This document shows, in pieces, positions 1 through 64,000 of a DNA stretch of 64,000 bases. The notes beneath the pieces were generated by a model, which was not told the origin of the DNA, ran no database searches, and was given only the letters and a program-made list of their open reading frames with translations. The stretch spans positions 129,494 to 193,493 of the forward strand of contig JAXLTW010000001.1 in NCBI GenBank assembly GCA_046329865.1, written 5' to 3'. How positions within the stretch are numbered: position 1 is the first letter of the stretch; the number at the start of each line of letters is the position of its first letter. This DNA is from Chitinophagales bacterium (GTDB lineage Bacteria; Bacteroidota; Bacteroidia; Chitinophagales; JADIYW01). Position numbers and translations under genes: made by a program.

Positions 1-11
1 TATCTCATAAA

Positions 12-977
12 TTATTCTTGTGTAATTTCATTAAAGACACTATCGTTCAAAAGGTAACTACTAGTATTTGATGCATTTTCAACATAAAATCTGTTCTGCT
101 CTAAAATAGCGTGTAATTTTTTTAAATTATAAAACGGAACACTGGGAAAAAGATGATGGTCTAAATGATAATTAGCATTATGCTGAACTAAAAAAAATTG
201 TTCGAATACATTAGCGGTTACATTACGTGCATTATTTAATTCATGCTTCCATGATAAACCAAAATGTTCTGCAATACCACGGAGCCTTAACAAAAATGGC
301 AGGACAGTAAATGCAGGCACAATCCAATATAATAAGTAAATCTTCCAACTGTGACTTAATGTTATAATAGTGTAAAGAATTGCATAATAAAAAACTCGTA
401 ATAATTTATAATATTTTGACACATCAGATTCTGTAGTAACAGACTTATTTTTTGCACCAAAGCGATAAATCTTTTTTAAAAAGTCAAAACTTTTAAGGCC
501 AAACAGGTGCTTGACATATAAAAGCAAAACTTCTCTTTTCTGCTTTGGAAACTCCCATTCTTCCAATCCTTTTTTTAGCATCCAATCAGGATCTTTTTCG
601 GTATTTAGATACTTATGATGGGCAAGATGGGAATCCCTGTACTTATTAGTTGTGACAAACAAAGGAAACGCACAAAAAAAATCTGACAAGAATTGATTTA
701 TATTTTTGTTATTTGTTAGCCTGTAATGGGCGGCTTCATGCATTAATAATAGTAAGGCATGTTGCCTGGAACCGATAATAAATATGGAAATGATTGTAAG
801 TAAGATATTAGAAATTGATACAGCAATGATTATTGTTGCTGCAATGATTAGCCAATCTGATAAAATTGCAAAAACGGACTTGTATGAATTTAATGTTGAA
901 AGTTTCTTCACCTCCCGAAGAATTTTCACCTTTTCTTCTTGAGATATATTTTGTTCAAAAGTAGAAATTATTTCCAT
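12..977 (-). CDS. membrane fatty-acid desaturase family protein (histidine-box di-iron enzyme)
   Basis: 321-aa ORF with three histidine boxes (HEAAHYR, HLAHHKY, HLDHH) and hydrophobic N-terminal segments. Only a 9-nt gap to the upstream same-strand ORF. Confidence 0.8.
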   Translation of the reverse strand: MEIISTFEQNISQEEKVKILREVKKLSTLNSYKSVFAILSDWLIIAATIIIAVSISNILLTIISIFIIGSRQHALLLLMHEAAHYRLTNNKNINQFLSDFFCAFPLFVTTNKYRDSHLAHHKYLNTEKDPDWMLKKGLEEWEFPKQKREVLLLYVKHLFGLKSFDFLKKIYRFGAKNKSVTTESDVSKYYKLLRVFYYAILYTIITLSHSWKIYLLYWIVPAFTVLPFLLRLRGIAEHFGLSWKHELNNARNVTANVFEQFFLVQHNANYHLDHHLFPSVPFYNLKKLHAILEQNRFYVENASNTSSYLLNDSVFNEITQE

Positions 978-986
978 TCTGCTAAT

Positions 987-1704
987 TTATACTAATGAAT
1001 AATCAATAGCTGCATGATTATACATTGCCTTATACAGCTCTACTGTACATTTTGCGGCATATTCACACCATGCCCAATCGTATCCGGAGAGAGGTGCATT
1101 TTCTAAAATATCTAAAATATCATGGCTGTGTCCCTGGTCAAGTTCCCCGTGTAAAATAAAGAAGCTCATTTGTTCCTTATTTAAACCAAGAAGTTGTGCT
1201 GCTTTATTTCCATATTGAACTCCCAATTCTCCACTAACGCCTTCCAGTATATAACCCATTGCCAATCTTGCCACAGGTTGTTTGTGTGCGAGATACATGG
1301 CAAATGACAGATAAGCCTGTGTTGGGATTTGCGGAAATAATATGCGGGGATCAGACCCTTTATATCCTGTGTCGTAAAGGTTTTGAATAATCCATTTCCA
1401 GTGGTCTTGTTCTTCTTCGGCGTGATGAAAGAAATATTCTCTGACTTTAAAAAAGCGGCTGTCTATGTTTACCCCCCCCCCACGCAAAAGAGGAACTGCC
1501 CATATATACCTGATGGAATAATGTGTGAAGCAGGTTATGAAAATGTATAGTCTTAAACTCTTCGGAGTCAATTAATTGAATTATGGAATTACTGTCAGTA
1601 AAAGACTTAAGACAATTGTCAGCTGTATGTTTAAATTGCAGGAAATTACTTTCCGGGTATTGCAAAATAGTTTGTTCAACCTGAGTATAGGTCAAAGTTT
1701 CCAT
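987..1704 (-). pseudogene. heme-oxygenase-like / iron-containing redox enzyme family protein, split by a frameshift in a G10 tract
   Basis: The 85-aa ORF (1447-1704) and the 194-aa ORF (987-1571) overlap in different frames. They join as ...SSSFAWGGG|VNIDSRFFKVREYFFHHAEEEQDHW... if the homopolymer at 1472-1481 is 11 or 8 nt long instead of 10. The helical, His/Glu-rich composition is typical of the HO-like di-iron fold. Confidence 0.6.
1472..1481. repeat. C10 (G10 on the coding strand) homopolymer tract at the frameshift site
   Basis: Read directly: tttaccccccccccacgc. It encodes GGG-GGG-GGG glycines in an otherwise AT-rich gene. Confidence 0.95.
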
Positions 1705-1795
1705 AGAATTAAATGATTTGTAAATCGAATATAATAAATTATTTCTTTTGAAGCAACATGCATGAAGTTAAATTTTATATTGCAGCCTTATTTCC

Positions 1796-1902
1796 CCTTG
1801 CCTTTGTTGGCTTGTAGCCAACAAACAACCATACCGTTGATATCCGGATATTTAAACTTTACAGACAGTAGTTTGTTGGTTGAAAACCAACAAAGGCGCA
1901 AG
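1796..1902. repeat. 107-bp direct repeat, copy A, containing two 10-bp hairpins
   Basis: Aligns by eye with 2602-2707 with only a few mismatches and one 1-nt indel. Hairpins are TTTGTTGGCT-tgt-AGCCAACAAA (1803-1825) and TTTGTTGGTT-gaa-AACCAACAAA (1872-1894). Confidence 0.9.
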
Positions 1903-1930
1903 TTTGCAACGCGTTAGCTGCCGTTTATTA
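1901..1930. repeat. inverted-repeat terminus abutting copy A (AGTTTGCAACGCGTTAGCTGCCGTTTATTA)
   Basis: Its reverse complement matches 2562-2599 (TAATAAACGtCAGCTAACaCG...GTTGCGCAAC). The pair brackets the toxin-antitoxin cassette. Confidence 0.75.
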
Positions 1931-2004
1931 GGGTAAGATTTTCACAATATAAATTTGGAAATTTAAATAGTATGTAATAACTTTGTAATAACTTTAATAT
2001 AAGT

Positions 2005-2250
2005 ATGGACATTGCATTAATATCAATTGGGAACTCAAAGGGCATCAGACTTTCAAAGACCATTCTCGAAAAATATAATATTCAAGACACAATTGAATTG
2101 ATTCTTGAAAAAGGATATATCATTTTAAAACCCAAGTCAAAAGCACGAGAAGGCTGGGATAAAGCATTTAAGAAAATGCACGAAAATGGCGATGACAAAC
2201 TAATCGTATCCGATATTTTCAAAGAAGAAGAATTCGAAGAATGGAATTAA
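2005..2250 (+). CDS. AbrB/MazE/SpoVT-family antitoxin
   Basis: 81 aa. The N-terminal swapped-hairpin-like segment IGNSKGIRLSKTILEKYNI and acidic C-terminus are typical. It overlaps the downstream toxin gene by 10 nt. Confidence 0.75.
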   Translation: MDIALISIGNSKGIRLSKTILEKYNIQDTIELILEKGYIILKPKSKAREGWDKAFKKMHENGDDKLIVSDIFKEEEFEEWN

Positions 2251-2564
2251 AGCAATATCAAATTGTCCTGGTTAATCTGGATCCGACAATTGGAAGTGAA
2301 ATGAAAAAGACTCGTCCATGTATAATTATTTCTCCAGATGAAATGAATAAATATTTGCAGACAATAGTTATTGCCCCAATGACAACTAACTCTAAAAGTT
2401 ATCCAACCCGAGTTGCGGTTAAACACGGTCGGACAAAAGGCTGGGTAGTGCTCGATCAAATAAGAACAATAGACAGACAACGTATAGTGAAAATTCTCGG
2501 CAATTTAACCGAAAAAGAAATTTATAATATCAAAAGTATTATTCATGAAACCTATGTTGCATAA
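2241..2564 (+). CDS. PemK/MazF-family type II toxin (mRNA interferase)
   Basis: 107 aa. Signature-like segments are IVLVNLDPTIGSEMKKTRPCIIISPDEMN and VVLDQIRTIDRQRI. Translationally coupled to the antitoxin. Confidence 0.85.
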   Translation: MELKQYQIVLVNLDPTIGSEMKKTRPCIIISPDEMNKYLQTIVIAPMTTNSKSYPTRVAVKHGRTKGWVVLDQIRTIDRQRIVKILGNLTEKEIYNIKSIIHETYVA

Positions 2565-2599
2565 TAAACGTCAGCTAACACGGTAGCCGTTGCGCAACT
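2562..2599. repeat. inverted-repeat terminus preceding copy B, overlapping the toxin stop codon
   Basis: TAATAAACGTCAGCTAACACGGTAGCCGTTGCGCAACT is the inverse partner of 1901-1930. It contains CTAAC, and the partner contains GTTAG. Confidence 0.75.
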
Positions 2600-2601
2600 A
2601 G

Positions 2602-2707
2602 CCTTGCCTTTGTTGGCTTGTAGCCAACAAACAACCATACCGTTGATATTCGGATATTCATACTTTACAGGCAGTGTATGTTGGTTGAAAACCAACAAAA
2701 ACGCAAG
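2602..2707. repeat. 106-bp direct repeat, copy B
   Basis: Same order and orientation as 1796-1902, with the same two hairpins. Confidence 0.9.
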
Positions 2708-2733
2708 GAACGCAATCCGTTTCTCCTTGTACC

Positions 2734-2859
2734 CTGTCATTTCGACGAGGAACGAGGACCTGTCTGCCCCGCTTGCGGCAGGCAGAGAAATCCTGCTATG
2801 GTTACAGAAAAATATCTGCCAGAAAAAGACAATATTTCTCTCGTTGTTCGAGATGACAG
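2734..2859. repeat. palindromic element of the GTCATTTCGA...GAGAAATC family (two inverted arms, internal GC hairpin)
   Basis: The left arm is CTGTCATTTCGACGAGGAACGAGG. The right arm in reverse complement is CTGTCATCTCGAACAACGAGAGAAAT. Related arms occur at 44102, 44158, 56154, 56187 and 57445. Confidence 0.8.
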
Positions 2860-3074
2860 TTGCCAATAAAAAAATAAACCGCTTCACCTTGCACGCTGTC
2901 AATATAGGAACGAAGCACTCTTTTTATCGATAATGCATTTCTTTCTTCTGTTTTTATACTCCCGATCCTTCGGGTAAAATTTTTTTACTTCTTTTTATGG
3001 AATTTATACGGTTCGTGTCTCTCAATGACTGAGATCAATAAAACAGTATCATTAATCATTTAAAAAGTAACCTT

Positions 3075-3482
3075 ATGAAAAGCATTATCCGTACCATGAC
3101 AGCGATTATTTTGACAACATTGACCTGCACAGCTTCTTATGGCAAAACAACAGCTATGACCACAGACCGGTATCATCTGCTGTTTAATAAAATAGACTAC
3201 AGCATTGTCGGCACCTGGGAAATGAATGGAGTCAATCAGCCCGGCCAACAGCCCGTATTCTGCCAGTTCAATGCCAATGGCACCTTCATTTCCTTTACCT
3301 GCACGCAGGGAGTTTACCATATAACCGGCAGGGGAAAATGGCAGACAAAAGACCGCGTTATCTATATCATTCACGGAGAGGAAAAGTCTGTTCCAATCTT
3401 GTATGAGGCAGAGGAGAACCGGTTGGTTTTCGGGAATCAGGTAACATACACCAAACATAACCCCGTATATGCCAGCCGTTAA
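3075..3482 (+). CDS. small secreted protein, lipocalin-like (hypothetical)
   Basis: 135 aa with an N-terminal signal-like segment (MKSIIRTMTAIILTTLTCTASYG) and a GTWEM motif. Preferred over the antisense 154-aa ORF, which looks non-protein-like. Confidence 0.5.
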   Translation: MKSIIRTMTAIILTTLTCTASYGKTTAMTTDRYHLLFNKIDYSIVGTWEMNGVNQPGQQPVFCQFNANGTFISFTCTQGVYHITGRGKWQTKDRVIYIIHGEEKSVPILYEAEENRLVFGNQVTYTKHNPVYASR

Positions 3483-3628
3483 ACAGAAAAGGATGTCCCA
3501 TTCATTATATTTTATGCGCTTCAATCATTAGATTTGAGTATGAAATGAGCAGGAGTGAATTTGCACACTAAACGAAATGTTTAATAGGCGAATTCCATCT
3601 GCACCGCTAAAAACAATAAAATAAACAG

Positions 3629-4924
3629 ATGAAAAGATATACTCCTTTTATACTCCTTTTCCCGGCAGTGTTCATCATCCTTTCCTGTAAGAAAGAAAAT
3701 ACCCCCGTCAGGGATGCCATTCTTCCCATTGTCTTTGTACATGGCTATTCCGGCAGCGGGGATTCCTATACCAAAATGATCGGGTATTTCCGGGCGAACG
3801 GGTATCCTGCCAATAAATTATATACCTATGACTGGAATACGCTCGACCTGCAGAGTGCACCCAAAAATACCAAGCCGCTGAATGACTTTATACAGGAGGT
3901 GCTCCGGAAAACCGGATACGATAAAGTGAACCTGGTAGGCCATTCGCTGGGCGGCTCACTCACCTTTAACTATTGCAGCAACACAGCATATGCCGGCTCC
4001 GTAAACCGGCTGGCATGGCTGGCACCTTATCTGAAAGACAGAACCAAAATACCGGATTCGGCGATTGCCACGCTGAACCTGCGCAGCAATGCGGACTATG
4101 TGGTAACGGATACCAGTACGATTCCCTTTGCGGTGAACAAAGTTATCCCGGATGTGGATCACAATGAAATTGCTTCCTGCAAAGAATCATTTGTGGAGCT
4201 GTTCAAGTTCTTTAATGACGGCAAGGAACCGGTGACTACTGTTCCTGAAGACGACGTTATTCTGATTTCCGGTAAAGTGGTCAGTTTCCTGGAAAATGCC
4301 GTAAGCTCCGGCAATACCATTGACATTTATGATGTCAGCGCCACCGACGGAACACGACTGTCAACAACGCCTGTCAGTACGCTACACACAGATGCCAAAG
4401 GATATTATCCCGAATTTGCCGCAAAGAAAAACACCTACTACGAGTTCGAGGTTTCGACCGGCAGGGCTGCCGACCGGCCGGTTCACTTTTATTTTGAGCC
4501 GTTCAAAAATTCCAGTCATGTGATTTATCTGCGCACGTTCCCGCCACAAAGCAGTTTCCTGAATCTGGGATTCAACGCCCTTATTCCATTCAGTGAGACG
4601 CAAGGTGTTTCCATCTTTTTTTCCGTTTCCAAAGCACTCTTACTGGGCAAAGATGCCCTGACCATAAACGGATATGATTGCGTCACTGCCGACTTCTCAC
4701 AAAAAGAAATGAATACGCTGGCGTACTTTATGTATGACGAAAACAAAAATAACGTCTCTGATCATTCATCAGTTGCGCTATTCAGTAGTGCCACCACCTT
4801 CAAGGGTATCGATTTTGCGCTACCGATAAACGGATTCTCCACCTATAATTACAACGGAAGGATACTGCATACCCCTAACTGGCCATCTTCCTCAGACGGG
4901 TTGAGTGTTGCACTATTTTATTAA
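3629..4924 (+). CDS. lipoprotein alpha/beta-hydrolase (lipase/esterase) with a C-terminal domain of unknown function
   Basis: 431 aa. Lipobox-like FIILSC. Nucleophile elbow GHSLGG follows VFVHGYSGSGDSY. The C-terminal ~230 aa are beta-rich and unassigned. Confidence 0.75.
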   Translation: MKRYTPFILLFPAVFIILSCKKENTPVRDAILPIVFVHGYSGSGDSYTKMIGYFRANGYPANKLYTYDWNTLDLQSAPKNTKPLNDFIQEVLRKTGYDKVNLVGHSLGGSLTFNYCSNTAYAGSVNRLAWLAPYLKDRTKIPDSAIATLNLRSNADYVVTDTSTIPFAVNKVIPDVDHNEIASCKESFVELFKFFNDGKEPVTTVPEDDVILISGKVVSFLENAVSSGNTIDIYDVSATDGTRLSTTPVSTLHTDAKGYYPEFAAKKNTYYEFEVSTGRAADRPVHFYFEPFKNSSHVIYLRTFPPQSSFLNLGFNALIPFSETQGVSIFFSVSKALLLGKDALTINGYDCVTADFSQKEMNTLAYFMYDENKNNVSDHSSVALFSSATTFKGIDFALPINGFSTYNYNGRILHTPNWPSSSDGLSVALFY

Positions 4925-5007
4925 AACTCGGTTGTGTTGGGGCAATCTTCTCCATCCTACCCAACAGGAAGGAACCAAAATTTAACTTTTTTAGTTATTT
5001 TTAAACT

Positions 5008-5226
5008 ATGAAGAAAATAACCATCACGGTTCCGGACGACAAGGTAGAGGAAGTAGAAGCCTATATCCGTCAGATTATCCAGCAACTGAATATTTCCATT
5101 CTTAAAGAGGAAGAGAAACTGAAAGTGGAAGAATGGCAGCGGGACGAAATTGTTAAAGACCCTTCCACTTCCGGATATATCAGCAGTGATGAGCTGGAAA
5201 AAACGTCCTTTAGCCGAGAGAAATAA
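5008..5226 (+). CDS. small hypothetical protein, possibly antitoxin-like
   Basis: 72 aa. The MKKITITVPDDKVEEVEAYIRQ pattern and acidic tail resemble small Bacteroidota antitoxin-type proteins. No partner gene follows. Confidence 0.4.
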   Translation: MKKITITVPDDKVEEVEAYIRQIIQQLNISILKEEEKLKVEEWQRDEIVKDPSTSGYISSDELEKTSFSREK

Positions 5227-5230
5227 ATGG

Positions 5231-5253
5231 CACGCAAAGTCGCAAAGTATGCG
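5231..5253. repeat. CGCAAAG short-repeat cluster
   Basis: CACGCAAAGTCGCAAAGTATGCG. A related cluster lies at 5792-5817, and CGCAAG motifs sit at the ends of the 107-bp repeats. Confidence 0.7.
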
Positions 5254-5347
5254 GGATAAATTTAAAGTGACAGGCAAATTCCTGCCGCATTAATGTTGAA
5301 TCTAGTACTAGGCAAAATGTCATTGCTCCTGCCGTTCGAAATGATGG

Positions 5348-5767
5348 CTACAACAACGCCAGACTTTCCTCTTCCATCCGCCGCATTTCTGCCGCGTCTT
5401 TTTTGGTTTTGTCTTTGTATCCGCACAGATGCAGCAGGCCATGTGCCAGCACACGATGCAACTCATTCTCGAATGAAACCTTAAATTTCCGGGCGTTTTC
5501 TTCCACCCGCTCCAGTGATATAAAAATATCTCCTTCTATCCGGCCTTTCGTACCGGAGTGGTCGAATGTGATGATATCCGTATAGGTGTCGTGATTCAGG
5601 TAATCGATATTGAGTTTCAGCAATTCCTCATCCGTCTGGAAAATATAATTCAGCTCCTTGATGGCATAATTTTCTTTTGCGGCGATGGCCTTCAACCAAA
5701 GTTTTATTCTGGTAGATGTAAAAAAATGGGGCTTAGCGATCGTATTGAAATGAAATGAAATTGCCAT
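5348..5767 (-). CDS. ybeY: rRNA maturation RNase YbeY
   Basis: Carries the HGLLHLCGYKD zinc-binding motif and TDIITFD. I place the start at MAISFHF (ATG 5767), because the longer track ORF extends into a repeat. Confidence 0.9.
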   Translation of the reverse strand: MAISFHFNTIAKPHFFTSTRIKLWLKAIAAKENYAIKELNYIFQTDEELLKLNIDYLNHDTYTDIITFDHSGTKGRIEGDIFISLERVEENARKFKVSFENELHRVLAHGLLHLCGYKDKTKKDAAEMRRMEEESLALL

Positions 5768-5791
5768 TGCCGTAAAAATGCGATTTTTTTT

Positions 5792-5817
5792 CACGCAAAG
5801 GCGCAAAGAGCGCAAAG
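5792..5817. repeat. CGCAAAG short-repeat cluster (three tandem units)
   Basis: CACGCAAAGGCGCAAAGAGCGCAAAG, directly upstream of ybeY. Confidence 0.7.
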
Positions 5818-5919
5818 TTTTTTTGTCAACCGTTGATGAACCGGACTTTTGTTATTTTTTTGAGAGGATGCTGAATTTATCTTTATCCAAGGAATCGCTG
5901 AAATCACAGTACCGTCCTA

Positions 5920-6324
5920 TTACGACAAGAAGAATTTCATTTCGACGCAGGTGCCGCCTTCCCGGAAGCGCACTTCATCGGCGAGTTTACGCATCAGAAA
6001 TACACCCCTGCCATCGGGCTGTTCACGAAACTCGGGCGTGGTAGGATCCGGCAGCCCGTCAGGATTAAACCCTTTGCCCTGGTCACGGACAAAAACATTA
6101 AAGAACCGTTCGCATCTATAGGCTTCAATCTTCACTTCTTTCTTTTCGTCCAGATTGTTACCATGTTCGATCGCATTAGTGACCGCCTCCACAGATGCCA
6201 GCAGCATATTGCCGTACTGCCGCTCACTGATCTGAAACTGATCTCTCAACGACTCAATCAGGGTTTCTACTTTTGCGATATTTTCCAGACGGGAAGAGAT
6301 TTTCAATTTTACTACTTCTTGCAT
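5920..6324 (-). CDS. HATPase_c-type ATP-binding protein (RsbW/SpoIIAB-like anti-sigma regulatory kinase fold)
   Basis: 134 aa with N-box-like EAVTNAIEHG and G-box-like DQGKGF and GRGVFLM. Confidence 0.7.
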   Translation of the reverse strand: MQEVVKLKISSRLENIAKVETLIESLRDQFQISERQYGNMLLASVEAVTNAIEHGNNLDEKKEVKIEAYRCERFFNVFVRDQGKGFNPDGLPDPTTPEFREQPDGRGVFLMRKLADEVRFREGGTCVEMKFFLS

Positions 6325-6431
6325 ACAGATAGAATTAAACTATGATTAATTCAACGTGGGATTTGTGTTTTAAGACATAGAGAAATGGCCTGACTCTGGC
6401 AGACATTGAATATATACGTAAGATTAATCAA

Positions 6432-9400
6432 TTAGTTAACAAGTCGCAAGTACTTTTCTACTAAATTTTTGTAAAAAGGTCGCATGGAGGGAGGTACCGT
6501 CTGATAGATTTCCAGTGCTGATTTGCGTTTTTGGAGGTATTCTTCTAGGCTGGGCGGCAATTTCCGGGCTATCTCGATGCCGGATTTAGACTGTCTTTTC
6601 TCGTCTTCCTCCTGATCCCGCTGTGCCTTTTCAAACTCTAACAGCCTGGTTTGTATCTCTTTATGCCGTTGCAGGGATTCTTTGGAAAGCCTTTTTACCG
6701 CCAATTCCTTTTCTATCTCGTCCATCTTCTTCATCATATCGTCCACGCCGCCACTCTCTTTCTGCTGCTGGCTCATTTTTTCTTTCATTTGGCGCAGCGC
6801 TTCACGGATGGCCGCCTGTTTTTGAACGGCATCTGCAAAATCTTTACCCATCTGTTTCGGGTCTTTGCCTTTCTGCATGCCTTCCTGCATCTTCTGGAGC
6901 TGGTCGCCCAATTGTTTTTGCAGCTCGCTCATAGAGGGCTTTTGTCCTTCACCGCCGGGCTTATTGCAAGAGCCGCTGCCCGGTTTTTTGGATTTCTGCT
7001 GCTGTTGTAAGTTGTCTAGTGATTCGCTGAGCATCAGTGCCAAATTATTGGCAGCAGTCATCACTAACTGCTGGGCCACACCCGTCACCGGTTTGTTTCT
7101 GGCTTCCAGGTTATCCAGTGCTTTTTTCATTTCCCGGTTCAGTTTATACATTTCATCGGAAATAAAGGACTGTAACTGAAACTGCCGTTTGCCTAATGTC
7201 TGAAGCGTGTCTTCGATTAATTTGGCATCGTCTCGCAGGTCAAATTGCTTCTGCATTAACTGGACATATTTCGGACTTTCGGTTTCCGTTTTCTTTAACT
7301 CATTCATCAGCTGCTCCTGATCGAATGACAACTTCACGAGGTTTTCCAGCAACTGTCTTATCATCTTGATGTCTTCCGCATTCTGGTCCATCTGCATTTT
7401 ATCCAGATCATTTTTCATTTTCTGCGCCATCTTTTTCATTTTCTGAGATGATGACTTCTGAGACTTGGATGCTTTATCATTTTGCTTCTGCTCCAGTTCG
7501 TCACTGCTTTGCTCCATATCCTGCTTAATATCCTCACTTTGTTCCTGGTTGCCTTTGGTGTCGAGCTTGTTATCATTCTCCTTATTGAGTTTTTCCATCT
7601 GCTTCAGGTTCTCTTTGATGTCATCCATCTTTTTGTTCAGCTCTTCCTGTTTTTGCTGTAACTGATCCTGCGGTGCTGAATTATTTTTTGTTTGCTCACT
7701 CAGTTTTTCCTGTTCTTTCGCCAGTTCATTCAGTTTGTCAATCGTTTCCTGTGCCTTCTGTTCCAGTTGCAACTGCTTGAAAAGTTGCTGCATTTTCTCC
7801 AACTCCGATTTCAGGTCCTTATTGCTCATCTCCATCTTATCAAGATTCTCAAACGTGTTTTTCTGTTCCATCTTCTGCAGGATATCTTCTATCTGCTTCA
7901 TCAGGTCTTTCATTTCATCGCTCATCAGGTCTTTCATCATTTCCTGCAGCTTCTCCTGTTTTTGCAGAATTTCGTCGTCCGGTTTCTTGAACTCTTCCTG
8001 GTTCTTTAAGTTTTCCTCGTATTTGTCTTTTATCTGCTTCAGCTCTTCCTGCAGCTCATCGTGTTTCTTCTGTATCTGTTCGAGTTGTTTCTTATCTTCC
8101 CAGGAAAGGGTGCTTTTCGTCAGAATCTTTTCCTTCATTTCCTTAATCATAGAAGCCAGTTGCTGTGCTTCCTTCGCCGCATCGGACAAATCGGATTTAA
8201 TATCTTCGTTTTGCTGGAATTCCTGTTTTTCCAGTTCACGGACAGTCGGCTTGTCATAGGCAAATGCCTGTGATTTTGCGGACTTCGGCCCGGAAACACC
8301 ATCGTTGTCCCATACCTCAAAATAGTAATCCATCTTATCGCCGGGTGATAATTGATACTTTGAGAAATCAATCTGATAATTGAAATCAGAGATGGATTTG
8401 TTGGCTAATGGAAGCAACTGTTTTTTGGCTTCCCTCACATTCCCTTTTTCATCTTTTATGGAATAATGGAATTCCAGTTTAGACAAACCGTAATCATCTG
8501 CCACGGCACCGACAAATACAGAAAAATCTTTTTGTGCAGAATCCTGAATCCGTTCCATATTGATGGAAGGAAAATTATCAGGAGTGGCAGAAATGGTAAA
8601 CGAAACGGAATCGCCTTTATCCACTTCCCGGTTGGAAACAAACACGGTGTAGCGGGTATCTCTGAGTATTTTTCTGGAAAAGGAAAATTTGTCCTTGCCT
8701 GTTTTTTGTGAAGCATAACTTGCTCCGTCCAGGTTTATTTTCACTTCATCGGTTCCGGACGTTTCAAAATTCCAGTTGACCGTGGTGCCTGCGGGCACGA
8801 CAAGGTCTCCGATGTTTTTTACGGATTCATTGGTTCGATTGATGTAAGCAGGGTAAGTCAACTGTGTTGTAAAATTGGCAATAAGAGGTTTTGGGAGCAC
8901 CCGGATCTTAAATTCCTCACTGTTAAAATCACTTGCCGTAAAATAAAACGTCAGCTCTTTCTGAACATTGGTGAAGCGATACGAAAACTTATCAGCAGCT
9001 GTTTTCTCCATCTTATAACTCTTGCCATTTTCGACAAGGTACACTTCATTGGGAACGGTCTTTCCCTTTACAGACATCTTTATTTCCATGTCTTCATACT
9101 GGAGCATCTTCAACTGCTTGTTTTCCAGTATAAATTCAAAAGGCGCTTTTTTCGCAAAGGTCTTATTTGGGTTCAAAAGGCGTGTGCTGCTTTCTTTCAG
9201 CACATTGGGAGCGGCTATCAGTAAAAATAAAATCAGGAAAAACGGCGGCAATGCATACTTCAGGTATTTCTTATTCTCCTGCAGGTTAACCGCATTTGAA
9301 AAAGGCACCAATTTTATGGATTCGGTTTTCTGATGGATACTGGCTTCTATCAGATCTCTGTTATAGGCGTTTTGCGACTGTTGTTTCAGTTGTAAAATAT

Positions 9401-9731
9401 TCAGCAGTTTATCCTTTACATCCGAAAAATGGCTGCCAATGATGGCTGCCGCCTGTTCGTGGGAAATCTGACGGCCCAACCGCAGGTAATGTGACAGCGG
9501 AATCAGTACATAGTAAACGAGTGCAGTGATTGTTGACCCGACAAAACCAACCAGCAGGAATTTCCTAACCGCAGAAGAAAAATAAAGCTGGTATTCTGAT
9601 AAAGACAGGAATAGATAAAAACCTAAAAGCAACCCGACAAACAGCAGACTGCCGCGCAGCAATTTATTCAGATAGTATTTTCTGATAAATGCGTCTAATT
9701 TCCGGAGAAGCAGGTCGTAATTGGTATTCAT
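6432..9731 (-). CDS. large membrane-anchored coiled-coil protein (DUF4175-like)
   Basis: 1099 aa with N-terminal TM helices, a beta-rich middle and ~450 aa of K/E/Q/M-rich low-complexity coiled coil. The many antisense ORFs here are composition artefacts. Confidence 0.7.
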   Translation of the reverse strand: MNTNYDLLLRKLDAFIRKYYLNKLLRGSLLFVGLLLGFYLFLSLSEYQLYFSSAVRKFLLVGFVGSTITALVYYVLIPLSHYLRLGRQISHEQAAAIIGSHFSDVKDKLLNILQLKQQSQNAYNRDLIEASIHQKTESIKLVPFSNAVNLQENKKYLKYALPPFFLILFLLIAAPNVLKESSTRLLNPNKTFAKKAPFEFILENKQLKMLQYEDMEIKMSVKGKTVPNEVYLVENGKSYKMEKTAADKFSYRFTNVQKELTFYFTASDFNSEEFKIRVLPKPLIANFTTQLTYPAYINRTNESVKNIGDLVVPAGTTVNWNFETSGTDEVKINLDGASYASQKTGKDKFSFSRKILRDTRYTVFVSNREVDKGDSVSFTISATPDNFPSINMERIQDSAQKDFSVFVGAVADDYGLSKLEFHYSIKDEKGNVREAKKQLLPLANKSISDFNYQIDFSKYQLSPGDKMDYYFEVWDNDGVSGPKSAKSQAFAYDKPTVRELEKQEFQQNEDIKSDLSDAAKEAQQLASMIKEMKEKILTKSTLSWEDKKQLEQIQKKHDELQEELKQIKDKYEENLKNQEEFKKPDDEILQKQEKLQEMMKDLMSDEMKDLMKQIEDILQKMEQKNTFENLDKMEMSNKDLKSELEKMQQLFKQLQLEQKAQETIDKLNELAKEQEKLSEQTKNNSAPQDQLQQKQEELNKKMDDIKENLKQMEKLNKENDNKLDTKGNQEQSEDIKQDMEQSSDELEQKQNDKASKSQKSSSQKMKKMAQKMKNDLDKMQMDQNAEDIKMIRQLLENLVKLSFDQEQLMNELKKTETESPKYVQLMQKQFDLRDDAKLIEDTLQTLGKRQFQLQSFISDEMYKLNREMKKALDNLEARNKPVTGVAQQLVMTAANNLALMLSESLDNLQQQQKSKKPGSGSCNKPGGEGQKPSMSELQKQLGDQLQKMQEGMQKGKDPKQMGKDFADAVQKQAAIREALRQMKEKMSQQQKESGGVDDMMKKMDEIEKELAVKRLSKESLQRHKEIQTRLLEFEKAQRDQEEDEKRQSKSGIEIARKLPPSLEEYLQKRKSALEIYQTVPPSMRPFYKNLVEKYLRLVN

Positions 9732-9797
9732 GCCGAATGCTAAAAATAGCGAATAGTTGGGCTACGCGCTCTACTAATTTTGTTATTTAATTTTAAA

Positions 9798-11531
9798 TCA
9801 TTTCCCTTTCATCGGGACAAAATACACTTCGGAGAAATCACGTTGTTCCATCGCATTCTGCGGGCAATTGCGCACATTCGGCTGCAACAGCCTGAAATCG
9901 ATATCGTAATAGGTTGGCATAACAACAGCATCATCTATCACTTGTTGGTCTGCTTTGGTGTATAAGGCATTCCGTTTAGCTTCCTCTACGGTTGCTATCG
10001 CTTCGTCAAAATAGGCATCGAAAGCTTTGCTTTTGTAGCGGAATGAATTGATATAGGTTTTTTCATTGATGTCCGCCGGTACATACTTGCTGTGAAACAG
10101 GTTCAGGAAATTTTCGGCATCGGGATAATCTGCAATCCAGCCCATTCTGTAAAAATCGGTCTTCGCCGCTTCCACAGCTTCCGTATGTTGTGCCCAGGGA
10201 ATAATCAGTAACTCGACCTGAATACCTAAGGTTTCTTCAATCATTTTCTTCAATGCTTCCGCCACCTGTGAATTGCGCGAACCTCCGGAATTGAGTTCGA
10301 GCGTCACCTTAGGAAATCCTTTTCCTTTCGGATAACCGGCCTTCGCCAGACATTCCTGCGCTTTAGCGGCATCATACGTAAAACCATGTACGGTTTTAGA
10401 ATCGAAGGTACCCGTACCCGGCGGGACAGTACCGTATATGGCTGGGAATCCTGTACCCTTCAGCGTAAAATCGCACAATTTCTGACGGTCGATGGCATAA
10501 CAAAATGCTTTCCGCACATTCACATTGTTGAATATTTTCCCCTGATGCTGAAACCCATAATACTGTAGCGACATGGAAGGCAGGAATTGCAGCTGAAACT
10601 GTTTGTATTCCGGTTTCAGATGCTTCTTGAAATCGACAATTTCATCAATCATTTCCAATGGAAACTTATACACCAGATCGCTGTTGCCTTTTTTAAATTC
10701 CATCAGTTCGTTTTTCTTTTCCTTCACATAGGAAACGCGGATAGCATCCAGGTACGGAAGCTGATTGCCAAATTCATCCTTACCCCAATAATCCGGATTG
10801 CGTGCAAGAAACGTCACCTGGTTATCCTTGTTGATTTTTAAATAAAACGGACCTGTACCTACACAATGTAGGCGCATTTCCGTTCCATATTTTTCCACTG
10901 CCTCGTGCGGGTATATCTTTGCAAAAATGAGTCCGAGGCGCGCTAGAAATACCGCATAAGGTTTTTCCAGTTCTATTTCAACGGTATAATCATCTATGAT
11001 TTTTACACCGCTTACTCCTGTTTCAGGTACAATTTTCTGGGCTGTCAAAGAGTCATATTCCGCAGCGCCTTTCACCACATCTTTAAATATCCAATATCCC
11101 TGATTGTCGGCTGGGTTATGATAACACAATCTGTCGAGGCAATATTTGATATCTTTTGCTGTTACTTCCCTGCCCTTGCCTCCCGGAAAACATTCATCGT
11201 CGTGAAATTTTACGCCTTTGCGCAAGTAGAACGTATATTTTGTGCCAGAGGGATCAATCTCCCACTTTTCAGCCAGTGCAGGAACTACCGCCAACGTACT
11301 ATCGTCAAACGTAACCAATCCTTCATAAATCTGTTCGCATATTCTGTGGGCTGTCACTTCCGTAATATTGAGCGGATAAAGTGACTTAAAATATTCTTCT
11401 TCGTTGTAGCGGAATGTGCCGCCATAATACTTACCACCTTTGGCTTCGCGCAGCTTAAATTCGCGCTTATTCTCGCCACCGCAGGAGATAATCACCAGAG
11501 AGCAAAAGAAATAGAATAGCTTTTTATGCAT
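9798..11531 (-). CDS. ABC transporter substrate-binding lipoprotein, family 5 (peptide/nickel type)
   Basis: 577 aa. Lipobox IISCGG. Overall OppA/DppA-like length and motifs. No adjacent permease or ATPase genes. Confidence 0.75.
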   Translation of the reverse strand: MHKKLFYFFCSLVIISCGGENKREFKLREAKGGKYYGGTFRYNEEEYFKSLYPLNITEVTAHRICEQIYEGLVTFDDSTLAVVPALAEKWEIDPSGTKYTFYLRKGVKFHDDECFPGGKGREVTAKDIKYCLDRLCYHNPADNQGYWIFKDVVKGAAEYDSLTAQKIVPETGVSGVKIIDDYTVEIELEKPYAVFLARLGLIFAKIYPHEAVEKYGTEMRLHCVGTGPFYLKINKDNQVTFLARNPDYWGKDEFGNQLPYLDAIRVSYVKEKKNELMEFKKGNSDLVYKFPLEMIDEIVDFKKHLKPEYKQFQLQFLPSMSLQYYGFQHQGKIFNNVNVRKAFCYAIDRQKLCDFTLKGTGFPAIYGTVPPGTGTFDSKTVHGFTYDAAKAQECLAKAGYPKGKGFPKVTLELNSGGSRNSQVAEALKKMIEETLGIQVELLIIPWAQHTEAVEAAKTDFYRMGWIADYPDAENFLNLFHSKYVPADINEKTYINSFRYKSKAFDAYFDEAIATVEEAKRNALYTKADQQVIDDAVVMPTYYDIDFRLLQPNVRNCPQNAMEQRDFSEVYFVPMKGK

Positions 11532-11620
11532 TTTGAGAGATTGAAACGGTTTCTATCAGCAAAAATAGGAATATTTAATGGAAGAACGGCTTTAAAGAGC
11601 CAAATAGCAGGAGGTACCCG

Positions 11621-12319
11621 CTACAGGGTATTCAACGCAATTTTCACCATATCATTAAAGGAGCCCTGACGCTCTTCCGCGGAAGTGGACTCATGCGTCA
11701 CGAGGCTGTCACTGATGGTAAATATCGCCAACGCTTTTGCCTTATATTTTGCCGCAATGGTATACAATGCGGCTGTTTCCATTTCCACACAAAGCACGCC
11801 ATACTTCGCCCATTTTTTGTAATATTCCGGGTCTTCATCATAGAATTCGTCGGAGGATAATATATTTCCCGTTTTCACGGAAATATTCAGTTCCTGTGCG
11901 GCATGATAGGCTTTTAAAAGCAATTCAAAATTTGCCGTTGGCGCAAAATCCGCACCACTGAATTTATTCCAGTTGACAGCGGAATTGGTACTTGCTGCCA
12001 ACGCCATCACAATATCTTTCACATGCACCTCTTCCTGCAGGGATCCTGCTGTACCGATTCTGATGAGGTTCTTTACATCGTATTCCCGGATGAGCTCATT
12101 GACATAAATCGAAATAGAAGGGATACCCATGCCTGTTCCCTGAACGGAGACTCGCTTGCCGTTATAATAGCCTGTGTAACCGAGCATGCCTCTTATCTCA
12201 TTGTAACAAGTAACATCTTGTAAAAATGTTTCCGCTACATGCTTAGCCCTGAGCGGATCGCCCGGCAACAAAATGGTTTCCGCAATTGCTCCTTTTTTTG
12301 CCCCTATGTGTATACTCAT
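11621..12319 (-). CDS. deoD: purine-nucleoside phosphorylase, DeoD type
   Basis: 232 aa. [33 protein letters not shown] and VEMETAALY are typical of DeoD. Confidence 0.9.
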
Positions 12320-12338
12320 TTTCCCGTTGTTCTAATGT

Positions 12339-13004
12339 TTAATAATTTGCTTCCATTCCTTGTTGTCCGGTTACAATTTGTATCCCGTTACTGGTGCCGA
12401 TTCTGGTTACACCAAGGTCAATATATGCTTTAGCCGTTTCATAATCCCGAATTCCTCCGCTTGCCTTGATTTGAATCTTACCCTGAGTGACCGATTTCAT
12501 CAACCTGATATCTTCGAGCGTCGCACCGCCGGTTCCGAAGCCGGTGGATGTCTTAACAAAATCAGCCCCCGCATCAATGGTGCATTTTGTGGCAATCTTT
12601 TTTTCCTCTTCCGTTAAATAACAAGTTTCGATAATAACTTTGAGAACGGCATCCCCTATGGCTTGTTTCAACTGCCTGATTTCCGTTTCGGCTTCCATGA
12701 ATTTTTTGGATTTCAGCCAGCCGATTTTGATGACCATATCAACCTCATTCGCTCCGTTTGTAACTGCATTTTTTGCTTCGGTTATTTTTGCATTCGAATC
12801 CATGGCTCCCAAGGGAAAACCTACGACAGCAGCCAACTTCACCGGCGAAGCGGATAAAAGCTCATGACACAATTTCACATATCCGCTGTTGACGCAAACG
12901 GCATAAAAATTATATTCCGACGCTTCCCTGCAAAGCTGGCGGATATCATCTTCGCTAGCGGTCGCTTTCAGCAGGGTGTGGTCTATAAAGCGGGATATAT
13001 TCAT
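12339..13004 (-). CDS. deoC: deoxyribose-phosphate aldolase
   Basis: 221 aa. Carries IDHTLLK, FVKTSTGF (Schiff-base lysine region) and IKASGGIR. Confidence 0.9.
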   Translation of the reverse strand: MNISRFIDHTLLKATASEDDIRQLCREASEYNFYAVCVNSGYVKLCHELLSASPVKLAAVVGFPLGAMDSNAKITEAKNAVTNGANEVDMVIKIGWLKSKKFMEAETEIRQLKQAIGDAVLKVIIETCYLTEEEKKIATKCTIDAGADFVKTSTGFGTGGATLEDIRLMKSVTQGKIQIKASGGIRDYETAKAYIDLGVTRIGTSNGIQIVTGQQGMEANY

Positions 13005-13050
13005 CTTAAAAGGTAAGAATTACAAAAGTAGAAGAAAAAATCTCAATACG

Positions 13051-13078
13051 CACTACTCACTACTCACTACTTAATACT
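13051..13078. repeat. heptanucleotide repeat (CACTACT)x3 + TAATACT, giving TACT phased every 7 nt
   Basis: Read directly. The last unit ends 12 nt before the nadB ATG, in the deoC/nadB divergent intergenic region. Confidence 0.9.
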
Positions 13079-13089
13079 ATTTTTACAGC

Positions 13090-14685
13090 ATGACAGATAT
13101 TCTAGTAATTGGCTCCGGAATTGCAGGACTGACGTTTGCCCTTAAAACGGCAGAACAATTTCCGGATAAAAAAATCCTTATCCTGACAAAAGCCAGCGAA
13201 GACGAAAGTAACACCAAATACGCACAAGGCGGTATCGCTGTGGTGACTGACTTTTTAAAAGACAACTTCGACAAGCACATACAGGATACCCTGATTGCCG
13301 GAGACGGTTTGTGCAACAAAGAAGTGGTGGAGATTGTCATTCAGGAAGGTCGTGAACGGGTAAATGAATTAATTTCGTGGGGTACGCGGTTTGATAAAAG
13401 CGATGAAGGTGATTACAAATTGGGTAAAGAGGGCGGGCACTCCGAATTCAGGGTGTTGCATCATAAAGATATCACCGGTTGGGAAATCGAACGGGCATTG
13501 CTAGAGAAAGTACATCATTCCAAAAATATTGAAATTTCACAGCATCATTTTGTCATTGATTTAATTACACAGCACCACCTCGGCCGAATCATCACGAGAG
13601 TGACACCCAATATTCAGTGCTATGGCGCTTATGTGCTAAACAAACAAACCAATCAGATTGAAAAGATAGAGAGCAAGGTGGTCGTGCTGGCATCCGGCGG
13701 TTTCGGGCAAATCTACCGGGCAACGACCAATCCGAATATCGCCACCGGTGACGGTATCGCCATGGTGTATCGGGCTAAAGGAAGGGTAGCAAATCTGGAG
13801 TTTGTACAATTCCATCCAACAGCGCTGTACGAGCCGGGCGTAAGTCCCAACTTTTTAATCACGGAAGCGGTGCGCGGCGACGGCGGCATCCTGAAGACAA
13901 GAGATGGAAAAGAGTTCATGTCCCTGTATGACGAGCGTGGCTCATTGGCACCCAGGGATATTGTTGCCAGAGCAATAGACAACGAGATGAAGAAGAGCGG
14001 GGAAGACAATGTGTTCCTCGACTGCCGACACATGGACAAAGACAATTTTTTACATCATTTCCCGAATATTTATGAAAAATGTAAATCCATCGGTATTGAT
14101 GTGTTCAAGGATATGATTCCGGTGGTGCCTGCGGCACACTATGCCTGCGGAGGTATTAATGTAGACACCTATGGACGAACATCGATTCAAAATTTATATG
14201 CGTGCGGAGAATGCAGCAATACCGGCCTACATGGCGCTAACCGCTTAGCGAGCAACTCCCTGTTAGAGGCGGTGGTATTTGCACACCGGATATTCCTCGA
14301 TGTGTGTGAGCGGCTGGACAATATTGAATTTTCCAGTGAAAAATTTCCGGAATGGAATGCCGACGGAACCAGTGACCCGAAAGAGATGGTGATTATCACC
14401 CAGAGCATCAAAGAGCTGAAAGATATCATGAGTAATTATGTGGGAATTGTGCGCAACAACGGACGTTTGAAACGCGCACAGGAACGGCTATACCTGCTAT
14501 TTAAGGAAACGGAAGAGCTGTATGAAACCACTACCATTTCTCCGCAGTTACTGGAACTTCGCAATATGATTACCATCGGCTATCTCATAACACGTAGCGC
14601 CATGCTGCGCAAGGAAAGCCGGGGGTTGCATTACACCACTGATTATCCGAAACATGCACCGGTAGAAGAAGAAACCATGTTGTAG
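13090..14685 (+). CDS. nadB: L-aspartate oxidase
   Basis: 531 aa. FAD-binding GSGIAGL at the N-terminus, plus succinate dehydrogenase/fumarate reductase flavoprotein-like motifs (YAQGGI, HPTAL, ACGECS.TGLHGANRL). Confidence 0.9.
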   Translation: MTDILVIGSGIAGLTFALKTAEQFPDKKILILTKASEDESNTKYAQGGIAVVTDFLKDNFDKHIQDTLIAGDGLCNKEVVEIVIQEGRERVNELISWGTRFDKSDEGDYKLGKEGGHSEFRVLHHKDITGWEIERALLEKVHHSKNIEISQHHFVIDLITQHHLGRIITRVTPNIQCYGAYVLNKQTNQIEKIESKVVVLASGGFGQIYRATTNPNIATGDGIAMVYRAKGRVANLEFVQFHPTALYEPGVSPNFLITEAVRGDGGILKTRDGKEFMSLYDERGSLAPRDIVARAIDNEMKKSGEDNVFLDCRHMDKDNFLHHFPNIYEKCKSIGIDVFKDMIPVVPAAHYACGGINVDTYGRTSIQNLYACGECSNTGLHGANRLASNSLLEAVVFAHRIFLDVCERLDNIEFSSEKFPEWNADGTSDPKEMVIITQSIKELKDIMSNYVGIVRNNGRLKRAQERLYLLFKETEELYETTTISPQLLELRNMITIGYLITRSAMLRKESRGLHYTTDYPKHAPVEEETML

Positions 14686-14788
14686 AAAGGAAGAGTCATC
14701 TGCTAAAATAGTAGTACCAGTTGGGGAATTTTACATAACAAAAAATTTTCAGAGCGATACCAATCAACTAATAATAAGCAATCGTATC

Positions 14789-17700
14789 CTATCTCAATAA
14801 CGTAAACGCTCCTTTTACAGAAAAAGGGTTGTTGTCTTTCTTTATACCTTCCGCTACATACATATAACTATCCACCGGGCAGGGAGTGCCTTTATACGTT
14901 CCATCCCAACTTTTGGATAAATCCGCCGTTTCGAAAACCATTTCTCCCCATCTGTTGTAAATACGCAGCACATAAGATGCAACATTGACCGGAATGAAAT
15001 TAAACAAATCGTTATACCCGTCGTTGTTAGGCGAGAATGCCGTAGGAATGAAGATATCACAATTGAGCACAATACGAATAGAATCCGAACTCTTGCAGCC
15101 CGATTTAAAGCCGGTAAAGATGACTGGCGACTCGCTGCCATCAATAGTCGTTGGATTCACGGTAGTCCCATTGCTCCAGAACACACTGTCATACGTTCCT
15201 CCCGCCACAATGCTTCTCAGTTCTCCCGGACACATAATGACGCTATCGTCCAATGTTATCCGTGGTAATGGCAGTACAGTGAAATTTTTAGAAATGCTGT
15301 CGGTTCCGCAATTCTTATTTTGCACCGTTAGCCGTATGATAAAATTTCCCTCTGCCGTATAGGTATGAACCGGGTTCTTATCAGTAGCATTTTTACCATC
15401 TCCGAACAACCATGCATAGTTTATGTTGTCTCCTTTGGAGTTGTCAAAAAACTGTGCCGGACTTCGAAAGCAGACAGAAGCCGGAATTATCATATCCGGA
15501 ATAAAGGTATCCCGCAAGGATAAAATCCTGTTGAACGTATCCCTGCATCCGGAGTTTGTTGTTACAATAAGAAGGACATCGTAATTGGTTATCTGATTCA
15601 GATTAAATACAGGCTCTTTCTGTTGTGAGGAAAACACACCGCCATTAATACTCCAGCTATGTTGTACGATGCTGTCAGGAGCAGCAACCGCTGACGTGTT
15701 GATGAATGCCGTAGGCTTATTACTGCAGTATTTATCCGTAGCAAAATCCGCTATCGGCTTTGGTTTTAAGATTAACGTCGTAGCAGCGGCATTTGTACAA
15801 CCATTCTTAAACACATTGATAGAAATCGGATTTCTGGTTCCGTTCACACTGATGCTGTTGCTGGTCTCATTGGTATTCCAGCGCAGTGAATCATATTGAT
15901 TCGGAACAGAGAGCACCGCAACACTTCCATTACATAAAGGAAGGCTTGAAGGTAAAGAAACGGAAGGTTTTGGTTTTATAACGATATTCTTTATAATACT
16001 GTCCTGTCCACAAATAGCATGATTGACGACCATCTTCACTGGAAATGTTCCGTCCAGAGGATAGGTGAAAGATGGATTGTTGGCAGAAGAAGTGGTATTG
16101 GCAGCATCACGGAAAAACCAGGTAAAGCCCGTGTAATTTCCGGTAGATGTATTGGAGAACTGCACCGGGCTAAGCTGACAGTTGCTCACAGGAACTGTAA
16201 AATTTGGTTTCAGCGAATCTATAATGGAAACAGATTTTAGCACCGTATCCCTGCAACCGAAATCAGACACGGCAACCAACTGCACATTATAGTTCGCATT
16301 ACCCGGATATATGGTAACAGGATTCGCATTGGTGGAGTCTATACTGCCGTTTCCAAAATCCCAGTATAATTTCGGGATACTGCCACTTGAAATGGTAGAT
16401 TGATTGGTATATAATGCCTTTATGCCATAACAAACCTGACGCAGGCTAAAATTAGCGGTTGGCTTTGGCTTCAGTTGTAAGGCAGCAGATGCAGATGCGG
16501 CACATCCATTCTTATACACATCCACCCGGATTGGGTTAATGCTGCCGTTTACACTGATACTATTCCCGGTTTGATTGGTATTCCAACGAATGGAATCAAA
16601 TATATTGGGAACCGTCAACGTGGTGGTCGTTCCGTTACAGAAAGAGACACTGGACGGCAGACTCACGGTTGGTTTTTGCTTGATGATGATATTTTTTTGT
16701 ATACTGTCCTTACCACAGATGGCATGATTAACAACAAGTTTCACCGGAAAGACACCATCGAGCGGATAGGTAAATGTTGGGTTGACCGCTGTTGAGGTAG
16801 AATTTCCTGCATCACCAAAATGCCAGACATAGCCGGTATAATTTCCGGTGGATGTATTAGCAAATGGAACGGCGCTGAGCTGACAATTATTGGCGGGAAA
16901 GGTGAAGTTGGGTTTAAGAGAATCAATGATAGAAATAGTCTTGACAACGGTATCCCTGCATCCATTATTTGAGACGGCGATCAACTGAACATTGTAATTT
17001 CCATTGGCCGGATAAGTAGTGGTTGGGTTGCTATTTACAGAATCTATCACCCCGTTTCCTAAATTCCAGTAGTAGTTGGAAACCGTTCCTCCGCTGATGG
17101 TGGTGAGATTGGTATACAATGCCCTTATACCGTAACAAACCTGCCTCAGGTTGAAATCTGCGATTGGCCCGGGTGCTATAGTCAACGATTTGCTGACGGT
17201 CCCGAGGCATCCTCTGGTGGTTACTACTTTCAGGACTATGGGATACGTACCGGGAGTGGCAATGGAGGCCGACGTATTTTGGGTGAAGACACTATCTGCC
17301 CCTACCTTCCACCGCCATTGATTGATGTCGTTCAGTTCGGAAAATGACGCATCTGTTAATGTCACCTTTACACCTGCGCAAACATTATTCTGGCTCATCA
17401 CAAAATCCGGTGTCACTTTCGGATTCAGCTTAATATACATTCTGCCTGTATCGGCGCAATCGGTTCCCCGGTTGGTGATTAAGGTAATTTTGTAAACGCC
17501 CGTATCCGTGTAGGTAAATGTGGGGTTTTTCAAATCGGAGGTATCATCTGTTCTTCCTGCTATACCAAAATCCCAAAGTTGATTGAGGACGGTGCCGGTC
17601 GTTAGATTTTGAAAATCGATGGTTTTGGACGAACAAAAGACATACGTGGAATCATTGATCTTTCCGATAGATCCGGGGTCCAGAATCGCCGCGGGTTTTG

Positions 17701-18571
17701 CTTCCGGAATTTTACAATCGGTTACATTGAATTGGAAGTCCCGGATGGTTTGCCCAATGAGTACATTGTTTCTGAATTCATTTACACACACCCCGACAAT
17801 GTATAAACCAACGGTGTTGGCGGTAACCTTTAATTGTCCGGTGCTGGCGTTGATTGTAATCGGGGCGCCGGAACCGAGAGGGCTATTAAAGCTGAATCCC
17901 GGACCGTAAGGAATCGTCGGATAGGGAGGCGGACTGGCTTGGGTTGGCGCCGGATCCGTAAGGTCTGCTCCTTGTTTGGGTGCACAAAGTTCATAGGTCA
18001 GCACATCGCCGTCAGGGTCGGTAGCTGAGAAATCAAAAAGGGACTCCTGATTGACACAAATAAAATTGGGCGCCGTATTATCAAAAGAAGGTGAACTGTT
18101 ACATACCGCCGTGGACGCCGGTGGTATGATTAACTCATAGGTGCTGCCAAAACTCCCCGCATTGGGCACGTTGGATATACCCGGATTTCTGCAGCATCGC
18201 TGATACACCAGCCTTAATCCGTTTGGCGGAATGCTCAGGGTGGTAGTCCCTCTGTACAAAAGTTTATCTACACATACCGGTGGCGCCTGAAAACAAGGGG
18301 TGCTTGGCGGAAGCGGAATTCGCGTTGAGGATACCTGCGGAATCGTAAAAGTAGAAATAAACACTCCTGTGTTTTTATCAAAAACGGTAATAAATGATTC
18401 AATATCCAGGTTATTGTTTGTACTGTTACAATTCCTGTATATAATCAATGAGACTTCATAATTATTCCCTCCCAAACATTTATAACTGAATTCCCCGCCC
18501 ATCAGGTGGTCGCTGAATGCCGGTTTGTACAACATCAACAGGGTGAACAGCAAGGGGATAAATCTTCTCAT
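14789..18571 (-). CDS. PKD-repeat surface adhesin with T9SS type-B (gliding motility-associated) C-terminal sorting domain
   Basis: 1260 aa with a signal peptide and repeated PKD-like modules. The C-terminus (FIPTAFSPNNDGYNDLF...RIYNRWGEMVF) is typical of the CHU_C/type-B CTD. Confidence 0.85.
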   Translation of the reverse strand: MRRFIPLLFTLLMLYKPAFSDHLMGGEFSYKCLGGNNYEVSLIIYRNCNSTNNNLDIESFITVFDKNTGVFISTFTIPQVSSTRIPLPPSTPCFQAPPVCVDKLLYRGTTTLSIPPNGLRLVYQRCCRNPGISNVPNAGSFGSTYELIIPPASTAVCNSSPSFDNTAPNFICVNQESLFDFSATDPDGDVLTYELCAPKQGADLTDPAPTQASPPPYPTIPYGPGFSFNSPLGSGAPITINASTGQLKVTANTVGLYIVGVCVNEFRNNVLIGQTIRDFQFNVTDCKIPEAKPAAILDPGSIGKINDSTYVFCSSKTIDFQNLTTGTVLNQLWDFGIAGRTDDTSDLKNPTFTYTDTGVYKITLITNRGTDCADTGRMYIKLNPKVTPDFVMSQNNVCAGVKVTLTDASFSELNDINQWRWKVGADSVFTQNTSASIATPGTYPIVLKVVTTRGCLGTVSKSLTIAPGPIADFNLRQVCYGIRALYTNLTTISGGTVSNYYWNLGNGVIDSVNSNPTTTYPANGNYNVQLIAVSNNGCRDTVVKTISIIDSLKPNFTFPANNCQLSAVPFANTSTGNYTGYVWHFGDAGNSTSTAVNPTFTYPLDGVFPVKLVVNHAICGKDSIQKNIIIKQKPTVSLPSSVSFCNGTTTTLTVPNIFDSIRWNTNQTGNSISVNGSINPIRVDVYKNGCAASASAALQLKPKPTANFSLRQVCYGIKALYTNQSTISSGSIPKLYWDFGNGSIDSTNANPVTIYPGNANYNVQLVAVSDFGCRDTVLKSVSIIDSLKPNFTVPVSNCQLSPVQFSNTSTGNYTGFTWFFRDAANTTSSANNPSFTYPLDGTFPVKMVVNHAICGQDSIIKNIVIKPKPSVSLPSSLPLCNGSVAVLSVPNQYDSLRWNTNETSNSISVNGTRNPISINVFKNGCTNAAATTLILKPKPIADFATDKYCSNKPTAFINTSAVAAPDSIVQHSWSINGGVFSSQQKEPVFNLNQITNYDVLLIVTTNSGCRDTFNRILSLRDTFIPDMIIPASVCFRSPAQFFDNSKGDNINYAWLFGDGKNATDKNPVHTYTAEGNFIIRLTVQNKNCGTDSISKNFTVLPLPRITLDDSVIMCPGELRSIVAGGTYDSVFWSNGTTVNPTTIDGSESPVIFTGFKSGCKSSDSIRIVLNCDIFIPTAFSPNNDGYNDLFNFIPVNVASYVLRIYNRWGEMVFETADLSKSWDGTYKGTPCPVDSYMYVAEGIKKDNNPFSVKGAFTLLR
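15752..17161. repeat. tandem duplication of a 705-bp (235-aa) module inside the adhesin gene (units 16457-17161 and 15752-16456)
   Basis: aa 471-705 (ADFNLRQVCYGIRALYTN...LQLKPKPT) and aa 706-940 (ANFSLRQVCYGIKALYTN...LILKPKPI) align along their full length. A third, more divergent unit follows. Confidence 0.85.
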
Positions 18572-18702
18572 AAAACAAAAATAATCAAAAAATTACGCGT
18601 ATAATAAATAATTAACTTCTTTATACATCATTTTGTTGCATCAGATAACCATTCTATAACAAAAAATCTCCTTTCTTTCAGCGCATCACTTCTTACTTTT
18701 AT

Positions 18703-18710
18703 TATCTTTG
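18703..18710 (+). promoter_or_regulatory. candidate Bacteroidota -7 promoter box TATCTTTG upstream of carB
   Basis: Matches TAnnTTTG, 17 nt upstream of ATG 18727. Confidence 0.35.
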
Positions 18711-18726
18711 TCAAACTTTCCCAAAA

Positions 18727-21543
18727 ATGCCAAAAGACACTTCGATTAAATCCGTGCTTATCATCGGCAGCGGACCTATTATCATCGGACAAGCTTGTGA
18801 ATTTGATTACTCCGGCTCCCAGGCTGCCCGTTCTCTTCGCGAAGAAGGTATTGAAGTATCGCTTATCAATTCCAATCCGGCTACCATTATGACGGACGAA
18901 GTAACGGCAGATCACATCTACCTCAAACCCTTAACGATTGACTCCATCCGTGATATCCTGGAAGAACGCAAAATTGATGCCGTTTTACCTACCATGGGTG
19001 GCCAAACAGCCCTGAACCTCTGTAAGGAAGCCGCTGAAATAGGCCTTTGGGAAAAATATAATGTACGTGTAATCGGAGTGGATTTGCAGGTAATCGAGAC
19101 GACTGAAAACAGAGAGGAATTCAGAAAATTCTGTGTCGATCTGGGCTTAGGAGTTGCCCCTTCTTTTGTCGCCAACTCTATGCTGGAAGGTAAAGAAGCC
19201 GCTCAAAAGATCGGATTTCCGTTAGTCATCCGTCCCTCCTATACATTAGGAGGTTCAGGCGGAGGATTTTGCCATAAAGCGGAAGACTTTGAGGTGATGC
19301 TGTCAAACGGATTGAAAGCATCTCCCATCCACGAAGTGTTGGTAGAAAAAGCCGTCTTAGGATGGAAAGAATTTGAACTGGAATTATTGCGCGATGCCAA
19401 CGACAGTGTCGTTATTATATGTACGGTAGAGAACCTCGACCCAATGGGGGTGCATACCGGTGACTCCATCACTGTGGCACCTGCCATGACCTTGCCGGAT
19501 CCTGTTTTCCAGGAAATGCGGAATCAGGCACAGAAGATGATGCGTGCACTTGGAAATTTTGCAGGCGGCTGTAATGTTCAGTTCTCCGTCAATCCGGAGA
19601 CTGAAGAAATCATTGTCATAGAAATCAACCCCCGTGTATCCCGCTCGTCAGCACTGGCATCCAAAGCCACCGGATATCCGATTGCAAAGATTGCCGCCAA
19701 GCTGGCGCTGGGTTATCATTTGGACGAATTAAACAATCAGATTACCAAGACTACGTCCGCTTGTTTTGAACCGGCATTAGACTATGTAATTGTCAAAATC
19801 CCACGCTGGAATTTCGATAAATTCTATGGCTGTGATTCCACCCTTGGCCTTCAGATGAAGTCGGTGGGTGAAGTTATGGGTATCGGCAGAAATTTCGCGG
19901 AGGCGCTGCAGAAAGCCTGTCAGTCATTGGAAAACAACAAGGTTGGCCTTGGTGCGGATGGCAAGGGATTATCCAAAACTGAAGAAATTCTGGACAGCTT
20001 GCAGCATCCGAGCTGGGACAGAATCTTTAAAATAAAAGACGCTATTTATCTGGGCGTACCATTACACACCATCCAAAAACTGACCGGTATTGACAACTGG
20101 TTCCTGATGCAGATACAGGAATTGGTGAAACTGGAAAAAGAGATTCAAAAATATTCGCTCAACAATATTCCTAAAGAACTGCTGGTAAAAGCGAAAAAGA
20201 AAGGTTATTCGGATGTACAATTGGCATTCTTACTGGGCAGAATCGAAGAAGATGCCGTTTATGAGAAACGAAAAGAACTGGGCATACGTCGTGTATATAA
20301 AATGGTAGATACCTGTGCTGCGGAATTTGAAGCGAAGACACCTTATTACTATTCCTCTTTTGATACGGAGAATGAAAGTCATGTTTCCGACAAAAAGAAG
20401 ATCATCGTGCTGGGTTCCGGCCCCAACCGCATCGGCCAGGGTATAGAATTTGATTATTGCTGTGTGCATGGATTGCTGGCCATCAAAGAAGTGGGCTACG
20501 AAGCCATTATGGTGAACTGCAACCCTGAAACGGTCTCCACCGATTTTGACATCGCAGATAAACTATATTTTGAACCGGTGTTCTGGGAGCATCTGTGGGA
20601 GCTCATCGAACATGAAAAGCCGGATGGCGTCATTGTACAGTTAGGCGGACAAACCGCATTGAAACTTTCTAAAAAACTGCACGAAAGGGGTATTAAAATA
20701 ATTGGCTCCTCGTTTGACAGCATGGATATTGCAGAAGACCGTGGACGATTCTCTGATTTGCTCAAGGAACTGGAGATTCCCTATCCGGATTACGGCACCG
20801 CCACTGATGCTGATGAAGCATTGGCAGTAGCGAATAAGGTAGGCTACCCTGTATTGGTGCGTCCGAGCTATGTATTGGGTGGACAGCGCATGCGAATTGT
20901 CATCAACGATGCGGAATGTGAAACATCGGTCATCAAATTGCTGAAAGATATCCCGGATAATGTGATTCTGATTGACCACTTTCTGGACCGGGCGAAAGAA
21001 GCGGAAATTGATGCCATCTATGACGGTGAAACCGTCCGTATCATGGGTGTGATGGAACACATCGAACCGGCTGGTATTCACAGCGGCGACAGCAATTCCG
21101 TGCTGCCTCCGTTCAGCTTAGGGCCAATCCTTATTGAAACCATGAAACATTACGCCGAAAAATTATGCAAGGCCCTGGAGATTCGCGGTTTGATTAATAT
21201 TCAGTTTGCCATCAAGGGCGATAAAGTATATGTAATTGAGGCGAATCCGCGCGCATCCAGAACGACACCGTTCATTTGCAAAGCGTACCAGATACCTTAC
21301 CTGAATATGGCCACCAAGGTGATGCTGGGTACCCATAAACTGAAAGACTTTACGTTTAAAGAAAAACTCACCGGCTATGCTATCAAAGAACCGGTGTTCT
21401 CATTTGATAAATTCCCGAATGTCAATAAAGAATTAGGTCCTGAGATGAAATCCACCGGCGAAGCGATTTATTTCATTAAAGACTTATTCGACCCGTATTT
21501 CCGACAATTGTACAAGGACAAGAGTATGTTCCTGAGCAGGTAA
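18727..21543 (+). CDS. carB: carbamoyl-phosphate synthase large subunit
   Basis: 938 aa with two ATP-grasp halves. The N-terminus KSVLIIGSGPIIIGQACEFDYSGSQA is repeated as KIIVLGSGPNRIGQGIEFDYCCVH. Confidence 0.95.
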   Translation: MPKDTSIKSVLIIGSGPIIIGQACEFDYSGSQAARSLREEGIEVSLINSNPATIMTDEVTADHIYLKPLTIDSIRDILEERKIDAVLPTMGGQTALNLCKEAAEIGLWEKYNVRVIGVDLQVIETTENREEFRKFCVDLGLGVAPSFVANSMLEGKEAAQKIGFPLVIRPSYTLGGSGGGFCHKAEDFEVMLSNGLKASPIHEVLVEKAVLGWKEFELELLRDANDSVVIICTVENLDPMGVHTGDSITVAPAMTLPDPVFQEMRNQAQKMMRALGNFAGGCNVQFSVNPETEEIIVIEINPRVSRSSALASKATGYPIAKIAAKLALGYHLDELNNQITKTTSACFEPALDYVIVKIPRWNFDKFYGCDSTLGLQMKSVGEVMGIGRNFAEALQKACQSLENNKVGLGADGKGLSKTEEILDSLQHPSWDRIFKIKDAIYLGVPLHTIQKLTGIDNWFLMQIQELVKLEKEIQKYSLNNIPKELLVKAKKKGYSDVQLAFLLGRIEEDAVYEKRKELGIRRVYKMVDTCAAEFEAKTPYYYSSFDTENESHVSDKKKIIVLGSGPNRIGQGIEFDYCCVHGLLAIKEVGYEAIMVNCNPETVSTDFDIADKLYFEPVFWEHLWELIEHEKPDGVIVQLGGQTALKLSKKLHERGIKIIGSSFDSMDIAEDRGRFSDLLKELEIPYPDYGTATDADEALAVANKVGYPVLVRPSYVLGGQRMRIVINDAECETSVIKLLKDIPDNVILIDHFLDRAKEAEIDAIYDGETVRIMGVMEHIEPAGIHSGDSNSVLPPFSLGPILIETMKHYAEKLCKALEIRGLINIQFAIKGDKVYVIEANPRASRTTPFICKAYQIPYLNMATKVMLGTHKLKDFTFKEKLTGYAIKEPVFSFDKFPNVNKELGPEMKSTGEAIYFIKDLFDPYFRQLYKDKSMFLSR

Positions 21544-21564
21544 TTCTATCTGGGCAATAATGAC

Positions 21565-21606
21565 AAAAAGCCGTTCCTGAAAATCAGAAACGGCTTTTTA
21601 TTTTTT
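21565..21606. terminator. bidirectional intrinsic terminator between convergent carB and the SPFH gene
   Basis: AAAAGCCGTTCCTGA-aaa-TCAGAAACGGCTTTT is a ~15-bp stem with 1 mismatch, flanked by an A-tract and a T-tract. Confidence 0.8.
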
Positions 21607-21619
21607 CAACTTTGATCTC

Positions 21620-22543
21620 TTATTTCTTTGTCGCCATCAGGTTGTTCATGCCCATCATTTCTTTCATAGTGCGTTGCATACCTTCAGCAGAACCGTCCAG
21701 GAAAATGACATTGCCCTTTCCATATTCCGCAAAGTTTTTTATAGACTCCGTCCACATGGAGAATAAAATCACGGACGTATCCAGATTGGCTTGCTCCATT
21801 TCTTTGGCAGCCTGTGTCATACCCTTGGCCACTTCTTCCCTGAACAGCGCCACCCCTTGTCCGCGCAACTGTGCCGCCAGACGCTCTGCTTCCGCTGCAA
21901 TCTTGATGGCATTTCCTTCCGCTTCCGCCGCTTTTGTTTTAGTGATTAACAACGCCTGCCCCTCATTTTCCGCCGCCGCTTTCAGGTTGCTCGAAGCCAC
22001 TACCTGTGCCATCGATTTGATAATCGCTTCATCAAAAGTGATGTCATTCAGCTGTAAATCCAATAAGTGATAACCCCAGGTTTCCAGCGTTTGATCGATT
22101 TGCTCCTTCACATCTTCTACTATCTCCTTGCGTAAGGAAAGTACTTCCGCCTGTTTTTTGGTGGCGACAAATCCTCGGATGGAGCCCTCTATCGTACGCA
22201 CCAGTGCCTGCATCAGGTTACGGTCATCAATAAATTTAAATGCAACGTTTTTAATCGTTTCTTCTCCCGTATTGACCACCGCATACAATAACATCGCTTT
22301 AAAATACACGTTAGCCTGATCAATCGTAATCGCCTGGAATTCCAGCTCTACCGAGCGGTTCTGAATGGAGATTCGTTTGTATATCTGTTCAATGAAAGGA
22401 ATCTTGAAGTTTAACCCCGGTCCGAGTATTCTGCGGTATTTACCAAAAACAGTCACCACAGCAATGGTTCCCTGCTGAACCGTCACAAAAGACAGGAATG
22501 CCGTGATTACCAATAGGGCTAAGAGGATAGTGGAGATGGCCAT
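21620..22543 (-). CDS. SPFH/band-7 (stomatin/prohibitin-like) domain protein
   Basis: 307 aa with an N-terminal TM helix, then an SPFH-like core and an Ala/Glu-rich coiled-coil tail. Confidence 0.8.
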   Translation of the reverse strand: MAISTILLALLVITAFLSFVTVQQGTIAVVTVFGKYRRILGPGLNFKIPFIEQIYKRISIQNRSVELEFQAITIDQANVYFKAMLLYAVVNTGEETIKNVAFKFIDDRNLMQALVRTIEGSIRGFVATKKQAEVLSLRKEIVEDVKEQIDQTLETWGYHLLDLQLNDITFDEAIIKSMAQVVASSNLKAAAENEGQALLITKTKAAEAEGNAIKIAAEAERLAAQLRGQGVALFREEVAKGMTQAAKEMEQANLDTSVILFSMWTESIKNFAEYGKGNVIFLDGSAEGMQRTMKEMMGMNNLMATKK

Positions 22544-22820
22544 AATTTATGATTTTAATTAGATGAATAATAGCACCATAACGAGAAACCCAGCGGGTAA
22601 GTTCCAGTGTTTGGAATTTAAATATACTATTCTTTTTCTGCTTTTGCGGCATATCCGGAGAATATCCGTATCAACACGTATCCGCAAATACCACTCATTT
22701 AGTATATTCACAATGGCATCCCCTGACCTATCTTTGTTTTACATCTCCTGCAATTTTTGGCACAGATGTTGATTTAATGGAAATGTTTATTAATTTTGTA
22801 ATCTAAATAATTAAATTTCT

Positions 22821-23369
22821 ATGAAAAAGCTATTAACTACAGTATTCTTTGCATGCGCCATGATAGTGGCATTTGCATCTGACAAACTTTTCCTGCACAG
22901 CGGTAAAACCATTGACGGTAAAGTGGTAAAAGTGGAGGAATTCACCATCGTTTACAAGTATGAAGGTGAAGACGCCGAGCAAACCATTGGAAAAAAAGCG
23001 GTGGAAAAAATCCAATATTCCAGCGGCAGATCAGAAAATATTTCCGAGAAAATTGTCATCGCTTCTAAAGATGATTGGGAGAAAGTGGAGATTTTGTTGG
23101 ACAAATCTGAGATTGTAGGTTTGAAAAAAGTAGGTGAAGTGAAAGGAAAAAGCACCGGTGGGTTCAGCGGTTCCAAATCAGACAAAAAAGCCAACATGAA
23201 ACTGTTGCAGGCAGCTGCAGCAATGGGTTGCCCTTTTGTATATATGACATCAGATCAAAAATCCGGCGGTGGTAGTTATGGCGGCTGGGGCGGCGGTATT
23301 GCAGGTATTGCAAGCGCTAACCAATCTCTGAAGAAAGGTATCGGATATACCTATGAAGATGCAGAATAG
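22821..23369 (+). CDS. hypothetical secreted protein with a Gly-rich C-terminal region
   Basis: 182 aa with a signal peptide (MKKLLTTVFFACAMIVAFA). No recognisable catalytic motif. Confidence 0.6.
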   Translation: MKKLLTTVFFACAMIVAFASDKLFLHSGKTIDGKVVKVEEFTIVYKYEGEDAEQTIGKKAVEKIQYSSGRSENISEKIVIASKDDWEKVEILLDKSEIVGLKKVGEVKGKSTGGFSGSKSDKKANMKLLQAAAAMGCPFVYMTSDQKSGGGSYGGWGGGIAGIASANQSLKKGIGYTYEDAE

Positions 23370-23390
23370 ATTTTATTCCTGTATAAAAAT

Positions 23391-23424
23391 AAAAAGCACG
23401 ACCATTGGGTCGTGCTTTTTATTT
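23391..23424 (+). terminator. intrinsic terminator
   Basis: AGCACGACC-attg-GGTCGTGCT is a 9-bp perfect stem followed by TTTTTATTT. Confidence 0.8.
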
Positions 23425-23471
23425 CCATACTTTCTGCTTTAAAATGTTGTTTATACAACTATCTTTGAAGT

Positions 23472-25220
23472 ATGAAGATTTTACTCTATTACCTTCAGAA
23501 ATACAGATGGCTGGTGGCGCTCACCTTTTTGCTGGCCATTATCAATCAATGTTTCTCTTTACTGGACCCTTATATTTTTGGTAAAATTATTGATGGATAT
23601 GCCACCAAGCCCTCCGCTCATACGAATTCTTCTTTTATCAGTGGAACACTTTTTCTGATTGGCTGCGCCATCAGCGTGGCAATGGTCAGCCGCATCGCCA
23701 AAGCATTCCAGGATTATTTTATGAATGTCGTTATACAGCGCTTTGGTGCCGATGTTTACACGGACGGACTGAAGCATGCCCTTCAATTGCCTTTTCAGGA
23801 GTTCGAAGACCAGCGGAGCGGAGAAACATTAAACATCCTGCAGAAGGTACGACTCGATTCGGAAAAATTCATGCAAAATTTCATCAACGTTTTCTTCTTT
23901 GCCATTGTTGGGATTGTATTCGTTATCATCTATTCTATTCAGGTATATCCGTTGATGGTGATGGCCTATTTCATAGCATCTTTCATCCTCGGGTTCAGCA
24001 TTAATATATTGTCTAAAAAGATAAAAGCGGTGCAGGCTGCCATCACACGCCAGACCAATGTACTGGCGGGCGCCACAACCGAAAGCTTGAGAAACATCGA
24101 ACTCATCAAAAGTTTAGGATTAACCAATCAGGAAGTAGTCCGTTTAAATGATACCACGTTAAAAATATTGAATCTGGAATTGGAAAAAGTCAAGAAGATA
24201 CGCAGTATCGCTTTTGTTCAGGGTACGATGGTGAATTTTTTGCGGCAGTGTATCTTGTTCTTTTTGTTATACCTGATTTTTAAAGACCATCTGCGGGTAG
24301 GGCAACTAATAACCTTGCAGTTCTATTCCTTCTTTATTTTCAATCCCCTTCAGGAAATGGGCAATGTCATCATGAGTTATCGCGAAGCGGAAGCCTCTTT
24401 GAAAAACTTTGAGAAACTGATGCGCACGCCCGTTGAACAGAAGCCGCAACATGCCATCCGGCTGAATGCCATAACCTCCCTTTCTTTCGATGGTGTGAGC
24501 TTTCAGCACCGGACTGCAAAAACAAAAGCGGTGGAAGATATCTCCTTTCACGTAACGAAAGGTAATACCATTGCATTTGTCGGGCCATCCGGTTCAGGAA
24601 AAACCACCCTCGTAAAATTACTGGTAGGATTATACACACCGCAGGAAGGAACCATCTTGTATAATCAGATTGATTCTGAAAATATTGACGTAGATGAACT
24701 GCGTGCACAAATCGGATTTGTGACCCAGGACACCCAACTATTTGCAGGTACAATAAAAGAGAATTTATTGTTTGTGAATCCGTCAGCTACGGATGAACAG
24801 ATTCTGGACGTGCTGAATAAATCAGCCTGTCAGCATCTTCTTGCACGCAGCGAACATGGTATAGATTCCATTATTGGGGAAGGCGGCATAAAGATATCCG
24901 GCGGGGAAAAGCAACGCCTTTCCATTGCACGGGCATTGCTGCGCCATCCTAACATCATCGTGTTTGACGAAGCTACGTCTGCATTGGATTCCATAACAGA
25001 AGAAGAAATAACACAAACCATCAAATCCGTTACTGCAAAAAAAGAACACATCACCGTTATGATTGCGCACCGCTTATCGACCATCATGCATGCCGATACC
25101 ATCTATGTGCTGGAAAAAGGCAAAATCATTGAAACCGGAAACCATCAGCAGCTGCTGGAAGAAAAAGGATTGTACTATGCCATGTGGCGTCAGCAAATTG
25201 GCGAAAGAAAAAGTGAATAA
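23472..25220 (+). CDS. ABC exporter, fused permease/ATPase (MsbA-like type 1)
   Basis: 582 aa with six N-terminal TM segments. Walker A GPSGSGKTT, signature ISGGEKQR, Walker B IIVFDEATS. Confidence 0.9.
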   Translation: MKILLYYLQKYRWLVALTFLLAIINQCFSLLDPYIFGKIIDGYATKPSAHTNSSFISGTLFLIGCAISVAMVSRIAKAFQDYFMNVVIQRFGADVYTDGLKHALQLPFQEFEDQRSGETLNILQKVRLDSEKFMQNFINVFFFAIVGIVFVIIYSIQVYPLMVMAYFIASFILGFSINILSKKIKAVQAAITRQTNVLAGATTESLRNIELIKSLGLTNQEVVRLNDTTLKILNLELEKVKKIRSIAFVQGTMVNFLRQCILFFLLYLIFKDHLRVGQLITLQFYSFFIFNPLQEMGNVIMSYREAEASLKNFEKLMRTPVEQKPQHAIRLNAITSLSFDGVSFQHRTAKTKAVEDISFHVTKGNTIAFVGPSGSGKTTLVKLLVGLYTPQEGTILYNQIDSENIDVDELRAQIGFVTQDTQLFAGTIKENLLFVNPSATDEQILDVLNKSACQHLLARSEHGIDSIIGEGGIKISGGEKQRLSIARALLRHPNIIVFDEATSALDSITEEEITQTIKSVTAKKEHITVMIAHRLSTIMHADTIYVLEKGKIIETGNHQQLLEEKGLYYAMWRQQIGERKSE

Positions 25221-25319
25221 ACGCTGAACCGTGATGTAGGGAATATAGGGATTTTCAGGAACCTTTAACCGTATTCATCACGTGACTCAAATAAATCCAT
25301 GTACTGAAAAAAATAATCT

Positions 25320-26024
25320 ATGAAAATCAAAAATTCTAAAATTCTTATCACCGGTGGAAATTCCGGAATAGGCCTGGCAACTGCCAAATTGCTGATTGCA
25401 AAAGGCGCTCAAGTAGTTATCAGCGGACGCAATAAGAAAACGCTGAAACAGGTGGCGAATGAAATCGGTGCGATTCCTGTGGCAGCCGATGTCACCAAAG
25501 AAGAAGAGGTGATAAAACTAGTGAAAACGGCCATCAGGAAAATGGATGGACTGGATGTCCTGATTAACAATGCCGGCTTCGGGTATTTTGAATTACTGCA
25601 AAACATAGACACCGCAAAATTCAAAGATATTCTGGAAACGAATGTGGTAGGTGCCATGCTCTGCGGCAGGGAATGCGCAAAATATTTTATGGTACAGCAA
25701 CACGGCAATATCATCAATGTCGCCTCCACCTCTGCGCTGAAAGGGCACCAGATGGGTACAGCTTATTCCACGTCCAAGTGGGCGCTGCGCGGCATGACGG
25801 AATGCTGGCGCGAAGAACTCCGCCCCTACAATATCCGTGTGATGATGGTACATCCCAGCGAGGTGCAGACCAATTTTGTGGCCAATTCCGGTCGGCCGAA
25901 ACGAGATTTCAATCCCACTAAACTGGAAGCGCAGGACGTGGCACACCTGATGGTCTCCATGTTAGAGCTGAGGGATGTAGGCTTCATCCCGGAAGCTACG
26001 ATCTGGTCAACTAATCCTAAGTGA
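25320..26024 (+). CDS. SDR-family oxidoreductase
   Basis: 234 aa. TGGNSGIG cofactor motif, NNAG, and a YSTSK catalytic Tyr/Lys. Confidence 0.85.
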   Translation: MKIKNSKILITGGNSGIGLATAKLLIAKGAQVVISGRNKKTLKQVANEIGAIPVAADVTKEEEVIKLVKTAIRKMDGLDVLINNAGFGYFELLQNIDTAKFKDILETNVVGAMLCGRECAKYFMVQQHGNIINVASTSALKGHQMGTAYSTSKWALRGMTECWREELRPYNIRVMMVHPSEVQTNFVANSGRPKRDFNPTKLEAQDVAHLMVSMLELRDVGFIPEATIWSTNPK

Positions 26025-26175
26025 CTTCCTCCGTTACATGGACAGTCACCCTGAATTTATTTCAGGATCCTAAGTATTGAATTATCATTTGTTTGTCAAC
26101 TTGTCAGCCTTTTTAGCTTGGAACAACTTTTGACCTGTTTGTTCCATCATCTCAACTCTTAAAATCTAATTATCT

Positions 26176-28039
26176 ATGTCTATGGAAACAGGAAAAATTA
26201 ATGTACAAACCGAAAACATCTTTCCCATTATCAAAAAATTCTTGTATTCCGACCACGAGATTTTCCTGCGTGAGTTGGTTTCCAATGCGGTTGACGCCAC
26301 CAAAAAGCTCAAAGGGTTGTCCCAGTTGGGCGAAGCCAAGGGCGATTTAGGTGATTTGACCATCGAGGTTAAAATCGACAAGGAAAACAACACCCTCATC
26401 ATCTCCGACAAAGGTATAGGTATGACGGGTGAAGAAGGAAGAAGTAATCAACCAGATAGCATTTTCCAGCGCCGGTGAATTTTTAGAGAAATTCAAGAAT
26501 GTAGACGATGCCAAGTCCATCATAGGACATTTTGGGTTAGGTTTTTACTCCGCTTTTATGGTGGCAGAAAGAGTAGAAATCTATACCAAATCCTACAAAG
26601 AAGAACCTGCGGTGAAATGGAGCTGCGACGGCTCCACCGAATTTACACTGGAAGAAATAGAAAAAGCGGAACGCGGCTCTGAAATCGTTTTATATATCGC
26701 GGAAGACTCCAAAGAATTTCTGGAAGAGCACCGCATCAAATCCATGTTGAATAAATACTGCAAATTCTTACCGATACCTATTCAATTCGGAACCAAGTGG
26801 CAGAGTGAGGAAGACAAAAAGGAAGGCAAACCGCTGGAGCCGAACATCATCAACAATCCAACTCCGGCCTGGACAAAAGCACCGTCTGCACTAACCGACG
26901 AAGATTACAAAAATTTCTACCGCGAATTGTATCCGATGAATTTCGAAGAGCCCCTTTTCTGGATTCATCTGAATGTCGATTATCCGTTTAACCTAACGGG
27001 TATCTTGTATTTTCCTAAACTGAAAAAGAATTTTGAAGTCCAGAAGGACAAAATCCAATTGTACTGCAATCAGGTATTCGTTACGGATAATGTCGGTGAA
27101 ATCGTTCCGGAATATTTAACGCTGTTGCACGGTGTCATCGACTCTCCGGATATTCCGTTAAACGTTTCGCGTTCCTATCTGCAAAGCGATTCTAACGTCA
27201 AAAAAATCAATCAGCATATTTCTAAAAAGGTATCCGATAAATTGCAGGAAATTTTCCAGAACGACAGAAAACAGTTTGAAGAAAAATGGAGCGACATCGG
27301 CTTGTTTGTGAAGTACGGCATGATCAGCGATGAAAAATTCTATGAAAGAAGTAATGGCTTCGCCTTATTTCCCAACACAGAAAACACCTTCTTCACCTTT
27401 GAAGAACTGAAAGAAAAAATTGCTGCCAACCAAACGGATAAAGACGGCAACCTGGTGGTTCTTTATACTTCTGACGATGAAGAACAGCACAGCTATATAC
27501 AGCAGGCAAAAGACTACGGCTATGAAGTCATCAAGCTGGATACTATGATTGACAACCACTTTATCCAGCAGGTGGAAATGAAAAATGCGAAGACTCAGTT
27601 TAAACGTGTGGATGCCGACATCATGTCCAACCTGATACCAAAAGAAGCAGTGCAAACATCCGTATTGTCTAAAGAACAGGAAGACACCTTAAAATCTCTA
27701 TTTGAGAAGGTGACGGAAAAGAATAAAGTGGAGGTTGAATTAAAAGCGCTCTCCCCTTCGGATGCACCCGTAGTGATTACCCGGGATGAATTTATGCGCC
27801 GCATGATGGAGATGCAGAAGATGGGTGGCGGATCACCGTTCATGTTTGGTGGTATGGATGAAAAAATAAATCTGGTCATCAACAGCAATCATCCTCTCAA
27901 CTCAAAACTGCTGGAGGAAGATGCCGCACAGCAGGAAAAACATATCAAACAACTGTACGACTTAGCATTGCTGTCACAAAATATGCTGAAAGGCGAGGCG
28001 CTGACGAAATTTGTCAGCAGAAGCTTCGAACTGATATAA
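26176..28039 (+). pseudogene. htpG: molecular chaperone HtpG (Hsp90), interrupted by a +1 frameshift
   Basis: ORF 26176-26478 carries the N-terminal ATPase motif ELVSNAVDA...ISDKGIGMT. ORF 26429-28039 continues with EEVINQIAFSSAGEFLEKFK...GHFGLGFYSAF. The frames meet inside ggtGAAGAAgGAAGAAgta (26428-26446). Confidence 0.85.
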
Positions 28040-28053
28040 CTATATTGGGTTAA

Positions 28054-28096
28054 AATAATGGGTGTGGCGGGGTTTCACCCCGCCACACCCATTATT
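28054..28096 (+). terminator. very strong hairpin (19-bp perfect stem) downstream of htpG
   Basis: AATAATGGGTGTGGCGGGG-tttca-CCCCGCCACACCCATTATT. The T-tract is weak (ATTATTTG). Confidence 0.7.
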
Positions 28097-28118
28097 TGAC
28101 GATTTGTCCCCTTTTTAC

Positions 28119-28126
28119 TAACTTTG
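28119..28126 (+). promoter_or_regulatory. candidate -7 box TAACTTTG
   Basis: Matches TAnnTTTG, 22 nt upstream of ATG 28148. Confidence 0.35.
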
Positions 28127-28147
28127 AATCTATAAAGATGCATAATC

Positions 28148-28534
28148 ATGAACAAGTTATTTTTTACTGTTCTCATCAGTTCATTGCTGGTTTCTGCCTG
28201 CATTCCTAACGCACCCGGCGGGGGTATCAGCGGCACTCATATTAAAGCCAAACTGATTCGCACCACCTGTGCCAGCATTGTCATACAGATACAGGATTCC
28301 AATTACTATTATTTAGGTGAGCAGTGGAGTAATACAATGAGCCCGCTGACGGTAATGACGGAACATGCCGCAGCAGTGAGCAACCCTTGTGAGTTTCCGA
28401 CAGATCAGATCAATGTCGGAGATTTATTTTATTTTGACATTAACAGCAATCCAAGAAATGATTGTGTCGTTTGTGCCATGTACGATGCCCCGCCTGCTAA
28501 AAAGGTAGCATTGAAGAATATTATCCGCATTTGA
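28148..28534 (+). CDS. hypothetical lipoprotein
   Basis: 128 aa with a lipobox-like LLVSAC. Confidence 0.6.
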   Translation: MNKLFFTVLISSLLVSACIPNAPGGGISGTHIKAKLIRTTCASIVIQIQDSNYYYLGEQWSNTMSPLTVMTEHAAAVSNPCEFPTDQINVGDLFYFDINSNPRNDCVVCAMYDAPPAKKVALKNIIRI

Positions 28535-28581
28535 ACTTTTTGACTTATCTTTTCGTTACTCTTCACATAATCTGACAAGAC

Positions 28582-28788
28582 ATGTTTCGTTTCTTAAAAT
28601 ACATCGTACTCTTTATTCTGGGCTATAAGGTCATCAAAGAGCTGTTCAAAGAGTCTCCGGAAGAAAGAGCCGTTCCGCCGGCAACGGGTAAACAAAACAT
28701 CCACCTTAACAATCAGCAACATACGGCACCATCCACGCCTTCCAAATTCAATGATGCGGAACTGATTGACTACGAAGAAGTGAAATAG
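28582..28788 (+). CDS. small membrane protein (DUF4834-like)
   Basis: 68 aa with an N-terminal TM helix and a C-terminal acidic LIDYEEVK tail, which is typical of that Bacteroidota family as I recall it. Confidence 0.5.
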   Translation: MFRFLKYIVLFILGYKVIKELFKESPEERAVPPATGKQNIHLNNQQHTAPSTPSKFNDAELIDYEEVK

Positions 28789-28890
28789 CCGCTAATTTGC
28801 CGGTATCCAGCGGACAAAGTATCCTCCTTAAATTCTACATTTTTTCATTAGTTTTGTAAACTGATATTTGCAAACTATCAACTCAACAAT

Positions 28891-29343
28891 ATGTCTTTAG
28901 ATCAAAATATAAACAACGAACTGAAGGAAGCGATGCTTTCCAAGAATGAAGTGAAACTTCGCACTATCAAAGCCATTAAGGCCGCTTTTCTGTTAGCCAA
29001 AACGGAAAAAGGCGCTACGGGTGAAATTACACCGGAACAGGAAATCAAAATCCTGCAGAAGCTATACAATCAGCGCAAAGAATCTTTTGAAATCTTTTCT
29101 AAAGAGAACCGTCCGGAATTAGCCATAAAGGAAAAAGAAGAAATGGATGTGATTGTCACCTATTTGCCCAAACAGATGAGTGACGAAGAACTGAAGGCAA
29201 TTGTTCAGTCCACCATTACAGCTACCGGCGCAACTTCCATTAAAGATATGGGCAAGGTCATTGGTGCCGTTTCCAAACAAGTGGCAGGACAGGCAGAAGG
29301 CGCCCGCATCTCTGCAATGGTCAAAGAACTATTGGGCGCGTAA
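28891..29343 (+). CDS. GatB/YqeY domain-containing protein
   Basis: 150 aa. INNELKEAMLSKNEVKLRTIKAIKAA and the C-terminal KDMGKVIGAVSKQVAGQAEGARIS are typical. Confidence 0.85.
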   Translation: MSLDQNINNELKEAMLSKNEVKLRTIKAIKAAFLLAKTEKGATGEITPEQEIKILQKLYNQRKESFEIFSKENRPELAIKEKEEMDVIVTYLPKQMSDEELKAIVQSTITATGATSIKDMGKVIGAVSKQVAGQAEGARISAMVKELLGA

Positions 29344-29990
29344 TGCAGCATTTTATTTTCGATCTAGATGGAACTATCACCCATCCGCAGCCGGGTATTG
29401 TGGGCGGTTATCGCTATGCTTTTGACCAACTCGGATTTCCGGATAAAACGGATGAAGAGCTGATTCCATTGATTGGCCCACCGTTGAAATACGTTTTTTC
29501 AAAAATATACCACCTCTCCGACGAGCAGACAGAAGCCGGCATCCGGTATTACAGGGAATATTACTACGGCCAGGGCGGCATGTATGAAGCCATTATTTTT
29601 GAGGGTATGAAAGAATTGTTTCAATCCCTCAGGGACAAAAACAAAACATTACATATTGCCACCAACAAAGCATTGCAGGTAGATAAGATTCTTGCCCATT
29701 TTGATGTGCTGGAATATTTTACCACCATCGAACATTATAACGAAGAGAAAGGAGTCACCACCAAAGAGAAGATGATTGAGAATATTATTCAGCAACACCG
29801 CATCCAACATAAGCATCATGTAGTGATGATTGGCGATCGGGAACATGATTTAAGTGCTGCCAGAAATATGGGCATTCAGGCGGTTGGTGTGTTATATGGA
29901 TTCGGCACAAAGGCTGAACTGGAAAAATGCCTTCCTAAATACATCGTTCATTCCGTGTCGGAATTACATTCCGTTTTACATCAATTCTGA
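29343..29990 (+). CDS. HAD-family hydrolase (phosphatase)
   Basis: 215 aa. Motif I FDLDGTI and motif IV GDREHD. The TAATG start overlaps the upstream stop. Confidence 0.8.
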   Translation: MQHFIFDLDGTITHPQPGIVGGYRYAFDQLGFPDKTDEELIPLIGPPLKYVFSKIYHLSDEQTEAGIRYYREYYYGQGGMYEAIIFEGMKELFQSLRDKNKTLHIATNKALQVDKILAHFDVLEYFTTIEHYNEEKGVTTKEKMIENIIQQHRIQHKHHVVMIGDREHDLSAARNMGIQAVGVLYGFGTKAELEKCLPKYIVHSVSELHSVLHQF

Positions 29991-30012
29991 TTATCTTTAG
30001 TCAAACGAATGT

Positions 30013-30483
30013 ATGCAAAGGATACTCTTATCATTGCTGGTTATACTCTTGTACGCTAATGCCCTTTCAAAGAACAAGATGGAGAAAGAAATAGAAAAAC
30101 TGCGACAGACTGAATTAGCTTTCAGCCGTATGAGTGTGGAAAAAGGAATGGCAGCTGCCTTCATCTTTTACGCGGATAAGGATGTCGTCAAACTGGGCAG
30201 CGACGGACAATTTCCCATCATTGGAAAAGATGCTCTTATTGCCTCCTTTGCCGACAAACCCCCGAAAACATCTTCACTGGAATGGTCTCCGGTTCGTGTG
30301 GAAATTAGTCGGTCTGCAGATTTAGGTTATACATTCGGAAACTGGATCTTTACAACTGCTACAGGAGAGAAAAGCTACGGAGTCTATATGACGGTTTGGA
30401 AAAAACAAGCGGACAGCTCCTGGAAATATATACTGGATGGTGGCAGTTCCACCCCTGCACCCGAGACAAAAAATAAATTATGA
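30013..30483 (+). CDS. NTF2-like/DUF4440-type secreted protein
   Basis: 156 aa with a signal peptide and a SnoaL/YybH-like pattern (ELAFSRMSVEKG...VWKKQADSSWKYILD). Confidence 0.55.
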   Translation: MQRILLSLLVILLYANALSKNKMEKEIEKLRQTELAFSRMSVEKGMAAAFIFYADKDVVKLGSDGQFPIIGKDALIASFADKPPKTSSLEWSPVRVEISRSADLGYTFGNWIFTTATGEKSYGVYMTVWKKQADSSWKYILDGGSSTPAPETKNKL

Positions 30484-31760
30484 CTACAGCAATCATCCTC
30501 ATTTTTATTATTGGCTATTTAGCCATCGCGTTTGAACATCCGCTCCGCATCAACAAGGCAGCGCCGGCTATCATCACCGGTGTATTATGCTGGCTGATTT
30601 ATTTTATCGCTTCCGGGTCTATCAAGGAGGCGGATGATGCACTCGTTCATAGTGTCGGAGAGATTGCTTCCATCCTGTTTTTCCTGCTTGGCGCAATGAC
30701 GATAGTTGAACTGATAGATGCACATAATGGTTTTTCCATCATTACCAATAAAATAAAAACGACCGCCTTATCCAGATTACTACTCTATATTACCGTACTC
30801 ACTTTCTTCCTTTCCTCAATCCTGGATAACCTGACCACGGCTATCGTTATGACTTCCCTTTGTTCCAAATTGTTAGCGAATAAAGAAGACCGGTTGTGGT
30901 TCGCCGGTATGATTATCATTGCGGCCAATGCCGGTGGAGCCTGGTCGCCCATCGGAGATGTTACCACCACCATGTTATGGATTGGCGGACAGATAACTAC
31001 GTTTAGCATTATACAAAATACATTTATACCAAGTGTGGTGGTATGTATCCTGCCCATGCTGTTGCTGATGTATAAATTCCGGGGAAAGCATATACCGCAT
31101 ACCGAATCCACAGATAATAAAGCCATAGACGAACATTCTGCCAAAGCCGATGTGATTCTTATATCCGGATTCGCCTTGCTAATGTTGGTACCGGTGTTCA
31201 AAACCATCACACACCTTCCTCCATTTATGGGTATGCTGTTGTCTCTGGGTATCATGTGGATTATTACTACCATAATTCACCGGAACAAACAACCGGAACA
31301 CAAACAAAAATACAGCGTATCAAATGCGCTGCAGCGGATAGACACTCCTTCTATTTTATTTTTTCTGGGTATCCTGCTTGCTGTTTCCGCATTGCAGTCT
31401 TTCGGCAGTTTAAAAACCGTCGCGGTATTTCTGGAAACTCATTTGAAGAATGATTATCTGATTGGCACTGCGTTGGGCATGCTGTCCGCAGTAATTGACA
31501 ACGTGCCACTGGTGGCGGCGGCACAGGGCATGTATGCCATAGATGAGTTTCCGGTGAACCATCATTTCTGGCAGTTTCTGGCGCTCACCTCGGGCACCGG
31601 AGGCAGCATGATTATCATTGGTTCTGCCGCAGGCGTAGCAGTCATGGGTATCGAAACCATCGATTTCATGTGGTACCTTAAACGCATCAGCTGGCTGGCT
31701 GCCGCCGGATATTTTGCAGGTATAGGTTCCTTCATTTTGCAGCAATATTTAATGGGTTGA
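30480..31760 (+). CDS. nhaD: NhaD/ArsB-superfamily sodium:proton antiporter
   Basis: 426 aa, polytopic (about 11-12 TM). NhaD-like segments are LDNLTTAIVM and AANAGGAWSPIGDVTTTMLW. ATGA overlap with the upstream gene. Confidence 0.7.
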   Translation: MTTAIILIFIIGYLAIAFEHPLRINKAAPAIITGVLCWLIYFIASGSIKEADDALVHSVGEIASILFFLLGAMTIVELIDAHNGFSIITNKIKTTALSRLLLYITVLTFFLSSILDNLTTAIVMTSLCSKLLANKEDRLWFAGMIIIAANAGGAWSPIGDVTTTMLWIGGQITTFSIIQNTFIPSVVVCILPMLLLMYKFRGKHIPHTESTDNKAIDEHSAKADVILISGFALLMLVPVFKTITHLPPFMGMLLSLGIMWIITTIIHRNKQPEHKQKYSVSNALQRIDTPSILFFLGILLAVSALQSFGSLKTVAVFLETHLKNDYLIGTALGMLSAVIDNVPLVAAAQGMYAIDEFPVNHHFWQFLALTSGTGGSMIIIGSAAGVAVMGIETIDFMWYLKRISWLAAAGYFAGIGSFILQQYLMG

Positions 31761-31805
31761 TTAACCCAATAAGTGATTACGAAGAAAAAAGAAGAGAAGG
31801 GTGAT

Positions 31806-32753
31806 TTAGATATTACACAACAACTCCAGATTCTGTCCTTTGAGTTGTTTTTTCGTGTGCTCGAAGTTTTGGGTGAATCCCAGAATAAAACCGCCGCCGC
31901 CGGCTCCGCATAATTTCAAATAGTATTCGCCGCTGTCCAATCCGCGTTTCCACATCTTATTGAACAACTTTGGTATCATAGGTTTGAAATGCTCGAACTG
32001 GAATTTGGACAATAATTTCATATAAGCAAACAACGTTTCTTTGTCGCCTTCCAGAAATGCCTGGATACAGTTATTGGCAAATGGTTTTAATTGCTTGTCG
32101 ACGAACTCACGGAAGGAAGGTTCTTCCATGCGCTGCATGTAGTATTTTACCAACGGCTCCGTGCTTCGGCTGATACCGGTATCAATCAGAAAAATGGCGC
32201 CTTTACCCCGGCTGTTCATCTCCACTTTTACGGGTTCCACCCCATTTTTGCCGTTAATCAGCAGGGGCAGGTTCAGGTAACAAATCAACGGATCCACGCC
32301 GGAGCTGTTGCCGTGAAAATAAGATTCCATTTGCGCCAACACCTTTTTCAGCTCAAGAATAATCTGCTTATCAGGTGCCTGATCAAACGCCACTTTATTG
32401 ATGGTGTATTTTCCATAAACCGCCGCTACCAAAGCGCCGCTGCTGCCCACACCAAAACCTTGCGGAATGGTGGACTGGAAATACATGCCGTTTTCGATAT
32501 CTTTTTTGAACGCTTCGATGTCAAAATCGATGTTCAATTTTTTAGTCACTAATAAATTTTCGAGATACAAGGAGAAATCAGCCAGGTGTTCATTGGATTC
32601 CGAAACAAACTGTTCATTCATTTCACCGGCATCAAAAGTCAGCTTACCGTTGAACTCATTGTACGGCAAAGTAAGCCCCATAGAATCCTGAATGATGCTG
32701 TACTCTCCGAAAAGGAGAATCTTGGAATTGAAACTTGGCTGTTCTTGGCTCAT
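31806..32753 (-). CDS. GHMP-family kinase of the mevalonate pathway (mevalonate kinase-like)
   Basis: 315 aa. GHMP motif GFGVGSSGALVAAV. The 4-nt overlap with the upstream decarboxylase gene indicates an operon. Confidence 0.65.
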   Translation of the reverse strand: MSQEQPSFNSKILLFGEYSIIQDSMGLTLPYNEFNGKLTFDAGEMNEQFVSESNEHLADFSLYLENLLVTKKLNIDFDIEAFKKDIENGMYFQSTIPQGFGVGSSGALVAAVYGKYTINKVAFDQAPDKQIILELKKVLAQMESYFHGNSSGVDPLICYLNLPLLINGKNGVEPVKVEMNSRGKGAIFLIDTGISRSTEPLVKYYMQRMEEPSFREFVDKQLKPFANNCIQAFLEGDKETLFAYMKLLSKFQFEHFKPMIPKLFNKMWKRGLDSGEYYLKLCGAGGGGFILGFTQNFEHTKKQLKGQNLELLCNI

Positions 32754-33811
32754 TTTAATTTAATCGGTCCTTTACCCACTTCGTCTTCTATCATTTTTCC
32801 ATCTTCACAGTACGCTAACAACGATTCCCGGATAAAAGTTTTCACTTCATCGGCATTTTCCTCCGGATACAATAGGTGAACATTGGGTCCTGCGTCTAAA
32901 GTGAAATACAAAGGTACACCTTTTTCTTTACGGTAGGATTTTATTAAATCTATAATTTTCAGGGTGTTAGGCAATATCAGCATGTAGGATGGCGTGGAAC
33001 ACATCATCAGGGCATGAAGAGTAAGTGCTTCATTTTCAATTATTTCTCCAAAATGTTCCAGATTTCCATCGCGCAAGGCCACCAACAGCCTGCCCTGATT
33101 GTCTGCGGCTTGCTGATAACGGCTTTCCGCAAACGGGTTACCTTCCATCAGCGCATGGCCCGCCCTGCTGGATACTGATTTTTCGTCGCTGGATACAATC
33201 AGGATGGCATCTTTGAACGTTTTGAAAACGGGATGTATCTTTTCATAATAAGGCACTGCATATTCATTGGAAGAAAGGGGCACACCCGGGTGTTTGCCCC
33301 AGGCGGCCATGTAGGGATATACCGAACGGCAGGCACTGCCCGATCCGAGTCGCGCTATCATGCTGGCTTTTTCAAAAAATTCATTCGGGCGCAAACCGCC
33401 ATCCAGCGTGTTTTCTATTTCCGTCAGGCACAACGCCAGTGCCGCCATGGACGATGCCGAACTGGCAATGCCGGTGGAATGTGGGAAGGAATTATGACTA
33501 TGGATGTCAAACGCAAAATAGGGCAGGTATGGAAAATGAGGAACCAGGTTTTCCAGAAAGGTCTGAATTTTGGCGGCAAACGCGGGGTTCTCTTTTCCTT
33601 CAAAAAAAAACTGCAGGGCAATGTTTTTATCGGGATGCTCTTTCGCAGTGTACCGGACCGATGTTTCCGTATAAGCATTGTTGAGGGTAAAACTGATGGA
33701 AGCATTGCGCGGCAACTGATTACCATATTTTCCCCAGTATTTGATCAGGGCGATATTCGACGGGGCACGCCAGGCGGTTTCGCCTTGTATGTTTTTAAAT
33801 GGATGTGGCAT
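32750..33811 (-). CDS. mvaD: diphosphomevalonate decarboxylase
   Basis: 353 aa. Carries APSNIALIKYWGK, GIASSASSMAALA and RLGSGSACRS. Confidence 0.85.
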   Translation of the reverse strand: MPHPFKNIQGETAWRAPSNIALIKYWGKYGNQLPRNASISFTLNNAYTETSVRYTAKEHPDKNIALQFFFEGKENPAFAAKIQTFLENLVPHFPYLPYFAFDIHSHNSFPHSTGIASSASSMAALALCLTEIENTLDGGLRPNEFFEKASMIARLGSGSACRSVYPYMAAWGKHPGVPLSSNEYAVPYYEKIHPVFKTFKDAILIVSSDEKSVSSRAGHALMEGNPFAESRYQQAADNQGRLLVALRDGNLEHFGEIIENEALTLHALMMCSTPSYMLILPNTLKIIDLIKSYRKEKGVPLYFTLDAGPNVHLLYPEENADEVKTFIRESLLAYCEDGKMIEDEVGKGPIKLK

Positions 33812-34001
33812 AGATGTTACAAAAATACAAACGTAAAACGGAATGGAAGGTTTATTTTGAAGGTATCTGAATATTGATGTTCATATATCTACGTTGTCTT
33901 TTAGAGAGTATTTATGATATCCATTTCTTTCAAGAAAAAATCATAAAATAGTTTTAAGTACTGATAAATACAATAACATTTCAGTCAACTTCACCCCTCT
34001 A

Positions 34002-35489
34002 TCACAACTCCGGCACCTTATCAAACCATGGCTGTGCCTCTTCCAATTGTGTGGCTAAACGCAGTAATGTGGCTTCATCGCACATAGGAGCAGTAAACAT
34101 TACACCTACCGGTAAATTATCGGCTGTCCAGTATAAAGGAACCGAGATACTTGGCTGTCCCGTCAGATTGGCTAATGGCGGATATGGTATCCACTGAAAG
34201 ACTTTCCTCTTGGTTTCTTCTATCAGCGATGAATGTTTTAATAAACCGGATGCGCCGAGCTGATTGAGTGCGTTCAACGCCGTTTTTTCCCAGGGCTTAG
34301 GCTGCAATGCCCCGATTTTAAACGGAGCCATTCCCAGTGTAGGCGTCAGCAGCAAATCATATTGTGTATGAAACTGCTGCATACTTCTTGCCAGCGTATT
34401 CCATTGCATCCTCGCCAGGCAAAATTCATTCGCACTTAATTTTTTTCCTAATGAATATAAAAGCCAGTTGGTAGATTCAATCTCATCCACCCTAGCCGGC
34501 CTGCCGCGCTCTTTGGCAACGGCATCTATTGTTGCTGATAACTCACCCATAACCAATGAATATAAACAATCGGCAACCAGTTGACTGTCATACGGCATTT
34601 TTACTTCCTCCACCTGATGACCGAGTCTTTGCAGCAATTGTATGGTATGCTGAATGGCTTTTATATTTTCAGGGTCCTGCTCGTGAAACGGATGCTCCAC
34701 TGAGTAACCGATCTTCAGCGCCCTTACCGGCTGTTTGATTTCTTCCGCATAGGGATAATCGGGTGCCTGCAGGATAAACGGATCGCCTGCAGAATTTCCC
34801 ATCACTAAATCCAGATAGTGCGCCGTATCGCGGACGCTACGCGACACACACAACTCATGGTTCGCGGCACCACTCCATTGCTCTCCGAAGATCGGACCAA
34901 AGGATACCCGCCCGCGTGAAGGTTTCAAGCCCAGCAAGCCGTTACAACTGGCGGGAATGCGGATGGAACCGCCACCGTCATTGGCAGTGGCCATCGGTAC
35001 GATTCCGCCGGCAACTGCCGCCGCACTGCCGCCGCTGGAGCCTCCCGGAGTATAGTCCGGATTCCAGGGGTTATGTGTATTGCCAAACAACTCATTTTCT
35101 ACAAACGGATTTAGTCCAAACTCTGATGTGTTGGTCTTCCCGAAAATCAGGAAACCGCCATCAATGACTTTCTGTACCACGTCGCTGGTTTGTTGGGAGA
35201 TATAGTCCTTCTGCAAACGTGATGCATTGGTATAACGTGTACCCTTCAGTTGCATTCCTAAATCTTTTACCAAAAACGGCACACCGGCAAATGGACTTCT
35301 ATAATCAGTCTGTTCCGCCGATTTTTTTGCGAAGTCATATAATTCCGTCACCACGGCATTGATTTTCGGATTGACAGCTTCCGTTCGTTGTATGGCAATA
35401 TCCAAAAGTTCCTGCGGTTTCACCTGCTTCTTTCGGACCAGATCAGCCAGTCCAACGGCATCTTGTTTTCGATATTCTTCAAACGTCAT
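34002..35489 (-). CDS. amidase-signature family amidase
   Basis: 495 aa with the GGSSGGSAAAVA signature and the catalytic-Lys region FLVKD. Confidence 0.85.
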   Translation of the reverse strand: MTFEEYRKQDAVGLADLVRKKQVKPQELLDIAIQRTEAVNPKINAVVTELYDFAKKSAEQTDYRSPFAGVPFLVKDLGMQLKGTRYTNASRLQKDYISQQTSDVVQKVIDGGFLIFGKTNTSEFGLNPFVENELFGNTHNPWNPDYTPGGSSGGSAAAVAGGIVPMATANDGGGSIRIPASCNGLLGLKPSRGRVSFGPIFGEQWSGAANHELCVSRSVRDTAHYLDLVMGNSAGDPFILQAPDYPYAEEIKQPVRALKIGYSVEHPFHEQDPENIKAIQHTIQLLQRLGHQVEEVKMPYDSQLVADCLYSLVMGELSATIDAVAKERGRPARVDEIESTNWLLYSLGKKLSANEFCLARMQWNTLARSMQQFHTQYDLLLTPTLGMAPFKIGALQPKPWEKTALNALNQLGASGLLKHSSLIEETKRKVFQWIPYPPLANLTGQPSISVPLYWTADNLPVGVMFTAPMCDEATLLRLATQLEEAQPWFDKVPEL

Positions 35490-35767
35490 GATGGTATTTT
35501 TAATTTACAAAATACAGCTTTTTTTAATCCTTAGTAGTTATAACACACACCCTAATTTAGGCAGGGTGGTTTATTTCCTGTAGCTATCGGGATGGTAAAA
35601 CATTTGTTGCTGGATAAGAAAAAAAGACACACCCCTTAATGCCCTCTCAAGAGGGGAAATTCGGATCGTGCTGATTAAGAATGGTTACGATGATTGTACG
35701 TAAGGAATTTTAAAAAAGCGATGAACTTAAATGAATTGCACTTGCGTTTCTCCTCCAAAGGGGTGGG

Positions 35768-37423
35768 TTATTCCCAGATAATTTTTTTCTCTTTTTGTTC
35801 CTGCCATTTCAGAAAGTTTCCGGCATATTGCTTCTCCAACTCGTTGCGCTTCACTTTCATGGTGGGGGTGATGAGGTTATTCTCCACGGTCCACGCTTCC
35901 TTCATGATGACATATTTGGCAATGCGTTCGTGGTTATCAAGGGTAGCGTTCACTTCTTCCAGCGTTTGCAATAAATCCTGTTCCAACGCTTCTTTACTGA
36001 GTTGTATATCTTCTTCCAATACGATCAGCGCCATTGGTTGTTTTAAGTTGGCACCCACCACACAAATCTGCGCGATGTGCTGGTTCTTGAACAGTTCCAG
36101 TTCTATCGGTGCCGGCGCTACGTATTTGCCTTTGTCTGTCTTAAATAATTCTTTGATACGTCCGGTAATTTTTAGAAATCCTTCTGCATCAATTTCTCCC
36201 ATATCTCCCGTGCGTAGAAATCCATCTGGTGTAATCGCTTCAGCGGTCTTCTCCGGTTCCTTATAATAACCCGCCATCGTGCAATCGTTCTTCACCAGTA
36301 TTTCTCCTTCTGCTGAAATTTTACACTCCGAGTTTGGCATGGAAATACCAACGGTTCCTACTTTGCGCACACCCGGGCGGTTGCCATGCGAGTACGCACA
36401 ATTTTCACTCATCCCATATGCTTCATAAATATCAATACCTAATTTTTCGTACCAATTAATTAATGCCACCGGAATAGGTGCTGCACCGCTGATGATAAAC
36501 TTAGCCGCAGATAAACCTGCATTCTCTTTTATTTTCTTTTTGATCAGATCGGATAAGAAAGGAATCTGCAGTAAGGAGTCTAATCGCTTTTGCGGCAAGC
36601 GGTGTAATATCTTGCTTTGCATACGCGTCCAGATAAGCGGCACCGCCAGGAAAACCGTAGGCTGTGTATCGCGGAGGTTCTCAGGCATTTTTTCTATCGA
36701 CTCCGCAATGGAAATCGGAGCGCCTGCATACAAGCCCCCCATTTCCACCAGCATTCTTTCCGCAATGTGTGACAGTGGCAGGAAAGATAAAAACCGTTCC
36801 TGTTCCGTCAGCAATCCCAACCGTTTTATTTCCTCCAGCAAATAGGTGGGTGCAGAGGAGATGGCTTTATAGGTATGCATTACCCCTTTGGGCAATCCGG
36901 TAGTGCCGGAAGTATAGATGATGGTCACCAGGTCGTTCAGTTTTGGCACGTAATTCTTTGTAACCGGATCATTGTCCCGTATGATGTCATCCCAGTTTTC
37001 GCAGCCGTCCATTTTCCAGGAAGGGAAATGAATTTTGTGAACAGATTCAGGAACACTGTTTTGCTGTTCCCGCCATTTAGGCGCCTTGCCTACAAAAAGG
37101 ATTTTGCTTTCGCTGTGTTCGAGGCAATATTTCACCAGATCGCCGGAGATGCTGGGATACAATGGCACTGAAATATGTCCGCTCATCATAATGGCCAAAT
37201 CCGCCATAATCCAATGTGCACAATTTTCTGAAAGGATGGCAATCCTGCTCTGTCGGGGTAATTTTAACGATCGGATATATGCCGTCATTCTGCGTACTTC
37301 ACTTCCCACTCGTTTCCAGCTGTAATGAACCCACTGACTATTGTGCGCCTGTCGCAGGAACGTCTGCTGGGCTTTCTCGATTTCGTACTGATAAAATTTT
37401 TCTACAGGGGTGATCAAATGCAT
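35768..37423 (-). CDS. AMP-dependent acyl-CoA synthetase/ligase (long-chain fatty-acid type), paralog 1
   Basis: 551 aa. AMP-binding motif IIYTSGTTGLPKGV, plus GYYKEPEKT, TGD and KTDKGKYVAP. Confidence 0.85.
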   Translation of the reverse strand: MHLITPVEKFYQYEIEKAQQTFLRQAHNSQWVHYSWKRVGSEVRRMTAYIRSLKLPRQSRIAILSENCAHWIMADLAIMMSGHISVPLYPSISGDLVKYCLEHSESKILFVGKAPKWREQQNSVPESVHKIHFPSWKMDGCENWDDIIRDNDPVTKNYVPKLNDLVTIIYTSGTTGLPKGVMHTYKAISSAPTYLLEEIKRLGLLTEQERFLSFLPLSHIAERMLVEMGGLYAGAPISIAESIEKMPENLRDTQPTVFLAVPLIWTRMQSKILHRLPQKRLDSLLQIPFLSDLIKKKIKENAGLSAAKFIISGAAPIPVALINWYEKLGIDIYEAYGMSENCAYSHGNRPGVRKVGTVGISMPNSECKISAEGEILVKNDCTMAGYYKEPEKTAEAITPDGFLRTGDMGEIDAEGFLKITGRIKELFKTDKGKYVAPAPIELELFKNQHIAQICVVGANLKQPMALIVLEEDIQLSKEALEQDLLQTLEEVNATLDNHERIAKYVIMKEAWTVENNLITPTMKVKRNELEKQYAGNFLKWQEQKEKKIIWE

Positions 37424-37655
37424 ACTTATTATGTTGTCATTGAAGTTAGCAGAATTAATTAAAACAGAAAAACTGAAAAGTGGTTTTTATGGCTGTCTTG
37501 TAAAAACTCCATTTTTATCAATCATTATGCCAACAGCTTGCCTTCCTCTATTTCTTAGCTTTTGTTCATATTGCCCCTGCAACGGTTACATTACTGATAC
37601 TGACATATTTGCACATCTCTTTTGACCTGTATCAATCCAATATACATTAAAATTT

Positions 37656-37680
37656 AAACTTTCAGTAATAATTGAAAGTT
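37656..37680. promoter_or_regulatory. candidate operator: AAACTTTCA-N8-TGAAAGTT palindrome (site 1)
   Basis: Read directly. It shares identical half-sites and spacer length with the site at 37759-37784. Confidence 0.4.
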
Positions 37681-37758
37681 GTGAATAATATTAAGCCAAC
37701 ATTTTAGTAAGCATACCGCCAATTATTCATAATCACTGGCTAATATCGAAATGGAAAT

Positions 37759-37784
37759 AAACTTTCAATTTTGTTTGAAAGTTT
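37759..37784. promoter_or_regulatory. candidate operator: AAACTTTCA-N8-TGAAAGTTT palindrome (site 2, 9/9 perfect)
   Basis: Read directly. It ends 43 nt upstream of ATG 37828. Centre-to-centre distance to site 1 is about 103 bp. Confidence 0.4.
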
Positions 37785-37827
37785 TGAACAAACAAATCTT
37801 TATTATAAACCAATTAAAAAGACAAAC

Positions 37828-38400
37828 ATGAAAAAATTACTATTTACGGCATGCACCTTCATCACCTTTGCTGTTTTCGCAAACGATGATGCAATCAGCA
37901 ACAGCAGTATGCCGGCTGCTGAAACAGGCTTAGAGACTCCAAATACAGAAGAAGCGCCCGTTGAATATGAACGAAGATTCTCTACCATCACGGAAGTGGG
38001 AACGGCGTTCGTGTATAATAAGCCGTATTTTAATCTCTATCAGGCCATTGGTATCAGAATCAATCCGTATCTGTTTATCGGACAAGGTGTAGGGCTGCAG
38101 GTATCGGGCAATAAGCTACTGCAAATACAGGCAACAGCGGATATCCGCGCGTATGTGTTAGACAGGCGGGTTACGCCGATTTTCCTGTTGCAGGCGGGAT
38201 TAAATAAAGTTAGCAAGGCACCTGAAACAGCCGAACAAAAAAGGCCCGGAGATACACAATTTCTGATGAATATCGGAAGCGGCGTATTATTTAAAGCCAG
38301 AGAAAATGCGTCTTTCACCCTGAACGGCGGATATTCCTTATTCACCGATTTCAAAAAGAATTCGCATGGTGGGTTTATTAAGATCGGCTATGTGTTTTAG
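37828..38400 (+). CDS. hypothetical outer-membrane beta-barrel-like protein
   Basis: 190 aa counted from MKKLLFTACTFITFAVFA (signal peptide). Has alternating beta-strand-like segments and a terminal aromatic (GYVF). The track start at 37771 is a non-ATG extension. Confidence 0.6.
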   Translation: MKKLLFTACTFITFAVFANDDAISNSSMPAAETGLETPNTEEAPVEYERRFSTITEVGTAFVYNKPYFNLYQAIGIRINPYLFIGQGVGLQVSGNKLLQIQATADIRAYVLDRRVTPIFLLQAGLNKVSKAPETAEQKRPGDTQFLMNIGSGVLFKARENASFTLNGGYSLFTDFKKNSHGGFIKIGYVF

Positions 38401-38450
38401 GCAACCAATAATAAAATAAATGTGCAGGCGATACCGGAAGGTATCGCTTT

Positions 38451-38981
38451 TTATTTTTCAAGATAAAATAACAACTTTGGTCGAATGGAAAAATGAAAAC
38501 TGCGAACCGTAGATAAAATAAATGCCTTGGAAAGCCTTTCTGAAAAATAATGATTGACATCGAGCGTCATTCCTTCTCCGCTGCCAAAGAGCAGGAGCAC
38601 ATAATGCTGATCATCCTTGTCGTATTTCCAGATATTAAAAAAGGCAGGACGGACCGTATTGGTGATTCCTTCATCGTACACATAAACATCCAATGGCGCA
38701 CCGAATTTTTTGGTGATAATTTCTGTAGCTTTTGTGAAACAGGCGTTCTCGTCGCCGTAAAAGCAGGAATATTCCTCAAGTTCTTTGTCTGTTGCAAACG
38801 TATAGGAATAGGCGCTTATCTTGACTTCACTGAAGATGACATTATCAGACAATTCCTGCACTTTGCAATTGCTTATCTCCGGATGCGGCTCAGCGACATT
38901 AACGCCCCACAGGTCAAACTTTCCCGCTTTCAACTGGAAAGCCAGCAAAAAAGAGAGACCGAACAGCGCAAACTTTCTCAT
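38451..38981 (-). CDS. hypothetical secreted protein
   Basis: 176 aa with a signal peptide (MRKFALFGLSFLLAFQLKA). Starts 10 nt downstream of the paralog-2 ligase stop, which suggests co-transcription. The antisense 181-aa ORF looks spurious. Confidence 0.6.
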   Translation of the reverse strand: MRKFALFGLSFLLAFQLKAGKFDLWGVNVAEPHPEISNCKVQELSDNVIFSEVKISAYSYTFATDKELEEYSCFYGDENACFTKATEIITKKFGAPLDVYVYDEGITNTVRPAFFNIWKYDKDDQHYVLLLFGSGEGMTLDVNHYFSERLSKAFILSTVRSFHFSIRPKLLFYLEK

Positions 38982-38990
38982 GTATATCTA

Positions 38991-40640
38991 TTAAGATTCC
39001 CAGACAACGACATTAGGGTCATTATACCATTTCTCGTAATGGGGTGTTTTATGTCTTTCCAGTACATTACGTTTCACCTTCAAAGTTGGAGTTAACAGGT
39101 TATTATCCACCGTCCATTCTTCATTCATAACGATAATCTTTTTCAGCTTTTCGTGTTTATCCAATAGCTGATTCACTTCATGCATGGTGTCCTCCAGACT
39201 TTTTATAAGTGTTTCGTTTTCCTCTTTTTTACCATCGAGCGATAATACAACCAATGCCATCGTCTGAGGCAAATTGGCGCCCACCACACAAACCTGTTCA
39301 ATGAATGTATTTTTTGATAACTCCAACTCAATTGGTGCGGGAGCGACATATTTTCCTTTATCTGTTTTAAAGATATCTTTGATGCGTCCGGTTATCTTCA
39401 AAAATCCATGTTCATCAATTTCACCCTGGTCGCCGGTACACAAGAAACCATCTTCGGTAATCGTTTCTTTCGTTTTCTCTTCTTCTTTGTAGTACCCCAA
39501 CATAGTTGCATCGCTTTTCACCTGTATCTCTCCTTCTTCCGACAAGCGAACGATACAGTTTGGCAGAGGCGTCCCCACATATCCCGGCCTTCTGTTATCT
39601 TTTCTTGTCAAATGAGAATAGGCACAATTTTCGGTCATGGCATACGCCTCACAAATAATAAAATCAAGTTTCTCAAACCAGTTCATCGTGACCACCGGCA
39701 TAGGCGCGGCTCCGGTCAGTAAATATTTAGCGTAATCCAGGCCAAGTCCTTCTTTTATCTTCTTCTTAATTACGCCATTCAGAATTGGAATTTTGAGGAG
39801 GATATTCAATCTGGACTGTGGCATCTTAGTTAAGATCCCCATCTGGAATTTTGTCCAGATTCGTGGCACGGCAAGGAATACGGTCGGCTTCGTATCTTTT
39901 AAGTTAGCCGGGAAAGAGTCCAGTGATTCCGCAAATGAAATAGTTGCACCACAATAAAGTCCGCCCATCTCCACCAAAGCACGTTCAGCAATATGAGACA
40001 GTGGCAGGTAAGAGAAAAAGCGCTCATCCTCATTCAGGTCTTTCAATACAGTCAGCGCCCAGCTGGCGGCATAAGAGATAGCATGCACACTGTGTACAAC
40101 ACCTTTTGGCAAACCTGTAGTACCGGAAGTATAAATGATGGTCAGGATATCGGATGGTGCCGGTATGAATTTCTCTTTAAACGGCGCTGTATTGGCAATG
40201 ATATCATCCCAGTTTTCATATCCCTCTTCTGTCCAGAACGGGTAGGAAATTCCTTTCACGGTATCCGGAAGTCCGGAACGCTGTTTACTCCAGTCATCCA
40301 GCTTTCCAATAAAAGCCACTTTGGCTTCACAGTGTTCTAAGCAATAACGAATCAAATCGCCGGGAATGGTGGGATATAAAGGCACGGACACGTGGCCGGC
40401 CATCATAATAGCCAGGTCGCTCATGATCCAGTGTGCGCAGTTCTTGGAGATAATGGCAATCTTACTTTGCGGAGGCAAATCCAAACCGCGTAGATAAGCA
40501 GCCATTCTGCGTATCTCATCATCTGCCCGTTTCCAGCTATAATGAATCCACTCACCATTATAAGGTTGGCGCAAAAAAGTTTTTTCCGGTTTCTGCTCAG
40601 TCCACTGATACAGCATTTCTAAAGGCGACTTGATAACCAT
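38991..40640 (-). CDS. AMP-dependent acyl-CoA synthetase/ligase, paralog 2
   Basis: 549 aa, colinear with paralog 1 (roughly 60% identical by eye). Same IIYTSGTTGLPKGV and KTDKGKYVAPAPIELEL motifs. Confidence 0.85.
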   Translation of the reverse strand: MVIKSPLEMLYQWTEQKPEKTFLRQPYNGEWIHYSWKRADDEIRRMAAYLRGLDLPPQSKIAIISKNCAHWIMSDLAIMMAGHVSVPLYPTIPGDLIRYCLEHCEAKVAFIGKLDDWSKQRSGLPDTVKGISYPFWTEEGYENWDDIIANTAPFKEKFIPAPSDILTIIYTSGTTGLPKGVVHSVHAISYAASWALTVLKDLNEDERFFSYLPLSHIAERALVEMGGLYCGATISFAESLDSFPANLKDTKPTVFLAVPRIWTKFQMGILTKMPQSRLNILLKIPILNGVIKKKIKEGLGLDYAKYLLTGAAPMPVVTMNWFEKLDFIICEAYAMTENCAYSHLTRKDNRRPGYVGTPLPNCIVRLSEEGEIQVKSDATMLGYYKEEEKTKETITEDGFLCTGDQGEIDEHGFLKITGRIKDIFKTDKGKYVAPAPIELELSKNTFIEQVCVVGANLPQTMALVVLSLDGKKEENETLIKSLEDTMHEVNQLLDKHEKLKKIIVMNEEWTVDNNLLTPTLKVKRNVLERHKTPHYEKWYNDPNVVVWES

Positions 40641-40763
40641 AGTATAAAAAAGGGATTCAGGTAAATAACGGATAAATATAAAGAATTTATCTAAAATAAA
40701 TGGACAAAGTTGGTGTTTAGAGACGGAATTTTTTTAATGAAACCTCTTTATGTAACCAGCCAG

Positions 40764-40805
40764 AAATAAAAAACACCTTGAATAGTTATACTACTCAAGG
40801 TGTCC
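40764..40805 (-). terminator. intrinsic terminator of hsp20
   Basis: On the minus strand, ACACCTTGA-13 nt-TCAAGGTGT is followed by a T-run (A-run 40766-40772 on plus). Confidence 0.7.
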
Positions 40806-40827
40806 ACTTTAACACTAAATTTCGTCT

Positions 40828-41289
40828 TTATGAAATAGAAATTGTTTTCACTTTTTGCTCTTCAGGTGCTGCTGTTTTTTTAGGAACATGGATGTTCAGA
40901 ATTCCATCTTCATACTTCGCCTCAATTTTTTCAGTATCCACGGTGTCTTCATCCACAGTGAAACTTCTTTTGAAGGCACTGAAACTAAATTCTCTTCGGG
41001 TATACCTTCCTTCCTTGTCTTTTTCCTCCGTTTCTTTCTTTATCTCGGAAGAAATGGTAAGCAAATCATTGTTTAATTCGACCTTAATGTCTTCTTTTTT
41101 AAGCCCTGGAGCTGCTACTTCAATCTTGTACTCTTTTTCTGTTTCCAAGATGTTTACTGCCGGAACAGACTTCGCCATAGTACTGAATGATTTTGACGGT
41201 ACTAAGTCAAAAAGATCTTTTGAAAAAAAATCGTCAAACAATGCCGGAAAACTGTTGTGAACGCCTGAGTTTCTTTTAATGAGTGTCAT
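40828..41289 (-). CDS. Hsp20/alpha-crystallin family small heat-shock protein
   Basis: 153 aa. Alpha-crystallin core PAVNILETEKEYKIEVAAPGLKKEDIKVEL...F.LP-like, ending in GILNIHVPKK. Confidence 0.9.
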   Translation of the reverse strand: MTLIKRNSGVHNSFPALFDDFFSKDLFDLVPSKSFSTMAKSVPAVNILETEKEYKIEVAAPGLKKEDIKVELNNDLLTISSEIKKETEEKDKEGRYTRREFSFSAFKRSFTVDEDTVDTEKIEAKYEDGILNIHVPKKTAAPEEQKVKTISIS

Positions 41290-41294
41290 GATAT

Positions 41295-41299
41295 CCTCC
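41295..41299 (-). promoter_or_regulatory. canonical Shine-Dalgarno GGAGG, 5 nt upstream of the hsp20 ATG
   Basis: The minus strand reads AAAAAAAGGAGGATATCATG. I saw no comparable SD in front of the other genes in this window. Confidence 0.6.
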
Positions 41300-41373
41300 T
41301 TTTTTTATGATTAGTTAATTTTTGACCTCATCTATTCAAATAAAATACCAGACGAATTTAGGCAGGGATAAAA

Positions 41374-41402
41374 ACTAAAAAAGCGGACAAAAAGTCCGCT
41401 TA
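41374..41402 (-). terminator. intrinsic terminator of the SRPBCC gene
   Basis: AAGCGGAC-5 nt loop-GTCCGCTT (8-bp stem), followed by a T-run on the minus strand. Confidence 0.75.
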
Positions 41403-41429
41403 TTATTAATTTATATGCCATAATTTCCG

Positions 41430-42065
41430 TTATTTATGCACAATAACACAATCTCGTGCAACTTTTGCAGAGACGGAGTCTATTGTCTTTGCCGAAACGG
41501 AGTCAATTGTTTTACCGCTACTGCCTGCATCCGGGTGGTCTTTTAGATATGCATTCATCTTATCATCGGTGGCTTTAAATGCTTTTATCATCATGGGTTT
41601 CATCAGCAAGCGTGCCATCAATTTTTCTACTATTCCGACTGTTTTAGTGTTCATAGCGCTTGTTAGTTCCGTACCGGCATCCGTTGATCGGATAATATAT
41701 TCCGAAAACCCATCATTATGTCCTTCAAACTTCAACCTGGACTGAACGTATTCATTCAGTACGGTCCGTTCAATGGTAAAAGAACCATTACCTACTTCCT
41801 TTTTATCACTTTTCCAGGAATAGCTGGCACCCACACCGGATGGAATATCGTTGTATGTAACTACCATCTTATCATCCAATCCTCTCCAGTAAGACCAGTT
41901 TTCCCAGTTTTTCAACGTGACCAGTTGCTCATACACCACCTCGGGAGAAGCATTGATGGTATGTTTGTAATAAACCCGGAAATTTTCATCCATAAAAAAG
42001 GTGCTGCCTACGACGGCCAGCAACAATGCGGCAACCGAAATAAAAATCCCTCTTACAATTTTCAT
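41430..42065 (-). CDS. SRPBCC (START/polyketide-cyclase-like) family protein with an N-terminal membrane anchor
   Basis: 211 aa with a TM helix at the N-terminus and an SRPBCC-like core. The C-terminal octapeptide KTIDSVSA is duplicated (41466-41513). Confidence 0.55.
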   Translation of the reverse strand: MKIVRGIFISVAALLLAVVGSTFFMDENFRVYYKHTINASPEVVYEQLVTLKNWENWSYWRGLDDKMVVTYNDIPSGVGASYSWKSDKKEVGNGSFTIERTVLNEYVQSRLKFEGHNDGFSEYIIRSTDAGTELTSAMNTKTVGIVEKLMARLLMKPMMIKAFKATDDKMNAYLKDHPDAGSSGKTIDSVSAKTIDSVSAKVARDCVIVHK

Positions 42066-42096
42066 AACGTCTGATTTTACAATCCAAGATACTTAT

Positions 42097-42423
42097 TTAT
42101 TTTAATTTTTCATTATTCTGATGCCGCAGCGCATCCCTTTTCGTTTTCTTATCGATGTTTTTTTCCAATGCTTTCGTCAAATCGACACCCGTTTGGTTAG
42201 CAATACAAATCAACACAAACAATACATCCGCCAGCTCGTCCGACAACTCTTTATCCTTATCTGAAGTTTTAAACGACTGTTCCCCGTATTGACGTGCAAT
42301 TATTCTGGCCACCTCTCCAACTTCTTCTGTGAGAATCGCCATATTGGTCAGCTCATTAAAATACCGGACACCCGTAGTATTTATCCATGTATCAATGGTT
42401 GCTTGTGCTTGTTGTATGGTCAT
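42097..42423 (-). CDS. MazG-like nucleotide pyrophosphohydrolase
   Basis: 108 aa. Carries the EEVGEVARII...LSDELADVLFVLICIAN pattern (EExxE...DxxD metal ligands). Confidence 0.8.
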   Translation of the reverse strand: MTIQQAQATIDTWINTTGVRYFNELTNMAILTEEVGEVARIIARQYGEQSFKTSDKDKELSDELADVLFVLICIANQTGVDLTKALEKNIDKKTKRDALRHQNNEKLK

Positions 42424-42474
42424 GATTTGTAGTTTGAACTAAAAATAAGAAGTTAATGCTTACTTTTGCATACA

Positions 42475-43233
42475 ATGAACAAGATTATCCTGATAACGGG
42501 TGCAACTTCAGGTTTCGGAGAAGCGTCTGCACATAAATTTGCTCAAAACGGCTGGGATGTTATCATTACCGGAAGGCGAAAAGAACGTCTGGACAACTTA
42601 GAAGCCGTCTTAAAATCTGCTTACGGAATAGATGTATTGAGTTTGTGTTTTGATGTCAGGCAACTTACAGACGTGCAACAGGCGATTGCGTCACTAACAG
42701 ATAAATGGGCGGCTATTGATGTACTTCTGAACAATGCAGGACTGGCCGCCGGCCGTGGTCCCATTCAGGAAGGTGTGTATGAAGACTGGGAGCAGATGAT
42801 TGATACCAATGTGAAAGGATTATTATATATGACCCGTGAGGTTGTGCCGTTGATGATAGCGCGCTCAAAGGGGCATATCATCAATGTGGCATCACTGGCG
42901 GGTTGGGAGGCATATGGCGGCGGTAATGTCTATTGCGGCACCAAGCATGCCGTACGTGCCATTACCCGAAGCGCCCGGATTGACCTGGTGCGGCATAATA
43001 TTAAAGTGTCTGTCATCAGCCCGGGAGCCGCAGAAACGGAATTCTCGCTGGTCCGCTTTAAAGGAGACGAACAGAAAGCAGAAGCCGTATATGAAGGCTA
43101 CCAGCCGCTGAAAGCGGAAGATGTAGCGGAAAGTATTTATTTTATGGCTTCGCAGCCGGCACATGTGAATATTGAAGAAATCTTCATCCTGCCTACCGCA
43201 CAAGCCACCGCCACCATTACGCATAAAGCTTAA
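42475..43233 (+). CDS. SDR-family NAD(P)-dependent oxidoreductase (YdfG-like)
   Basis: 252 aa counted from ATG 42475 (MNKIILITGATSGFG). Carries NNAG and YCGTK. The track start at 42466 is a TTG extension. Confidence 0.85.
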   Translation: MNKIILITGATSGFGEASAHKFAQNGWDVIITGRRKERLDNLEAVLKSAYGIDVLSLCFDVRQLTDVQQAIASLTDKWAAIDVLLNNAGLAAGRGPIQEGVYEDWEQMIDTNVKGLLYMTREVVPLMIARSKGHIINVASLAGWEAYGGGNVYCGTKHAVRAITRSARIDLVRHNIKVSVISPGAAETEFSLVRFKGDEQKAEAVYEGYQPLKAEDVAESIYFMASQPAHVNIEEIFILPTAQATATITHKA

Positions 43234-43325
43234 CTGTCTTTCAAATAATGAAGCCTTCTCCTGAACTTAAAGCGCCAATTAAACGTTATAAATAATCTAC
43301 ATTCTCAACATTCAATACTACCAAA

Positions 43326-43919
43326 ATGGAACCTGCTACAAAAATACCGGTGATGATTTATACAGAATCAACCCCGAATCCGAATACACTCAAATTCGTT
43401 ACGAATAAAGCCTTGTTATTGAACGACTCCGTCGAATTTCAATCGGCTGAGGAAACCCATGATGCTCCGTTGGCAAAAGCGTTGTTCGGATTTGAACACG
43501 TGACGAATGTGTTCATCACCAATAATTTCGTGACCATCACCAAGGATGACGATGCCTTGTGGACGGAAATCATGATTCCGATAAAAGATTTCCTGAAAAA
43601 ATACATCGACGACAATGGCGTGATTTTAAATGACGGGTTCGTGAAACCGACCAAAATAGCGAGCAATGCGGTGAGCGACAGCGACAGCGATGTGGAAATC
43701 CGTATTAAAGGTGCGCTGGACAAATACGTGAAGCCTGCCGTGGAAATGGACGGCGGCAATATCTCTTTCGTAAAATTTGAAGACGGCAAACTGACGCTTC
43801 AACTACAAGGCTCCTGCAGCGGCTGCCCATCTTCGACGGTTACGTTAAAACAAGGCATCGAGAACCTGCTGAAACGTTTCGTACCCGAAGTGCAGGAAGT
43901 GGTAGCGGAAAATGCATAA
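43326..43919 (+). CDS. NifU/Nfu-type Fe-S cluster scaffold protein (Nfu_N + NifU C-terminal domain)
   Basis: 197 aa. N-terminal TESTPNPNTLKF and C-terminal GSCSGCPSS CxxC motif. Confidence 0.8.
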   Translation: MEPATKIPVMIYTESTPNPNTLKFVTNKALLLNDSVEFQSAEETHDAPLAKALFGFEHVTNVFITNNFVTITKDDDALWTEIMIPIKDFLKKYIDDNGVILNDGFVKPTKIASNAVSDSDSDVEIRIKGALDKYVKPAVEMDGGNISFVKFEDGKLTLQLQGSCSGCPSSTVTLKQGIENLLKRFVPEVQEVVAENA

Positions 43920-43971
43920 AACCAATCCTTTAAATAATCATTAACAACTTTCTCCTTTCATTTATTCTTTT

Positions 43972-43979
43972 TAATTTAG
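43972..43979 (+). promoter_or_regulatory. weak -7-like box TAATTTAG, 6 nt upstream of the polycysteine sORF ATG
   Basis: 7/8 match to TAnnTTTG. No clear -33 TTTG partner seen. Confidence 0.25.
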
Positions 43980-43985
43980 TTGCAA

Positions 43986-44036
43986 ATGAAATTAGTAGTC
44001 AGCCTATTTAATTGTTGCTGTGCAAACCCGCAATAG
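43986..44036 (+). CDS. candidate leader peptide MKLVVSLFNCCCANPQ (three consecutive Cys codons)
   Basis: ATG AAA TTA GTA GTC AGC CTA TTT AAT TGT TGC TGT GCA AAC CCG CAA TAG, read directly. It lies in the leader of the sulfite-reductase operon and is followed by a terminator. Below the ORF-track size cutoff. Confidence 0.45.
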   Translation: MKLVVSLFNCCCANPQ

Positions 44037-44066
44037 ACGGATAGGTCAATTATTATATAAAATTAC

Positions 44067-44097
44067 AAGCCTGTCCATTAACGACAGGCTTTTTTTG
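44067..44097 (+). terminator. intrinsic terminator / candidate attenuator upstream of the sulfite reductase gene
   Basis: AAGCCTGTC-cattaac-GACAGGCTT is a 9-bp stem followed by a T7 run. The 5' arm CCTGTCC can pair alternatively with GGATAGG (44039-44045). Confidence 0.8.
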
Positions 44098-44101
44098 TGA
44101 A

Positions 44102-44183
44102 TGTCATTTCGAGCGTAGCGAGAAATCTTGTTTTGAAGAAACACTTAAATGTAGCAAGACTCCTCACTTCTTTCGGAATAGCA
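44102..44183. repeat. palindromic element of the GTCATTTCGA...GAGAAATC family in the sulfite-reductase 5' leader
   Basis: The arm TGTCATTTCGAGCGTAGCGAGAAATC (44102-44127) has an inverted degenerate partner at 44158-44183 (reverse complement TGCTATTCCGAAAGAAGTGAGGAGTC). Confidence 0.7.
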
Positions 44184-44195
44184 AAAAGAAAAACT

Positions 44196-46319
44196 ATGAG
44201 CATCATCATTACTAAAAACATTTCACCGGAAGCAGCCAGGGATATCTTTGAGTTGCAGCAAAAAATCAATGCCTTTCAAAACGGCGAAATGCCCGAAGAC
44301 AAATTCAAAGCTTTCCGGCTCACCCGTGGTGTGTACGGGCAGCGGCAGCTGGGTGTCCAGATGTTCCGCACCAAATTTCCATTTGGAAAAATCACCCCAA
44401 AACAATTGGTGCGGGTGGCAGAATTGTCTGAACAATATGCCAGCAGCAACCTGCACTTAACTACCCGACAAAATATACAATTGCACTATGTGAAAGTAAC
44501 CGATGCACCGGCCATCTGGGCGGGTCTGGAAGACGTGGGTGCTACCGGCCGCGAAGCCTGCGGCAACACCGTTCGCAATATCACCGCCTCCTCCAGGGCA
44601 GGTATCGATCCGGATGAACCGTTTGATGTGGCACCATATGCCCGTGCCGCTTTCGAGTTTTTCCTGCGCAATCCGATTTGTCAGGATATGGGACGAAAAG
44701 TAAAGATTGCTTTTTCCTCTTCCGATAAAGACTCCGCCTATACTTTTCTCCACGATTTTGGTTTCATCCCGCGCATAGCAGACGACGAATGTGGTTTCAA
44801 AGTGGTCGTGGGCGGCGGACTGGGAGCACAGGCCATCCTGGCGCAGACCGCCTATGAATTTTTACACGAAGACCATGTGATTCCGTTTATGGAGGCCGCC
44901 TTGCGGGTATTTGACCGCTATGGGGAGCGCACCCGCCGTCATAAAGCCCGTATGAAATACCTGATTAAAGATATGGGCTTAGATAAATTTATGGAGCTCG
45001 TGGAAAAAGAACGCATCGCTAATAAAGTGAAGGAGTTCCGGGTGGATACCTCCTGTGTTGCGGATGGAGCACCCACTCACAACCACATTGCACCGCAGGT
45101 TGAAATTAAAAACCGGAAACGATATGAAGACTGGTTGAAGACGAATGTATTCGAACAAAAACAAGCCGGCTATTTTGCCGTAGCATTAAAAGTAACTAAA
45201 GGCGATATCAAACCCGATCAGGCACGCAAAATTGCGGAGATGGCGGAAAACTATGCTTCTGAAGATATGCGTATTACCATGAATCAGGGGTTATTGCTCA
45301 AATTTGTTCGAGAAGGCTCCTTGCCTTATCTCTTTCACGAATTGGACTTGATGGGGTTTGCGCATCCCGGATTTGATACGATTGCAGACGTAACCACCTG
45401 CCCGGGCACAGACACCTGCAACCTTGGTGTTACCAATAGCATGACTTTGGGCAAAGTGCTGGAAGAGGTAATTCAGGATGAATTCTACCATCTGATTTTC
45501 GACTCTGAAATTAAAATTAAAATCAGCGGCTGCATGAACTCCTGCGGACAACATATGGCAGCAAATATCGGACTGCACGGCAGCTCCATCAAAGTGGGCG
45601 AACTGGTAGCGCCCGCTATGCAGGTGGTGTTAGGCGGTGGCGTGGATATAAACGGGGTTGGCTCGGTGGGCGATAAAATCGTAAAACTACCGACAAAGAG
45701 AACTCCTGAAATGTTGCGTCTGATATTGAATGATTATGAGACCAACGGCAGCGAAGGTGAATATTTTAACGACTATTACCGCCGTCAGGGCAAGAACTAT
45801 TTTTATACGCTTTTAAAACCGCTGGCGAACGCAGATTTATATACCGATGATGATTTCATCGACTATGATGGCGTCGAACATTTCACACCTGAAATTGGGG
45901 TGGGCGAGTGCGCCGGTGTGATGTACGATATGGTAGGTCATATCATCAAAGATGCAGAAAACAAACACCTCGAGGCGACAGAACATCTGAAAATAAATAA
46001 ATATCCGGAAGCGATTTATTACGCCTACACCGGTTTTGTGATTGCGGCAAAAGCATTGCTGCTGAGTAAAGAGGTGGAATGCAATACACAGATTAAAATC
46101 TTAAAGGACTTTGATACGCATTTCGTACAGTCGGGAGCATTTATTATCGAAGGGGGTTTTGAAAATCTGGTACTAACCATCAATCAATACGAGCCGGAGA
46201 AAGAATTTGCAGAAAGTTATGTAACACATTTTCATCTGTTCCTGAAGAATGTGATTTCTTACAGAGAACAAAAAATGGGCGGTGACAAGCTGGTCATAGA
46301 AAGCAATTATAAAGCATAA
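44196..46319 (+). CDS. assimilatory sulfite (nitrite/sulfite) reductase hemoprotein, siroheme/4Fe-4S type, with an extra helical C-terminal domain
   Basis: 707 aa counted from ATG 44196 (MSIIITKN). Carries TTRQNIQLH, the cluster cysteines TTCPGTDTCNLG and SGCMNSCGQH, and two NirA/Sir half-domains. The last ~130 aa lie beyond the canonical core. Confidence 0.85.
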   Translation: MSIIITKNISPEAARDIFELQQKINAFQNGEMPEDKFKAFRLTRGVYGQRQLGVQMFRTKFPFGKITPKQLVRVAELSEQYASSNLHLTTRQNIQLHYVKVTDAPAIWAGLEDVGATGREACGNTVRNITASSRAGIDPDEPFDVAPYARAAFEFFLRNPICQDMGRKVKIAFSSSDKDSAYTFLHDFGFIPRIADDECGFKVVVGGGLGAQAILAQTAYEFLHEDHVIPFMEAALRVFDRYGERTRRHKARMKYLIKDMGLDKFMELVEKERIANKVKEFRVDTSCVADGAPTHNHIAPQVEIKNRKRYEDWLKTNVFEQKQAGYFAVALKVTKGDIKPDQARKIAEMAENYASEDMRITMNQGLLLKFVREGSLPYLFHELDLMGFAHPGFDTIADVTTCPGTDTCNLGVTNSMTLGKVLEEVIQDEFYHLIFDSEIKIKISGCMNSCGQHMAANIGLHGSSIKVGELVAPAMQVVLGGGVDINGVGSVGDKIVKLPTKRTPEMLRLILNDYETNGSEGEYFNDYYRRQGKNYFYTLLKPLANADLYTDDDFIDYDGVEHFTPEIGVGECAGVMYDMVGHIIKDAENKHLEATEHLKINKYPEAIYYAYTGFVIAAKALLLSKEVECNTQIKILKDFDTHFVQSGAFIIEGGFENLVLTINQYEPEKEFAESYVTHFHLFLKNVISYREQKMGGDKLVIESNYKA

Positions 46320-46320
46320 T

Positions 46321-47052
46321 ATGCCACAACCCAAACTCATACTCGTTGGTGCCGGGCCGGGCGATCCGGAACTCATCTCGCTGAAAGGCATCAAAGCCCT
46401 GCAGCAGGCAGATGTAGTAATGTATGATGCCCTGGTGAGTGAAGCGTTGCTGCAACATGCGCCGGATGCCCTTAAAGTATTTTGCGGCAAACGCGCCGGC
46501 TCCCACTATATGAAGCAGGACGAAATCAATCAGTTGATGGTAGAACATGCGCATCAATATGGTTGTGTGGTGCGCCTTAAAGGAGGAGATCCCTTCATCT
46601 TTGGACGCGGACAGGAAGAGGTCGATTACGCTGCACAACACAACATAGCGGTGGAGGTTATCCCCGGCATTTCGAGTGCTACCGCTCTGGCTACATCTCG
46701 TAACATCCCGCTGACCAAACGCGGCATCACGGAAAGCGTGTGGGTGACTACCGGCACCACGTCCTGCGGAGAACTTTCCGGCGATATAGAATTGGCCGCC
46801 CAATCTTCCGCTACCGTGGTGATCCTGATGGGAATCGGTAAGCTGACAGAAATTATTGAAGTATTTAGGCAACACAAGCCGGACACTTATCCGCTCGCCA
46901 TTATTCAAAACGGCACCCTGCCTGATGAAAAAATCATCTGTGGCACCCTGTCTGATATCGGACAAAAAGCACAGGAAAATGCCGTTTCCGCTCCTGCTGT
47001 CATTATCATTGGCGAAGTCGTGGATTGCTCCCGCTTACATACATTACACTGA
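46321..47052 (+). CDS. cobA: uroporphyrinogen-III C-methyltransferase
   Basis: 243 aa. Carries LVGAGPGDPELISLKG and VVRLKGGDPFIFGRG. Starts 1 nt after the reductase stop. Confidence 0.9.
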   Translation: MPQPKLILVGAGPGDPELISLKGIKALQQADVVMYDALVSEALLQHAPDALKVFCGKRAGSHYMKQDEINQLMVEHAHQYGCVVRLKGGDPFIFGRGQEEVDYAAQHNIAVEVIPGISSATALATSRNIPLTKRGITESVWVTTGTTSCGELSGDIELAAQSSATVVILMGIGKLTEIIEVFRQHKPDTYPLAIIQNGTLPDEKIICGTLSDIGQKAQENAVSAPAVIIIGEVVDCSRLHTLH

Positions 47053-47093
47053 AAGATTTGCTGTATCTTTATTATACCCTTTAACCGGAAAAT

Positions 47094-47684
47094 GTGAACA
47101 CGCTTTATCCCATATTTCTCAAAACCGAAAACTTGTCTATTCTGATCGTTGGAGGCGGAATGGTGGGTACGGAAAAACTGTCGTTCATTTTAAAAAATTC
47201 TCCGGAAGCGGTTATTACGGTTGTGGCAAAAGAAATTAGTAACGAGATCCGGTCGACCGTCGACCGTCGACCGTCAACCGTTTTGATAGAGAAAGCATTT
47301 GAACCATCCGATCTGAAAAACAAACAACTTGTCATTGCAGCAACCGCAGATAAAGAGTTGAATAAAGAAATTTACCTTGCAGCAAAAGAGAGGCAAATTT
47401 TAATCAATGTAGCGGACACTCCGGAGTAATGCGATTTTTATTTGGGAAGTATTGTCACCAAAGGTGATTTGAAAATCGCCATTTCTACTAATGGAAAATC
47501 TCCGACACTGAGCAAACGGCTGCGAGAATTTTTTGAAGCTATTTTACCCGACAATATCAATGACCTTATCCTGAACCTGAATACCTATAGAGAAACCTTG
47601 AAAGGAAATTTTGAAGAAAAAGTGGAGCAACTGAATGCACTTACCGCTTCTTTCCTCAAGAAAGATGCCCACAAAAACGATTAA
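47094..47684 (+). pseudogene. precorrin-2 dehydrogenase/sirohydrochlorin ferrochelatase (SirC/Met8-like), interrupted by an in-frame TAA
   Basis: ORFs 47094-47429 and 47442-47684 are in the same frame. The read-through sequence LINVADTPE*CDFYLGSIVTKGDLKIAISTNGKSP matches the conserved NVADTPxLCDFY...ISTNGKSP block, with TAA (47427-47429) where Leu (TTA) is expected. Rossmann motif IVGGGMVG at the N-terminus. Confidence 0.75.
47252..47279. repeat. heptanucleotide tandem repeat (GTCGACC)x3 + GTCAACC inside the sirC-like gene
   Basis: Read directly. It encodes STVDRRPSTV. The unit length is not a multiple of 3. Confidence 0.9.
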
Positions 47685-49057
47685 TACTTTTTAAATCTGC
47701 GTAGCAGAAAAGTATATCCCACACCGGACAGCAGCATATAAAATGGCATGAACGGCAATCGAAACCTCGGCGTATAAAAAATACCGGACAAGCCAGCGAA
47801 ATAAGCGATGATGAGCAGAATAAACAGACACACCATCCATTGCCGCTGCATAAAAACCAATTCTATAATACCCAAAAGCGCAGTAAAATAAACAACTCCC
47901 AGAAACAGCAATACAAAAATACCGACTACAATTTCTTTGGCAGATTTGGAATTGAAATATTTTTCAGCCAGCTGGAAAATACTTCCTGAATATTTTTCGG
48001 TATCGCTCCAGCGTTTGACCGGTATGTGCAAACGCTGCAGGATTACTTCACTGCCCATATTGAGATGAAGCTTGACGGTGCCGGACAAATGCGCTTTTAC
48101 AGCAGCGAAGAAATGTGTTTTCAGGTATTTTTTCGCCACTTGATTATAGACATCAGACTTCTCAAAAGTAAGTTGATGCAATCGTTCTTCCATATTTTCC
48201 GGCATTTCAGGTTTTAACTTTTCCGGTGCTGCTTCTTTGGAAATTTGTACAAACTCATTACAAACCTGTTCATAGGTTTTCTTCGCCAGGTTGACCTCTG
48301 TAAATGCGGCGTTGTAAAACAATAAATTATAACCGTTAATCGAACTTAATTCAAAATGTTGATACAGCTTATAATTCCGGTACATCCAGGGAATGATGGT
48401 AAGATATGCCAGCACCACCAGAATCGCTGCCTGTTTCAGGCGTTGTACCGGATTTGATTTTGGCCATACTAATAAAAAACCACCTAAGACAGCCGGCAGG
48501 TAAATAGCAATGGGTCTTGTCAGTATCAATATACCGGACAGTATTCCACAGAGAATAAATAAGTAAATTTTATTTTCCTGCATCGCCTTAATCAACAACA
48601 GCACACTGAGCAACAGGATAAACACGAACAAAATATCAGTATACAGATACGTTGAAAAAATAACCTGCTGCGGATCAAAGGCAAACAAGAACAGTGCGGC
48701 ATATCCGACAACGGTATTAGGAAATAACCGTTGACAAATCCTAAACAATAAAAACCCGCTGGCGGTATTCAAAAAAACCTGCACCAATAGAACTACCCAC
48801 GGTTTCGCGCCGAATAGGGCATAGAAAAAGGCGGCAAAGGCAGGATAGATAGGCGTTCTGAAAGTATCTCCGCAAAAAGAAAAGTCGAAAGCCAGGCATT
48901 TTGCCAGTATATTGTAACCAATCGCATCATAGATAAATACATCCTTTTGCAACACCTCTTCTCTCCAGGGCTGAAAAATCATAAACACCGTCAGTCGCAA
49001 CAAGAATGTCAGCAGCAGCAATCCGATCAATTTCTTATCTTTTAAATATGCGCTCAT
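47681..49057 (-). CDS. GT-C fold membrane glycosyltransferase (family 39/ArnT-PMT-like)
   Basis: 458 aa with about 11 TM segments. The N-terminal loop (DAIGYN) and overall topology are typical of GT39/83-type enzymes. Its stop overlaps the sirC-like stop in convergent orientation. Confidence 0.6.
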   Translation of the reverse strand: MSAYLKDKKLIGLLLLTFLLRLTVFMIFQPWREEVLQKDVFIYDAIGYNILAKCLAFDFSFCGDTFRTPIYPAFAAFFYALFGAKPWVVLLVQVFLNTASGFLLFRICQRLFPNTVVGYAALFLFAFDPQQVIFSTYLYTDILFVFILLLSVLLLIKAMQENKIYLFILCGILSGILILTRPIAIYLPAVLGGFLLVWPKSNPVQRLKQAAILVVLAYLTIIPWMYRNYKLYQHFELSSINGYNLLFYNAAFTEVNLAKKTYEQVCNEFVQISKEAAPEKLKPEMPENMEERLHQLTFEKSDVYNQVAKKYLKTHFFAAVKAHLSGTVKLHLNMGSEVILQRLHIPVKRWSDTEKYSGSIFQLAEKYFNSKSAKEIVVGIFVLLFLGVVYFTALLGIIELVFMQRQWMVCLFILLIIAYFAGLSGIFYTPRFRLPFMPFYMLLSGVGYTFLLRRFKKY

Positions 49058-49066
49058 AAAGTAAGG

Positions 49067-49816
49067 ATGGATAAAGATAAACTTTTTGTAAACGGATTTT
49101 ATTTATTATCTTTCTTTAAAATTATACAGGTGCAAACGGTACAACTTCCTTTATTAAACAGAACACTGGACGCTTATTATTATGAAGCGGAGAGTGGTGA
49201 AAAACGCCCCGGCATTCTTTTCCTGCCGGATCTGACCGGTGTTCAGAAAACAACACACCGCAGCGCAGAAATCCTATGTCAGGAAGGCAACTACAACGTC
49301 TTGATACCAAATCTATACAGCGGAGGTACGACGCTGCGCAAGTATTGTGTGCAATTTCTGATGAATGAACTGGTGCGAAACAATGAGCCGACCGGCAATG
49401 CACCCCTGGCTGAATTTTTTGAAATATTAGACCAGTTTAAAGAATTTGAAAATGTGGACGAAAATAACATCGGTGTTGTCGGGCAATGCCTGACCGGTGG
49501 ATTTGTGTTGCATGCAGCGATACGCCCTGAGGTAAAGGCACCCGTAGTATTCCACCACTCGTTCGGACTAAAGGGCAGCGGCATCCCAAAGAGCTGTTCT
49601 TCTCTCATTCATCATAAAGTGCAGGGGCATTTTTCATACGTGGACCCTATGTGTCCGGTTTGGAGGGTAAAAGAACTGGAAAAAGAATTGAGTGGCAATT
49701 TGGAACCGCACTGGTATGCATTACCACACGGTATTCCGCATTTATTCTTTAATAATGAACAAGGCAAACGCGCCTTTGAAAGGATGAGCGATTTCTTTCA
49801 GGAACAGTTGCAGTAA
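49067..49816 (+). CDS. dienelactone hydrolase family protein
   Basis: 249 aa as drawn. DLH-like LDAYYYEAESGEKRPGILFLPDLTGV and nucleophile region GVVGQCLTGG. The true start may be GTG 49130, which lies 14 nt after a TATCTTTC box. Confidence 0.65.
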   Translation: MDKDKLFVNGFYLLSFFKIIQVQTVQLPLLNRTLDAYYYEAESGEKRPGILFLPDLTGVQKTTHRSAEILCQEGNYNVLIPNLYSGGTTLRKYCVQFLMNELVRNNEPTGNAPLAEFFEILDQFKEFENVDENNIGVVGQCLTGGFVLHAAIRPEVKAPVVFHHSFGLKGSGIPKSCSSLIHHKVQGHFSYVDPMCPVWRVKELEKELSGNLEPHWYALPHGIPHLFFNNEQGKRAFERMSDFFQEQLQ

Positions 49817-49835
49817 CTACTGCGTCTGCAGTAAT

Positions 49836-49867
49836 AAAAAAGCGCCTTCCGTTCGGAAGGCGCTTTC
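49836..49867 (-). terminator. intrinsic terminator (glutamine synthetase gene; possibly bidirectional)
   Basis: AAAGCGCCTTCC-gttc-GGAAGGCGCTTT is a 12-bp stem. On the minus strand it is followed by a T-run. Confidence 0.8.
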
Positions 49868-49887
49868 ACTTATTCATCTCATGGTTT

Positions 49888-50910
49888 TTAGACGTTCGCA
49901 GTTTTCACTGTTTTGACTATACGTGCCGCTACCTTGTATGGATCAGCTGCAGAGTTTGGTCTGCGGTCTTCCAACCAGCCTTTCCAGCCTCTGTCAACTG
50001 TTGCAATCGGAATTCGGATAGATGCCCCTCTGTCAGAAACACCAAACGAAAATTTATCGATGGATTGTGTTTCGTGTTTACCGGTCAATCGCATGTGGTT
50101 ATCTGCACCGTATACTTCGATATGTTCTTTTACATAGGGAGCAAACGCGTTGCAAATCGTTTCGTAGGTCTCTTTACTGCCGCATGTTCTGAGTACGGAG
50201 TTGGAGAAGTTTGCATGCATTCCGGAGCCGTTCCAGTCGGTAGCGCCCAGTGGTTTGCAGTGCCAGTTGATTCCATAACCATACTTCTCTGCCACACGCT
50301 CCATCAGATAACGGGCAATCCACGTTTGGTCACCGGCAGCTTTCGCACCTTTAGAGAATACCTGAAATTCCCACTGACCAATTGCCACTTCCGCATTGAT
50401 TCCTTCCACATTTAAACCCGCTTCTAAGCACAAATCCAAATGCTCTTCTACCATATAACGTCCTACCGCTTTACCTCCGCCAACAGAGCAATAGTACGGA
50501 CCTTGAGGGCCGGGTTCTCCGCTTGGTGTAAAATCAGACCACCCGATAGGTTTATCTTTTTTCAAATCCCATATAAAATATTCCTGTTCAAAGCCAAACC
50601 AGAAATCATTGTCATCATCTTCAATGGTGGCACGACCATTGGACTCATGCGGTGTGCCGTCCGGAGACAATACTTCGCACATGACCAGGTAACCGAATTT
50701 TCTGGCCGGATCCGGACAAATGAAAACCGGCTTTAATAAACAGTCGGAAGAACCACCCGGAGCCTGTTCGGTAGAAGAACCATCAAAACACCAGGTTGGA
50801 CAATCTTCCAGTTTTCCGGTGAAATCTCTCTCAATTCTTGTTTTGCTTCTGAGGCTTTGAGTCGGTTTGTAACCGTCTAACCAAATGTACTCTAATTTAG
50901 CGTATGACAT
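49888..50910 (-). CDS. glutamine synthetase, type II (eukaryote-like, ~340 aa)
   Basis: 340 aa. The N-terminus KLEYIWLDG, plus FGFEQEYF, NAEVAIGQWEFQ and GSGMHANFS, are typical of GSII. Confidence 0.85.
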   Translation of the reverse strand: MSYAKLEYIWLDGYKPTQSLRSKTRIERDFTGKLEDCPTWCFDGSSTEQAPGGSSDCLLKPVFICPDPARKFGYLVMCEVLSPDGTPHESNGRATIEDDDNDFWFGFEQEYFIWDLKKDKPIGWSDFTPSGEPGPQGPYYCSVGGGKAVGRYMVEEHLDLCLEAGLNVEGINAEVAIGQWEFQVFSKGAKAAGDQTWIARYLMERVAEKYGYGINWHCKPLGATDWNGSGMHANFSNSVLRTCGSKETYETICNAFAPYVKEHIEVYGADNHMRLTGKHETQSIDKFSFGVSDRGASIRIPIATVDRGWKGWLEDRRPNSAADPYKVAARIVKTVKTANV

Positions 50911-51125
50911 CTTATAATTTTTAAAATGTGAATAATTTATTCTCTCTATATCACAAATATGACAAAAAGCATAAAATTTACAACTTTTATGTTGGTTAAA
51001 TTAATTTTAAGAATAACTCTCCTCTAAATCAGATAATTTAACAATCCGGCATTCCGGTTGTTATCTTATGTCAAAGGAGTAAAAATATTGGTATCTTTCC
51101 ACTATATTCAACGGTAATTTATAGC

Positions 51126-51908
51126 ATGGCGGAAGAAAAACGCAGGATAGAAATTTGCATCATTTCAGACATACATCTGGGAACCAGGGCTTGCCATGCC
51201 GCCGAACTGAACCGCTATTTAAAGAGTATAGACCCCACCATTTTAATTATCAATGGGGACTGGCTGGATATCTGGAATTTCAGCGCCGGTTATTTTCCTC
51301 AGGAACACATCGAAAATATATTCCTGATACTGGATTTTGCACGGCAGGGCACACCGGTATATTATGTAACGGGCAATCACGATGACCACATGCGTAATTT
51401 TTCCGGGTATAAGTTCGACACACTGCAACTGAGAGATGAGATTATACTGGAAATAGACGGAAAGAAACACTGGATTTTTCACGGCGACAAATATGACCTG
51501 TCGGTGGGTGGCAGTGCGCGCTGGCTGGCGAAGCTGGGTGGCAGAACCTACGACGCCATCTGGCAGGTGAACCGTTTTGTGAATAATGTCCGCATGCAAT
51601 ATGGCAAGGATAAAATTTTTATTTCCAAGTATATCAAAGACAAGGTAAAATCCATTGTCAAAAGCAACGTACAGGATTTTGAAGATGTGGCAATAGAAAT
51701 CGGCATCGAACAGGGTTATGACTATATCATTTGCGGGCATATACATAAACCACAGATTCGGGAAGTATCCATGGCGGGAGGATCTGCCGTTTATCTCAAC
51801 AGCGGCGACTGGGTGGAAAACCTCACCGCGCTGGAGTATAATAACGGCGAATGGGATTTATTTTATTATCAGCACGACTTACAATATAAAGACATCGACA
51901 GAAGATAA
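51126..51908 (+). CDS. LpxH-like metallophosphoesterase (UDP-2,3-diacylglucosamine diphosphatase family)
   Basis: 260 aa. Calcineurin-like motifs ISDIHLG, NGDWLDIW, GNHD and CGHIHKP. Confidence 0.75.
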   Translation: MAEEKRRIEICIISDIHLGTRACHAAELNRYLKSIDPTILIINGDWLDIWNFSAGYFPQEHIENIFLILDFARQGTPVYYVTGNHDDHMRNFSGYKFDTLQLRDEIILEIDGKKHWIFHGDKYDLSVGGSARWLAKLGGRTYDAIWQVNRFVNNVRMQYGKDKIFISKYIKDKVKSIVKSNVQDFEDVAIEIGIEQGYDYIICGHIHKPQIREVSMAGGSAVYLNSGDWVENLTALEYNNGEWDLFYYQHDLQYKDIDRR

Positions 51909-52300
51909 AACATGGATTAATCCTCCAATATCCAGCTGATAAACTATCTATTATCCACATTTCAACAATGTTCAAATCCTGATTTAGTTGAATCAAATGG
52001 TTGACAATTAATTTGAATTGATCTAAATTGAATAGGAAACCAAATAAAACATTTATGAAAAAAGATGTACATATCATTAAAGAAGTACAGGCGTTCCAGT
52101 ATTTTTTGATTTTGCTGATGATTCTATTGTTGGGAATCATCTCCAAATGAGTTTGGGCGTTTTACCTGTAGATTTTGCTTCCTTGCCATAATTTAATTAA
52201 GGAAGTTGCAGTTTTACGGAACTTTTCCATTGGATTTATTATTATTTTTACCGCGCTGAACGTAAATACACGTTGAGCGTTAAATTATCTGTTTTTATAT

Positions 52301-53041
52301 ATGGACTTCAGCATTTTTACAGAAGCCGCAACATGGCTCAGCATTCTAACGCTTACCTTCATGGAAGTGGTATTGGGAATTGACAATATCATATTCATCA
52401 GTATCACGGCCGGGAAATTGCCTGCACACCAACAGGCACGTGCGCGAAGGATTGGTTTGCTGGGAGCTTTAGTATTCAGAATTCTGCTCTTACTAAGCAT
52501 CAAATGGATTATAGGACTTAAAGAACCGCTGTTTCACATCTTAGGATTTGGCGTTTCCGGGCGAAACCTGATCCTCCTGTTCGGCGGACTTTTTCTGTTG
52601 GCAAAGAGTACCACCGAAATTCACCACAAAATTGAGAAACCTGCAAAAGAAGAGACTGCGGGTAAAAATCCGGTGAAGAGCCCTTTCAATATTGTTGTGC
52701 TTCAAATCATGCTGTTAGACATCGTTTTCTCATTTGACTCTATTCTTACAGCCGTGGGTCTTACCCAACATGTCATCATTATGATTATTGCCGTCATTCT
52801 TTCCATGTTCATCATGATGGTATTTGCCGGCCCGGTCAGCCATTTCATCAACAAACATCCTACCTTGCAGATTTTGGCGCTTTCTTTCTTAATATTAATC
52901 GGTGTAACGCTGATACTGGAAGGCATGCCGGAAGGACTGGGGCTGCATGTATCTAAAGGGTACATTTATTTTGCCATCTTCTTCTCCCTGACGGTAGAAT
53001 TCCTGAATATTCGATTCCGTTCAAAAAATAAGCAAGATTAA
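52301..53041 (+). CDS. TerC-family integral membrane protein
   Basis: 246 aa with seven TM segments. Carries TerC-like LGIDNIIFIS and FSFDSILTAVG. Confidence 0.85.
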   Translation: MDFSIFTEAATWLSILTLTFMEVVLGIDNIIFISITAGKLPAHQQARARRIGLLGALVFRILLLLSIKWIIGLKEPLFHILGFGVSGRNLILLFGGLFLLAKSTTEIHHKIEKPAKEETAGKNPVKSPFNIVVLQIMLLDIVFSFDSILTAVGLTQHVIIMIIAVILSMFIMMVFAGPVSHFINKHPTLQILALSFLILIGVTLILEGMPEGLGLHVSKGYIYFAIFFSLTVEFLNIRFRSKNKQD

Positions 53042-53089
53042 CAGTATCAGTGCATCTAAAATACTACTTTTATCGTTCTATTAACGGAT

Positions 53090-54760
53090 ATGAAAAAACG
53101 CTTTTTGTTATTTGTTTTATTGCTGGGAAGTTTCATCGGGCACACCCATGCACAGATGTACCAGCAAAAAATGGGCACCTTTCTGAATCTTCTGGACAAC
53201 TACTATGTTGAAAAGACCAACCTGGATTCTTTAGTTGAAATAGGCATCAAAGAAATACTGAAAAAACTCGACCCGCATTCTGTCTATATGAATGCTGAAG
53301 AAATTAAAAAAGCGAATGAACCGTTGGAGGGTAACTTTGAAGGGGTAGGTGTGCAGTTCCAGATTTACCAGGACACCATCATCGTGGTACATGTCATTAC
53401 AGGAGGTCCTTCTCAAAAAGTGGGCGTACAGGACGGTGACAAAATTATTTTTGTTGACACGGCAAAGGTAGCAGGTGTCGGCATCAGCAACGATGGCGTA
53501 TTCAAAAAATTACGGGGCAGGAAGGGAACGAAGGTAAGCATCAAAGTAAAGCGCGTAGGTGAACCGGATTTACTGGAATTTGAAATCATCCGTGACAAGA
53601 TACCTATCTATGCCATTGAAGCGCAATACATGGCGACACCGGAAATCGGCTATATCAAACTGGCACGGTTTTCCAATACCGCTACGGAAGAGACGAAAGC
53701 CGCGATAGATTCATTAGTAAAACTTGGTGCCAAAAAACTGATTCTCGACCTTACGGGCAATGGTGGTGGCTACCTTAATCAAGCCCACAGCCTTTCCGAT
53801 TTATTCCTGGATGAAGGCAAACTCGTCGTCTATTCCGAAGGCCGCTCACAACCCCGCATAGACTTGAATGCTACCAAAATGGGAAATTTTGAAAAAGGAG
53901 ATTTGGTCATTATGGTGGACCAGACAACAGCATCCGCGAGTGAAATCGTATCCGGCGCTATTCAGGATTGGGACAGAGGTTTGATTATCGGAAGAAGAAC
54001 CTATGGCAAAGGGTTGGTACAAAAAGGCTATCCGCTTCCTGATATGTCCGTTGTAAGGCTGACGATGGCACATTACTACACACCGAGCGGCAGAAACATC
54101 CAAAAACCTTATGAGAAGGGACTTGAAAACTACAACGAGGACCTGGAACAACGCTTTGAAAGCGGAGAATTATTTGACTCTGCAAAAGTGAAGATAAATG
54201 ACTCCACCCGTTATTATACCAACAAAAAAAGAATCGTTTACGGAGGTGGGGGAATTATCCCGGATATTTTCGTGGGAATAGATACGTCGTGGAGTTCTAA
54301 ATTCTACGGCAAGCTGATACGCTCCGGCTCTTTTAATCAGTTTGCACTTGAATATGTCAATAATAATCGGGCACTGCTGGACAAAATGTTTCCGACGCAA
54401 GAATCTTTCATCAAAGGTTTTACAATCGATTCCGCCTTGTTAGACAAATTCTATTCTTTTGCGAAAACTAAAAAAGTGGAGCCGGATTCGGCAGAGAATT
54501 TCAGCAGAAGTATACCGACAATCATAAACCAACTAAAAGGCATCATAGGACAGGACATCTGGAGCGGTGGTATATTCTATCAGGTCACTAATGAACAAAA
54601 TCCGGTATACCTGAGAGCACTGAATGCATTTAAGGATGGTTCTTTCGGGAAGTTTGGCATTGAAACGGCCGATGCTAAAAAGAAAGAAGAATCCGTCAAG
54701 GATAAAATAAGAAAGAAAAAAGCATCCAGAAAAAACAATAAGAACGATTCCAAAAAATGA
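53090..54760 (+). CDS. S41-family carboxy-terminal processing peptidase
   Basis: 556 aa with a signal peptide, a PDZ-like GGPSQKVGVQDGDKII segment and catalytic regions DLTGNGGG and TASASEI. Lys-rich C-terminal tail. Confidence 0.85.
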   Translation: MKKRFLLFVLLLGSFIGHTHAQMYQQKMGTFLNLLDNYYVEKTNLDSLVEIGIKEILKKLDPHSVYMNAEEIKKANEPLEGNFEGVGVQFQIYQDTIIVVHVITGGPSQKVGVQDGDKIIFVDTAKVAGVGISNDGVFKKLRGRKGTKVSIKVKRVGEPDLLEFEIIRDKIPIYAIEAQYMATPEIGYIKLARFSNTATEETKAAIDSLVKLGAKKLILDLTGNGGGYLNQAHSLSDLFLDEGKLVVYSEGRSQPRIDLNATKMGNFEKGDLVIMVDQTTASASEIVSGAIQDWDRGLIIGRRTYGKGLVQKGYPLPDMSVVRLTMAHYYTPSGRNIQKPYEKGLENYNEDLEQRFESGELFDSAKVKINDSTRYYTNKKRIVYGGGGIIPDIFVGIDTSWSSKFYGKLIRSGSFNQFALEYVNNNRALLDKMFPTQESFIKGFTIDSALLDKFYSFAKTKKVEPDSAENFSRSIPTIINQLKGIIGQDIWSGGIFYQVTNEQNPVYLRALNAFKDGSFGKFGIETADAKKKEESVKDKIRKKKASRKNNKNDSKK

Positions 54761-56010
54761 TTACCATCCGACCTTTTAAAGGACTTCGTCCGCGAAAAGA
54801 CATTACTGACAAGGTAGCAGCCAAACCATACGATGTTTTAAACTCTGCGGAAGCGAAAGAAGAAGCAAAAGACAATCCGTATTCTTTTCTGCACATATCA
54901 AAACCGGAAATCAATTTCGACCAACCGACAGATCAGTATGCGGATGCTGTTTATGAGAAAGGGAAAGAAATCTTCGAGCGGTTTATCAAAGAGGGCATCC
55001 TGGTCCGGGATGAAAAACGCTGTCTGTATATCTATGCACAAACGATGGATGGCAGAACACAAACCGGTTTGGTGGCAGGTAGTTCAATCGATGACTACTT
55101 TAACAACAAGATAAAAAAACACGAACTCACCCTGGTAGCAAAAGAGAATGACCGGATCCGGCACATGAAAACCAAGATGGCACAACCCGGCATGGTTTTT
55201 CTGACCTATAAGAGCGTTCCGGAGATTGATGCCATCATCGAACATTACTGCGGACACCATACTGCTGAAAATGATTTTATTGACTCACAAAACGTGCGTC
55301 ATCAGCTATGGAAAATTGACAACGAAAATATCATTGCCAAGCTGGTGGATTTGTTCCACGAAAAGGTACCTGCGAGTTATATCGCGGACGGACATCACCG
55401 TTCGGCAGCATCGGCAAAAGTTGGGCAACAATTAAGAGCTGAGCATCCGGATTATACCGGAAATGAGCCGTACAACTATTTTTTGTCGTGTCTTTTTCCA
55501 TCCAATCAACTGCAGATACAGGATTATAACCGCCTGGTAAAAGACATGAACGGACTTACCGAAGAAGAACTGCTGAGTAAGATTGGGGAGCAATTTGACA
55601 TTGAAAAAAAAGGCGCCTCCATTTATAAACCGACGCAACTGCACGAATTTTCGATGTATGTAAATGGTAACTGGTACAAACTGACTGCAAAGAAAAACAC
55701 CTATGATGAGCATGACCCGATTGGCGTATTGGATGTAACTATTTTAAGCAATAGTATATTGGACCCTGTTTTGGGTATCAAAGACCAGCGAACCGACAAA
55801 CGGATTGATTTTGTGGGTGGCATCCGAGGCCTGGGTGAGTTACAGAAGCGGGTGGATAGCGGCGAGATGAAAATCGCGTTTGCATTTTATCCCGTTTCCT
55901 TAGATCAGCTGATTGCAATAGCAGATACCGGAAATATTATGCCACCGAAATCCACCTGGTTTGAACCCAAACTGAAATCGGGATTGGTAATTAATTTGTT
56001 GAATGAATAA
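54757..56010 (+). CDS. DUF1015 domain-containing protein
   Basis: 417 aa. The N-terminus IRPFKGLRP...PYDVL and IADGHHR are typical. ATGA overlap with the peptidase gene. Confidence 0.8.
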   Translation: MITIRPFKGLRPRKDITDKVAAKPYDVLNSAEAKEEAKDNPYSFLHISKPEINFDQPTDQYADAVYEKGKEIFERFIKEGILVRDEKRCLYIYAQTMDGRTQTGLVAGSSIDDYFNNKIKKHELTLVAKENDRIRHMKTKMAQPGMVFLTYKSVPEIDAIIEHYCGHHTAENDFIDSQNVRHQLWKIDNENIIAKLVDLFHEKVPASYIADGHHRSAASAKVGQQLRAEHPDYTGNEPYNYFLSCLFPSNQLQIQDYNRLVKDMNGLTEEELLSKIGEQFDIEKKGASIYKPTQLHEFSMYVNGNWYKLTAKKNTYDEHDPIGVLDVTILSNSILDPVLGIKDQRTDKRIDFVGGIRGLGELQKRVDSGEMKIAFAFYPVSLDQLIAIADTGNIMPPKSTWFEPKLKSGLVINLLNE

Positions 56011-56017
56011 TTTTTTT

Positions 56018-56025
56018 TATCTTTA
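56018..56025 (+). promoter_or_regulatory. candidate promoter: -7 box TATCTTTA with -33 TTTG (55995-55998), 19-nt spacing
   Basis: 7/8 match to TAnnTTTG. It ends 4 nt before the ATG of the polycysteine sORF. Confidence 0.4.
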
Positions 56026-56029
56026 TTAT

Positions 56030-56071
56030 ATGAACCGGAAGAAAAATACGAAATGCTGCTGCACTTGCTGA
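56030..56071 (+). CDS. candidate leader peptide MNRKKNTKCCCTC (four Cys, three consecutive)
   Basis: ATG AAC CGG AAG AAA AAT ACG AAA TGC TGC TGC ACT TGC TGA, read directly. It lies in the leader of the Cys/Met-metabolism PLP enzyme gene and is followed by a terminator. Below the ORF-track size cutoff. Confidence 0.45.
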   Translation: MNRKKNTKCCCTC

Positions 56072-56103
56072 AGCGGTAATAGTATTTATAAATAATAAGA
56101 TTT

Positions 56104-56140
56104 AAAACCGCTTGTATTTTTTGCAGGCGGTTTTTTATTT
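56104..56140 (+). terminator. intrinsic terminator / candidate attenuator upstream of the transsulfuration gene
   Basis: AAACCGCTTG-9 nt-CAGGCGGTTT is a 10-bp stem with one G-U, followed by TTTTTTATTT. The 5' arm ACCGCTT can pair alternatively with AAGCGGT (56071-56077). Confidence 0.75.
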
Positions 56141-56153
56141 GGTAAATTTGAAT

Positions 56154-56213
56154 AGTTATTCTGAGCATAGTAAAGAATCTTTTGATGAGATTCCCGCTTT
56201 CGAGAGAATGACA
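56154..56213. repeat. palindromic element of the GTCATTCTGAGC...AGAATC family in the 5' leader
   Basis: Arms are AGTTATTCTGAGCATAGTAAAGAATC (56154-56179) and, inverted, TGTCATTCTCTCGAAAGCGGGAATCTC (reverse complement of 56187-56213). Confidence 0.7.
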
Positions 56214-56216
56214 ATA

Positions 56217-56251
56217 AAATACTTATTACTCAGTACTAATTACTAAATACT
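56217..56251. repeat. five phased heptamers NNNTACT (TACT at 56220, 56227, 56234, 56241, 56248)
   Basis: Read directly. The last unit ends 9 nt before ATG 56260. Same period-7 TACT pattern as 13051-13078. Confidence 0.85.
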
Positions 56252-56259
56252 AAACAACA

Positions 56260-57399
56260 ATGAAATTTGCAACCAAGGTCATTCATGCAGGCATAGAGCC
56301 GGACGCCACTTCAGGCGCTATCATGACGCCGATTTTCCAGACATCCACGTATGTGCAGGACGCACCCGGCGTACACAAAGGGTATGAATATGCCCGCACG
56401 CAAAACCCCACACGCAACGTACTGCAGAACCAGCTCGCCGCATTAGAAAACGGCAATTACGGAATCTGTTTTGCCAGCGGACTGGCGGCTACGGATGCGA
56501 TTGCCAAACTATTCAGCAGCGGCGATCATATTATTTCCTGCAATGATTTATACGGCGGCACCTATCGTATCTTCACCAAAGTATTCGGACGATTTGGTCT
56601 GGATTTTACATTTGTGGACATGACAGATGTAGCCAATATTGAAAAAGCGATTACCCCAAAAACAAAATTGATCTGGATTGAATCGCCGACCAATCCGATG
56701 CTGAATATTGTGGACATTGCGGCAGTTTGTTCTCTGGCCAGGAAGCACAATTTATTAGTTTGTGTTGACAACACCTTTGCATCCCCGTATTTGCAAACCC
56801 CGTTAGACATCGGTGCCGACATCGTTATCCATTCCGCCACAAAATATTTAGGCGGACACAGTGATGTGATACACGGCGCCATTGTAGTAAAAGAAAAGGC
56901 GCTGGCCGACCAGTTATATTTCCTTCAAAATGCATGCGGCGCCGTTCCGGGTCCGCAGGATTGTTTTTTAATTCTGCGAGGTATCAAAACCCTGCATATC
57001 CGGGTGGAACGCGCCTGTGAGAATGCAGAAAAGATTGCCACCTTTTTAAAGTCTCATCCAAAAGTGGAAAAAGTGAACTACCCCGGATTTGCCGAACACA
57101 AGGGGCATGAGATTGCAAAGAAGCAAATGAAAAAATTTGGGGCGATGGTGTCTTTCTCGTTGAAAGATGACAGCCTGCAAGCAGCCAATAAAGTTTTATC
57201 TTCCACCCATTTATTCTCACTGGCAGAATCATTGGGAGGCGTAGAGAGTTTGATCGGACATCCCGCCACCATGACACACGGAAGCATACCACTGGAAGAA
57301 CGCCAGAAAACAGGTGTGGTGGATTCCTTAATTCGTTTAAGCGTAGGTATTGAAGATGCCGACGATTTAATAGAAGATCTGAAAAAGGCATTGGGGTAA
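56260..57399 (+). CDS. Cys/Met-metabolism PLP-dependent enzyme (cystathionine gamma-synthase/gamma-lyase/beta-lyase family)
   Basis: 379 aa. Carries TKVIHAG, TPIFQTSTY and the PLP-lysine motif SATKYLGGHSD. Confidence 0.85.
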   Translation: MKFATKVIHAGIEPDATSGAIMTPIFQTSTYVQDAPGVHKGYEYARTQNPTRNVLQNQLAALENGNYGICFASGLAATDAIAKLFSSGDHIISCNDLYGGTYRIFTKVFGRFGLDFTFVDMTDVANIEKAITPKTKLIWIESPTNPMLNIVDIAAVCSLARKHNLLVCVDNTFASPYLQTPLDIGADIVIHSATKYLGGHSDVIHGAIVVKEKALADQLYFLQNACGAVPGPQDCFLILRGIKTLHIRVERACENAEKIATFLKSHPKVEKVNYPGFAEHKGHEIAKKQMKKFGAMVSFSLKDDSLQAANKVLSSTHLFSLAESLGGVESLIGHPATMTHGSIPLEERQKTGVVDSLIRLSVGIEDADDLIEDLKKALG

Positions 57400-57444
57400 A
57401 TTAAAACGGGTTAGCGCGGTACGGGACAATCTTTTTAGTATATT

Positions 57445-57474
57445 GAGATTGCTTCTCTTCATTCGCAATGATGA
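57445..57474. repeat. single arm of the GTCATTGCGA...GAAGCAATC repeat family (minus orientation)
   Basis: The reverse complement is TCATCATTGCGAATGAAGAGAAGCAATCTC. Confidence 0.6.
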
Positions 57475-57486
57475 GATATCTTAGAC

Positions 57487-58164
57487 ATGAGTTACACACT
57501 TATCATACTGGCCATCGCACCGGCATTAGCCATTTGCGGATACATCATCCATAAAGACAGGTTTGAGAAAGAACCCATCTGGCTGATGATAGCCGCCTTC
57601 TGCTTTGGAGTATTCAGTGTATTTCCGGCAAGCATTTCCAGCCTGATGGGAGCAAGTTTTGTTACAAATAACGGCAATCTCATCAATTCTGCGCTGTATG
57701 CATTCTGGGTGGTTGCGCTGAGTGAAGAATTTGCGAAATTCTTTTTTCTGAGATACATCCTGTTCAAACGCAAAGAATTTAATGAGCCGTTGGATGGGAT
57801 AGTGTATGCCGTGATGATAGGAATGGGATTCGCATCCTTTGAAAACCTGCTGTATGTAGCACAACACGGCCTTGGTGTCGCACTGTTCAGAATGGTGACG
57901 GCGATACCCGCACATGCTGTATTTGCCGTGACTATGGGATACCATATAGGACTAGCAAAATTTGACACCACCCACTCCAACGAGTTGATGCGGAAAGGAC
58001 TGATTTATCCAATATTGTTGCACGGCGCGTACGATTTTTTACTGATACAGCAAAGTATCCCATTGTTGTCCATTTTAGCGTTTGTCGGCCTTTGGTTTTC
58101 TGTACGATATGTATGGACCATTTTACAGGAAACTCATGGCGAACAACCTCCACCCAACACCTAA
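57487..58164 (+). CDS. PrsW-family intramembrane metalloprotease
   Basis: 225 aa, polytopic. Carries EEFAKFFFL and HAVFAVTMGY, plus a HGAYD-like motif. Confidence 0.8.
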   Translation: MSYTLIILAIAPALAICGYIIHKDRFEKEPIWLMIAAFCFGVFSVFPASISSLMGASFVTNNGNLINSALYAFWVVALSEEFAKFFFLRYILFKRKEFNEPLDGIVYAVMIGMGFASFENLLYVAQHGLGVALFRMVTAIPAHAVFAVTMGYHIGLAKFDTTHSNELMRKGLIYPILLHGAYDFLLIQQSIPLLSILAFVGLWFSVRYVWTILQETHGEQPPPNT

Positions 58165-58174
58165 TAAACCGAGT

Positions 58175-58933
58175 ATGATAACACAAAAAACAGTAGATAT
58201 CCTCGAGTTTTATTATGCAAAATATAACCGTCCGGATTTTATATCCCTCGACCCGATTTCCATTCCACACCGCTTCAGCAAAAAACAGGATATTGAAATT
58301 GCCGGCTTGTTTGCCGCTACGCTGGCATGGGGCAACCGCACTTCCATCATCAACAGTTGCACTAAACTGCTAACTCTTTTGGATAACAGTCCGCATGATT
58401 TTATACTGAATCATTCCGTAAAAGAATTAAAACCGTTTAATCATTTTGTACATCGCACTTTCAACACCACGGATGTATTGTATTTTATTGAATTCCTGAA
58501 GCAGCACTATTCCAAACAGGATTCTCTGGAAGATTTATTTCTGGCGAACAATACGGAACAAGGGCTTGTACAGTTTCATCAACAGTTTTTTTCACTGTCG
58601 GATTATCCGGAACGCACCAGAAAACATGTGGCAACACCGGAGAGAAAATCGACCTGCAAGCGATTGAACATGTATCTGAGATGGATGGTCAGGAAAGATA
58701 ATAACGGAGTAGATTTCGGAATATGGAAGAAGATAGAACCGAAAGACTTATTCATACCGCTCGATGTTCATGTAGAGAAGTATGCACGTCGTTTAAACTT
58801 AATAGAAAGAAAACAACGCGACTGGTTGACAGTTTGCGAATTAACTGCTAACTTAAGGATGATTGATAAAAAAGATCCTGTCCGTTTTGATTTTGCATTG
58901 TTCGGCATGGGTATAGAGAAAATAATTTTATAA
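58175..58933 (+). CDS. TIGR02757/DUF2400 family protein
   Basis: 252 aa counted from ATG 58175 (MITQKTVD). The block DPISIPHRFSKKQDIEIAGLFAATLAWGNR is typical. The track start at 58082 overlaps prsW. Confidence 0.7.
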   Translation: MITQKTVDILEFYYAKYNRPDFISLDPISIPHRFSKKQDIEIAGLFAATLAWGNRTSIINSCTKLLTLLDNSPHDFILNHSVKELKPFNHFVHRTFNTTDVLYFIEFLKQHYSKQDSLEDLFLANNTEQGLVQFHQQFFSLSDYPERTRKHVATPERKSTCKRLNMYLRWMVRKDNNGVDFGIWKKIEPKDLFIPLDVHVEKYARRLNLIERKQRDWLTVCELTANLRMIDKKDPVRFDFALFGMGIEKIIL

Positions 58934-58979
58934 ATCTATATAGTAAAACATCGTCTTTATTTGACATCGGAATTCTTAA

Positions 58980-59318
58980 ATGCCAATCATGGAAAACGAA
59001 CAAAAAATTCAGGAGTACACCCTACAATTGCTGGAAGAGAACAGCATTTCATTTAATTCATTCAGCGAATTCAGGAAACACATCATTCAGCGAATCAACG
59101 ACTGGATTAATAACGATTTTGAGCACTTATTGTATCTCCTCTACAGAATTGATGTTCATGAAGATAAAGTTCGCAAACTGATGAAAGCGCATCAGGGGGA
59201 GAATGCCGCCGAGATAATCGCTGATTTGATTATAGACCGGCAAAAACAAAAAATAGAAACCCGTAAACTATTCAAAACACAGAAACCCGCCGACGTTAAC
59301 GAAGACGAATTATGGTGA
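58980..59318 (+). CDS. hypothetical protein
   Basis: 112 aa, helical composition. Its 7-nt overlap with the next ORF suggests translational coupling. Confidence 0.55.
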   Translation: MPIMENEQKIQEYTLQLLEENSISFNSFSEFRKHIIQRINDWINNDFEHLLYLLYRIDVHEDKVRKLMKAHQGENAAEIIADLIIDRQKQKIETRKLFKTQKPADVNEDELW

Positions 59319-60031
59319 AATCCTCATCCGAAATTCCTGTTCAATACTCCTGTAAGATATTGCCACTCGGCAACTGGTTCTCTATAGGTGTTAGTGTAAT
59401 TATTTCTTTAGGAATTTTATTTATAGGCATCTCTGCACATATTCCTGTATGGCTGCTCGTCTTAGGTATTGTTGGATTGATGTTTTACATTGTAACGATC
59501 ATCTCCTGTGTTGCCACCTTCACTTTGACAGCATCCACCCTGCAACGAAACCTGGAGAACCCGGGGTTCCTGCTACGAAAAAATGTATTCCTGCTGCACC
59601 ACTGGAACGATGTGAAAGGGTATAAAAACGGCACAGACCGCGGACGTTACAGAGGAGAGTATGAGTATCTGGAAATTAAATTTAAGAATGGTGAAGTGTG
59701 GGTATTGAATGATATGGACGGTGCCAAAAAAGCTGAATTTAAACTTTTCCTTTCTTATTTCATAGCTCAGGTTGAAAACTATAATCAGTCGATACAGCCT
59801 GCGAAAGAGGATACTAAAATGCCTGCTTCCGCTACGCCCATTAAGCGCAAAAAAACCATCTATGAGACCCTCTGGGGTAAGCTGTTCACCTTATTGCTTG
59901 GCCTGTTTATACTGGCTGTCATTGGATTCGGATTGCCCTACATGGGCTCCACTTCTTTTTTCAAATTAACGGTGGTGATTATTCCCGGATTTATGTATAT
60001 GGCCTACCGCGTCTTTATCAAAAAAGGGTAG
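59312..60031 (+). CDS. hypothetical membrane protein (TM pair - soluble ~100-aa domain - TM pair)
   Basis: 239 aa with hydrophobic segments at aa ~20-75 and ~190-230. The central beta-rich domain (YEYLEIKFKNGEVWVLNDMD) has no recognisable motif. Confidence 0.55.
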   Translation: MVKSSSEIPVQYSCKILPLGNWFSIGVSVIISLGILFIGISAHIPVWLLVLGIVGLMFYIVTIISCVATFTLTASTLQRNLENPGFLLRKNVFLLHHWNDVKGYKNGTDRGRYRGEYEYLEIKFKNGEVWVLNDMDGAKKAEFKLFLSYFIAQVENYNQSIQPAKEDTKMPASATPIKRKKTIYETLWGKLFTLLLGLFILAVIGFGLPYMGSTSFFKLTVVIIPGFMYMAYRVFIKKG

Positions 60032-60043
60032 TACGGACAGGTT

Positions 60044-61072
60044 TCACGCTTCGAAGAAATGCGTCTGACCTTTGTAAAAATCCTCTTTTACTTCGCCTAC
60101 GAGTTCCGTATCAAAGATGGCAGGCCGTTCGCTGATTTCATGATAACAAATCACGCCTTCCGCAAAATAATGAGCCACTACGCTTTTTCGTGTCAACGCC
60201 GGATTCAACATAATCTCTCCGGCATGTATCAGATTGCCATGCCAAATGAAAACATCCCCTTTCTTTGCTGTAAAGATTTTCTTTTGCAGATTATTCCCAT
60301 CAATCAACTCCTGCACCTTTGCTTCATATTTTTTATTGGCATTTCCGTCTAGCAGATATTTTGTACTCGTATTTGGATAATCGTTGTTTGTAAGGTAGGG
60401 CAACAGGTGCGACTTTTGATAGTAGGACAAGGGGCCTTGTTCTATCGAAATATCTTCCAGCGCAAACCATGCCGCTATGAGATACCCTTGCGGAAAGGTA
60501 CTCATGTGGATATAATCGGAATGCGGAGCCTGCTCACTGCCTTTTAAGAAATTAATCGTCTGGAATGGCAACACTTTTTTACCCAACAGAAACGACAACA
60601 ACTCCAGCAGCCGCTTGTCTTTAATCACTTTCCGCAGCGTGTAGGATTGTCTGTATGCATTGAAAATTTTTCTGCCGGTATAATTAAAATCAACCGCTTT
60701 CTTATTCAATAATTCATCTATATCCTGATTGATATCGTCCACTGTTTCACTGCTCAGGAAATTTTTCCAGATAATATAGCCATTCTCCTGCCAGTCCAAT
60801 ACCTGTCCGGATATCTCTTCCGGAAAGTGTGTAAATAAGGGATGATTTTCTATATCTGACCTGCTTACAATCCCATCCAGCCAGGGAGTTTTAGCCCGCA
60901 TTCCCTCAAAATCCTTATGGGAGAGGGACGCATACAGTGATTTCTTAATACCATAATAGGGATACAAATGCTCATTGTGCTTCAATCCTTTCCGATGCAG
61001 CCAGTTATACAAATAATGAAAGAATCGTATATTTCGGATGAAACCGGTATAGTGCTGAATAAACTTTTTCAT
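60044..61072 (-). CDS. phytanoyl-CoA dioxygenase (PhyH) family Fe(II)/2-oxoglutarate oxygenase
   Basis: 342 aa. HSD facial-triad motif (APHSDYIH) with a distal His (WHGNLIHAG) and R/K (TRKS). Confidence 0.65.
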   Translation of the reverse strand: MKKFIQHYTGFIRNIRFFHYLYNWLHRKGLKHNEHLYPYYGIKKSLYASLSHKDFEGMRAKTPWLDGIVSRSDIENHPLFTHFPEEISGQVLDWQENGYIIWKNFLSSETVDDINQDIDELLNKKAVDFNYTGRKIFNAYRQSYTLRKVIKDKRLLELLSFLLGKKVLPFQTINFLKGSEQAPHSDYIHMSTFPQGYLIAAWFALEDISIEQGPLSYYQKSHLLPYLTNNDYPNTSTKYLLDGNANKKYEAKVQELIDGNNLQKKIFTAKKGDVFIWHGNLIHAGEIMLNPALTRKSVVAHYFAEGVICYHEISERPAIFDTELVGEVKEDFYKGQTHFFEA

Positions 61073-61105
61073 TCTGTTTATAAAGATAAATGTTTAATTT
61101 TAAGT

Positions 61106-61303
61106 ATGGCTAAGAAGCAAAAACATTTCGCGAAGGAGGTTCCGCCTTCCATAAATGAAAAGAAAACCGTTCATACAGAACTACCTTCAGAAGCCCATAC
61201 AGCAGCCATACAGGGATATGAATCCATGAAAGAGACATTGATGCCGGAACTGGAAGAGTTGGTTAAGAAAAACCCTAACCGCCTGATTGGCTGCGGCGGA
61301 TAA
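61106..61303 (+). CDS. small hypothetical protein ending in GCGG
   Basis: 65 aa counted from ATG 61106 (MAKKQKHF...). The track ORF (60968) extends antisense into the PhyH gene. Divergent from PhyH with only a 33-nt gap. Confidence 0.4.
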   Translation: MAKKQKHFAKEVPPSINEKKTVHTELPSEAHTAAIQGYESMKETLMPELEELVKKNPNRLIGCGG

Positions 61304-61332
61304 TAGTTTTATAATAAAGCGCTGATACATCT

Positions 61333-63393
61333 ATGGCAAAAAATAGTCAAAAAGGAAAGCCGCATCCCAAAACCCCGGCGAAGAAAGCAATATCAACTAC
61401 CACAGGAACCAGGACAGGTAAAACAACAACCCCTGCTGACTACACGCAATGGGTGGTTGCAGCCTGTGTATTATTGATTACGCTTATCCTGTTTCTGCCA
61501 ACCCTTTCCCTGAAATTCGTCAACTGGGATGACCCGCAAAATATACTGGAAAACGAAGCACTTAAAATATTTGCTTATCAGTGGGACTGGAAAGCCGTTA
61601 AAACCATTTTTACCACCGACGTCATCGGTAACTACAACCCGCTGCCTATTTTTACGTTTGCTATAGAAAAATATTTCTTCGCACACGACCCTGCACAGAA
61701 CCCATTTATCTTCCACTTCAATAATTTATGGATGCATTTAGTATGTACCCTGCTGGTATATATCCTTTTCCTCCAGTTAGAAATTGGGCTAATCCCTGCT
61801 GCTCTTGCGGCGCTGCTCTTTGGCATACATCCCATGCGTGTCGAATCGGTAGCATGGATCACCGAACGAAAAGATGTATTGTACAGTATGTTCTTTCTCG
61901 GTGCACTTTGTGCATATCTCCGATATCTAAAATCAACAACAGGCAAAACCAAATGGTATATCCTCGCAATTGTACTGTCGATTATCTCGTTGTTTGCAAA
62001 AGTTCAGGCAGTCACCCTGCCGCTTACCATGGTAGCTCTGGATTTTTATTTAAACCGACGTTGGCTGTCACTAAAGATATTGATTGTCGAAAAACTGCCG
62101 TGGTGGATTTTGTCGCTAGCCTTTGGTCTTATTAATATTTATTTCCTGAAAGGAGAGAAATCACTAAATTTTGAAAACGCCACTATCAATTACACCCTCA
62201 TTGACCGGCTGGCAGTGGGCGCTTATTCTTATGCCGTATATATTATCAAGTGGCTGATTCCGTTCCAGCTTTCTCCGCTCTATCCATACCCACCCAAACT
62301 ACCGGTAATGGCGTATGTTTGTCTTGGCATCGTTCCGATAGCATTAATCGGATTTCTGGTATGGGCGTTCAAAAAGAAACAAACCAATCTTCTGTTCGGA
62401 TGGGCATTCTTTACATTCAACGTGATGTTTCTGCTTCAGATTGTAGGGGCCGGACAGGGTTTCCTTGCAGACCGGTTTACCTATATTGCTTATATCGGTT
62501 TATTTTTTATTTTCATTAAAGGGTATGAATGGGCGATAGTGCAACGGCCTGCGTTTAAACTATATATCCAAGGTGCCGTTGTGTTGTATTGCGTCTTTTT
62601 AGCCGTCATTTGTTATCGTCAGATCAGTGTCTGGCAAAACGGCGGTACCCTGTGGGAGCATGTCAAGAAAATCTATCCGAACAGTCCGCTGGCATGGAAA
62701 CAGGCAGCGGTATATTACCGCGATGAAGAAAAGAACTTTGATAAATCCGTTCTCAATTTCAATGAAGCCATCCGTCTGCAACCGACAGATGCCTATGTCT
62801 ACAACGGATTAGCCAAAGTATATCTAGATAAGGTAAATGCCACCTCAGCACAGGATGCCACTCTCGGTAATCAGCGCAATGAACTGCTTCAATTGGCTCT
62901 GCAAAGTTATCTGACCGCCATCAAAAATGACTCCATTGCAGGACAAAAGGATAAAAAGATAACCGGTGAAATGATTGTGAACCTCGGTGTTGCTTATGCA
63001 ATGGCAGGCAATCTGGAAAAAGCACAATACTATCTCACCAAAGGATTGGAGGCATACCCTGAAAATGCAAACGGGTACCTCAACAGAGGCTTGATTTATT
63101 ATATGACCGGTCAGTATGAATTGTGTCTGAAAGAACATATTTCCTATTTTCGATTGAATCCATATAATGCAGATGTTTATCACGAAGAAGGTTTGTGCAA
63201 TATCGCATTAGGCAGATACCAGGAGGCCTTAAAGGCATTCGATAAAGCCATTTCCTTAAAGAACACACAGCCGATGTATTATATTGGAAGAGCGAATGCA
63301 TACCGCAACCTGGGCAACAAAGATGCAGCACTCCGCGATGCGAGGCAGGCGCAGCAGATGGGAGCACAGGTACCTCCTGAATATTTACAGTAA
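61333..63393 (+). CDS. TMTC-like GT-C membrane protein with a C-terminal TPR domain (putative protein O-glycosyl/mannosyltransferase)
   Basis: 686 aa with about 10 TM segments. Carries the conserved HPMRVESVAWITERKDVLY loop, then ~250 aa of TPR repeats. Confidence 0.65.
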   Translation: MAKNSQKGKPHPKTPAKKAISTTTGTRTGKTTTPADYTQWVVAACVLLITLILFLPTLSLKFVNWDDPQNILENEALKIFAYQWDWKAVKTIFTTDVIGNYNPLPIFTFAIEKYFFAHDPAQNPFIFHFNNLWMHLVCTLLVYILFLQLEIGLIPAALAALLFGIHPMRVESVAWITERKDVLYSMFFLGALCAYLRYLKSTTGKTKWYILAIVLSIISLFAKVQAVTLPLTMVALDFYLNRRWLSLKILIVEKLPWWILSLAFGLINIYFLKGEKSLNFENATINYTLIDRLAVGAYSYAVYIIKWLIPFQLSPLYPYPPKLPVMAYVCLGIVPIALIGFLVWAFKKKQTNLLFGWAFFTFNVMFLLQIVGAGQGFLADRFTYIAYIGLFFIFIKGYEWAIVQRPAFKLYIQGAVVLYCVFLAVICYRQISVWQNGGTLWEHVKKIYPNSPLAWKQAAVYYRDEEKNFDKSVLNFNEAIRLQPTDAYVYNGLAKVYLDKVNATSAQDATLGNQRNELLQLALQSYLTAIKNDSIAGQKDKKITGEMIVNLGVAYAMAGNLEKAQYYLTKGLEAYPENANGYLNRGLIYYMTGQYELCLKEHISYFRLNPYNADVYHEEGLCNIALGRYQEALKAFDKAISLKNTQPMYYIGRANAYRNLGNKDAALRDARQAQQMGAQVPPEYLQ

Positions 63394-63405
63394 ACCACGA
63401 TTCAT

Positions 63406-64000
63406 ATGTTGAAGATTGCTGATTTCAAACTGCTGAATTTTAAACTACACAGCGAAACCCCGCTGATATATCCTCCCAGACTCACTCCTTTGGTTGCGGA
63501 CCCCACCGTGCTGACACCTGCTGAATCTCCGGATAAAAAATGGCACTTGTTCGCACACACCATTTATGGCATCTATCAATATGAGTCTGATAATGGCGTC
63601 CAATGGGAACGGCATAAAAGAAGAATCGTCCGCGCCGCGCTTCGCCCCTTTATCTTTAAAGAAATGGATACGTATTATCTGTTTTATGAAAAATATACCG
63701 GATTAAAACTGCTCTTTGCCTTTTTACCCGGACAGCGCTGGTTTTCAAGAATTGAGATGGTAGCTTCGAAAGACCTGATCTATTGGTCTACGCCTGTCAA
63801 TATCATCCGCCCATCCCAGCCTTTTCATGAAGACAGTCAACTGGGACGCGCTGTTGGAAATCCATGCTTAGTAAAAATCAACGACACCTATCGTTTGTAT
63901 TTCTCTTGTTCCCTGGTCAGGGTGCCGGATTGCGGATTCAATGAACCCCTGCACATCACCTATGCAGAAAGCAAACAAATAGACAAGGGATACGATTACG
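63406..64000 (+). CDS. hypothetical protein, possibly a beta-propeller glycoside-hydrolase-like fold (5' partial; runs off the window)
   Basis: Open frame from ATG 63406 to the window end (198 codons, not in the ORF track). Segments such as DPTVLTP...WHLFAH and NPCLVKINDTYRLYFS resemble GH43/32-type propeller proteins, but I cannot verify this. Confidence 0.35.
   Translation, partial: MLKIADFKLLNFKLHSETPLIYPPRLTPLVADPTVLTPAESPDKKWHLFAHTIYGIYQYESDNGVQWERHKRRIVRAALRPFIFKEMDTYYLFYEKYTGLKLLFAFLPGQRWFSRIEMVASKDLIYWSTPVNIIRPSQPFHEDSQLGRAVGNPCLVKINDTYRLYFSCSLVRVPDCGFNEPLHITYAESKQIDKGYDY

Follow-up and report, generated by a model that had tools for sequence, protein, structure and literature searches.

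The analysed window, a stretch of 64,000 nucleotides from a Chitinophagales bacterium, carries near its left end a short operon for a MazE-like antitoxin and a PemK/MazF toxin, located between two direct repeats (1796-1902 and 2602-2707) that are ~93% identical. In a repeat search of the 64 kb, 1796-1869 aligned with 2602-2675 at 95% identity and 1871-1902 with 2676-2707 at 91%. The pair represents a single 107/106-bp unit with a period of 806 bp, the copies of which differ by one indel and seven substitutions. These near-identical copies had been described in a sequence-only reading of the window, which placed the toxin-antitoxin (TA) module exactly between them. The module does lie between the repeats, but the operon starts 102 nt past the first and ends 37 nt short of the second. 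The two hairpins per copy with nearly the same stem, also described there, were recovered by a pattern search: TTTGTTGGYT-NNN-ARCCAACAAA has four matches (1803, 1872, 2609 and 2677), two per repeat, where shuffles expect 0.05, and the loop measures 3 nt. A third copy of the 107-bp repeat, for which a search had been proposed, is absent from the 64 kb (repeat and pattern search). The AT-rich left end, at first judged by eye, is reflected in a GC content of 0.30-0.37 across 1-3000 as against 0.38-0.49 in the remaining window. The features of the locus are the following:

1796-1902, no strand: REPIN copy 1, with a forward REP hairpin (1803-1825), a 42-nt spacer and a GTAG-tagged REP
1868-1894: GTAG-tagged REP of REPIN copy 1, with GTAG at 1868-1871, hairpin at 1872-1894 and foot GGCG
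1903-1912, + strand: right arm, L'-like block TTTGCAACGC, pairing with 2589-2599 in the fold of the joined halves
1913-1930, + strand: R'-type core GTTAGCT (1913-1919) plus extension, with the putative cassette boundary G|TT at 1913/1914
1973-1992, + strand: TGTAATAACTTTGTAATAAC, conserved motif just 5′ of the antitoxin gene, probable operator/promoter region
2005-2250, + strand: antitoxin gene, 81 aa, MazE/AbrB-like
2241-2564, + strand: toxin gene, 107 aa, PemK/MazF family (Pfam PF02452)
2562-2579, + strand: stop codon and R''-type core AGCTAAC (2573-2579), inverted partner of 1913-1930
2580-2601, + strand: left arm, composed of the unpaired 9-nt ACGGTAGCC (2580-2588), the L''-like GTTGCGCAACT (2589-2599) and AG
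2602-2707, no strand: REPIN copy 2, second REP decayed
2708-2725, + strand: possible decayed right arm, GAACGCAATCC followed by GTTTCTC, R''/R' being unpaired here in the fold

The assignment of the operon to the MazEF type was confirmed. The toxin matches PemK_toxin (PF02452) with E = 4.4e-30, while its NCBIfam MazF matches fall under the cut-off. The antitoxin matches MazE_antitoxin weakly (E = 0.027), and its homologue in a RefSeq plasmid is annotated as AbrB/MazE/SpoVT. The two genes overlap by 10 nt, hence a small antitoxin gene overlaps a downstream PemK/MazF toxin gene, which is the arrangement of a type II TA system. The motif TGTAATAACTTTGTAATAAC upstream of the antitoxin gene recurs as TGTAATAACTTTGTAATTACA in every homologous cassette; a promoter/terminator scan revealed no enrichment. 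Toxin homologues number in the thousands in Bacteroidota metagenomes, the best 120 listed being mostly 82-91% identical, and those found in an IMG/VR scan are only 48-51% identical.

The 107-bp unit and its REP family

The 107-bp unit is a REPIN, i.e., an inverted doublet of GTAG-tagged REP hairpins, a kind of repeat that is disseminated in Chitinophagales genomes by REP-associated tyrosine transposases (RAYTs). Its arms at 1800-1829 and 1868-1897 are 83% complementary, as expected of two REPs inverted with respect to each other and separated by a spacer, and the GTAG tag at 1868-1871 lies directly 5′ of a 10-bp stem. In REPIN copy 2, the second REP has decayed by loss of the GTAG, a stem mismatch and a change of the foot from GGC to AAC.

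When one genome per species was scanned for exact matches, 46 loci with the hairpin were recovered. MAGs of Chitinophagales, Sphingobacteriales or Saprospiraceae account for ~38 of these, frequently with several loci per MAG and also at contig ends. The hairpin copies are asymmetric: a GTAG-like tag G[TC][AGT]G (GTAG, GCAG, GTGG or GTTG) directly precedes the stem in 37 of 59 copies, and a GGCR foot is found 3′ of the stem in 36 of the 59. This asymmetry is the signature of GTAG-tagged REPs (PMC3733652; PMC8266576). The family of the window resembles these REPs (PMC3733652) and the “group 3” REPs (PMC8266576).

In relatives, the hairpin is dispersed, multicopy and linked to RAYT genes (L031, L048 and L006). 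In L031, a 170-aa ORF located between one forward and two reverse REPs of this family scores 98 bits on the NCBIfam model NF047646, “REP-associated tyrosine transposase” (cut-off 80), and RAYT homologues abut the same hairpin in L048 and L006. REPs of the family form tandem clusters in L048, L046, L019 and L006. In addition, the identical doublet with its spacer is solitary in L017/L064, beside a GNAT acetyltransferase gene, and, in another setting, in L016; both doublets are without cassette arms. A metagenome scan for the doublet gave one match, which is the L017 locus. The 107-bp core was therefore classified as a REP-type repeat, because of the RAYT linkage, the GTAG tags and the solitary doublets devoid of arms.

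The locus thus shares with REP/BIME and REPIN-RAYT systems (REPtrons) the GTAG tag, the perfect 10-bp stem with its 3-nt loop and the inverted doublets with a spacer, as well as copies that are both dispersed and clustered and RAYT genes flanked by inverted REPs. It differs in that the doublet of the window sits inside an attC-like palindrome and is duplicated on either side of the cassette, and in its host phylum, Bacteroidota, which is little covered in the REPIN literature searched.

Probable cassette ends and relatives in other Bacteroidota

The flanks facing the operon are inverted copies of each other, as previously claimed. The 18 nt from 1913 (GTTAGCTGCCGTTTATTA) and those at 2562-2579 (TAATAAACGTCAGCTAAC) are complementary at 17 of 18 positions, and a second inverted block, AGTTTGCAAC (1901-1910), pairs with GTTGCGCAACT (2589-2599). 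Within them, the cores AGCTAAC (2573-2579) and GTTAGCT (1913-1919) carry the AAC and GTT triplets and are mutually complementary at 7/7 positions. Each deviates from the RYYYAAC/GTTRRRY consensus at one position, as noted earlier; the match to R''/R' cores is thus imperfect and speaks to some extent against an attC site. Identical cores are present in L068, and homology between the window and L068 begins at C-GTTAGCTG, position 1912.

Twelve further toxin contexts were read. Homologous MazEF cassettes with 85-91% toxin identity have a G|TTAGC-type start and a GCTAAC-type end. In eight contexts, the toxin stop is preceded at a distance of 652-656 nt by the R'-type GTTAGC core and followed by the GCTAAC-type core, which ends 15 nt past it. 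For the seven cassettes in which the ends could be recognised, pairing of the two 18-nt segments extends to 83% of cells, as against 15-47% in a slid control. Compensatory changes were found at four pairs (e.g., AGCTAAC/GTTAGCT, AGGTAAC/GTTACCT and CGCTAAC/GTTAGCG), a number reached by 7 of 500 shuffles. Furthermore, L056 and L057 contain the same cassette preceded by unrelated DNA and are identical from exactly GTTAGCGG onward, i.e., one cassette occurs beside different neighbours with the change at the G|TT boundary. A candidate R' at GTTAGG/GTTAAG in L051/L054 was rejected, the comparison with L072 putting the core 14 nt upstream.

The surroundings of the relatives vary with the host. In L068 (90% toxin identity), the cassette lies between attC hairpins of canonical size, its flanking sites of 132 and 86 nt folding with a closing R''/R' stem. 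A site family of the form YTAAC-AGCAC-CTAC...GTAG-CTGCMAAAC-GTTA, with conserved boxes and a variable centre, occurs in L056, L057, L072 and the Chryseobacterium plasmid NZ_CP041688.1. In L056 and on this plasmid, the cassette belongs to a same-strand array starting beside a tyrosine recombinase. An IS110-family element has inserted into the attC-like site that the homologous cassette carries in L056. Two of the long inter-cassette gaps of the plasmid array are occupied by genes for an IS110 transposase and a group II intron reverse transcriptase. The recombinases beside related arrays, which are Xer-like (e.g., WP_143853951.1), score 199-207 bits on TIGR02249, against a cut-off of 265, and match it in two pieces; a canonical IntI tied to these cassettes was not found, the array recombinases remaining under the integron-integrase cut-off.

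A 215-bp palindromic unit, RAYT-linked and the host's own, is found in direct copies on both sides of the homologous cassette in L058: the two halves of this unit flank the host RAYT (99 bits), which is 1.1 kb from the TA operon. In L066 and L067, the operon is present with decayed or absent cores. Proximity to a RAYT was dropped as a general rule, since the RAYT of L067 has its own unrelated REPs and the TA operon there is without cores.

The reading of the inverted inner flanks as integron-type cassette ends is supported by these sequence comparisons, because the cores are conserved and covary, neighbours switch at GTT and relatives reside in arrays. The two proposals of the sequence-only reading therefore each hold for a different part of the locus. 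Its integron interpretation appears to apply to the inner flanks, while neither the 107-bp unit as an attC-family repeat nor an array in the window was upheld. The REP/BIME alternative it had offered is correct for the 107-bp core, a RAYT-linked REPIN, and appears not to extend to the inner arms.

A probable split attC-like site with a REPIN core

The window contains two half-sites and no complete attC. Upstream of the cassette, the REPIN is followed by TTTGCAACGC and GTTAGCT, with nothing R''- or L''-like to its left. Downstream, AGCTAAC, ACGGTAGCC, GTTGCGCAACT and AG precede the REPIN, after which comes GAACGCAATCC-GTTTCTC. When the unjoined site at 2566-2728 is folded, R'' and R' do not pair, and neither site of the window forms the hairpin of a single attC (R box, unpaired spacer, L box and variable centre). 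An attC-like fold was obtained only when the halves were joined in silico (left arm, repeat, right arm): they form one hairpin of -36.8 kcal/mol (z = -4.84), with an unpaired spacer that is lopsided, 9 vs 2 nt. None of 200 shuffles folded as well, and the ~170-bp composite palindrome postulated earlier is thus consistent with the fold. The apical hairpin of the L068 attC reads GCCTTGCC-GCT-GGCGCAGGC, where the corresponding stretch of the window is GCCTTGCC-[REP core]-GGCGCAAG; the alignment of the two is better than 491 of 500 shuffles. As a further hint, the REP core thereby occupies the position of the L068 loop.

Elsewhere in the window, the only canonical core pairs that a scan found at a spacing of 50-200 nt were AT-rich ones around 27.0-27.2 kb, attributable to chance, and flanking complementarity was not seen at any other core pair. 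Rfam at gathering thresholds gave no match in the whole window; in E-value mode, region 1700-3100 yielded a single sub-threshold chance miRNA match. The earlier suggestion to look for intI or RAYT genes gave nothing within the 64 kb: no recombinase was found with phmmer (IntI1 and Xer-like probes against six-frame ORFs, E <= 10), and no RAYT is encoded. Neither a CALIN, defined as at least two attC within 4 kb, nor a complete integron, defined by a nearby IntI with its specific extra domain, is present in the window. Within the window, the locus qualifies neither as a complete attC nor as a CALIN or an integron, yet it resembles the remnant of an integron cassette, and its REPIN core is bona fide.

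Taken together, the locus is interpreted as a lone, probably immobilised integron-type MazEF cassette, the attC-like site of which would have a REPIN core, a reading based on sequence comparison that we regard as reasonably probable. The cassette begins at the G|TTAGCT core (1913), passes through the AGCTAAC core (2573-2579) and continues into an attC-like palindrome, of which the REPIN forms the centre in this lineage. It encodes the MazE-like antitoxin and the PemK/MazF endoribonuclease toxin and has a probable promoter region of its own. The palindrome lies in halves, the REPIN and right arm upstream of the cassette and the left arm and REPIN downstream, and the joined halves form the ~155-170-nt hairpin expected on a circular cassette form. 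As no recombinase is encoded within the 64 kb, the cassette has probably become fixed or can be mobilised only in trans. To the adjoining AT-rich DNA, the TA pair would confer stability or addiction.

Other explanations of the layout were considered. In the plainest of them, a chromosomal MazEF operon is bracketed by two independent REPIN insertions, which are common in intergenic DNA near gene ends, and has inner inverted repeats of its own (e.g., terminator or operator remnants) that are not recombination sites. This would agree with the occurrence of the 107-bp REPIN alone elsewhere, with a window without recombinase or further attC-like site and with the decayed or absent cores of the L066 and L067 operons. 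However, the two REPINs occupy equivalent positions with respect to the arm blocks, an outcome that independent insertions would not give, and the cores at the ends show conservation and covariation in different lineages. Moreover, one cassette has different neighbours that switch exactly at GTT, and relatives are found in arrays and with canonical attC hairpins on either side. We therefore consider a purely REP/BIME context unlikely.

It is also conceivable, although quite improbable, that a RAYT moves the two REPINs and the TA operon together as one composite element (REPIN-TA-REPIN); for single-strand Y1 (HUH) transposases, two direct hairpin copies serve as left and right ends. The hairpin repeats are indeed direct, RAYT action on REPs is established for the E. 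coli, Stenotrophomonas and Marinomonas enzymes (PMC8266576), and the TA operon of L058 lies between direct REPIN-like units at 1.1 kb from a RAYT. Against such a composite, only the left junction varies in near-identical strains, movement of the whole unit was not seen, the GTAG tag of REPIN copy 2 is lost and no second copy of the whole unit was found in the searches. The 30/38-nt inverted arms could otherwise be the TIRs of a TA-carrying, MITE-like miniature transposon between two tandem REPINs, given the inverted repeats at both ends and the existence of tandem REP clusters (L048, L046, L019 and L006). This is very improbable: a fuzzy search of the window and all fetched loci for the four arm blocks found them only at the cassette of the window, and no convincing target duplication, as expected of a MITE with TIRs, is present (AG at most). 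In addition, only the inner 18 nt are conserved in relatives, the outer blocks being host-specific, which fits an attC and not transposon ends.

For the preferred reading, a cassette with a REPIN-cored site, two routes to the split palindrome can be envisaged. In route (a), a circular cassette with one arm-REPIN-arm site would have undergone a single crossover with a chromosomal REPIN, thereby duplicating the REPIN. In route (b), the cassette would once have belonged to an array, with consecutive attC-like sites of one type on its two sides, and the array would later have been trimmed at the REPIN edge. Both would yield the observed layout, and no choice is made between them. Several observations favour route (a): both outer arms are missing; the upstream right arm and the downstream left arm pair over 5 + 4 bp, the downstream flank over 5 bp; and all eight inter-copy differences fall in the last 59 of 107 nt ((59/107)^8 ~0.009). 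The L058 cassette between direct 215-bp palindromic units offers an analogue. In favour of route (b), GCAATCCGTT (2712-2721) matches GCAACGCGTT (1906-1915) at 8/10 positions in register, with similarity ending after GTT (rough p ~0.003, in a post hoc comparison), and the relatives reside in arrays.

Relation to known systems and variation among strains

Integrons and CALINs are already known in Bacteroidota, and TA cargo is common in integron cassettes (PMC8618304), where it typically has its own promoter (definitions from PMC4889954 and PMC8618304). The locus is similar to integron cassettes in its inverse cores (AAC...GTT, each one position off the consensus), its G|TT boundary and the pairing of the cassette 5′ end with the R'' region. 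Its homologues, likewise, are bordered by attC hairpins and belong to arrays on one strand in which mobile elements are nested in attC sites. It differs from them in having two half-sites only, short of the two-attC rule for a CALIN, in a site of 153-170 nt with a 107-bp REPIN as core and an asymmetric 9/2-nt spacer, and in that no IntI was found in the window, the recombinases beside related arrays also being without a full integron-integrase match. A mobile element in the interior of an attC has parallels in the IS1111-attC group of IS110-family elements and in group IIC-attC introns. In contrast to these, a REPIN is not autonomous: it is a palindrome that depends for its movement on a Y1 HUH enzyme acting in trans. 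The literature searched, the coverage of which is incomplete, yielded no description of REPs located within an attC.

The view of a REPIN as attC core draws on the window locus and on the L058 analogue. No other REP locus had complementary flanks beyond chance, and none of the collections searched yielded a further cassette with a site of the arm-REPIN-arm kind. Two known mobile-DNA systems appear nested in one 900-bp locus, and one cassette family is associated with host-dependent palindromes: a classical 86-nt attC in L068, the REPIN-cored site of the window and the RAYT-linked 215-bp unit of L058. It is a tentative and rather doubtful extension of these data that REPINs can become the structural core of attC-type sites; a cassette with such a core might then be gained or lost at chromosomal sites independently of an integron integrase, its REPIN recombining with another REPIN either homologously or by RAYT action. 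If true, this would link two single-strand-hairpin systems so far treated separately and would suggest one origin for host-specific attC sites; the origin and host specificity of attC sites in chromosomal arrays are an open question in integron biology. Were the pattern general, host REPINs would be a source or remodeller of cassette recombination sites and provide an integrase-independent route into chromosomes, whereas a one-off REPIN insertion in a decaying cassette would be a curiosity. On the practical side, an attC scan may split or miss the sites of integron-type cassettes hidden in Chitinophagales.

A comparison of related strains at the cassette, as the sequence-only reading had advised, gave a constant right junction and a variable left one. 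Of the four metagenome contigs with the identical toxin (L001-L004), two agree with the window, namely L003 and L004. The other two, L001 and L002, share with it the succession REPIN1, TA operon, REPIN2 and right flank, and L001 has an identical downstream lipocalin-like gene as well. What adjoins REPIN1 on the left is different in these two: in place of the AT-rich genes of the window, they have a truncated paralogue of the downstream lipase gene, the junction reading ...GTACATGGC|CCTTGCC. Among near-identical strains, only the left junction thus differs, with two assemblies for each form, and the outer edge of REPIN1 is therefore a junction in two contexts. Some possibility is left for a mis-join within the 48 nt common to the repeat copies, where L065 breaks; a junction occurring in two contexts fits recombination between dispersed REPINs or RAYT cleavage.

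Tyrosine recombinases heading related cassette arrays

Two arrays that contain a homologous MazEF cassette, one at locus L056 and the other on the Chryseobacterium plasmid NZ_CP041688.1 (L074), begin next to orthologous tyrosine recombinases, which are 47% identical:

L056 77-892, same strand as the cassettes: tyrosine recombinase at array start
NZ_CP041688.1 16032-17075, same strand as the cassettes: tyrosine recombinase at array start

Both proteins meet the NF040815 threshold ("site-specific tyrosine recombinase/integron integrase"). The integron-integrase model TIGR02249 matches them in two pieces and with only 199-207 bits, against a cut-off of 265 bits, which suggests that the IntI-specific insertion is missing. 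These recombinase-headed arrays may represent a distinct integron-like platform in Bacteroidota. At L056, a 1360-bp IS110-family element (6456-7815) has inserted into the attC-like site that follows the MazEF cassette; at locus L057 the same site is intact.

Palindromic units near RAYT and REP hairpins

In L058, another locus with a homologous MazEF cassette, a RAYT (REP-associated tyrosine transposase) gene has one half of a 215-bp palindromic unit on each side:

L058 4012-4731 and 5341-6559: RAYT gene, 215-bp palindromic unit (halves and complete copies) and MazEF cassette

Complete copies of the unit, in direct orientation, flank the cassette 1.1 kb from RAYT, and the upstream copy replaces the R' core of the cassette. 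In the window, a second palindromic element (2734-2859) is found immediately right of REPIN2, the inverted REP doublet downstream of the MazEF operon. Its arms, CTGTCATTTCGA and TCGAGATGACAG, are 92% complementary and surround a GC-rich hairpin, CTGTCTGCCCCGCTTGCGGCAGGCAG; motifs like its "gtcattccga...gaggaatc" adjoin REPs in loci L050 and L013. A further palindromic repeat, TTGACAGGTG...AGCTAAACACCTGTCAA, is found repeatedly next to REP hairpins in several Chitinophagales MAGs (L022, L032 and L034).

Sequences around the cassette and elsewhere in the window

The motif TGTAATAACTTTGTAATTACA (window 1973-1992), whose window copy is a direct repeat of GTAATAACTTT (two copies), is kept about 10-30 nt upstream of the antitoxin start codon in all homologous cassettes and is probably the autoregulation operator.

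Left of REPIN1, the upstream REP doublet, a Haem_oxygenas_2-like gene (PF14518) is broken into two frames by a run of 10 C (1472-1481):

987-1571, minus strand: ORF containing the 10-C run
1447-1704, minus strand: ORF containing the 10-C run

The tract has 8 C in L003 and L004, metagenome contigs that match the window, and 9 C would restore a single frame; the alternatives are a sequencing error in the homopolymer and phase variation of the tract.

The strains of L001 and L002, contigs with an identical toxin, contain a tandem duplicate of a unit comprising the upstream region, a lipocalin-like gene and a lipase gene (L002 1-1140 compared with window 2830-3750), in which the first lipase copy ends after codon 39, cut exactly at REPIN1.

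Elsewhere, the window contains a 72-nt direct repeat (16392-16463 and 17097-17168), whose copies lie 705 nt apart and share 79% identity, as well as an inverted repeat of 25 nt (37656-37784; 84% complementary, 79 nt apart).

Follow-up and report, generated by a model that had tools for sequence, protein, structure and literature searches.

The leader of the sulfite reductase operon in the 64,000-nucleotide stretch of Chitinophagales DNA analysed here (hereafter the window) is very probably a classical ribosome-mediated transcription attenuator that senses charged tRNA-Cys, as judged from its sequence and from modelled RNA structures, and the model implies that the operon is most likely switched on only under cysteine scarcity. 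The elements of the attenuator exist, are mutually exclusive, are conserved among relatives and covary, and from these we infer the translation of a short leader open reading frame (sORF), the position of the promoter and the response to cysteine. The attenuation logic of the trpL/hisL type, which had been put forward in a preliminary description of this DNA, is well supported by evidence that is computational throughout (conservation, constrained folding, and covariation).

The predicted regulated operon (44196-47684; all features lie on the plus strand unless marked otherwise) consists of sir, encoding a NirA-family siroheme sulfite/nitrite reductase (44196-46319), cobA, encoding a uroporphyrinogen-III C-methyltransferase (46321-47052), and a gene for a sirC-like precorrin-2 dehydrogenase (47094-47684), the ORF of which is split by an in-frame stop at 47427-47429. 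The identities of the reductase gene and of the NifU-like gene upstream were assigned from Pfam, and the HMMs for the product of 44196-46319 left sulfite and nitrite undistinguished as its substrate. Between the end of the NifU-like gene (43919) and the start of the reductase gene (44196) there is a gap of 276 nt, in which direct reading of the letters and coordinates reproduced the main landmarks described earlier: the gap itself, a 16-codon sORF (43986-44036, MKLVVSLFNCCCANPQ; start ATG at 43986, TAG at 44034-44036), the three consecutive Cys codons TGT-TGC-TGT (44013-44021), for which we predict the regulatory role, and a box (TAATTTAG, 43972-43979) that ends 6 nt before the ATG. This box is a candidate Bacteroidota -7 promoter element, matching 5 of the 6 fixed positions of the consensus TAnnTTTG (PMC7366714). 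Motifs of this kind, ending 4-8 nt before the ATG of the sORF, were present in 14 of 20 leaders analysed in detail, a count to be read with the commonness of 5-of-6 matches in AT-rich DNA. Transcription probably starts at the ATG or a few nucleotides before it, as the position of the box suggests; there is no Shine-Dalgarno sequence before the sORF, the 5' UTR is probably very short or missing altogether, and leaderless initiation is plausible, being suggested solely by the -7-box-like motif.

Downstream of the sORF, the strong intrinsic terminator that had been placed at 44067-44097 was recovered as a 9-bp stem with 5 G-C pairs (AAGCCTGTC/GACAGGCTT, 44067-44091), a 7-nt loop and a T7 tract at 44090-44096. 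In the terms of a four-segment attenuator, segment 3 (44067-44076) contains both the 5' arm of the terminator (44067-44075) and the antiterminator partner of segment 2 (44069-44076), and segment 4 (44083-44096) comprises the 3' arm GACAGGCTT (44083-44091) together with the T7 tract. Segment 2 (GGATAGGT, 44039-44046), the 5' strand of the antiterminator, lies 3 nt past the stop codon and resembles the 3' arm of the terminator. Its pairing had been described as GGATAGG (44039-44045) with CCTGTCC (44070-44076), 7 bp with one G-U; the positions hold, and the helix is in fact one of 8 bp with two G-U pairs (44039-44046 with 44069-44076). As this helix uses the 5' arm of the terminator, the two structures are mutually exclusive. 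The terminator and antiterminator of the layout proposed earlier were thus both found, and a third hairpin, which had been overlooked, completes the classical four-segment design: segment 1 (GCCTATTT, 44002-44009) pairs with segment 2 if the sORF is free of ribosomes, in a 1:2 hairpin (44002-44009/44039-44046) that is extended by 43993-43999/44049-44055 and by 44012-44018/44030-44036. Segment 1 is found paired in this way in both the MFE and the centroid structures, and according to the model it may serve as an anti-antiterminator or pause hairpin.

The MFE structure of the leader combines the 1:2 hairpin with the terminator, and the leader fold is more stable than 200 out of 200 shuffles (z = -3.7). 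The duplex energies rise in strength from 1:2 (-8.5 kcal/mol) over 2:3 (-13.6) to 3:4 (-15.6). Comparing the alternative structures, a check that had been suggested earlier, bore out the proposed switch: with a ribosome on any of the Cys codons and the RNA made up to 44082, constrained folding gave the antiterminator GGATAGGT:GCCTGTCC at -11.3 kcal/mol, and a ribosome at the stop codon masked 44019-44048, segment 2 included. Segment 1 falls within the footprint of a ribosome stalled on the Cys codons. At equilibrium, full-length RNA favours the terminator even if the Cys codons are occupied by a ribosome, and the model therefore rests on kinetics, as for trp.

Under the proposed mechanism, when cysteine is plentiful a ribosome would pass the three Cys codons and reach the TAG at 44034, covering segment 2 (44039-44046); segments 3 and 4 would then be free to pair as the terminator (44067-44091 plus U7), halting transcription before sir. 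When cysteine is scarce, the ribosome would stall at 44013-44021 and mask segment 1, so that segment 2 would stay free, pair with segment 3 once this is made, block the terminator and let RNA polymerase enter sir-cobA-sirC. In the absence of any translation, segments 1 and 2 would pair and termination would be the default.

The simplest competing explanation is that the hairpin is the plain intrinsic terminator of the NifU-like gene and the Cys-rich sORF a chance ORF in an AT-rich spacer; the terminator does lie on the same strand, 148 nt past the NifU stop codon, and would also end NifU transcripts. Orthologous leaders, the inspection of which had likewise been suggested, speak strongly against this, and we regard the explanation as extremely improbable. 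Cys-run sORFs (scored as runs of three or more TGY codons in the 700 nt ahead of sir) preceded the sir orthologue in 24 of 79 Bacteroidota species genomes, against a background rate of 0.036 Cys runs per 700 nt; the runs are kept before sir orthologues, and the remainder of the peptide diverges. At nine loci (L003, L009, L011, L013, L014, L015, L018, L021, and L022) the leader unit adjoins sir with no neighbouring NifU homologue, i.e., the sORF-terminator unit travels with the reductase gene rather than with the upstream NifU gene, and its retention with sir at loci that lack NifU excludes a terminator of NifU as the sole reading of the hairpin. In addition, Cys runs are several-hundred-fold enriched upstream of sir, the promoter-like box sits between NifU and the sORF, and every leader analysed in detail holds a segment that is complementary to its terminator arm and covaries with it.

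The genomes carrying Cys-run sir leaders comprise nearly every Chitinophagales genome of the set, together with Adhaeribacter and Pontibacter. The sir orthologues of Spirosomataceae and Mucilaginibacter, and that of the Chitinophagales MAG L012, lack a Cys-run sORF, and an Rfam scan of leaders without the sORF (Fibrella L016, Larkinella L020, Runella L043, and Mucilaginibacter L058) gave no match. Twenty leaders (16 of sir and 4 of a second family, that of the cystathionine gamma-lyase/synthase-family gene described below, here CGL) were analysed in detail, a set composed of Chitinophagales sir and CGL leaders and the L022 leader of Adhaeribacter rhizoryzae DK36, with the Pontibacter leaders excluded. 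All 20 contain a segment complementary to the 5' arm of their own terminator, beginning 1-17 nt past the Cys run and located within the sORF, across its stop codon, or 0-4 nt beyond it (gap from the stop codon -35 to +4 nt), with pairing energies between -9.7 and -23.5 kcal/mol (median z = -2.6). Pairing between non-cognate segments of the sir and CGL families is much weaker (-4 to -9 vs. -11 to -14 kcal/mol for cognate pairs). Among sir leaders the cognate pairing ranked 1st to 4th of 8, a comparison that is uninformative because all sir terminators have an AGCCTnTC core, so that the contrast is clear only between families.

Covariation is seen in both helices of the switch. Among 12 close relatives, pairing of the terminator stands at 93.5%, with compensatory G-C/A-U changes at 2 stem positions, and that of the antiterminator at 97.9%, a figure owed partly to U pairing with G or A and not to two-sided changes. 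Across the 16 sir leaders the antiterminator segment follows the changes of the terminator arm: 5 antiterminator pairs have changed on both sides (score reached by 1 of 500 shuffles), as have 6 pairs of the terminator (0 of 500), and slid controls drop to 19-53% paired; the segments of these 16 sequences were aligned by hand with the AGG/CCT core as anchor, a procedure that favours pairing. The 22-pair 1:2 structure is 84.6% paired in the 12 relatives; this element is clear in the window and its close relatives and weak or non-significant in divergent leaders (z from +0.6 to -2.8).

In the sORF, the ATG, the frame, the position of the stop and the Cys run are kept among relatives, and the one indel in the aligned sORFs measures 3 nt. 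A rival reading takes the product of the sORF for a functional Cys-rich micropeptide (for example metal- or redox-active, or a RiPP precursor), with its position before sir being due to co-expression and not to sensing. In favour of this, close Chitinophagales relatives keep the residues VSL and PQ beside the Cys run, and action in trans is known for some leader peptides (peTrpL, PMC7298713). Outside the close group, however, the peptides range from 13 to 39 residues in length and share as their sole feature the run of 3-7 Cys, the codons of which switch synonymously between TGT and TGC among relatives. The conserved VSL and PQ-stop codons also fall on RNA segment 1 and on the inner stem that has the Cys codons as its partner, nearby genes include none for modification or export, and a terminator and an antiterminator always lie downstream of the sORF in the detailed set. 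We thus hold a micropeptide to be highly unlikely and read the sORF as a leader peptide gene.

Somewhat less remote, and still unlikely in our view, is that the leader controls sir by other means, be it translational occlusion, Rho-dependent termination, or a protein or metabolite that binds the RNA or an upstream DNA box. The experimentally studied mycobacterial Cys sORFs act translationally (10.1101/834739), and in Pontibacter the first poly-Cys sORF, located behind a SAM riboswitch, is followed by no obvious terminator. Further, a 16-nt box (TTAAATAATCATTAAC, 43930-43945), which precedes the -7-like box by approximately 26 nt, suggests that sir is under additional control: its pattern TTA...AAT.ATTAA is invariant in nine aligned sir leaders, including loci without adjacent NifU, the box is the sole exact match of this pattern in the window, and a regulator site or a promoter element are its possible roles. 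Against such mechanisms stand the canonical GC stem and U-tract, with compensatory changes, in 20 of 20 detailed leaders (Pontibacter excluded), the lack of matches to riboswitch or protein-binding motifs in Rfam, and the distance to sir, which starts 85-160 nt beyond the leader terminator, the intervening sequence being variable and partly repeat-derived, with no conserved pairing to the start region noticed in the leaders compared. Termination governed by translation of the Cys codons thus remains the reading that we prefer.

The Rfam search, run with 4227 models over the whole window at gathering thresholds, gave no match. For both Cys leaders of the window, the best sub-threshold matches (E up to 10) scored 14-26 bits against thresholds of 40-140, for instance Phe_leader with 17.7 bits (gathering 55) and His_leader with 20.1 bits (gathering 49); these, together with PyrR and L10_leader, were rejected as the family of the leaders, the weak scores reflecting only the shape of a hairpin followed by a terminator.

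The second of these leaders, which the preliminary description had reported at 56018-56140, is real (56030-56136) and equals the sir leader in design. Its sORF (MNRKKNTKCCCTC, 56030-56071) carries Cys codons at 56054-56062 and 56066-56068, and here the Cys codons themselves form segment 1. Segment 2 (AAGCGGT, 56071-56077) overlaps the stop codon and pairs with 56107-56113 (ACCGCTT), and the intrinsic terminator (56104-56136) has a stem of 56104-56116/56122-56134 and a T-tract at 56131-56136. The geometry matches that of the sir leader and the constrained folds agree, so the same working would apply to its predicted target, a PLP enzyme of Cys/Met metabolism in the cystathionine gamma-synthase/gamma-lyase family (56260-57399). 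This leader is kept in close relatives only; none of the distant orthologues of the gene (64-76% identity, 75 metagenome loci) has a Cys-run leader, which makes it clade-restricted.

Scans for similar units point to the same two genes. The window contains four ATG-initiated sORFs of 4-45 codons with three consecutive Cys residues, vs. 0.87 +/- 1.05 in Markov simulations, and a search of its intergenic regions for sORFs with any tripled residue followed by a terminator returned just the two Cys leaders. In approximately 1.3 Mb, scanned on both strands, Cys-run sORFs with a terminator occurred almost only as sir and CGL leaders. Two minus-strand sORFs of the window with three Cys, one at 3966-4016, antisense to the ORF 3629-4924, and one at 48592-48702, contained in the ORF 47681-49057 on its own strand, have no terminator context and were taken as chance occurrences, and an sORF with three Phe (2505-2546, minus strand) was dismissed as an attenuator, as it overlaps a MazF toxin gene. 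A palindromic repeat found after both terminators was rejected as an essential part of the attenuator, since most of the relatives' leaders lack it and L083 has a copy 3' of its CGL gene as well.

A broader claim, that both leaders belong to an unrecognised, phylum-level cysteine attenuon of Bacteroidota with leaderless or near-leaderless peptides, fused in Pontibacter to a SAM-I riboswitch whose end lies 8-10 nt ahead of the poly-Cys sORF start codon, is possible and at present rather doubtful. If it were true, the Pontibacter riboswitch would gate translation of the leader peptide and join methionine (SAM) and cysteine status in one leader. For the annotation of the regulated genes, a Cys leader would be a hint, arguing for sulfite over nitrite as the substrate of the NirA-family enzyme and for a PLP enzyme at 56260 that is a source (gamma-lyase-like) and not a consumer of cysteine. 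Chitinophagales and Hymenobacteraceae are abundant in soil, water and wastewater, and a conserved Cys attenuator, readable from sequence, would offer a direct regulatory handle on their sulfur assimilation; Cys regulons could be mapped in metagenomes by looking for short ORFs that contain three or more TGY codons and have a terminator behind them. Promoters and translation signals of Bacteroidota are unlike those of model bacteria. The leader could serve genetic tools for this phylum as a small element that responds to cysteine.

No Cys leader of Bacteroidota was found in a full-text literature search, which most subscription journals were beyond the reach of, in keeping with the preliminary description, which knew of none, nor did the literature searched say by what means assimilatory sulfate reduction is controlled in this phylum. 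The Cys leaders that it did cover were those of Actinobacteria and a single predicted one of cysS in Rhodobacterales. The attenuation logic is textbook, and its use for cysteine genes in Bacteroidota is that for which no report was found. The classical attenuators are those of E. coli trpL, hisL, thrL, leuL and pheL, represented in Rfam by Trp_leader, His_leader and others. The sir leader shares with the trpL/hisL type the tandem codons for the amino acid of the operon in a short leader ORF, the four segments predicted to form 1:2, 2:3 and 3:4 hairpins, the intrinsic terminator ahead of the first structural gene, the stop codon sited such that a terminating ribosome hides segment 2, and a terminator more stable than the antiterminator, hence a kinetic choice. 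Unlike the E. coli leaders, it would sense cysteine, resides in a Bacteroidota host, lacks a Shine-Dalgarno sequence, probably has a very short or absent 5' UTR, and shows no sequence or covariance-model similarity to them.

Behind the mycobacterial sORF Rv2391A lies Rv2391, which we take to be SirA, a sulfite reductase of the NirA family, the family shared with sir here. The precedent of polycysteine leaderless sORFs in mycobacteria, which the preliminary description had named, is genuine (bioRxiv 10.1101/834739): they include Ms5788A, Rv2391A, Rv2334A and others (Canestrari et al. 2020, 10.1101/834739; PMC13096801), a very stable duplex joins the 3' end of the sORF to the Shine-Dalgarno region downstream, the control is translational, and the 2020 study stated that cysteine uORF-mediated attenuation had not been previously described (10.1101/834739). 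As in those leaders, the poly-Cys sORF is the first ORF of a transcript for cysteine or sulfur assimilation, stalling on the Cys codons is proposed to de-repress the downstream genes, and initiation is possibly leaderless; the sequences are dissimilar, and where the mycobacterial leaders are translational and have no terminator or antiterminator, a conserved intrinsic terminator and antiterminator are present here, approximately 100-160 nt before the gene. Candidate Cys leader peptides upstream of cys operons and cbs in Actinobacteria (Seliverstov et al. 2005, PMC1262725) likewise are short ORFs with runs of Cys codons, there near the stop codon, and are translational, without a terminator. 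A parallel in mechanism is the uORFC-8-2 motif, which precedes cysS in Rhodobacterales and is predicted to be a ribosome-mediated attenuator, its tandem Cys codons lying in the first of two stems and a U-run terminator at its end (Brewer et al. 2021, PMC8632094), so that a cysteine attenuator acting through a terminator is not wholly unprecedented. Going by its description, it differs from the sir leader in controlling a cysteinyl-tRNA synthetase gene and not cysteine biosynthesis, in being confined to Alphaproteobacteria and in having two Cys codons (14-15). The leaders described here would provide full terminator/antiterminator attenuation for cysteine, where the earlier elements are translational (mycobacteria) or only predicted (Rhodobacterales cysS).

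The sulfite reductase gene (sir), encoding a 707-aa NIR_SIR protein, starts at 44196 and is separated by a 276-nt gap, read directly from the sequence, from a NifU-like gene (Nfu_N and NifU domains) ending at 43919, both genes being assigned by domain matches. The gap contains the 16-codon sORF MKLVVSLFNCCCANPQ (ATG at 43986, TAG at 44034–44036) with the Cys codons TGT-TGC-TGT (44013–44021), TAATTTAG (43972–43979, 6 nt upstream of the sORF ATG), GGATAGG (44039–44045), CCTGTCC (44070–44076), and a terminator hairpin located by pattern scan, AAGCCTGTC-CATTAAC-GACAGGCTT (44067–44091), followed by T-rich sequence with seven T at 44090–44096. The preliminary description had read these elements, all of which were present on direct inspection, as cysteine leader-peptide attenuation of the sulfite reductase operon, a mechanism that, judged from conserved predicted sequence and structure features, is quite probably the best explanation of the sir leader.

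The occurrence of this pattern in the window is not due to chance. Four ATG-initiated sORFs of 4–45 codons with three consecutive Cys codons were counted, vs. 0.87 ± 1.05 in first-order Markov simulations, and the two that are not leaders sit inside long ORFs. When the window was scanned for intergenic sORFs that contain a triple-residue run, whatever the residue, and precede a terminator, the hits were the two Cys leaders (the second at 56030–56136) and one FFF sORF with a hairpin (2505–2546), which was rejected as it overlaps a MazF gene on the opposite strand and looks accidental. This MazF-family toxin gene (2241–2564; NCBIfam endoribonuclease MazF, E = 1.5e−15, 57 bits, under the curated cutoff of 120) is preceded by an overlapping 81-aa ORF (2005–2250), probably the antitoxin.

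The reductase is identical to a protein from a Chitinophagales MAG, and searching contigs from one genome per species with a profile built from 13 homologues yielded 80 loci (93–52% identity). The expected conservation of Cys-rich sORFs in orthologous leaders was borne out, with runs of ≥ 3 TGY codons ≤ 700 nt upstream of sir in 24 of the 79 loci having upstream sequence, against a background of 0.036 per 700 nt in the remainder of the loci. Carriers comprise nearly all Chitinophagales-type loci (L001, L003–L011, L013–L015, L018, L021; interrupted runs, CCSFC and CCSCC, in L004 and L014) and, outside this type, Adhaeribacter (L022) and nine Pontibacter species, while the sORF is absent upstream of sir in Spirosomataceae, Mucilaginibacter, and one Chitinophagales MAG (L012). 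The Cys run is the sole feature common to the leader peptides, which include, among others, MKLSVSLFYCCCVCPQ, MNNLVSRYNFCCCIP, MGEKYQITTCCCCCFTTIAG, MMKSFFKNSNCCSCCLT, MNHSMPSYHNTAATMCCCCCCVAADSGGKVV, MKPFLPIPACCCCCCMNTSGRMCV, and MTSFLREDAMCCCCRNSAERLDDAFTF. In the close group the sORF ATG is invariant, the sORF alignment has a single indel, of 3 nt, TGT and TGC interchange at the Cys codons, and conserved VSL and PQ-stop codons overlie segment 1 and the inner stem of the leader RNA (see below), features suggesting that the frame is translated. Blind scanning of the 160 fetched loci together with the window (~1.3 Mb, both strands) for Cys-run sORFs followed by a terminator matched almost exclusively sir leaders and those of the second gene. 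No NifU homologue is adjacent in L003, L009, L011, L013–L015, L018, L021, and L022; judging from this synteny, the sORF-terminator unit is linked to sir rather than to NifU.

Two further features were seen upstream of sir. In L009 and L011, a second TGTTGTTGT / TGTTGCTGTTGT run, which is not in the annotated sORF frame, comes just past segment 2, ~30 nt beyond the Cys run of the sORF (−69/−73 relative to sir). Cytophagales leaders without a Cys sORF (L016, L017, L019, L023, L025, L056; Fibrella, Rudanella, and others) have a small hairpin, GCCGGA-loop-TCCGGC (GCCGAA/TTCGGC in L023), followed by CTTTGTT ~50 nt before sir (ca. −67 to −47, counted from the sir match); this hairpin is possibly a regulatory or terminator element of another kind.

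The fold of 43975–44100 (−33 kcal/mol, z = −3.7) was equalled in stability by none of 200 shuffles, and both the MFE and centroid structures contained, besides the terminator, a second long hairpin going beyond the initial description. Its core pairs GCCUAUUU (44002–44009, codons 6–8) with GGAUAGGU (44039–44046), its outer stem 43993–43999 with 44049–44055, and its inner stem the Cys codons (44012–18) with the CAA-UAG region (44030–36). The sir leader therefore has a full four-segment layout (segment 1, 44002–44009; 2, 44039–44046; 3, 44067–44076; 4, 44083–44091), in which segment 1 resembles 3 and segment 2 resembles 4, with duplex energies of −8.5 (1:2), −13.6 (2:3, antiterminator), and −15.6 kcal/mol (3:4, terminator). 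Folding was then constrained by masking a ribosome footprint centred on each of the three Cys codons, with the RNA truncated before segment 4. With the footprint on any Cys codon, the best structure was the antiterminator 44039–44046:44069–44076 (−11.3 kcal/mol), while a ribosome with the stop codon in its A site has a footprint (44019–44048) that covers segment 2. The alternative structures compare as had been proposed, and the GGATAGG/CCTGTCC pairing does form in the constrained folds, over 8 bp vs. the 7 bp originally claimed. At equilibrium the terminator remains the preferred structure of the full-length RNA, so the choice between structures must be kinetic; the trp attenuator is likewise kinetic, with its terminator preferred at equilibrium.

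In an alignment of 12 close sir leaders, pairing was 93.5% for the terminator (G-C/A-U exchanges at two positions), 97.9% for the antiterminator, because a U in segment 2 accepts both G and A variants of segment 3, and 84.6% for the 1:2 structure, which is weaker outside this group. For 20 leaders, the terminator was located and the best partner of its 5′ arm sought in the RNA from the first Cys codon up to the terminator. A complementary segment was present in all 20, starting 1–17 nt past the Cys run and lying 0–4 nt beyond the stop codon, across it, or within the sORF (−9.7 to −23.5 kcal/mol; z vs. shuffles −1.3 to −6.1, median −2.6). This segment varies together with the terminator arm: GGATAGGT with GCCTGTCC in the window, GGATAGGT with ACCTATCT in L005, GGGAAGG with CCTTCCC in L015, AGAGAGGCTT with AAGCCTTTCT in L022, AAGCGGT with ACCGCTT in the second leader, and GGCAAGC with GCTTGCC in L084, a locus of the second-leader gene. 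When segments 2, 3, and 4 of 16 related sir leaders were registered by hand on the AGG/CCT core, 5 antiterminator pairs were changed on both sides (covariation score 0.290 vs. 0.198 shuffled, reached by 1/500) and 6 terminator pairs (0.357 vs. 0.135, reached by 0/500), and sliding the partners by 1–3 columns lowered pairing from 85% to 19–53%.

A box matching at least 5 of the 6 fixed positions of the Bacteroidota −7 consensus TAnnTTTG (PMC7366714) ends 4–8 nt before the sORF ATG in 14/20 leaders, such matches being frequent in AT-rich DNA; the divergent L021 has TACCTTTG 6 nt before its ATG. A promoter so placed would leave a 5′ UTR of roughly 0–5 nt. In Bacteroides thetaiotaomicron, only about 3.7% of UTRs are < 10 nt (PMC7366714), therefore a leaderless start would be unusual, and we consider leaderless initiation of the sORF possible, if somewhat doubtful. 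Farther upstream lies the conserved box TTAAATAATCATTAAC (core TTAnnnAATnATTAA; 43930–43945), 26 nt upstream of the −7-like box and 41–56 nt upstream of the ATG. Nine sir leaders have its core without any change, whatever gene is upstream, and the box, which could be a transcription-factor site or promoter element, has one exact match in the window and is lacking ahead of the second leader.

The second instance of the same design announced in the preliminary description was recovered in full, with the sORF MNRKKNTKCCCTC (ATG 56030, stop 56069–56071), a terminator (56104–56134, T-tract 56131–56136), and, as the next gene, a Cys_Met_Meta_PP enzyme (56260–57399). Here, segment 1 is formed by the Cys codons themselves (UGCUGCU pairs with AGCGGUA), and segment 2 (56071–56077), which overlaps the stop codon, has ACCGCUU (56107–56113) as its partner; in constrained folds, this 2:3 pairing formed with the ribosome at Cys1–Cys3 but not with it at Cys4 or on the stop codon. 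When metagenomes were scanned with the PLP enzyme, 80 loci (90–64% identity) were obtained, among which only the four closest (90–81%) had homologous leaders (MKATNNNIKCCCINDKR, MKTTKNYIICCCIER, MKFISGFICCCCPLVLGKHE), so the second leader is a younger, clade-restricted attenuator with its own terminator sequence. In one of them, L082 (about 800–940), Cys codons, antiterminator, and terminator are all retained, but ATA occupies the position of its relatives' ATG, which is either a sequencing error (contig coverage 3x) or else a decayed or alternative start. The DUF1015 gene is not immediately upstream in L082 and L084. In NCBIfam, the enzyme scored 533 bits both as cystathionine gamma-synthase (cutoff 513) and as bifunctional gamma-lyase (cutoff 594), which puts it between the two; induction by cysteine starvation would make more sense for a cysteine-producing gamma-lyase.

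Other elements accompany these leaders. Nine Pontibacter loci (L029, L030, L031, L033, L037, L040, L041, L050, L075) carry a SAM-I riboswitch aptamer (RF00162, 60–75 bits) whose P1 3′ strand ends 8–10 nt before the ATG of a 33–39-codon sORF terminating in 5–7 consecutive Cys (e.g., L033: aptamer 3381–3484, sORF from 3493). A second Cys-run sORF follows ~150–250 nt further on, before sir, in 6/9, and no clear terminator was seen after the first sORF in the nine loci. The arrangement looks like a tandem SAM riboswitch and Cys leader, the riboswitch possibly gating leader-peptide translation. An imperfect palindromic repeat of ~60–90 nt (GTCATTnCGAG...GAATCT ... AGATTC...TCGnGAATGAC) was detected in only two copies in the 64-kb window (44100–44189 and 56150–56218), both directly between a Cys-leader terminator and the regulated gene. 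It recurs in L001 (3904–3994), L010 (3915–3990), L018 (3927–3994), and L083 (2398–2476 and 3659–3744, one copy being 3′ of the cystathionine gamma-lyase/synthase family gene), was not found in most relatives' leaders, and is probably a REP/MITE-like element favouring terminator-proximal sites. Downstream of sir, the sirC-like precorrin-2 dehydrogenase gene (47094–47684) has an in-frame stop at 47427–47429 (TPE*CDFYLG vs. TPELCDFYLG in L001, a 93%-identical relative), representing a nonsense mutation, a pseudogene, or a MAG assembly error.

When the whole window and both leaders were compared with Rfam release 15, no family matched either leader, and the sir leader does not belong to any curated family. 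Rv2391 is SirA, a NirA-family sulfite reductase. Rv2391A is listed as one of the Mtb Cys attenuators (PMC13096801), so one enzyme family has Cys leaders in two phyla, with differing mechanisms. The mycobacterial polycysteine leaderless sORFs, correctly mentioned in the preliminary description, attenuate cysteine genes translationally, and uORF-mediated attenuation for cysteine was stated to be undescribed (Canestrari et al., 10.1101/834739); their translational mechanism is not shared by the sir leader. Cys leader peptides without terminators were predicted in Actinobacteria (Seliverstov et al. 2005, PMC1262725), and an attenuator with two Cys codons and a terminator has been predicted before cysS of Rhodobacterales (Brewer et al. 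2021, PMC8632094). For Bacteroidota, a Flavobacterium psychrophilum transcriptome paper reported strong clues for leader-peptide attenuation before amino acid biosynthesis operons, without naming cysteine, and a B. thetaiotaomicron paper described long 5′ UTRs containing sORFs that resemble leader peptides; in agreement with the initial statement, no Cys leader from this phylum was found in the literature searched, the coverage of which was incomplete. The sir attenuator, expected in concept, is thus apparently undescribed and well conserved, and would work like the trpL/hisL-type attenuators, with which it shares the defining sequence and structure features except for the 1:2 hairpin, weak outside the close group.

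What the first reader, a model, noticed from the sequence alone, without database searches (positions are those of the whole stretch)
56018..56140. Second polycysteine leader ORF plus terminator/antiterminator, upstream of the Cys/Met-metabolism PLP enzyme
**Observed in the sequence**
- Just after the DUF1015 stop there is a promoter-like pair: TTTG at 55995-55998, a 19-nt spacer, then TATCTTTA at 56018-56025.
- The pair ends 4 nt before a 13-codon ORF, ATG AAC CGG AAG AAA AAT ACG AAA TGC TGC TGC ACT TGC TGA (MNRKKNTKCCCTC).
- AAGCGGT (56071-56077) overlaps the last base of the stop codon. It is perfectly complementary to ACCGCTT (56107-56113), the 5' arm of the downstream terminator.
- That terminator is AAACCGCTTG/CAGGCGGTTT plus a T-run. 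AAGCGGT also mimics its 3' arm.
- The gene 120 nt downstream is a cystathionine gamma-synthase/lyase-family enzyme.

**Why it matters**
- Two unrelated peptide sequences share the same design: CCC codons, a terminator-arm mimic at the stop codon, an AT-rich spacer, then a terminator.
- Both precede sulfur-amino-acid genes. That is hard to explain by chance.
Basis: partly seen in the sequence, partly recalled or inferred. Interest (0 to 1): 0.85.

Follow-up and report, generated by a model that had tools for sequence, protein, structure and literature searches.

The report
Cysteine-sensing leader-peptide transcription attenuator
A 13-codon mini-gene with a run of cysteine codons, followed by a switchable transcription stop signal, sits in front of a likely cysteine-producing enzyme gene in a Chitinophagales bacterium; it looks like a classical amino-acid attenuator tuned to cysteine, a type not yet catalogued for this phylum.

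Summary

- **Conservation:** A homologous short ORF plus terminator precedes the same PLP gene in 12 further distinct sequences from relatives (81-94% enzyme identity), with four different upstream neighbours. The peptides diverge, but an in-frame run of 3-4 Cys codons persists with synonymous TGC/TGT changes.
- **Folding:** Free RNA pairs the Cys codons with AAGCGGU and forms the terminator. A ribosome stalled at the first Cys codon frees AAGCGGU to form an antiterminator (-9.7 to -19.4 kcal/mol). A ribosome at the stop codon abolishes it.
- **Start of the transcript:** A Bacteroidetes -7-type promoter box lies exactly 4 nt before the ATG in all 13 variants, which predicts a leaderless short ORF.
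- **Sister element:** An unrelated polycysteine leader precedes the sulfite reductase operon in the window and in all 8 relatives sampled.

Caveats:
- There is no compensatory covariation in this family.
- A conserved second promoter box follows the terminator.
- The element has been lost at least twice, and one sub-lineage lacks the start codon.

It is a new member of a known kind.

The parts
55995..55998 (+). TTTG, a possible -33 element of promoter P1. Support is weak and the spacing is not conserved in relatives.
   Evidence: The spacing to the box is 19 nt in the window and in L179 but 23 nt in L081.
56018..56025 (+). TATCTTTA, a Bacteroidetes sigma-A -7-type box (consensus TAnnTTTG) lying exactly 4 nt before the short ORF's ATG. 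This predicts that transcription starts at the A of AUG, giving a leaderless transcript.
   Evidence: a TAnnTT box plus a 4-nt spacer occurs in all 13 variants. The box occupies -12 to -5 in F. psychrophilum (PMC9723704).
56030..56071 (+). Leader short ORF encoding MNRKKNTKCCCTC plus TGA.
56054..56068 (+). Regulatory Cys codons: TGC TGC TGC (56054-62), then ACT, then TGC (56066-68). Bases 56054-56060 are also segment 1, which pairs with 56072-56078.
   Evidence: 86% of cells paired across 13 variants.
56071..56078 (+). Segment 2 (AAGCGGUA). It pairs either with the Cys codons (1:2) or with the 5' arm of the terminator, 56107-56113 (2:3, the antiterminator).
   Evidence: 91% of cells paired, against 23-48% in slid registers.
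56104..56140 (+). Intrinsic terminator: stem 56104-56116 / 56122-56134, with the T-run extending to 56140.
   Evidence: (96% of cells paired).
56143..56150 (+). TAAATTTG, a perfect -7 box, with TTTG 19 nt upstream at 56120-56123. This is the probable basal promoter P2 of the PLP gene.
   Evidence: The box is conserved in the leader-less relatives L192-L201 and L002.
56189..56212 (-). REP-like hairpin element (GTCATTCTCTCGAAAGCGGGAATC) in the 5' UTR. It is probably not part of the switch.
56260..57399 (+). Regulated gene: a Cys/Met-metabolism PLP enzyme, most similar to cystathionine gamma-lyases.
43986..44096 (+). Sister element. Short ORF MKLVVSLFNCCCANPQ (43986-44036), antiterminator strand GGATAGGT (44039-44046), and terminator 44067-44096. 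It lies upstream of sulfite reductase (44196-46319), cobA and the cysG N-terminal domain gene.

Best explanation
This is a ribosome-mediated (leader-peptide) transcription attenuator specific for cysteine, placed in front of a likely cystathionine gamma-lyase gene.

**Proposed sequence of events**
1. Transcription starts at promoter P1, probably at the A of the AUG, so the short ORF would be leaderless. Alternatively, transcripts read in from the DUF1015 gene upstream.
2. A ribosome translates the 13-codon ORF while RNA polymerase transcribes the next 70 nt.
3. When Cys-tRNA(Cys) is plentiful, the ribosome reaches the UGA and covers AAGCGGU, which begins at the last base of the stop codon. The terminator (56104-56134 plus the U-run) forms and the transcript ends.
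4. When Cys-tRNA(Cys) is scarce, the ribosome stalls at the first of the three consecutive Cys codons.
   - This keeps segment 1 (the Cys codons) out of the 1:2 hairpin but leaves AAGCGGU exposed.
   - AAGCGGU pairs with ACCGCUU, the 5' arm of the terminator. The terminator cannot form, and polymerase reads into the PLP gene.
5. With no translation at all, 1:2 and 3:4 both form and transcription terminates.

**Expected outcome:** read-through from P1 adds to basal expression from a second promoter, P2, just after the terminator. More enzyme that releases cysteine from cystathionine would then be made when cysteine runs short.

**Shown versus inferred**
- Shown here: the sequence anatomy, its conservation, and the thermodynamic feasibility of the three states.
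- Inferred: promoter use, leaderless initiation, coupling of ribosome and polymerase, the response to cysteine, and the enzyme's direction of action.
For: **Conservation with the gene**
- A homologous element precedes the orthologous PLP gene in 12 further distinct sequences (L001, L081-L084, L179, L182-L184, L187, L189, L190).
- Upstream neighbours differ: DUF1015, PhyH on the opposite strand, MauE, or a ParE cassette. The element therefore travels with the PLP gene and not with DUF1015.

**The Cys run behaves as coding sequence**
- Peptides diverge: MNRKKNTKCCCTC, MKSKKNMNCCCFYLISGE, MKATNNNIKCCCINDKR, MKTTKNYIICCCIER, MKFISGFICCCCPLVLGKHE, MTIRKNSFCFCCFTNKSKWKKSV.
- The Cys run is kept, with TGC/TGT synonymous changes.
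- The ATG is 24 or 27 nt upstream of the run, always in frame.

**Folding**
- Constrained folds of 9 PLP-leader variants plus the sister element give the same three states.
- Antiterminator energy is -9.7 to -19.4 kcal/mol with a ribosome at the first Cys codon, and 0 to -1.4 with a ribosome at the stop codon.
- The antiterminator state was tested against shuffles for seven sequences (six variants plus the sister element) and is more stable than the shuffle mean in all seven. In six of them at most 28 of 500 shuffles reached the observed energy.

**Helix conservation**
- 91%, 86% and 96% of cells are paired for 2:3, 1:2 and 3:4, against 22-71% in slid registers.

**Sister element**
- It lies upstream of sulfite reductase/siroheme genes and is present in all 8 relatives sampled (93-69% identity).
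- Its terminator covaries (CCTGTC/GACAGG, CCTATC/GATAGG, CCTTTC/GAAAGG) and every copy has an antiterminator.

**Specificity and regulatory logic**
- In about 1.2 Mb of held loci, 15 of 16 distinct hits for a Cys-run short ORF plus terminator lie at these two genes.
- The closest solved homologues of the enzyme are mostly cystathionine gamma-lyases, so induction on cysteine starvation makes sense.
Against: - **No covariation:** none of the three helices in the PLP family shows a compensatory (two-sided) change. Structural support rests on conservation and energetics among close relatives.
- **Weak antiterminator in the window:** it has only 7 bp across a 29-nt loop (-9.7 kcal/mol; 28 of 500 shuffles reach it), against a terminator state of about -20 kcal/mol.
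- **A second promoter:** a perfect promoter-like site (TTTG, 19 nt, TAAATTTG; 56120-56150) follows the terminator. Its box is conserved even in relatives that lack the leader. The gene can therefore probably be expressed without read-through.
- **Evolutionary lability:**
  - The element is deleted in L002 and in L192-L201, where only a remnant of the 3' arm is left.
  - The start codon is AAG or AAT in the ParE-context sub-lineage (L082, L182, L183, L191).
  - The element is absent from every relative below 81% enzyme identity.
- **Imperfect P1 box:** the window's box (TATCTTTA) lacks the consensus final G.
- **Enzyme direction unproven:** NCBIfam's only passing model is named cystathionine gamma-synthase, an enzyme that would consume cysteine.
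- **No expression data** of any kind.
Confidence: 0.68

Rival explanations
1. The short ORF and terminator form an independent small gene encoding a Cys-rich micropeptide, for example a metal- or redox-active peptide. The PLP gene is expressed only from P2, and the two are merely neighbours.
For: - The short ORF has its own promoter-like box, and a strong terminator follows it directly.
- A conserved promoter box lies after the terminator.
- Leader-less relatives evidently express the gene without the element.
Against: - Apart from the Cys run, the peptide sequence is not conserved, and its length varies from 13 to 23 residues.
- The strand at the stop codon that mimics the terminator's 3' arm is conserved, or replaced by an equivalent in another register in L001 and L084.
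- The same design recurs, with an unrelated peptide, in front of sulfite reductase, where no second promoter box is seen.
- The element keeps its association with the PLP gene across four different upstream contexts.
Confidence: 0.1
2. The hairpin is simply the terminator of the S41 protease-DUF1015 operon. The short ORF between stop codon and terminator is fortuitous.
For: - In the window the terminator is the first one after the DUF1015 stop, 94 nt downstream.
- It has an A-run on one side and a T-run on the other, like a generic bidirectional terminator.
Against: - The same short ORF plus terminator occurs where DUF1015 is not the upstream gene: L001 (divergent PhyH), L084 (MauE) and L082/L182 (ParE cassette).
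- DUF1015-PLP neighbours at 77% identity (L005, L007) lack it.
- Shuffles give a Cys-run short ORF in 1 of 5000 trials.
Confidence: 0.05
3. The element was a working attenuator in an ancestor, but in this lineage it is a decaying or redundant relic. Expression of the PLP gene is now governed by P2 and other regulators.
For: - Repeated loss: L002 and L192-L201.
- Loss of the start codon in one sub-lineage while the rest of the element is still intact.
- Restriction to a shallow clade, and conservation of P2.
Against: - In the window every part is intact and identical in 10 independent assemblies.
- Seven lineages with intact ATG keep the Cys run, the stop-codon position relative to segment 2, and the terminator, despite many substitutions and in-frame indels elsewhere in the ORF.
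Confidence: 0.12
4. Ribosome stalling at the Cys codons acts on translation or mRNA stability, as in mycobacteria, and not on transcription termination.
For: The best-studied polycysteine short ORF (M. smegmatis Ms5788A) works by unmasking a ribosome-binding site (bioRxiv 10.1101/834739).
Against: - A canonical G+C-rich hairpin plus a U-run of 6 or more is conserved in all variants.
- The PLP start codon is 120 nt further on and is not part of any conserved pairing with the leader.
- Bacteroidetes generally lack Shine-Dalgarno-dependent initiation (PMC9723704).
Confidence: 0.04

Closest known systems
Classical leader-peptide attenuators of enterobacterial amino-acid operons (trp, his, leu, thr, pheA)
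   Same: - A short ORF with tandem codons for the sensed amino acid.
- Three alternative helices (1:2, 2:3, 3:4).
- Regulatory codons lie inside segment 1, and the stop codon abuts segment 2.
- An intrinsic terminator lies ahead of a gene of the same pathway.

This comparison rests on established knowledge; the geometry was checked.
   Different: - It senses cysteine. None of the classical enterobacterial attenuators named here senses cysteine.
- It is in Bacteroidota, which have no Shine-Dalgarno-based initiation.
- The short ORF is apparently leaderless.
- A second promoter lies after the terminator.
- There is no sequence homology: Rfam His_leader scores 20 bits against a gathering score of 49.
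Mycobacterial polycysteine leaderless short ORFs, the 'Cys ribulon' (Canestrari et al. 2020, bioRxiv 10.1101/834739 / Mol Microbiol 114:93)
   Same: - Unannotated short ORFs with 3 or more consecutive Cys codons, at or very near the 5' end of the transcript.
- They lie in front of several cysteine-metabolism loci in one genome.
- They arose independently at each locus.
   Different: - The mycobacterial Ms5788A acts on translation by unmasking the ribosome-binding site and has no terminator. Here a canonical intrinsic terminator is the output.
- The phylum differs.
- Leaderless status here is inferred from promoter-box spacing only.
uORFC-8-2 motif upstream of cysS in Rhodobacterales (PMC8632094)
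   Same: A predicted ribosome-mediated transcription attenuator with tandem Cys codons (UGC, sometimes UGU) inside the first stem, and a terminator with a U-run.
   Different: - It has two Cys codons, at about positions 14-15.
- It controls the cysteinyl-tRNA synthetase gene in Alphaproteobacteria.
- It is unrelated in sequence, and here the targets are cysteine-supply enzymes.
Candidate Cys leader peptides upstream of cys/cbs operons in Actinobacteria (Seliverstov et al. 2005, PMC1262725)
   Same: Short ORFs with runs of Cys codons near the stop codon, upstream of cysteine-synthesis genes.
   Different: Those lack terminator hairpins, and Rho-dependent termination was proposed for them. Here the terminator and antiterminator are explicit.
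Leader-peptide attenuation elements predicted in Bacteroidetes: hisG and ilvE of Flavobacterium psychrophilum (PMC9723704) and the Bacteroid-trp motif RF01692 (PMC2864571)
   Same: They are in the same phylum and of the same general mechanism.
   Different: - They sense His, Ile or Trp, not Cys.
- The hisG leader has a 5' UTR of about 14 nt and is not leaderless.
- There is no Rfam match here.

Membership tests
Leader-peptide (ribosome-mediated) transcription attenuator | A short ORF with start and stop codons upstream of, and on the same strand as, the regulated gene | tested here: met
   - ATG 56030 to TGA 56071.
- The ATG is retained in 9 of 13 distinct variants.
- Four variants from one sub-lineage have AAG or AAT instead.
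Leader-peptide (ribosome-mediated) transcription attenuator | Tandem codons for the sensed amino acid, conserved as codons | tested here: met
   - Three to four Cys codons in every variant (four residues in the window, three of them consecutive).
- TGC/TGT synonymous changes only.
- The run is always in frame with the stop codon, and with the start codon where one is present.
Leader-peptide (ribosome-mediated) transcription attenuator | An intrinsic terminator between the ORF and the gene | tested here: met
   A 13-bp stem plus T-run. 96% of cells are paired across 13 variants.
Leader-peptide (ribosome-mediated) transcription attenuator | A mutually exclusive antiterminator whose 5' strand is occluded by a ribosome at the stop codon but free when the ribosome stalls at the regulatory codons | tested here: met
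   - Constrained folds: -9.7 to -19.4 kcal/mol against 0 to -1.4 kcal/mol.
- 91% of cells are paired.
- The state is more stable than shuffles.
- There is no two-sided covariation in this family.
Leader-peptide (ribosome-mediated) transcription attenuator | Compensatory covariation supporting the helices | tested here: not met
   - No pair has changes on both sides in 1:2, 2:3 or 3:4 for the PLP family. The sequences are too similar.
- Covariation is present in the terminator of the sister sulfite-reductase family.
Leader-peptide (ribosome-mediated) transcription attenuator | The regulated gene belongs to the pathway of the sensed amino acid | tested here: inconclusive
   - It is a Cys_Met_Meta_PP enzyme.
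- The nearest solved structures are mostly cystathionine gamma-lyases.
- The only NCBIfam model above its cut-off is named cystathionine gamma-synthase.
- Downstream genes are unrelated to sulfur.
Leader-peptide (ribosome-mediated) transcription attenuator | Read-through responds to the supply of the amino acid or its charged tRNA | not testable with these tools
   This needs Term-seq, reporter assays or in vitro transcription-translation.
Mycobacterial polycysteine leaderless short ORF attenuators | The transcript begins at the start codon of the short ORF (leaderless) | tested here: inconclusive
   - A TAnnTT box lies exactly 4 nt before the ATG in all 13 variants.
- The box occupies -12 to -5 in F. 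psychrophilum.
- No transcription-start data are available.
Mycobacterial polycysteine leaderless short ORF attenuators | [quoted passage not shown] | tested here: not met
   - The output element is an intrinsic terminator.
- The PLP start codon lies 120 nt beyond it and does not pair with the leader.
Any curated Rfam family (His_leader, Bacteroid-trp, T-box, SAM riboswitches and others) | A score at or above the family's gathering threshold | tested here: not met
   - No hits in the whole window at gathering thresholds.
- In 55950-56300 only sub-threshold, terminator-driven hits appear, the best being 26 bits against a gathering score of 59.

The most novel reading that the evidence does not exclude
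Chitinophagales may run a cysteine 'ribulon' that evolved independently of the mycobacterial one. In it, leaderless polycysteine short ORFs gate intrinsic terminators at several sulfur loci: sulfite reductase/siroheme, cystathionine gamma-lyase, and perhaps more.

In at least one genome (JAXLTY01) the same device sits directly in front of the tRNA-Cys and tRNA-Phe genes. Its leader interleaves Phe and Cys codons (SFCFCCF). Transcription of tRNA genes would then be feedback-controlled by how fast ribosomes decode the very codons those tRNAs read.
Probability: 0.25. Interest if true: 0.7.

Novelty: new member of a known kind. Interest (0 to 1): 0.45.

Why it matters
Regulation of sulfur assimilation in Bacteroidota is poorly charted. 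Neither Rfam nor the literature I could search describes a cysteine-specific attenuator in this phylum.

If confirmed, these elements would:
- give an annotation rule (a polycysteine short ORF plus a terminator) that marks cysteine-responsive genes in Chitinophagales metagenomes;
- add a second, independent case of a regulon coordinated by ribosome stalling at Cys codons, alongside mycobacteria, this time with transcription termination as the output;
- provide a compact cysteine-responsive part, of about 110 nt, for engineering Bacteroidota.

The apparent leaderless start is also a useful test case. It asks how ribosome-polymerase coupling is set up in a phylum without Shine-Dalgarno initiation.

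Tried and rejected
**Alternatives rejected**
- **Overlapping frame (ATG 56053, MLLHLLKR).** The ATG exists only where the codon before the Cys run ends in A (the window and L081). It is absent in L001, L083, L084, L179 and L184.
- **Longer in-frame ORF from ATG 56003.** It is closed by a stop codon in L179.
- **Neutral (TGC)n microsatellite.** Ten assemblies are identical. In relatives the run mixes TGT and TGC, and the ORF frame is kept.
- **The 87-aa minus-strand ORF 55905-56168 that gene callers annotate.** It has no Pfam hit and is not called in relatives.
- **Known RNA family.** No Rfam hit.

**Searches that led nowhere**
- More distant leader copies upstream of the PLP gene were sought in 160 loci at 64-90% identity. 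None appeared below 81%. The few Cys-run hits (L018, L066, L071, L116 and others) lie inside coding genes or upstream of the promoter.
- Covariation analysis of the PLP family found nothing, because the sequences are too similar.
- Literature searches for a Bacteroidota Cys leader found none.

**Not attempted**
- No covariance model was built, because the direct scans already covered all held sequence.
Full report
**1. The observation**

Reading 55800-56400 confirms every stated element.
- The DUF1015 gene ends at 56010.
- TTTG lies at 55995-98 and TATCTTTA at 56018-25, followed by four bases.
- The ORF runs ATG AAC CGG AAG AAA AAT ACG AAA TGC TGC TGC ACT TGC TGA (56030-56071).
- AAGCGGT lies at 56071-77.
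- The terminator scan finds the stem 56104-56134 (13 pairs, 5 G-C) followed by a T-run.
- The next gene (56260-57399) is a Cys_Met_Meta_PP enzyme, E 2e-161.

The feature is unlikely to arise by chance.
- Shuffling the 136 nt ahead of the terminator gives an ATG short ORF with a Cys run in 1 of 5000 trials.
- Only 7 of 864 six-frame short ORFs in the window have such a run.
- Two of the five strict + strand terminators in the window are preceded by one, and both lie in front of sulfur genes.

**2. What the RNA can do**

The unconstrained fold of 56026-56145 (-33.8 kcal/mol, z = -4.15) contains the terminator. The Cys codons UGCUGCU (56054-60) pair with AGCGGUA (56072-78). That second strand is the same one that can instead pair with ACCGCUU (56107-13), the 5' arm of the terminator. 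This gives the classical 1:2 / 2:3 / 3:4 arrangement, with the regulatory codons inside segment 1 and the stop codon abutting segment 2.

I modelled ribosome occupancy by forbidding pairing up to 14 nt past the A-site codon.
- With the ribosome at the first Cys codon and the transcript ending just before the terminator's 3' arm, the best structure is the 2:3 antiterminator. Its energy is -9.7 kcal/mol in the window and -11.3 to -19.4 kcal/mol in relatives.
- With the ribosome at the stop codon, nothing forms (0 to -1.4 kcal/mol), and the full transcript folds into the terminator.
- In a shuffle test of seven sequences (six variants plus the sister element), the antiterminator state was more stable than the mean of shuffled spacers in all seven. 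For six of them, 0 to 28 of 500 shuffles reached the observed energy. For L084 the figure was 83 of 500.

**3. Relatives**

One scan each of the genome and metagenome collections with the PLP protein returned 160 loci at 64-90% identity. Look-ups of near relatives added more.

A homologous leader is present in 13 distinct sequences in all:

| Source | Enzyme identity | Leader peptide |
|---|---|---|
| window | 100% | MNRKKNTKCCCTC |
| L179-181 | 94% | MKSKKNMNCCCFYLISGE |
| L081 | 90% | MKATNNNIKCCCINDKR |
| L083 | 89% | MKTTKNYIICCCIER |
| L184-190 | 91% | MKTTKNYNICCCIER/IDR, MKTTKKYHLCCCIER |
| L001 | 90% | MTIRKNSFCFCCFTNKSKWKKSV |
| L084 | 81% | MKFISGFICCCCPLVLGKHE |
| L082, L182, L183/L191 | 90-91% | start codon lost |

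- The peptides share little beyond a Lys/Asn-rich start and the Cys run.
- The run uses TGC and TGT interchangeably.
- The distance from the ATG to the first Cys codon is 24 or 27 nt.
- The stop codon either abuts segment 2 or lies a few codons beyond it.
- In L001 and L084 the antiterminator uses a different register (GCAAGUGG with CCGCUUGC; GGCAAGC with GCUUGCC), but the same three-state behaviour results.
- Ten independent assemblies carrying the identical enzyme have a 100% identical leader. The TGC run therefore does not behave as a length-variable microsatellite.
- The upstream neighbour is DUF1015 in the window, L081, L083, L179 and L184. It is a divergent PhyH gene in L001, MauE in L084 and a ParE cassette in L082/L182. 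The element belongs to the PLP gene and not to the gene before it.

**4. Promoter and a probable leaderless start**

In all 13 variants a TAnnTT(T/C/A)(G/A) box ends exactly 4 nt before the start-codon position. Examples are TATCTTTA-TTAT-ATG, TATCTTTG-CAAC-ATG, TAACTTCA-AACT-ATG and TAAATTCA-CATT-ATG. In Flavobacterium psychrophilum the sigma-A box TAnnTTTG occupies -12 to -5 (PMC9723704). That places +1 on the A of the AUG.

Leaderless mRNAs are a small minority in this phylum. They make up 5.5% of the mRNAs examined in F. psychrophilum, and about 3.7% of B. thetaiotaomicron 5' UTRs are shorter than 10 nt. The recurrence here is therefore notable, but it remains an inference. In the window, transcripts reading through from DUF1015 would also enter the leader.

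**5. The sister element**

The first locus (short ORF 43986-44036, MKLVVSLFNCCCANPQ; terminator 44067-44096) precedes a NirA/Sir-type sulfite reductase, cobA and the cysG N-terminal domain gene.

I sampled eight relatives of the reductase from 93% down to 69% identity, in three different upstream contexts. All eight carry a polycysteine short ORF plus terminator:
- MQLIINLYNCCCSCPQ (same genome as L001)
- MKVSVSLFNCCCVCPQ
- MKLSVSLYNCCCVCPH
- MKLIVSLSNCCCFCPQ
- MNLIINLCNCCCSISK
- MKSKFNRCNCCCVCPL
- MLMKNTAICCCCCRVYTRIR
- MKSMYKQTNYFFCCCSFKI

In this family the terminator covaries: CCTGTC/GACAGG, CCTATC/GATAGG and CCTTTC/GAAAGG. Each copy has an antiterminator of 8-15 bp that starts at or just after the stop codon. 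A -7-type box lies 4-6 nt before the ATG in seven of the nine copies.

The two leader families share no sequence beyond the Cys codons, so they probably arose independently.

Across about 1.2 Mb of held loci, 15 of 16 distinct hits for a Cys-run short ORF plus terminator fall at these two genes.

**6. What weakens the case for this particular locus**

- The three helices are conserved: 91%, 86% and 96% of cells paired, against 22-71% in slid registers. None shows a two-sided compensatory change, because the sequences are too alike.
- Directly after the terminator lies TTTG, 19 nt, TAAATTTG (56120-56150).
  - TAnnTTTG is not enriched in the window overall (61 found, 62.9 expected).
  - This particular box is nevertheless conserved as TAACTTTG or TATTTTTG in leader-bearing relatives.
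  - It is also conserved, as TAAATTTG, in relatives that have lost the leader (L002, L192-L201), where only a remnant of the terminator's 3' arm remains.
  - It is therefore probably the gene's basal promoter, P2, and the attenuator would gate only the extra transcription arriving from upstream.
- The element is confined to enzymes of at least 81% identity. It has been deleted at least twice, and it has lost its start codon (AAG or AAT) in the ParE-context sub-lineage.
- The enzyme's direction of action is not proven.
  - The closest solved structures are mostly cystathionine gamma-lyases, which fits induction on cysteine starvation.
  - The only NCBIfam model passed is named cystathionine gamma-synthase.

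**7. Comparison with what is known**

- Rfam has nothing here at gathering thresholds. Below threshold there are only terminator-driven matches.
- Polycysteine leaders have precedent.
  - Candidate Cys leader peptides without terminators occur in Actinobacteria (PMC1262725).
  - Leaderless polycysteine short ORFs in M. smegmatis are experimentally validated and act on translation (bioRxiv 10.1101/834739).
  - The uORFC-8-2 motif in Rhodobacterales has tandem Cys codons plus a terminator upstream of cysS (PMC8632094).
- In Bacteroidetes, leader-peptide attenuation has been proposed for hisG and ilvE (PMC9723704). A Bacteroid-trp motif is listed in PMC2864571.
- I found no description of a cysteine attenuator in this phylum.

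The element works like a classical attenuator and resembles the mycobacterial system in its sensor, a leaderless polycysteine short ORF. It differs from that system in its output, and it is homologous to none of the known examples.

**8. Verdict**

The element is best filed as a new member of a known kind: a cysteine-specific, probably leaderless, leader-peptide transcription attenuator in Chitinophagales.

My confidence that this locus functions that way is about 0.65-0.7. The mechanism class is better supported at the sulfite reductase locus than here. Interest is moderate. The element is not surprising in principle, but it is uncatalogued, recurs convergently, and comes with one intriguing offshoot: the tRNA-Cys/tRNA-Phe arrangement in L001.

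Noticed in passing
L001:3674-3958 (JAXLTY010000001, Chitinophagales MAG): The homologous leader here interleaves Phe and Cys codons (MTIRKNSFCFCCFTNKSKWKKSV). Its terminator ends 6 nt before tRNA-Cys(GCA), which is followed by tRNA-Phe(GAA) and then the PLP gene. The only promoter-like box ahead of the tRNAs is the leader's perfect TATCTTTG. This may be attenuation control of tRNA genes for the amino acids encoded in the leader. It is a single case.
   Followed up: partly
window 56120-56150: A perfect Bacteroidetes promoter-like site (TTTG, 19 nt, TAAATTTG) lies immediately after the terminator. The box is conserved even in relatives without the leader (L002, L192-L201). It is probably the PLP gene's basal promoter.
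   Followed up: partly
window 44103-44126 (+) and 56189-56212 (-): A REP-like hairpin element (GTCATT...GAATC/AAAT) lies between terminator and start codon at both Cys-leader loci. These are the only two copies in the window. Similar elements occur at the same place in L172, L173, L176 and L083 but not in all relatives.
   Followed up: partly
window 43986-44096 and L171-L178: The polycysteine leader upstream of sulfite reductase/cobA/cysG is present in all 8 relatives sampled (93-69% identity). Its peptide is fairly conserved (M-K-L-x-V-S-L-x-N-C-C-C-x-C-P-Q) and its terminator covaries.
   Followed up: yes
window 55905-56168 (-): Gene callers annotate an 87-aa minus-strand ORF across the DUF1015 3' end and the leader, in contigs identical to the window. 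It has no Pfam hit and is not called in relatives, so it is probably spurious.
   Followed up: partly
L082:761, L182:1020, L183:1021, L191: In relatives where a ParE-toxin cassette replaces DUF1015 upstream, the short ORF start codon reads AAG or AAT. The Cys codons, antiterminator and terminator are intact. This is either a recently disabled leader or sequence divergence at the promoter-start junction.
   Followed up: partly
L007:3700-4000: The intergenic region between DUF1015 and the PLP gene in this 77% relative is filled with tandem GAATGAA(A/G)G repeats instead of a leader.
   Followed up: no
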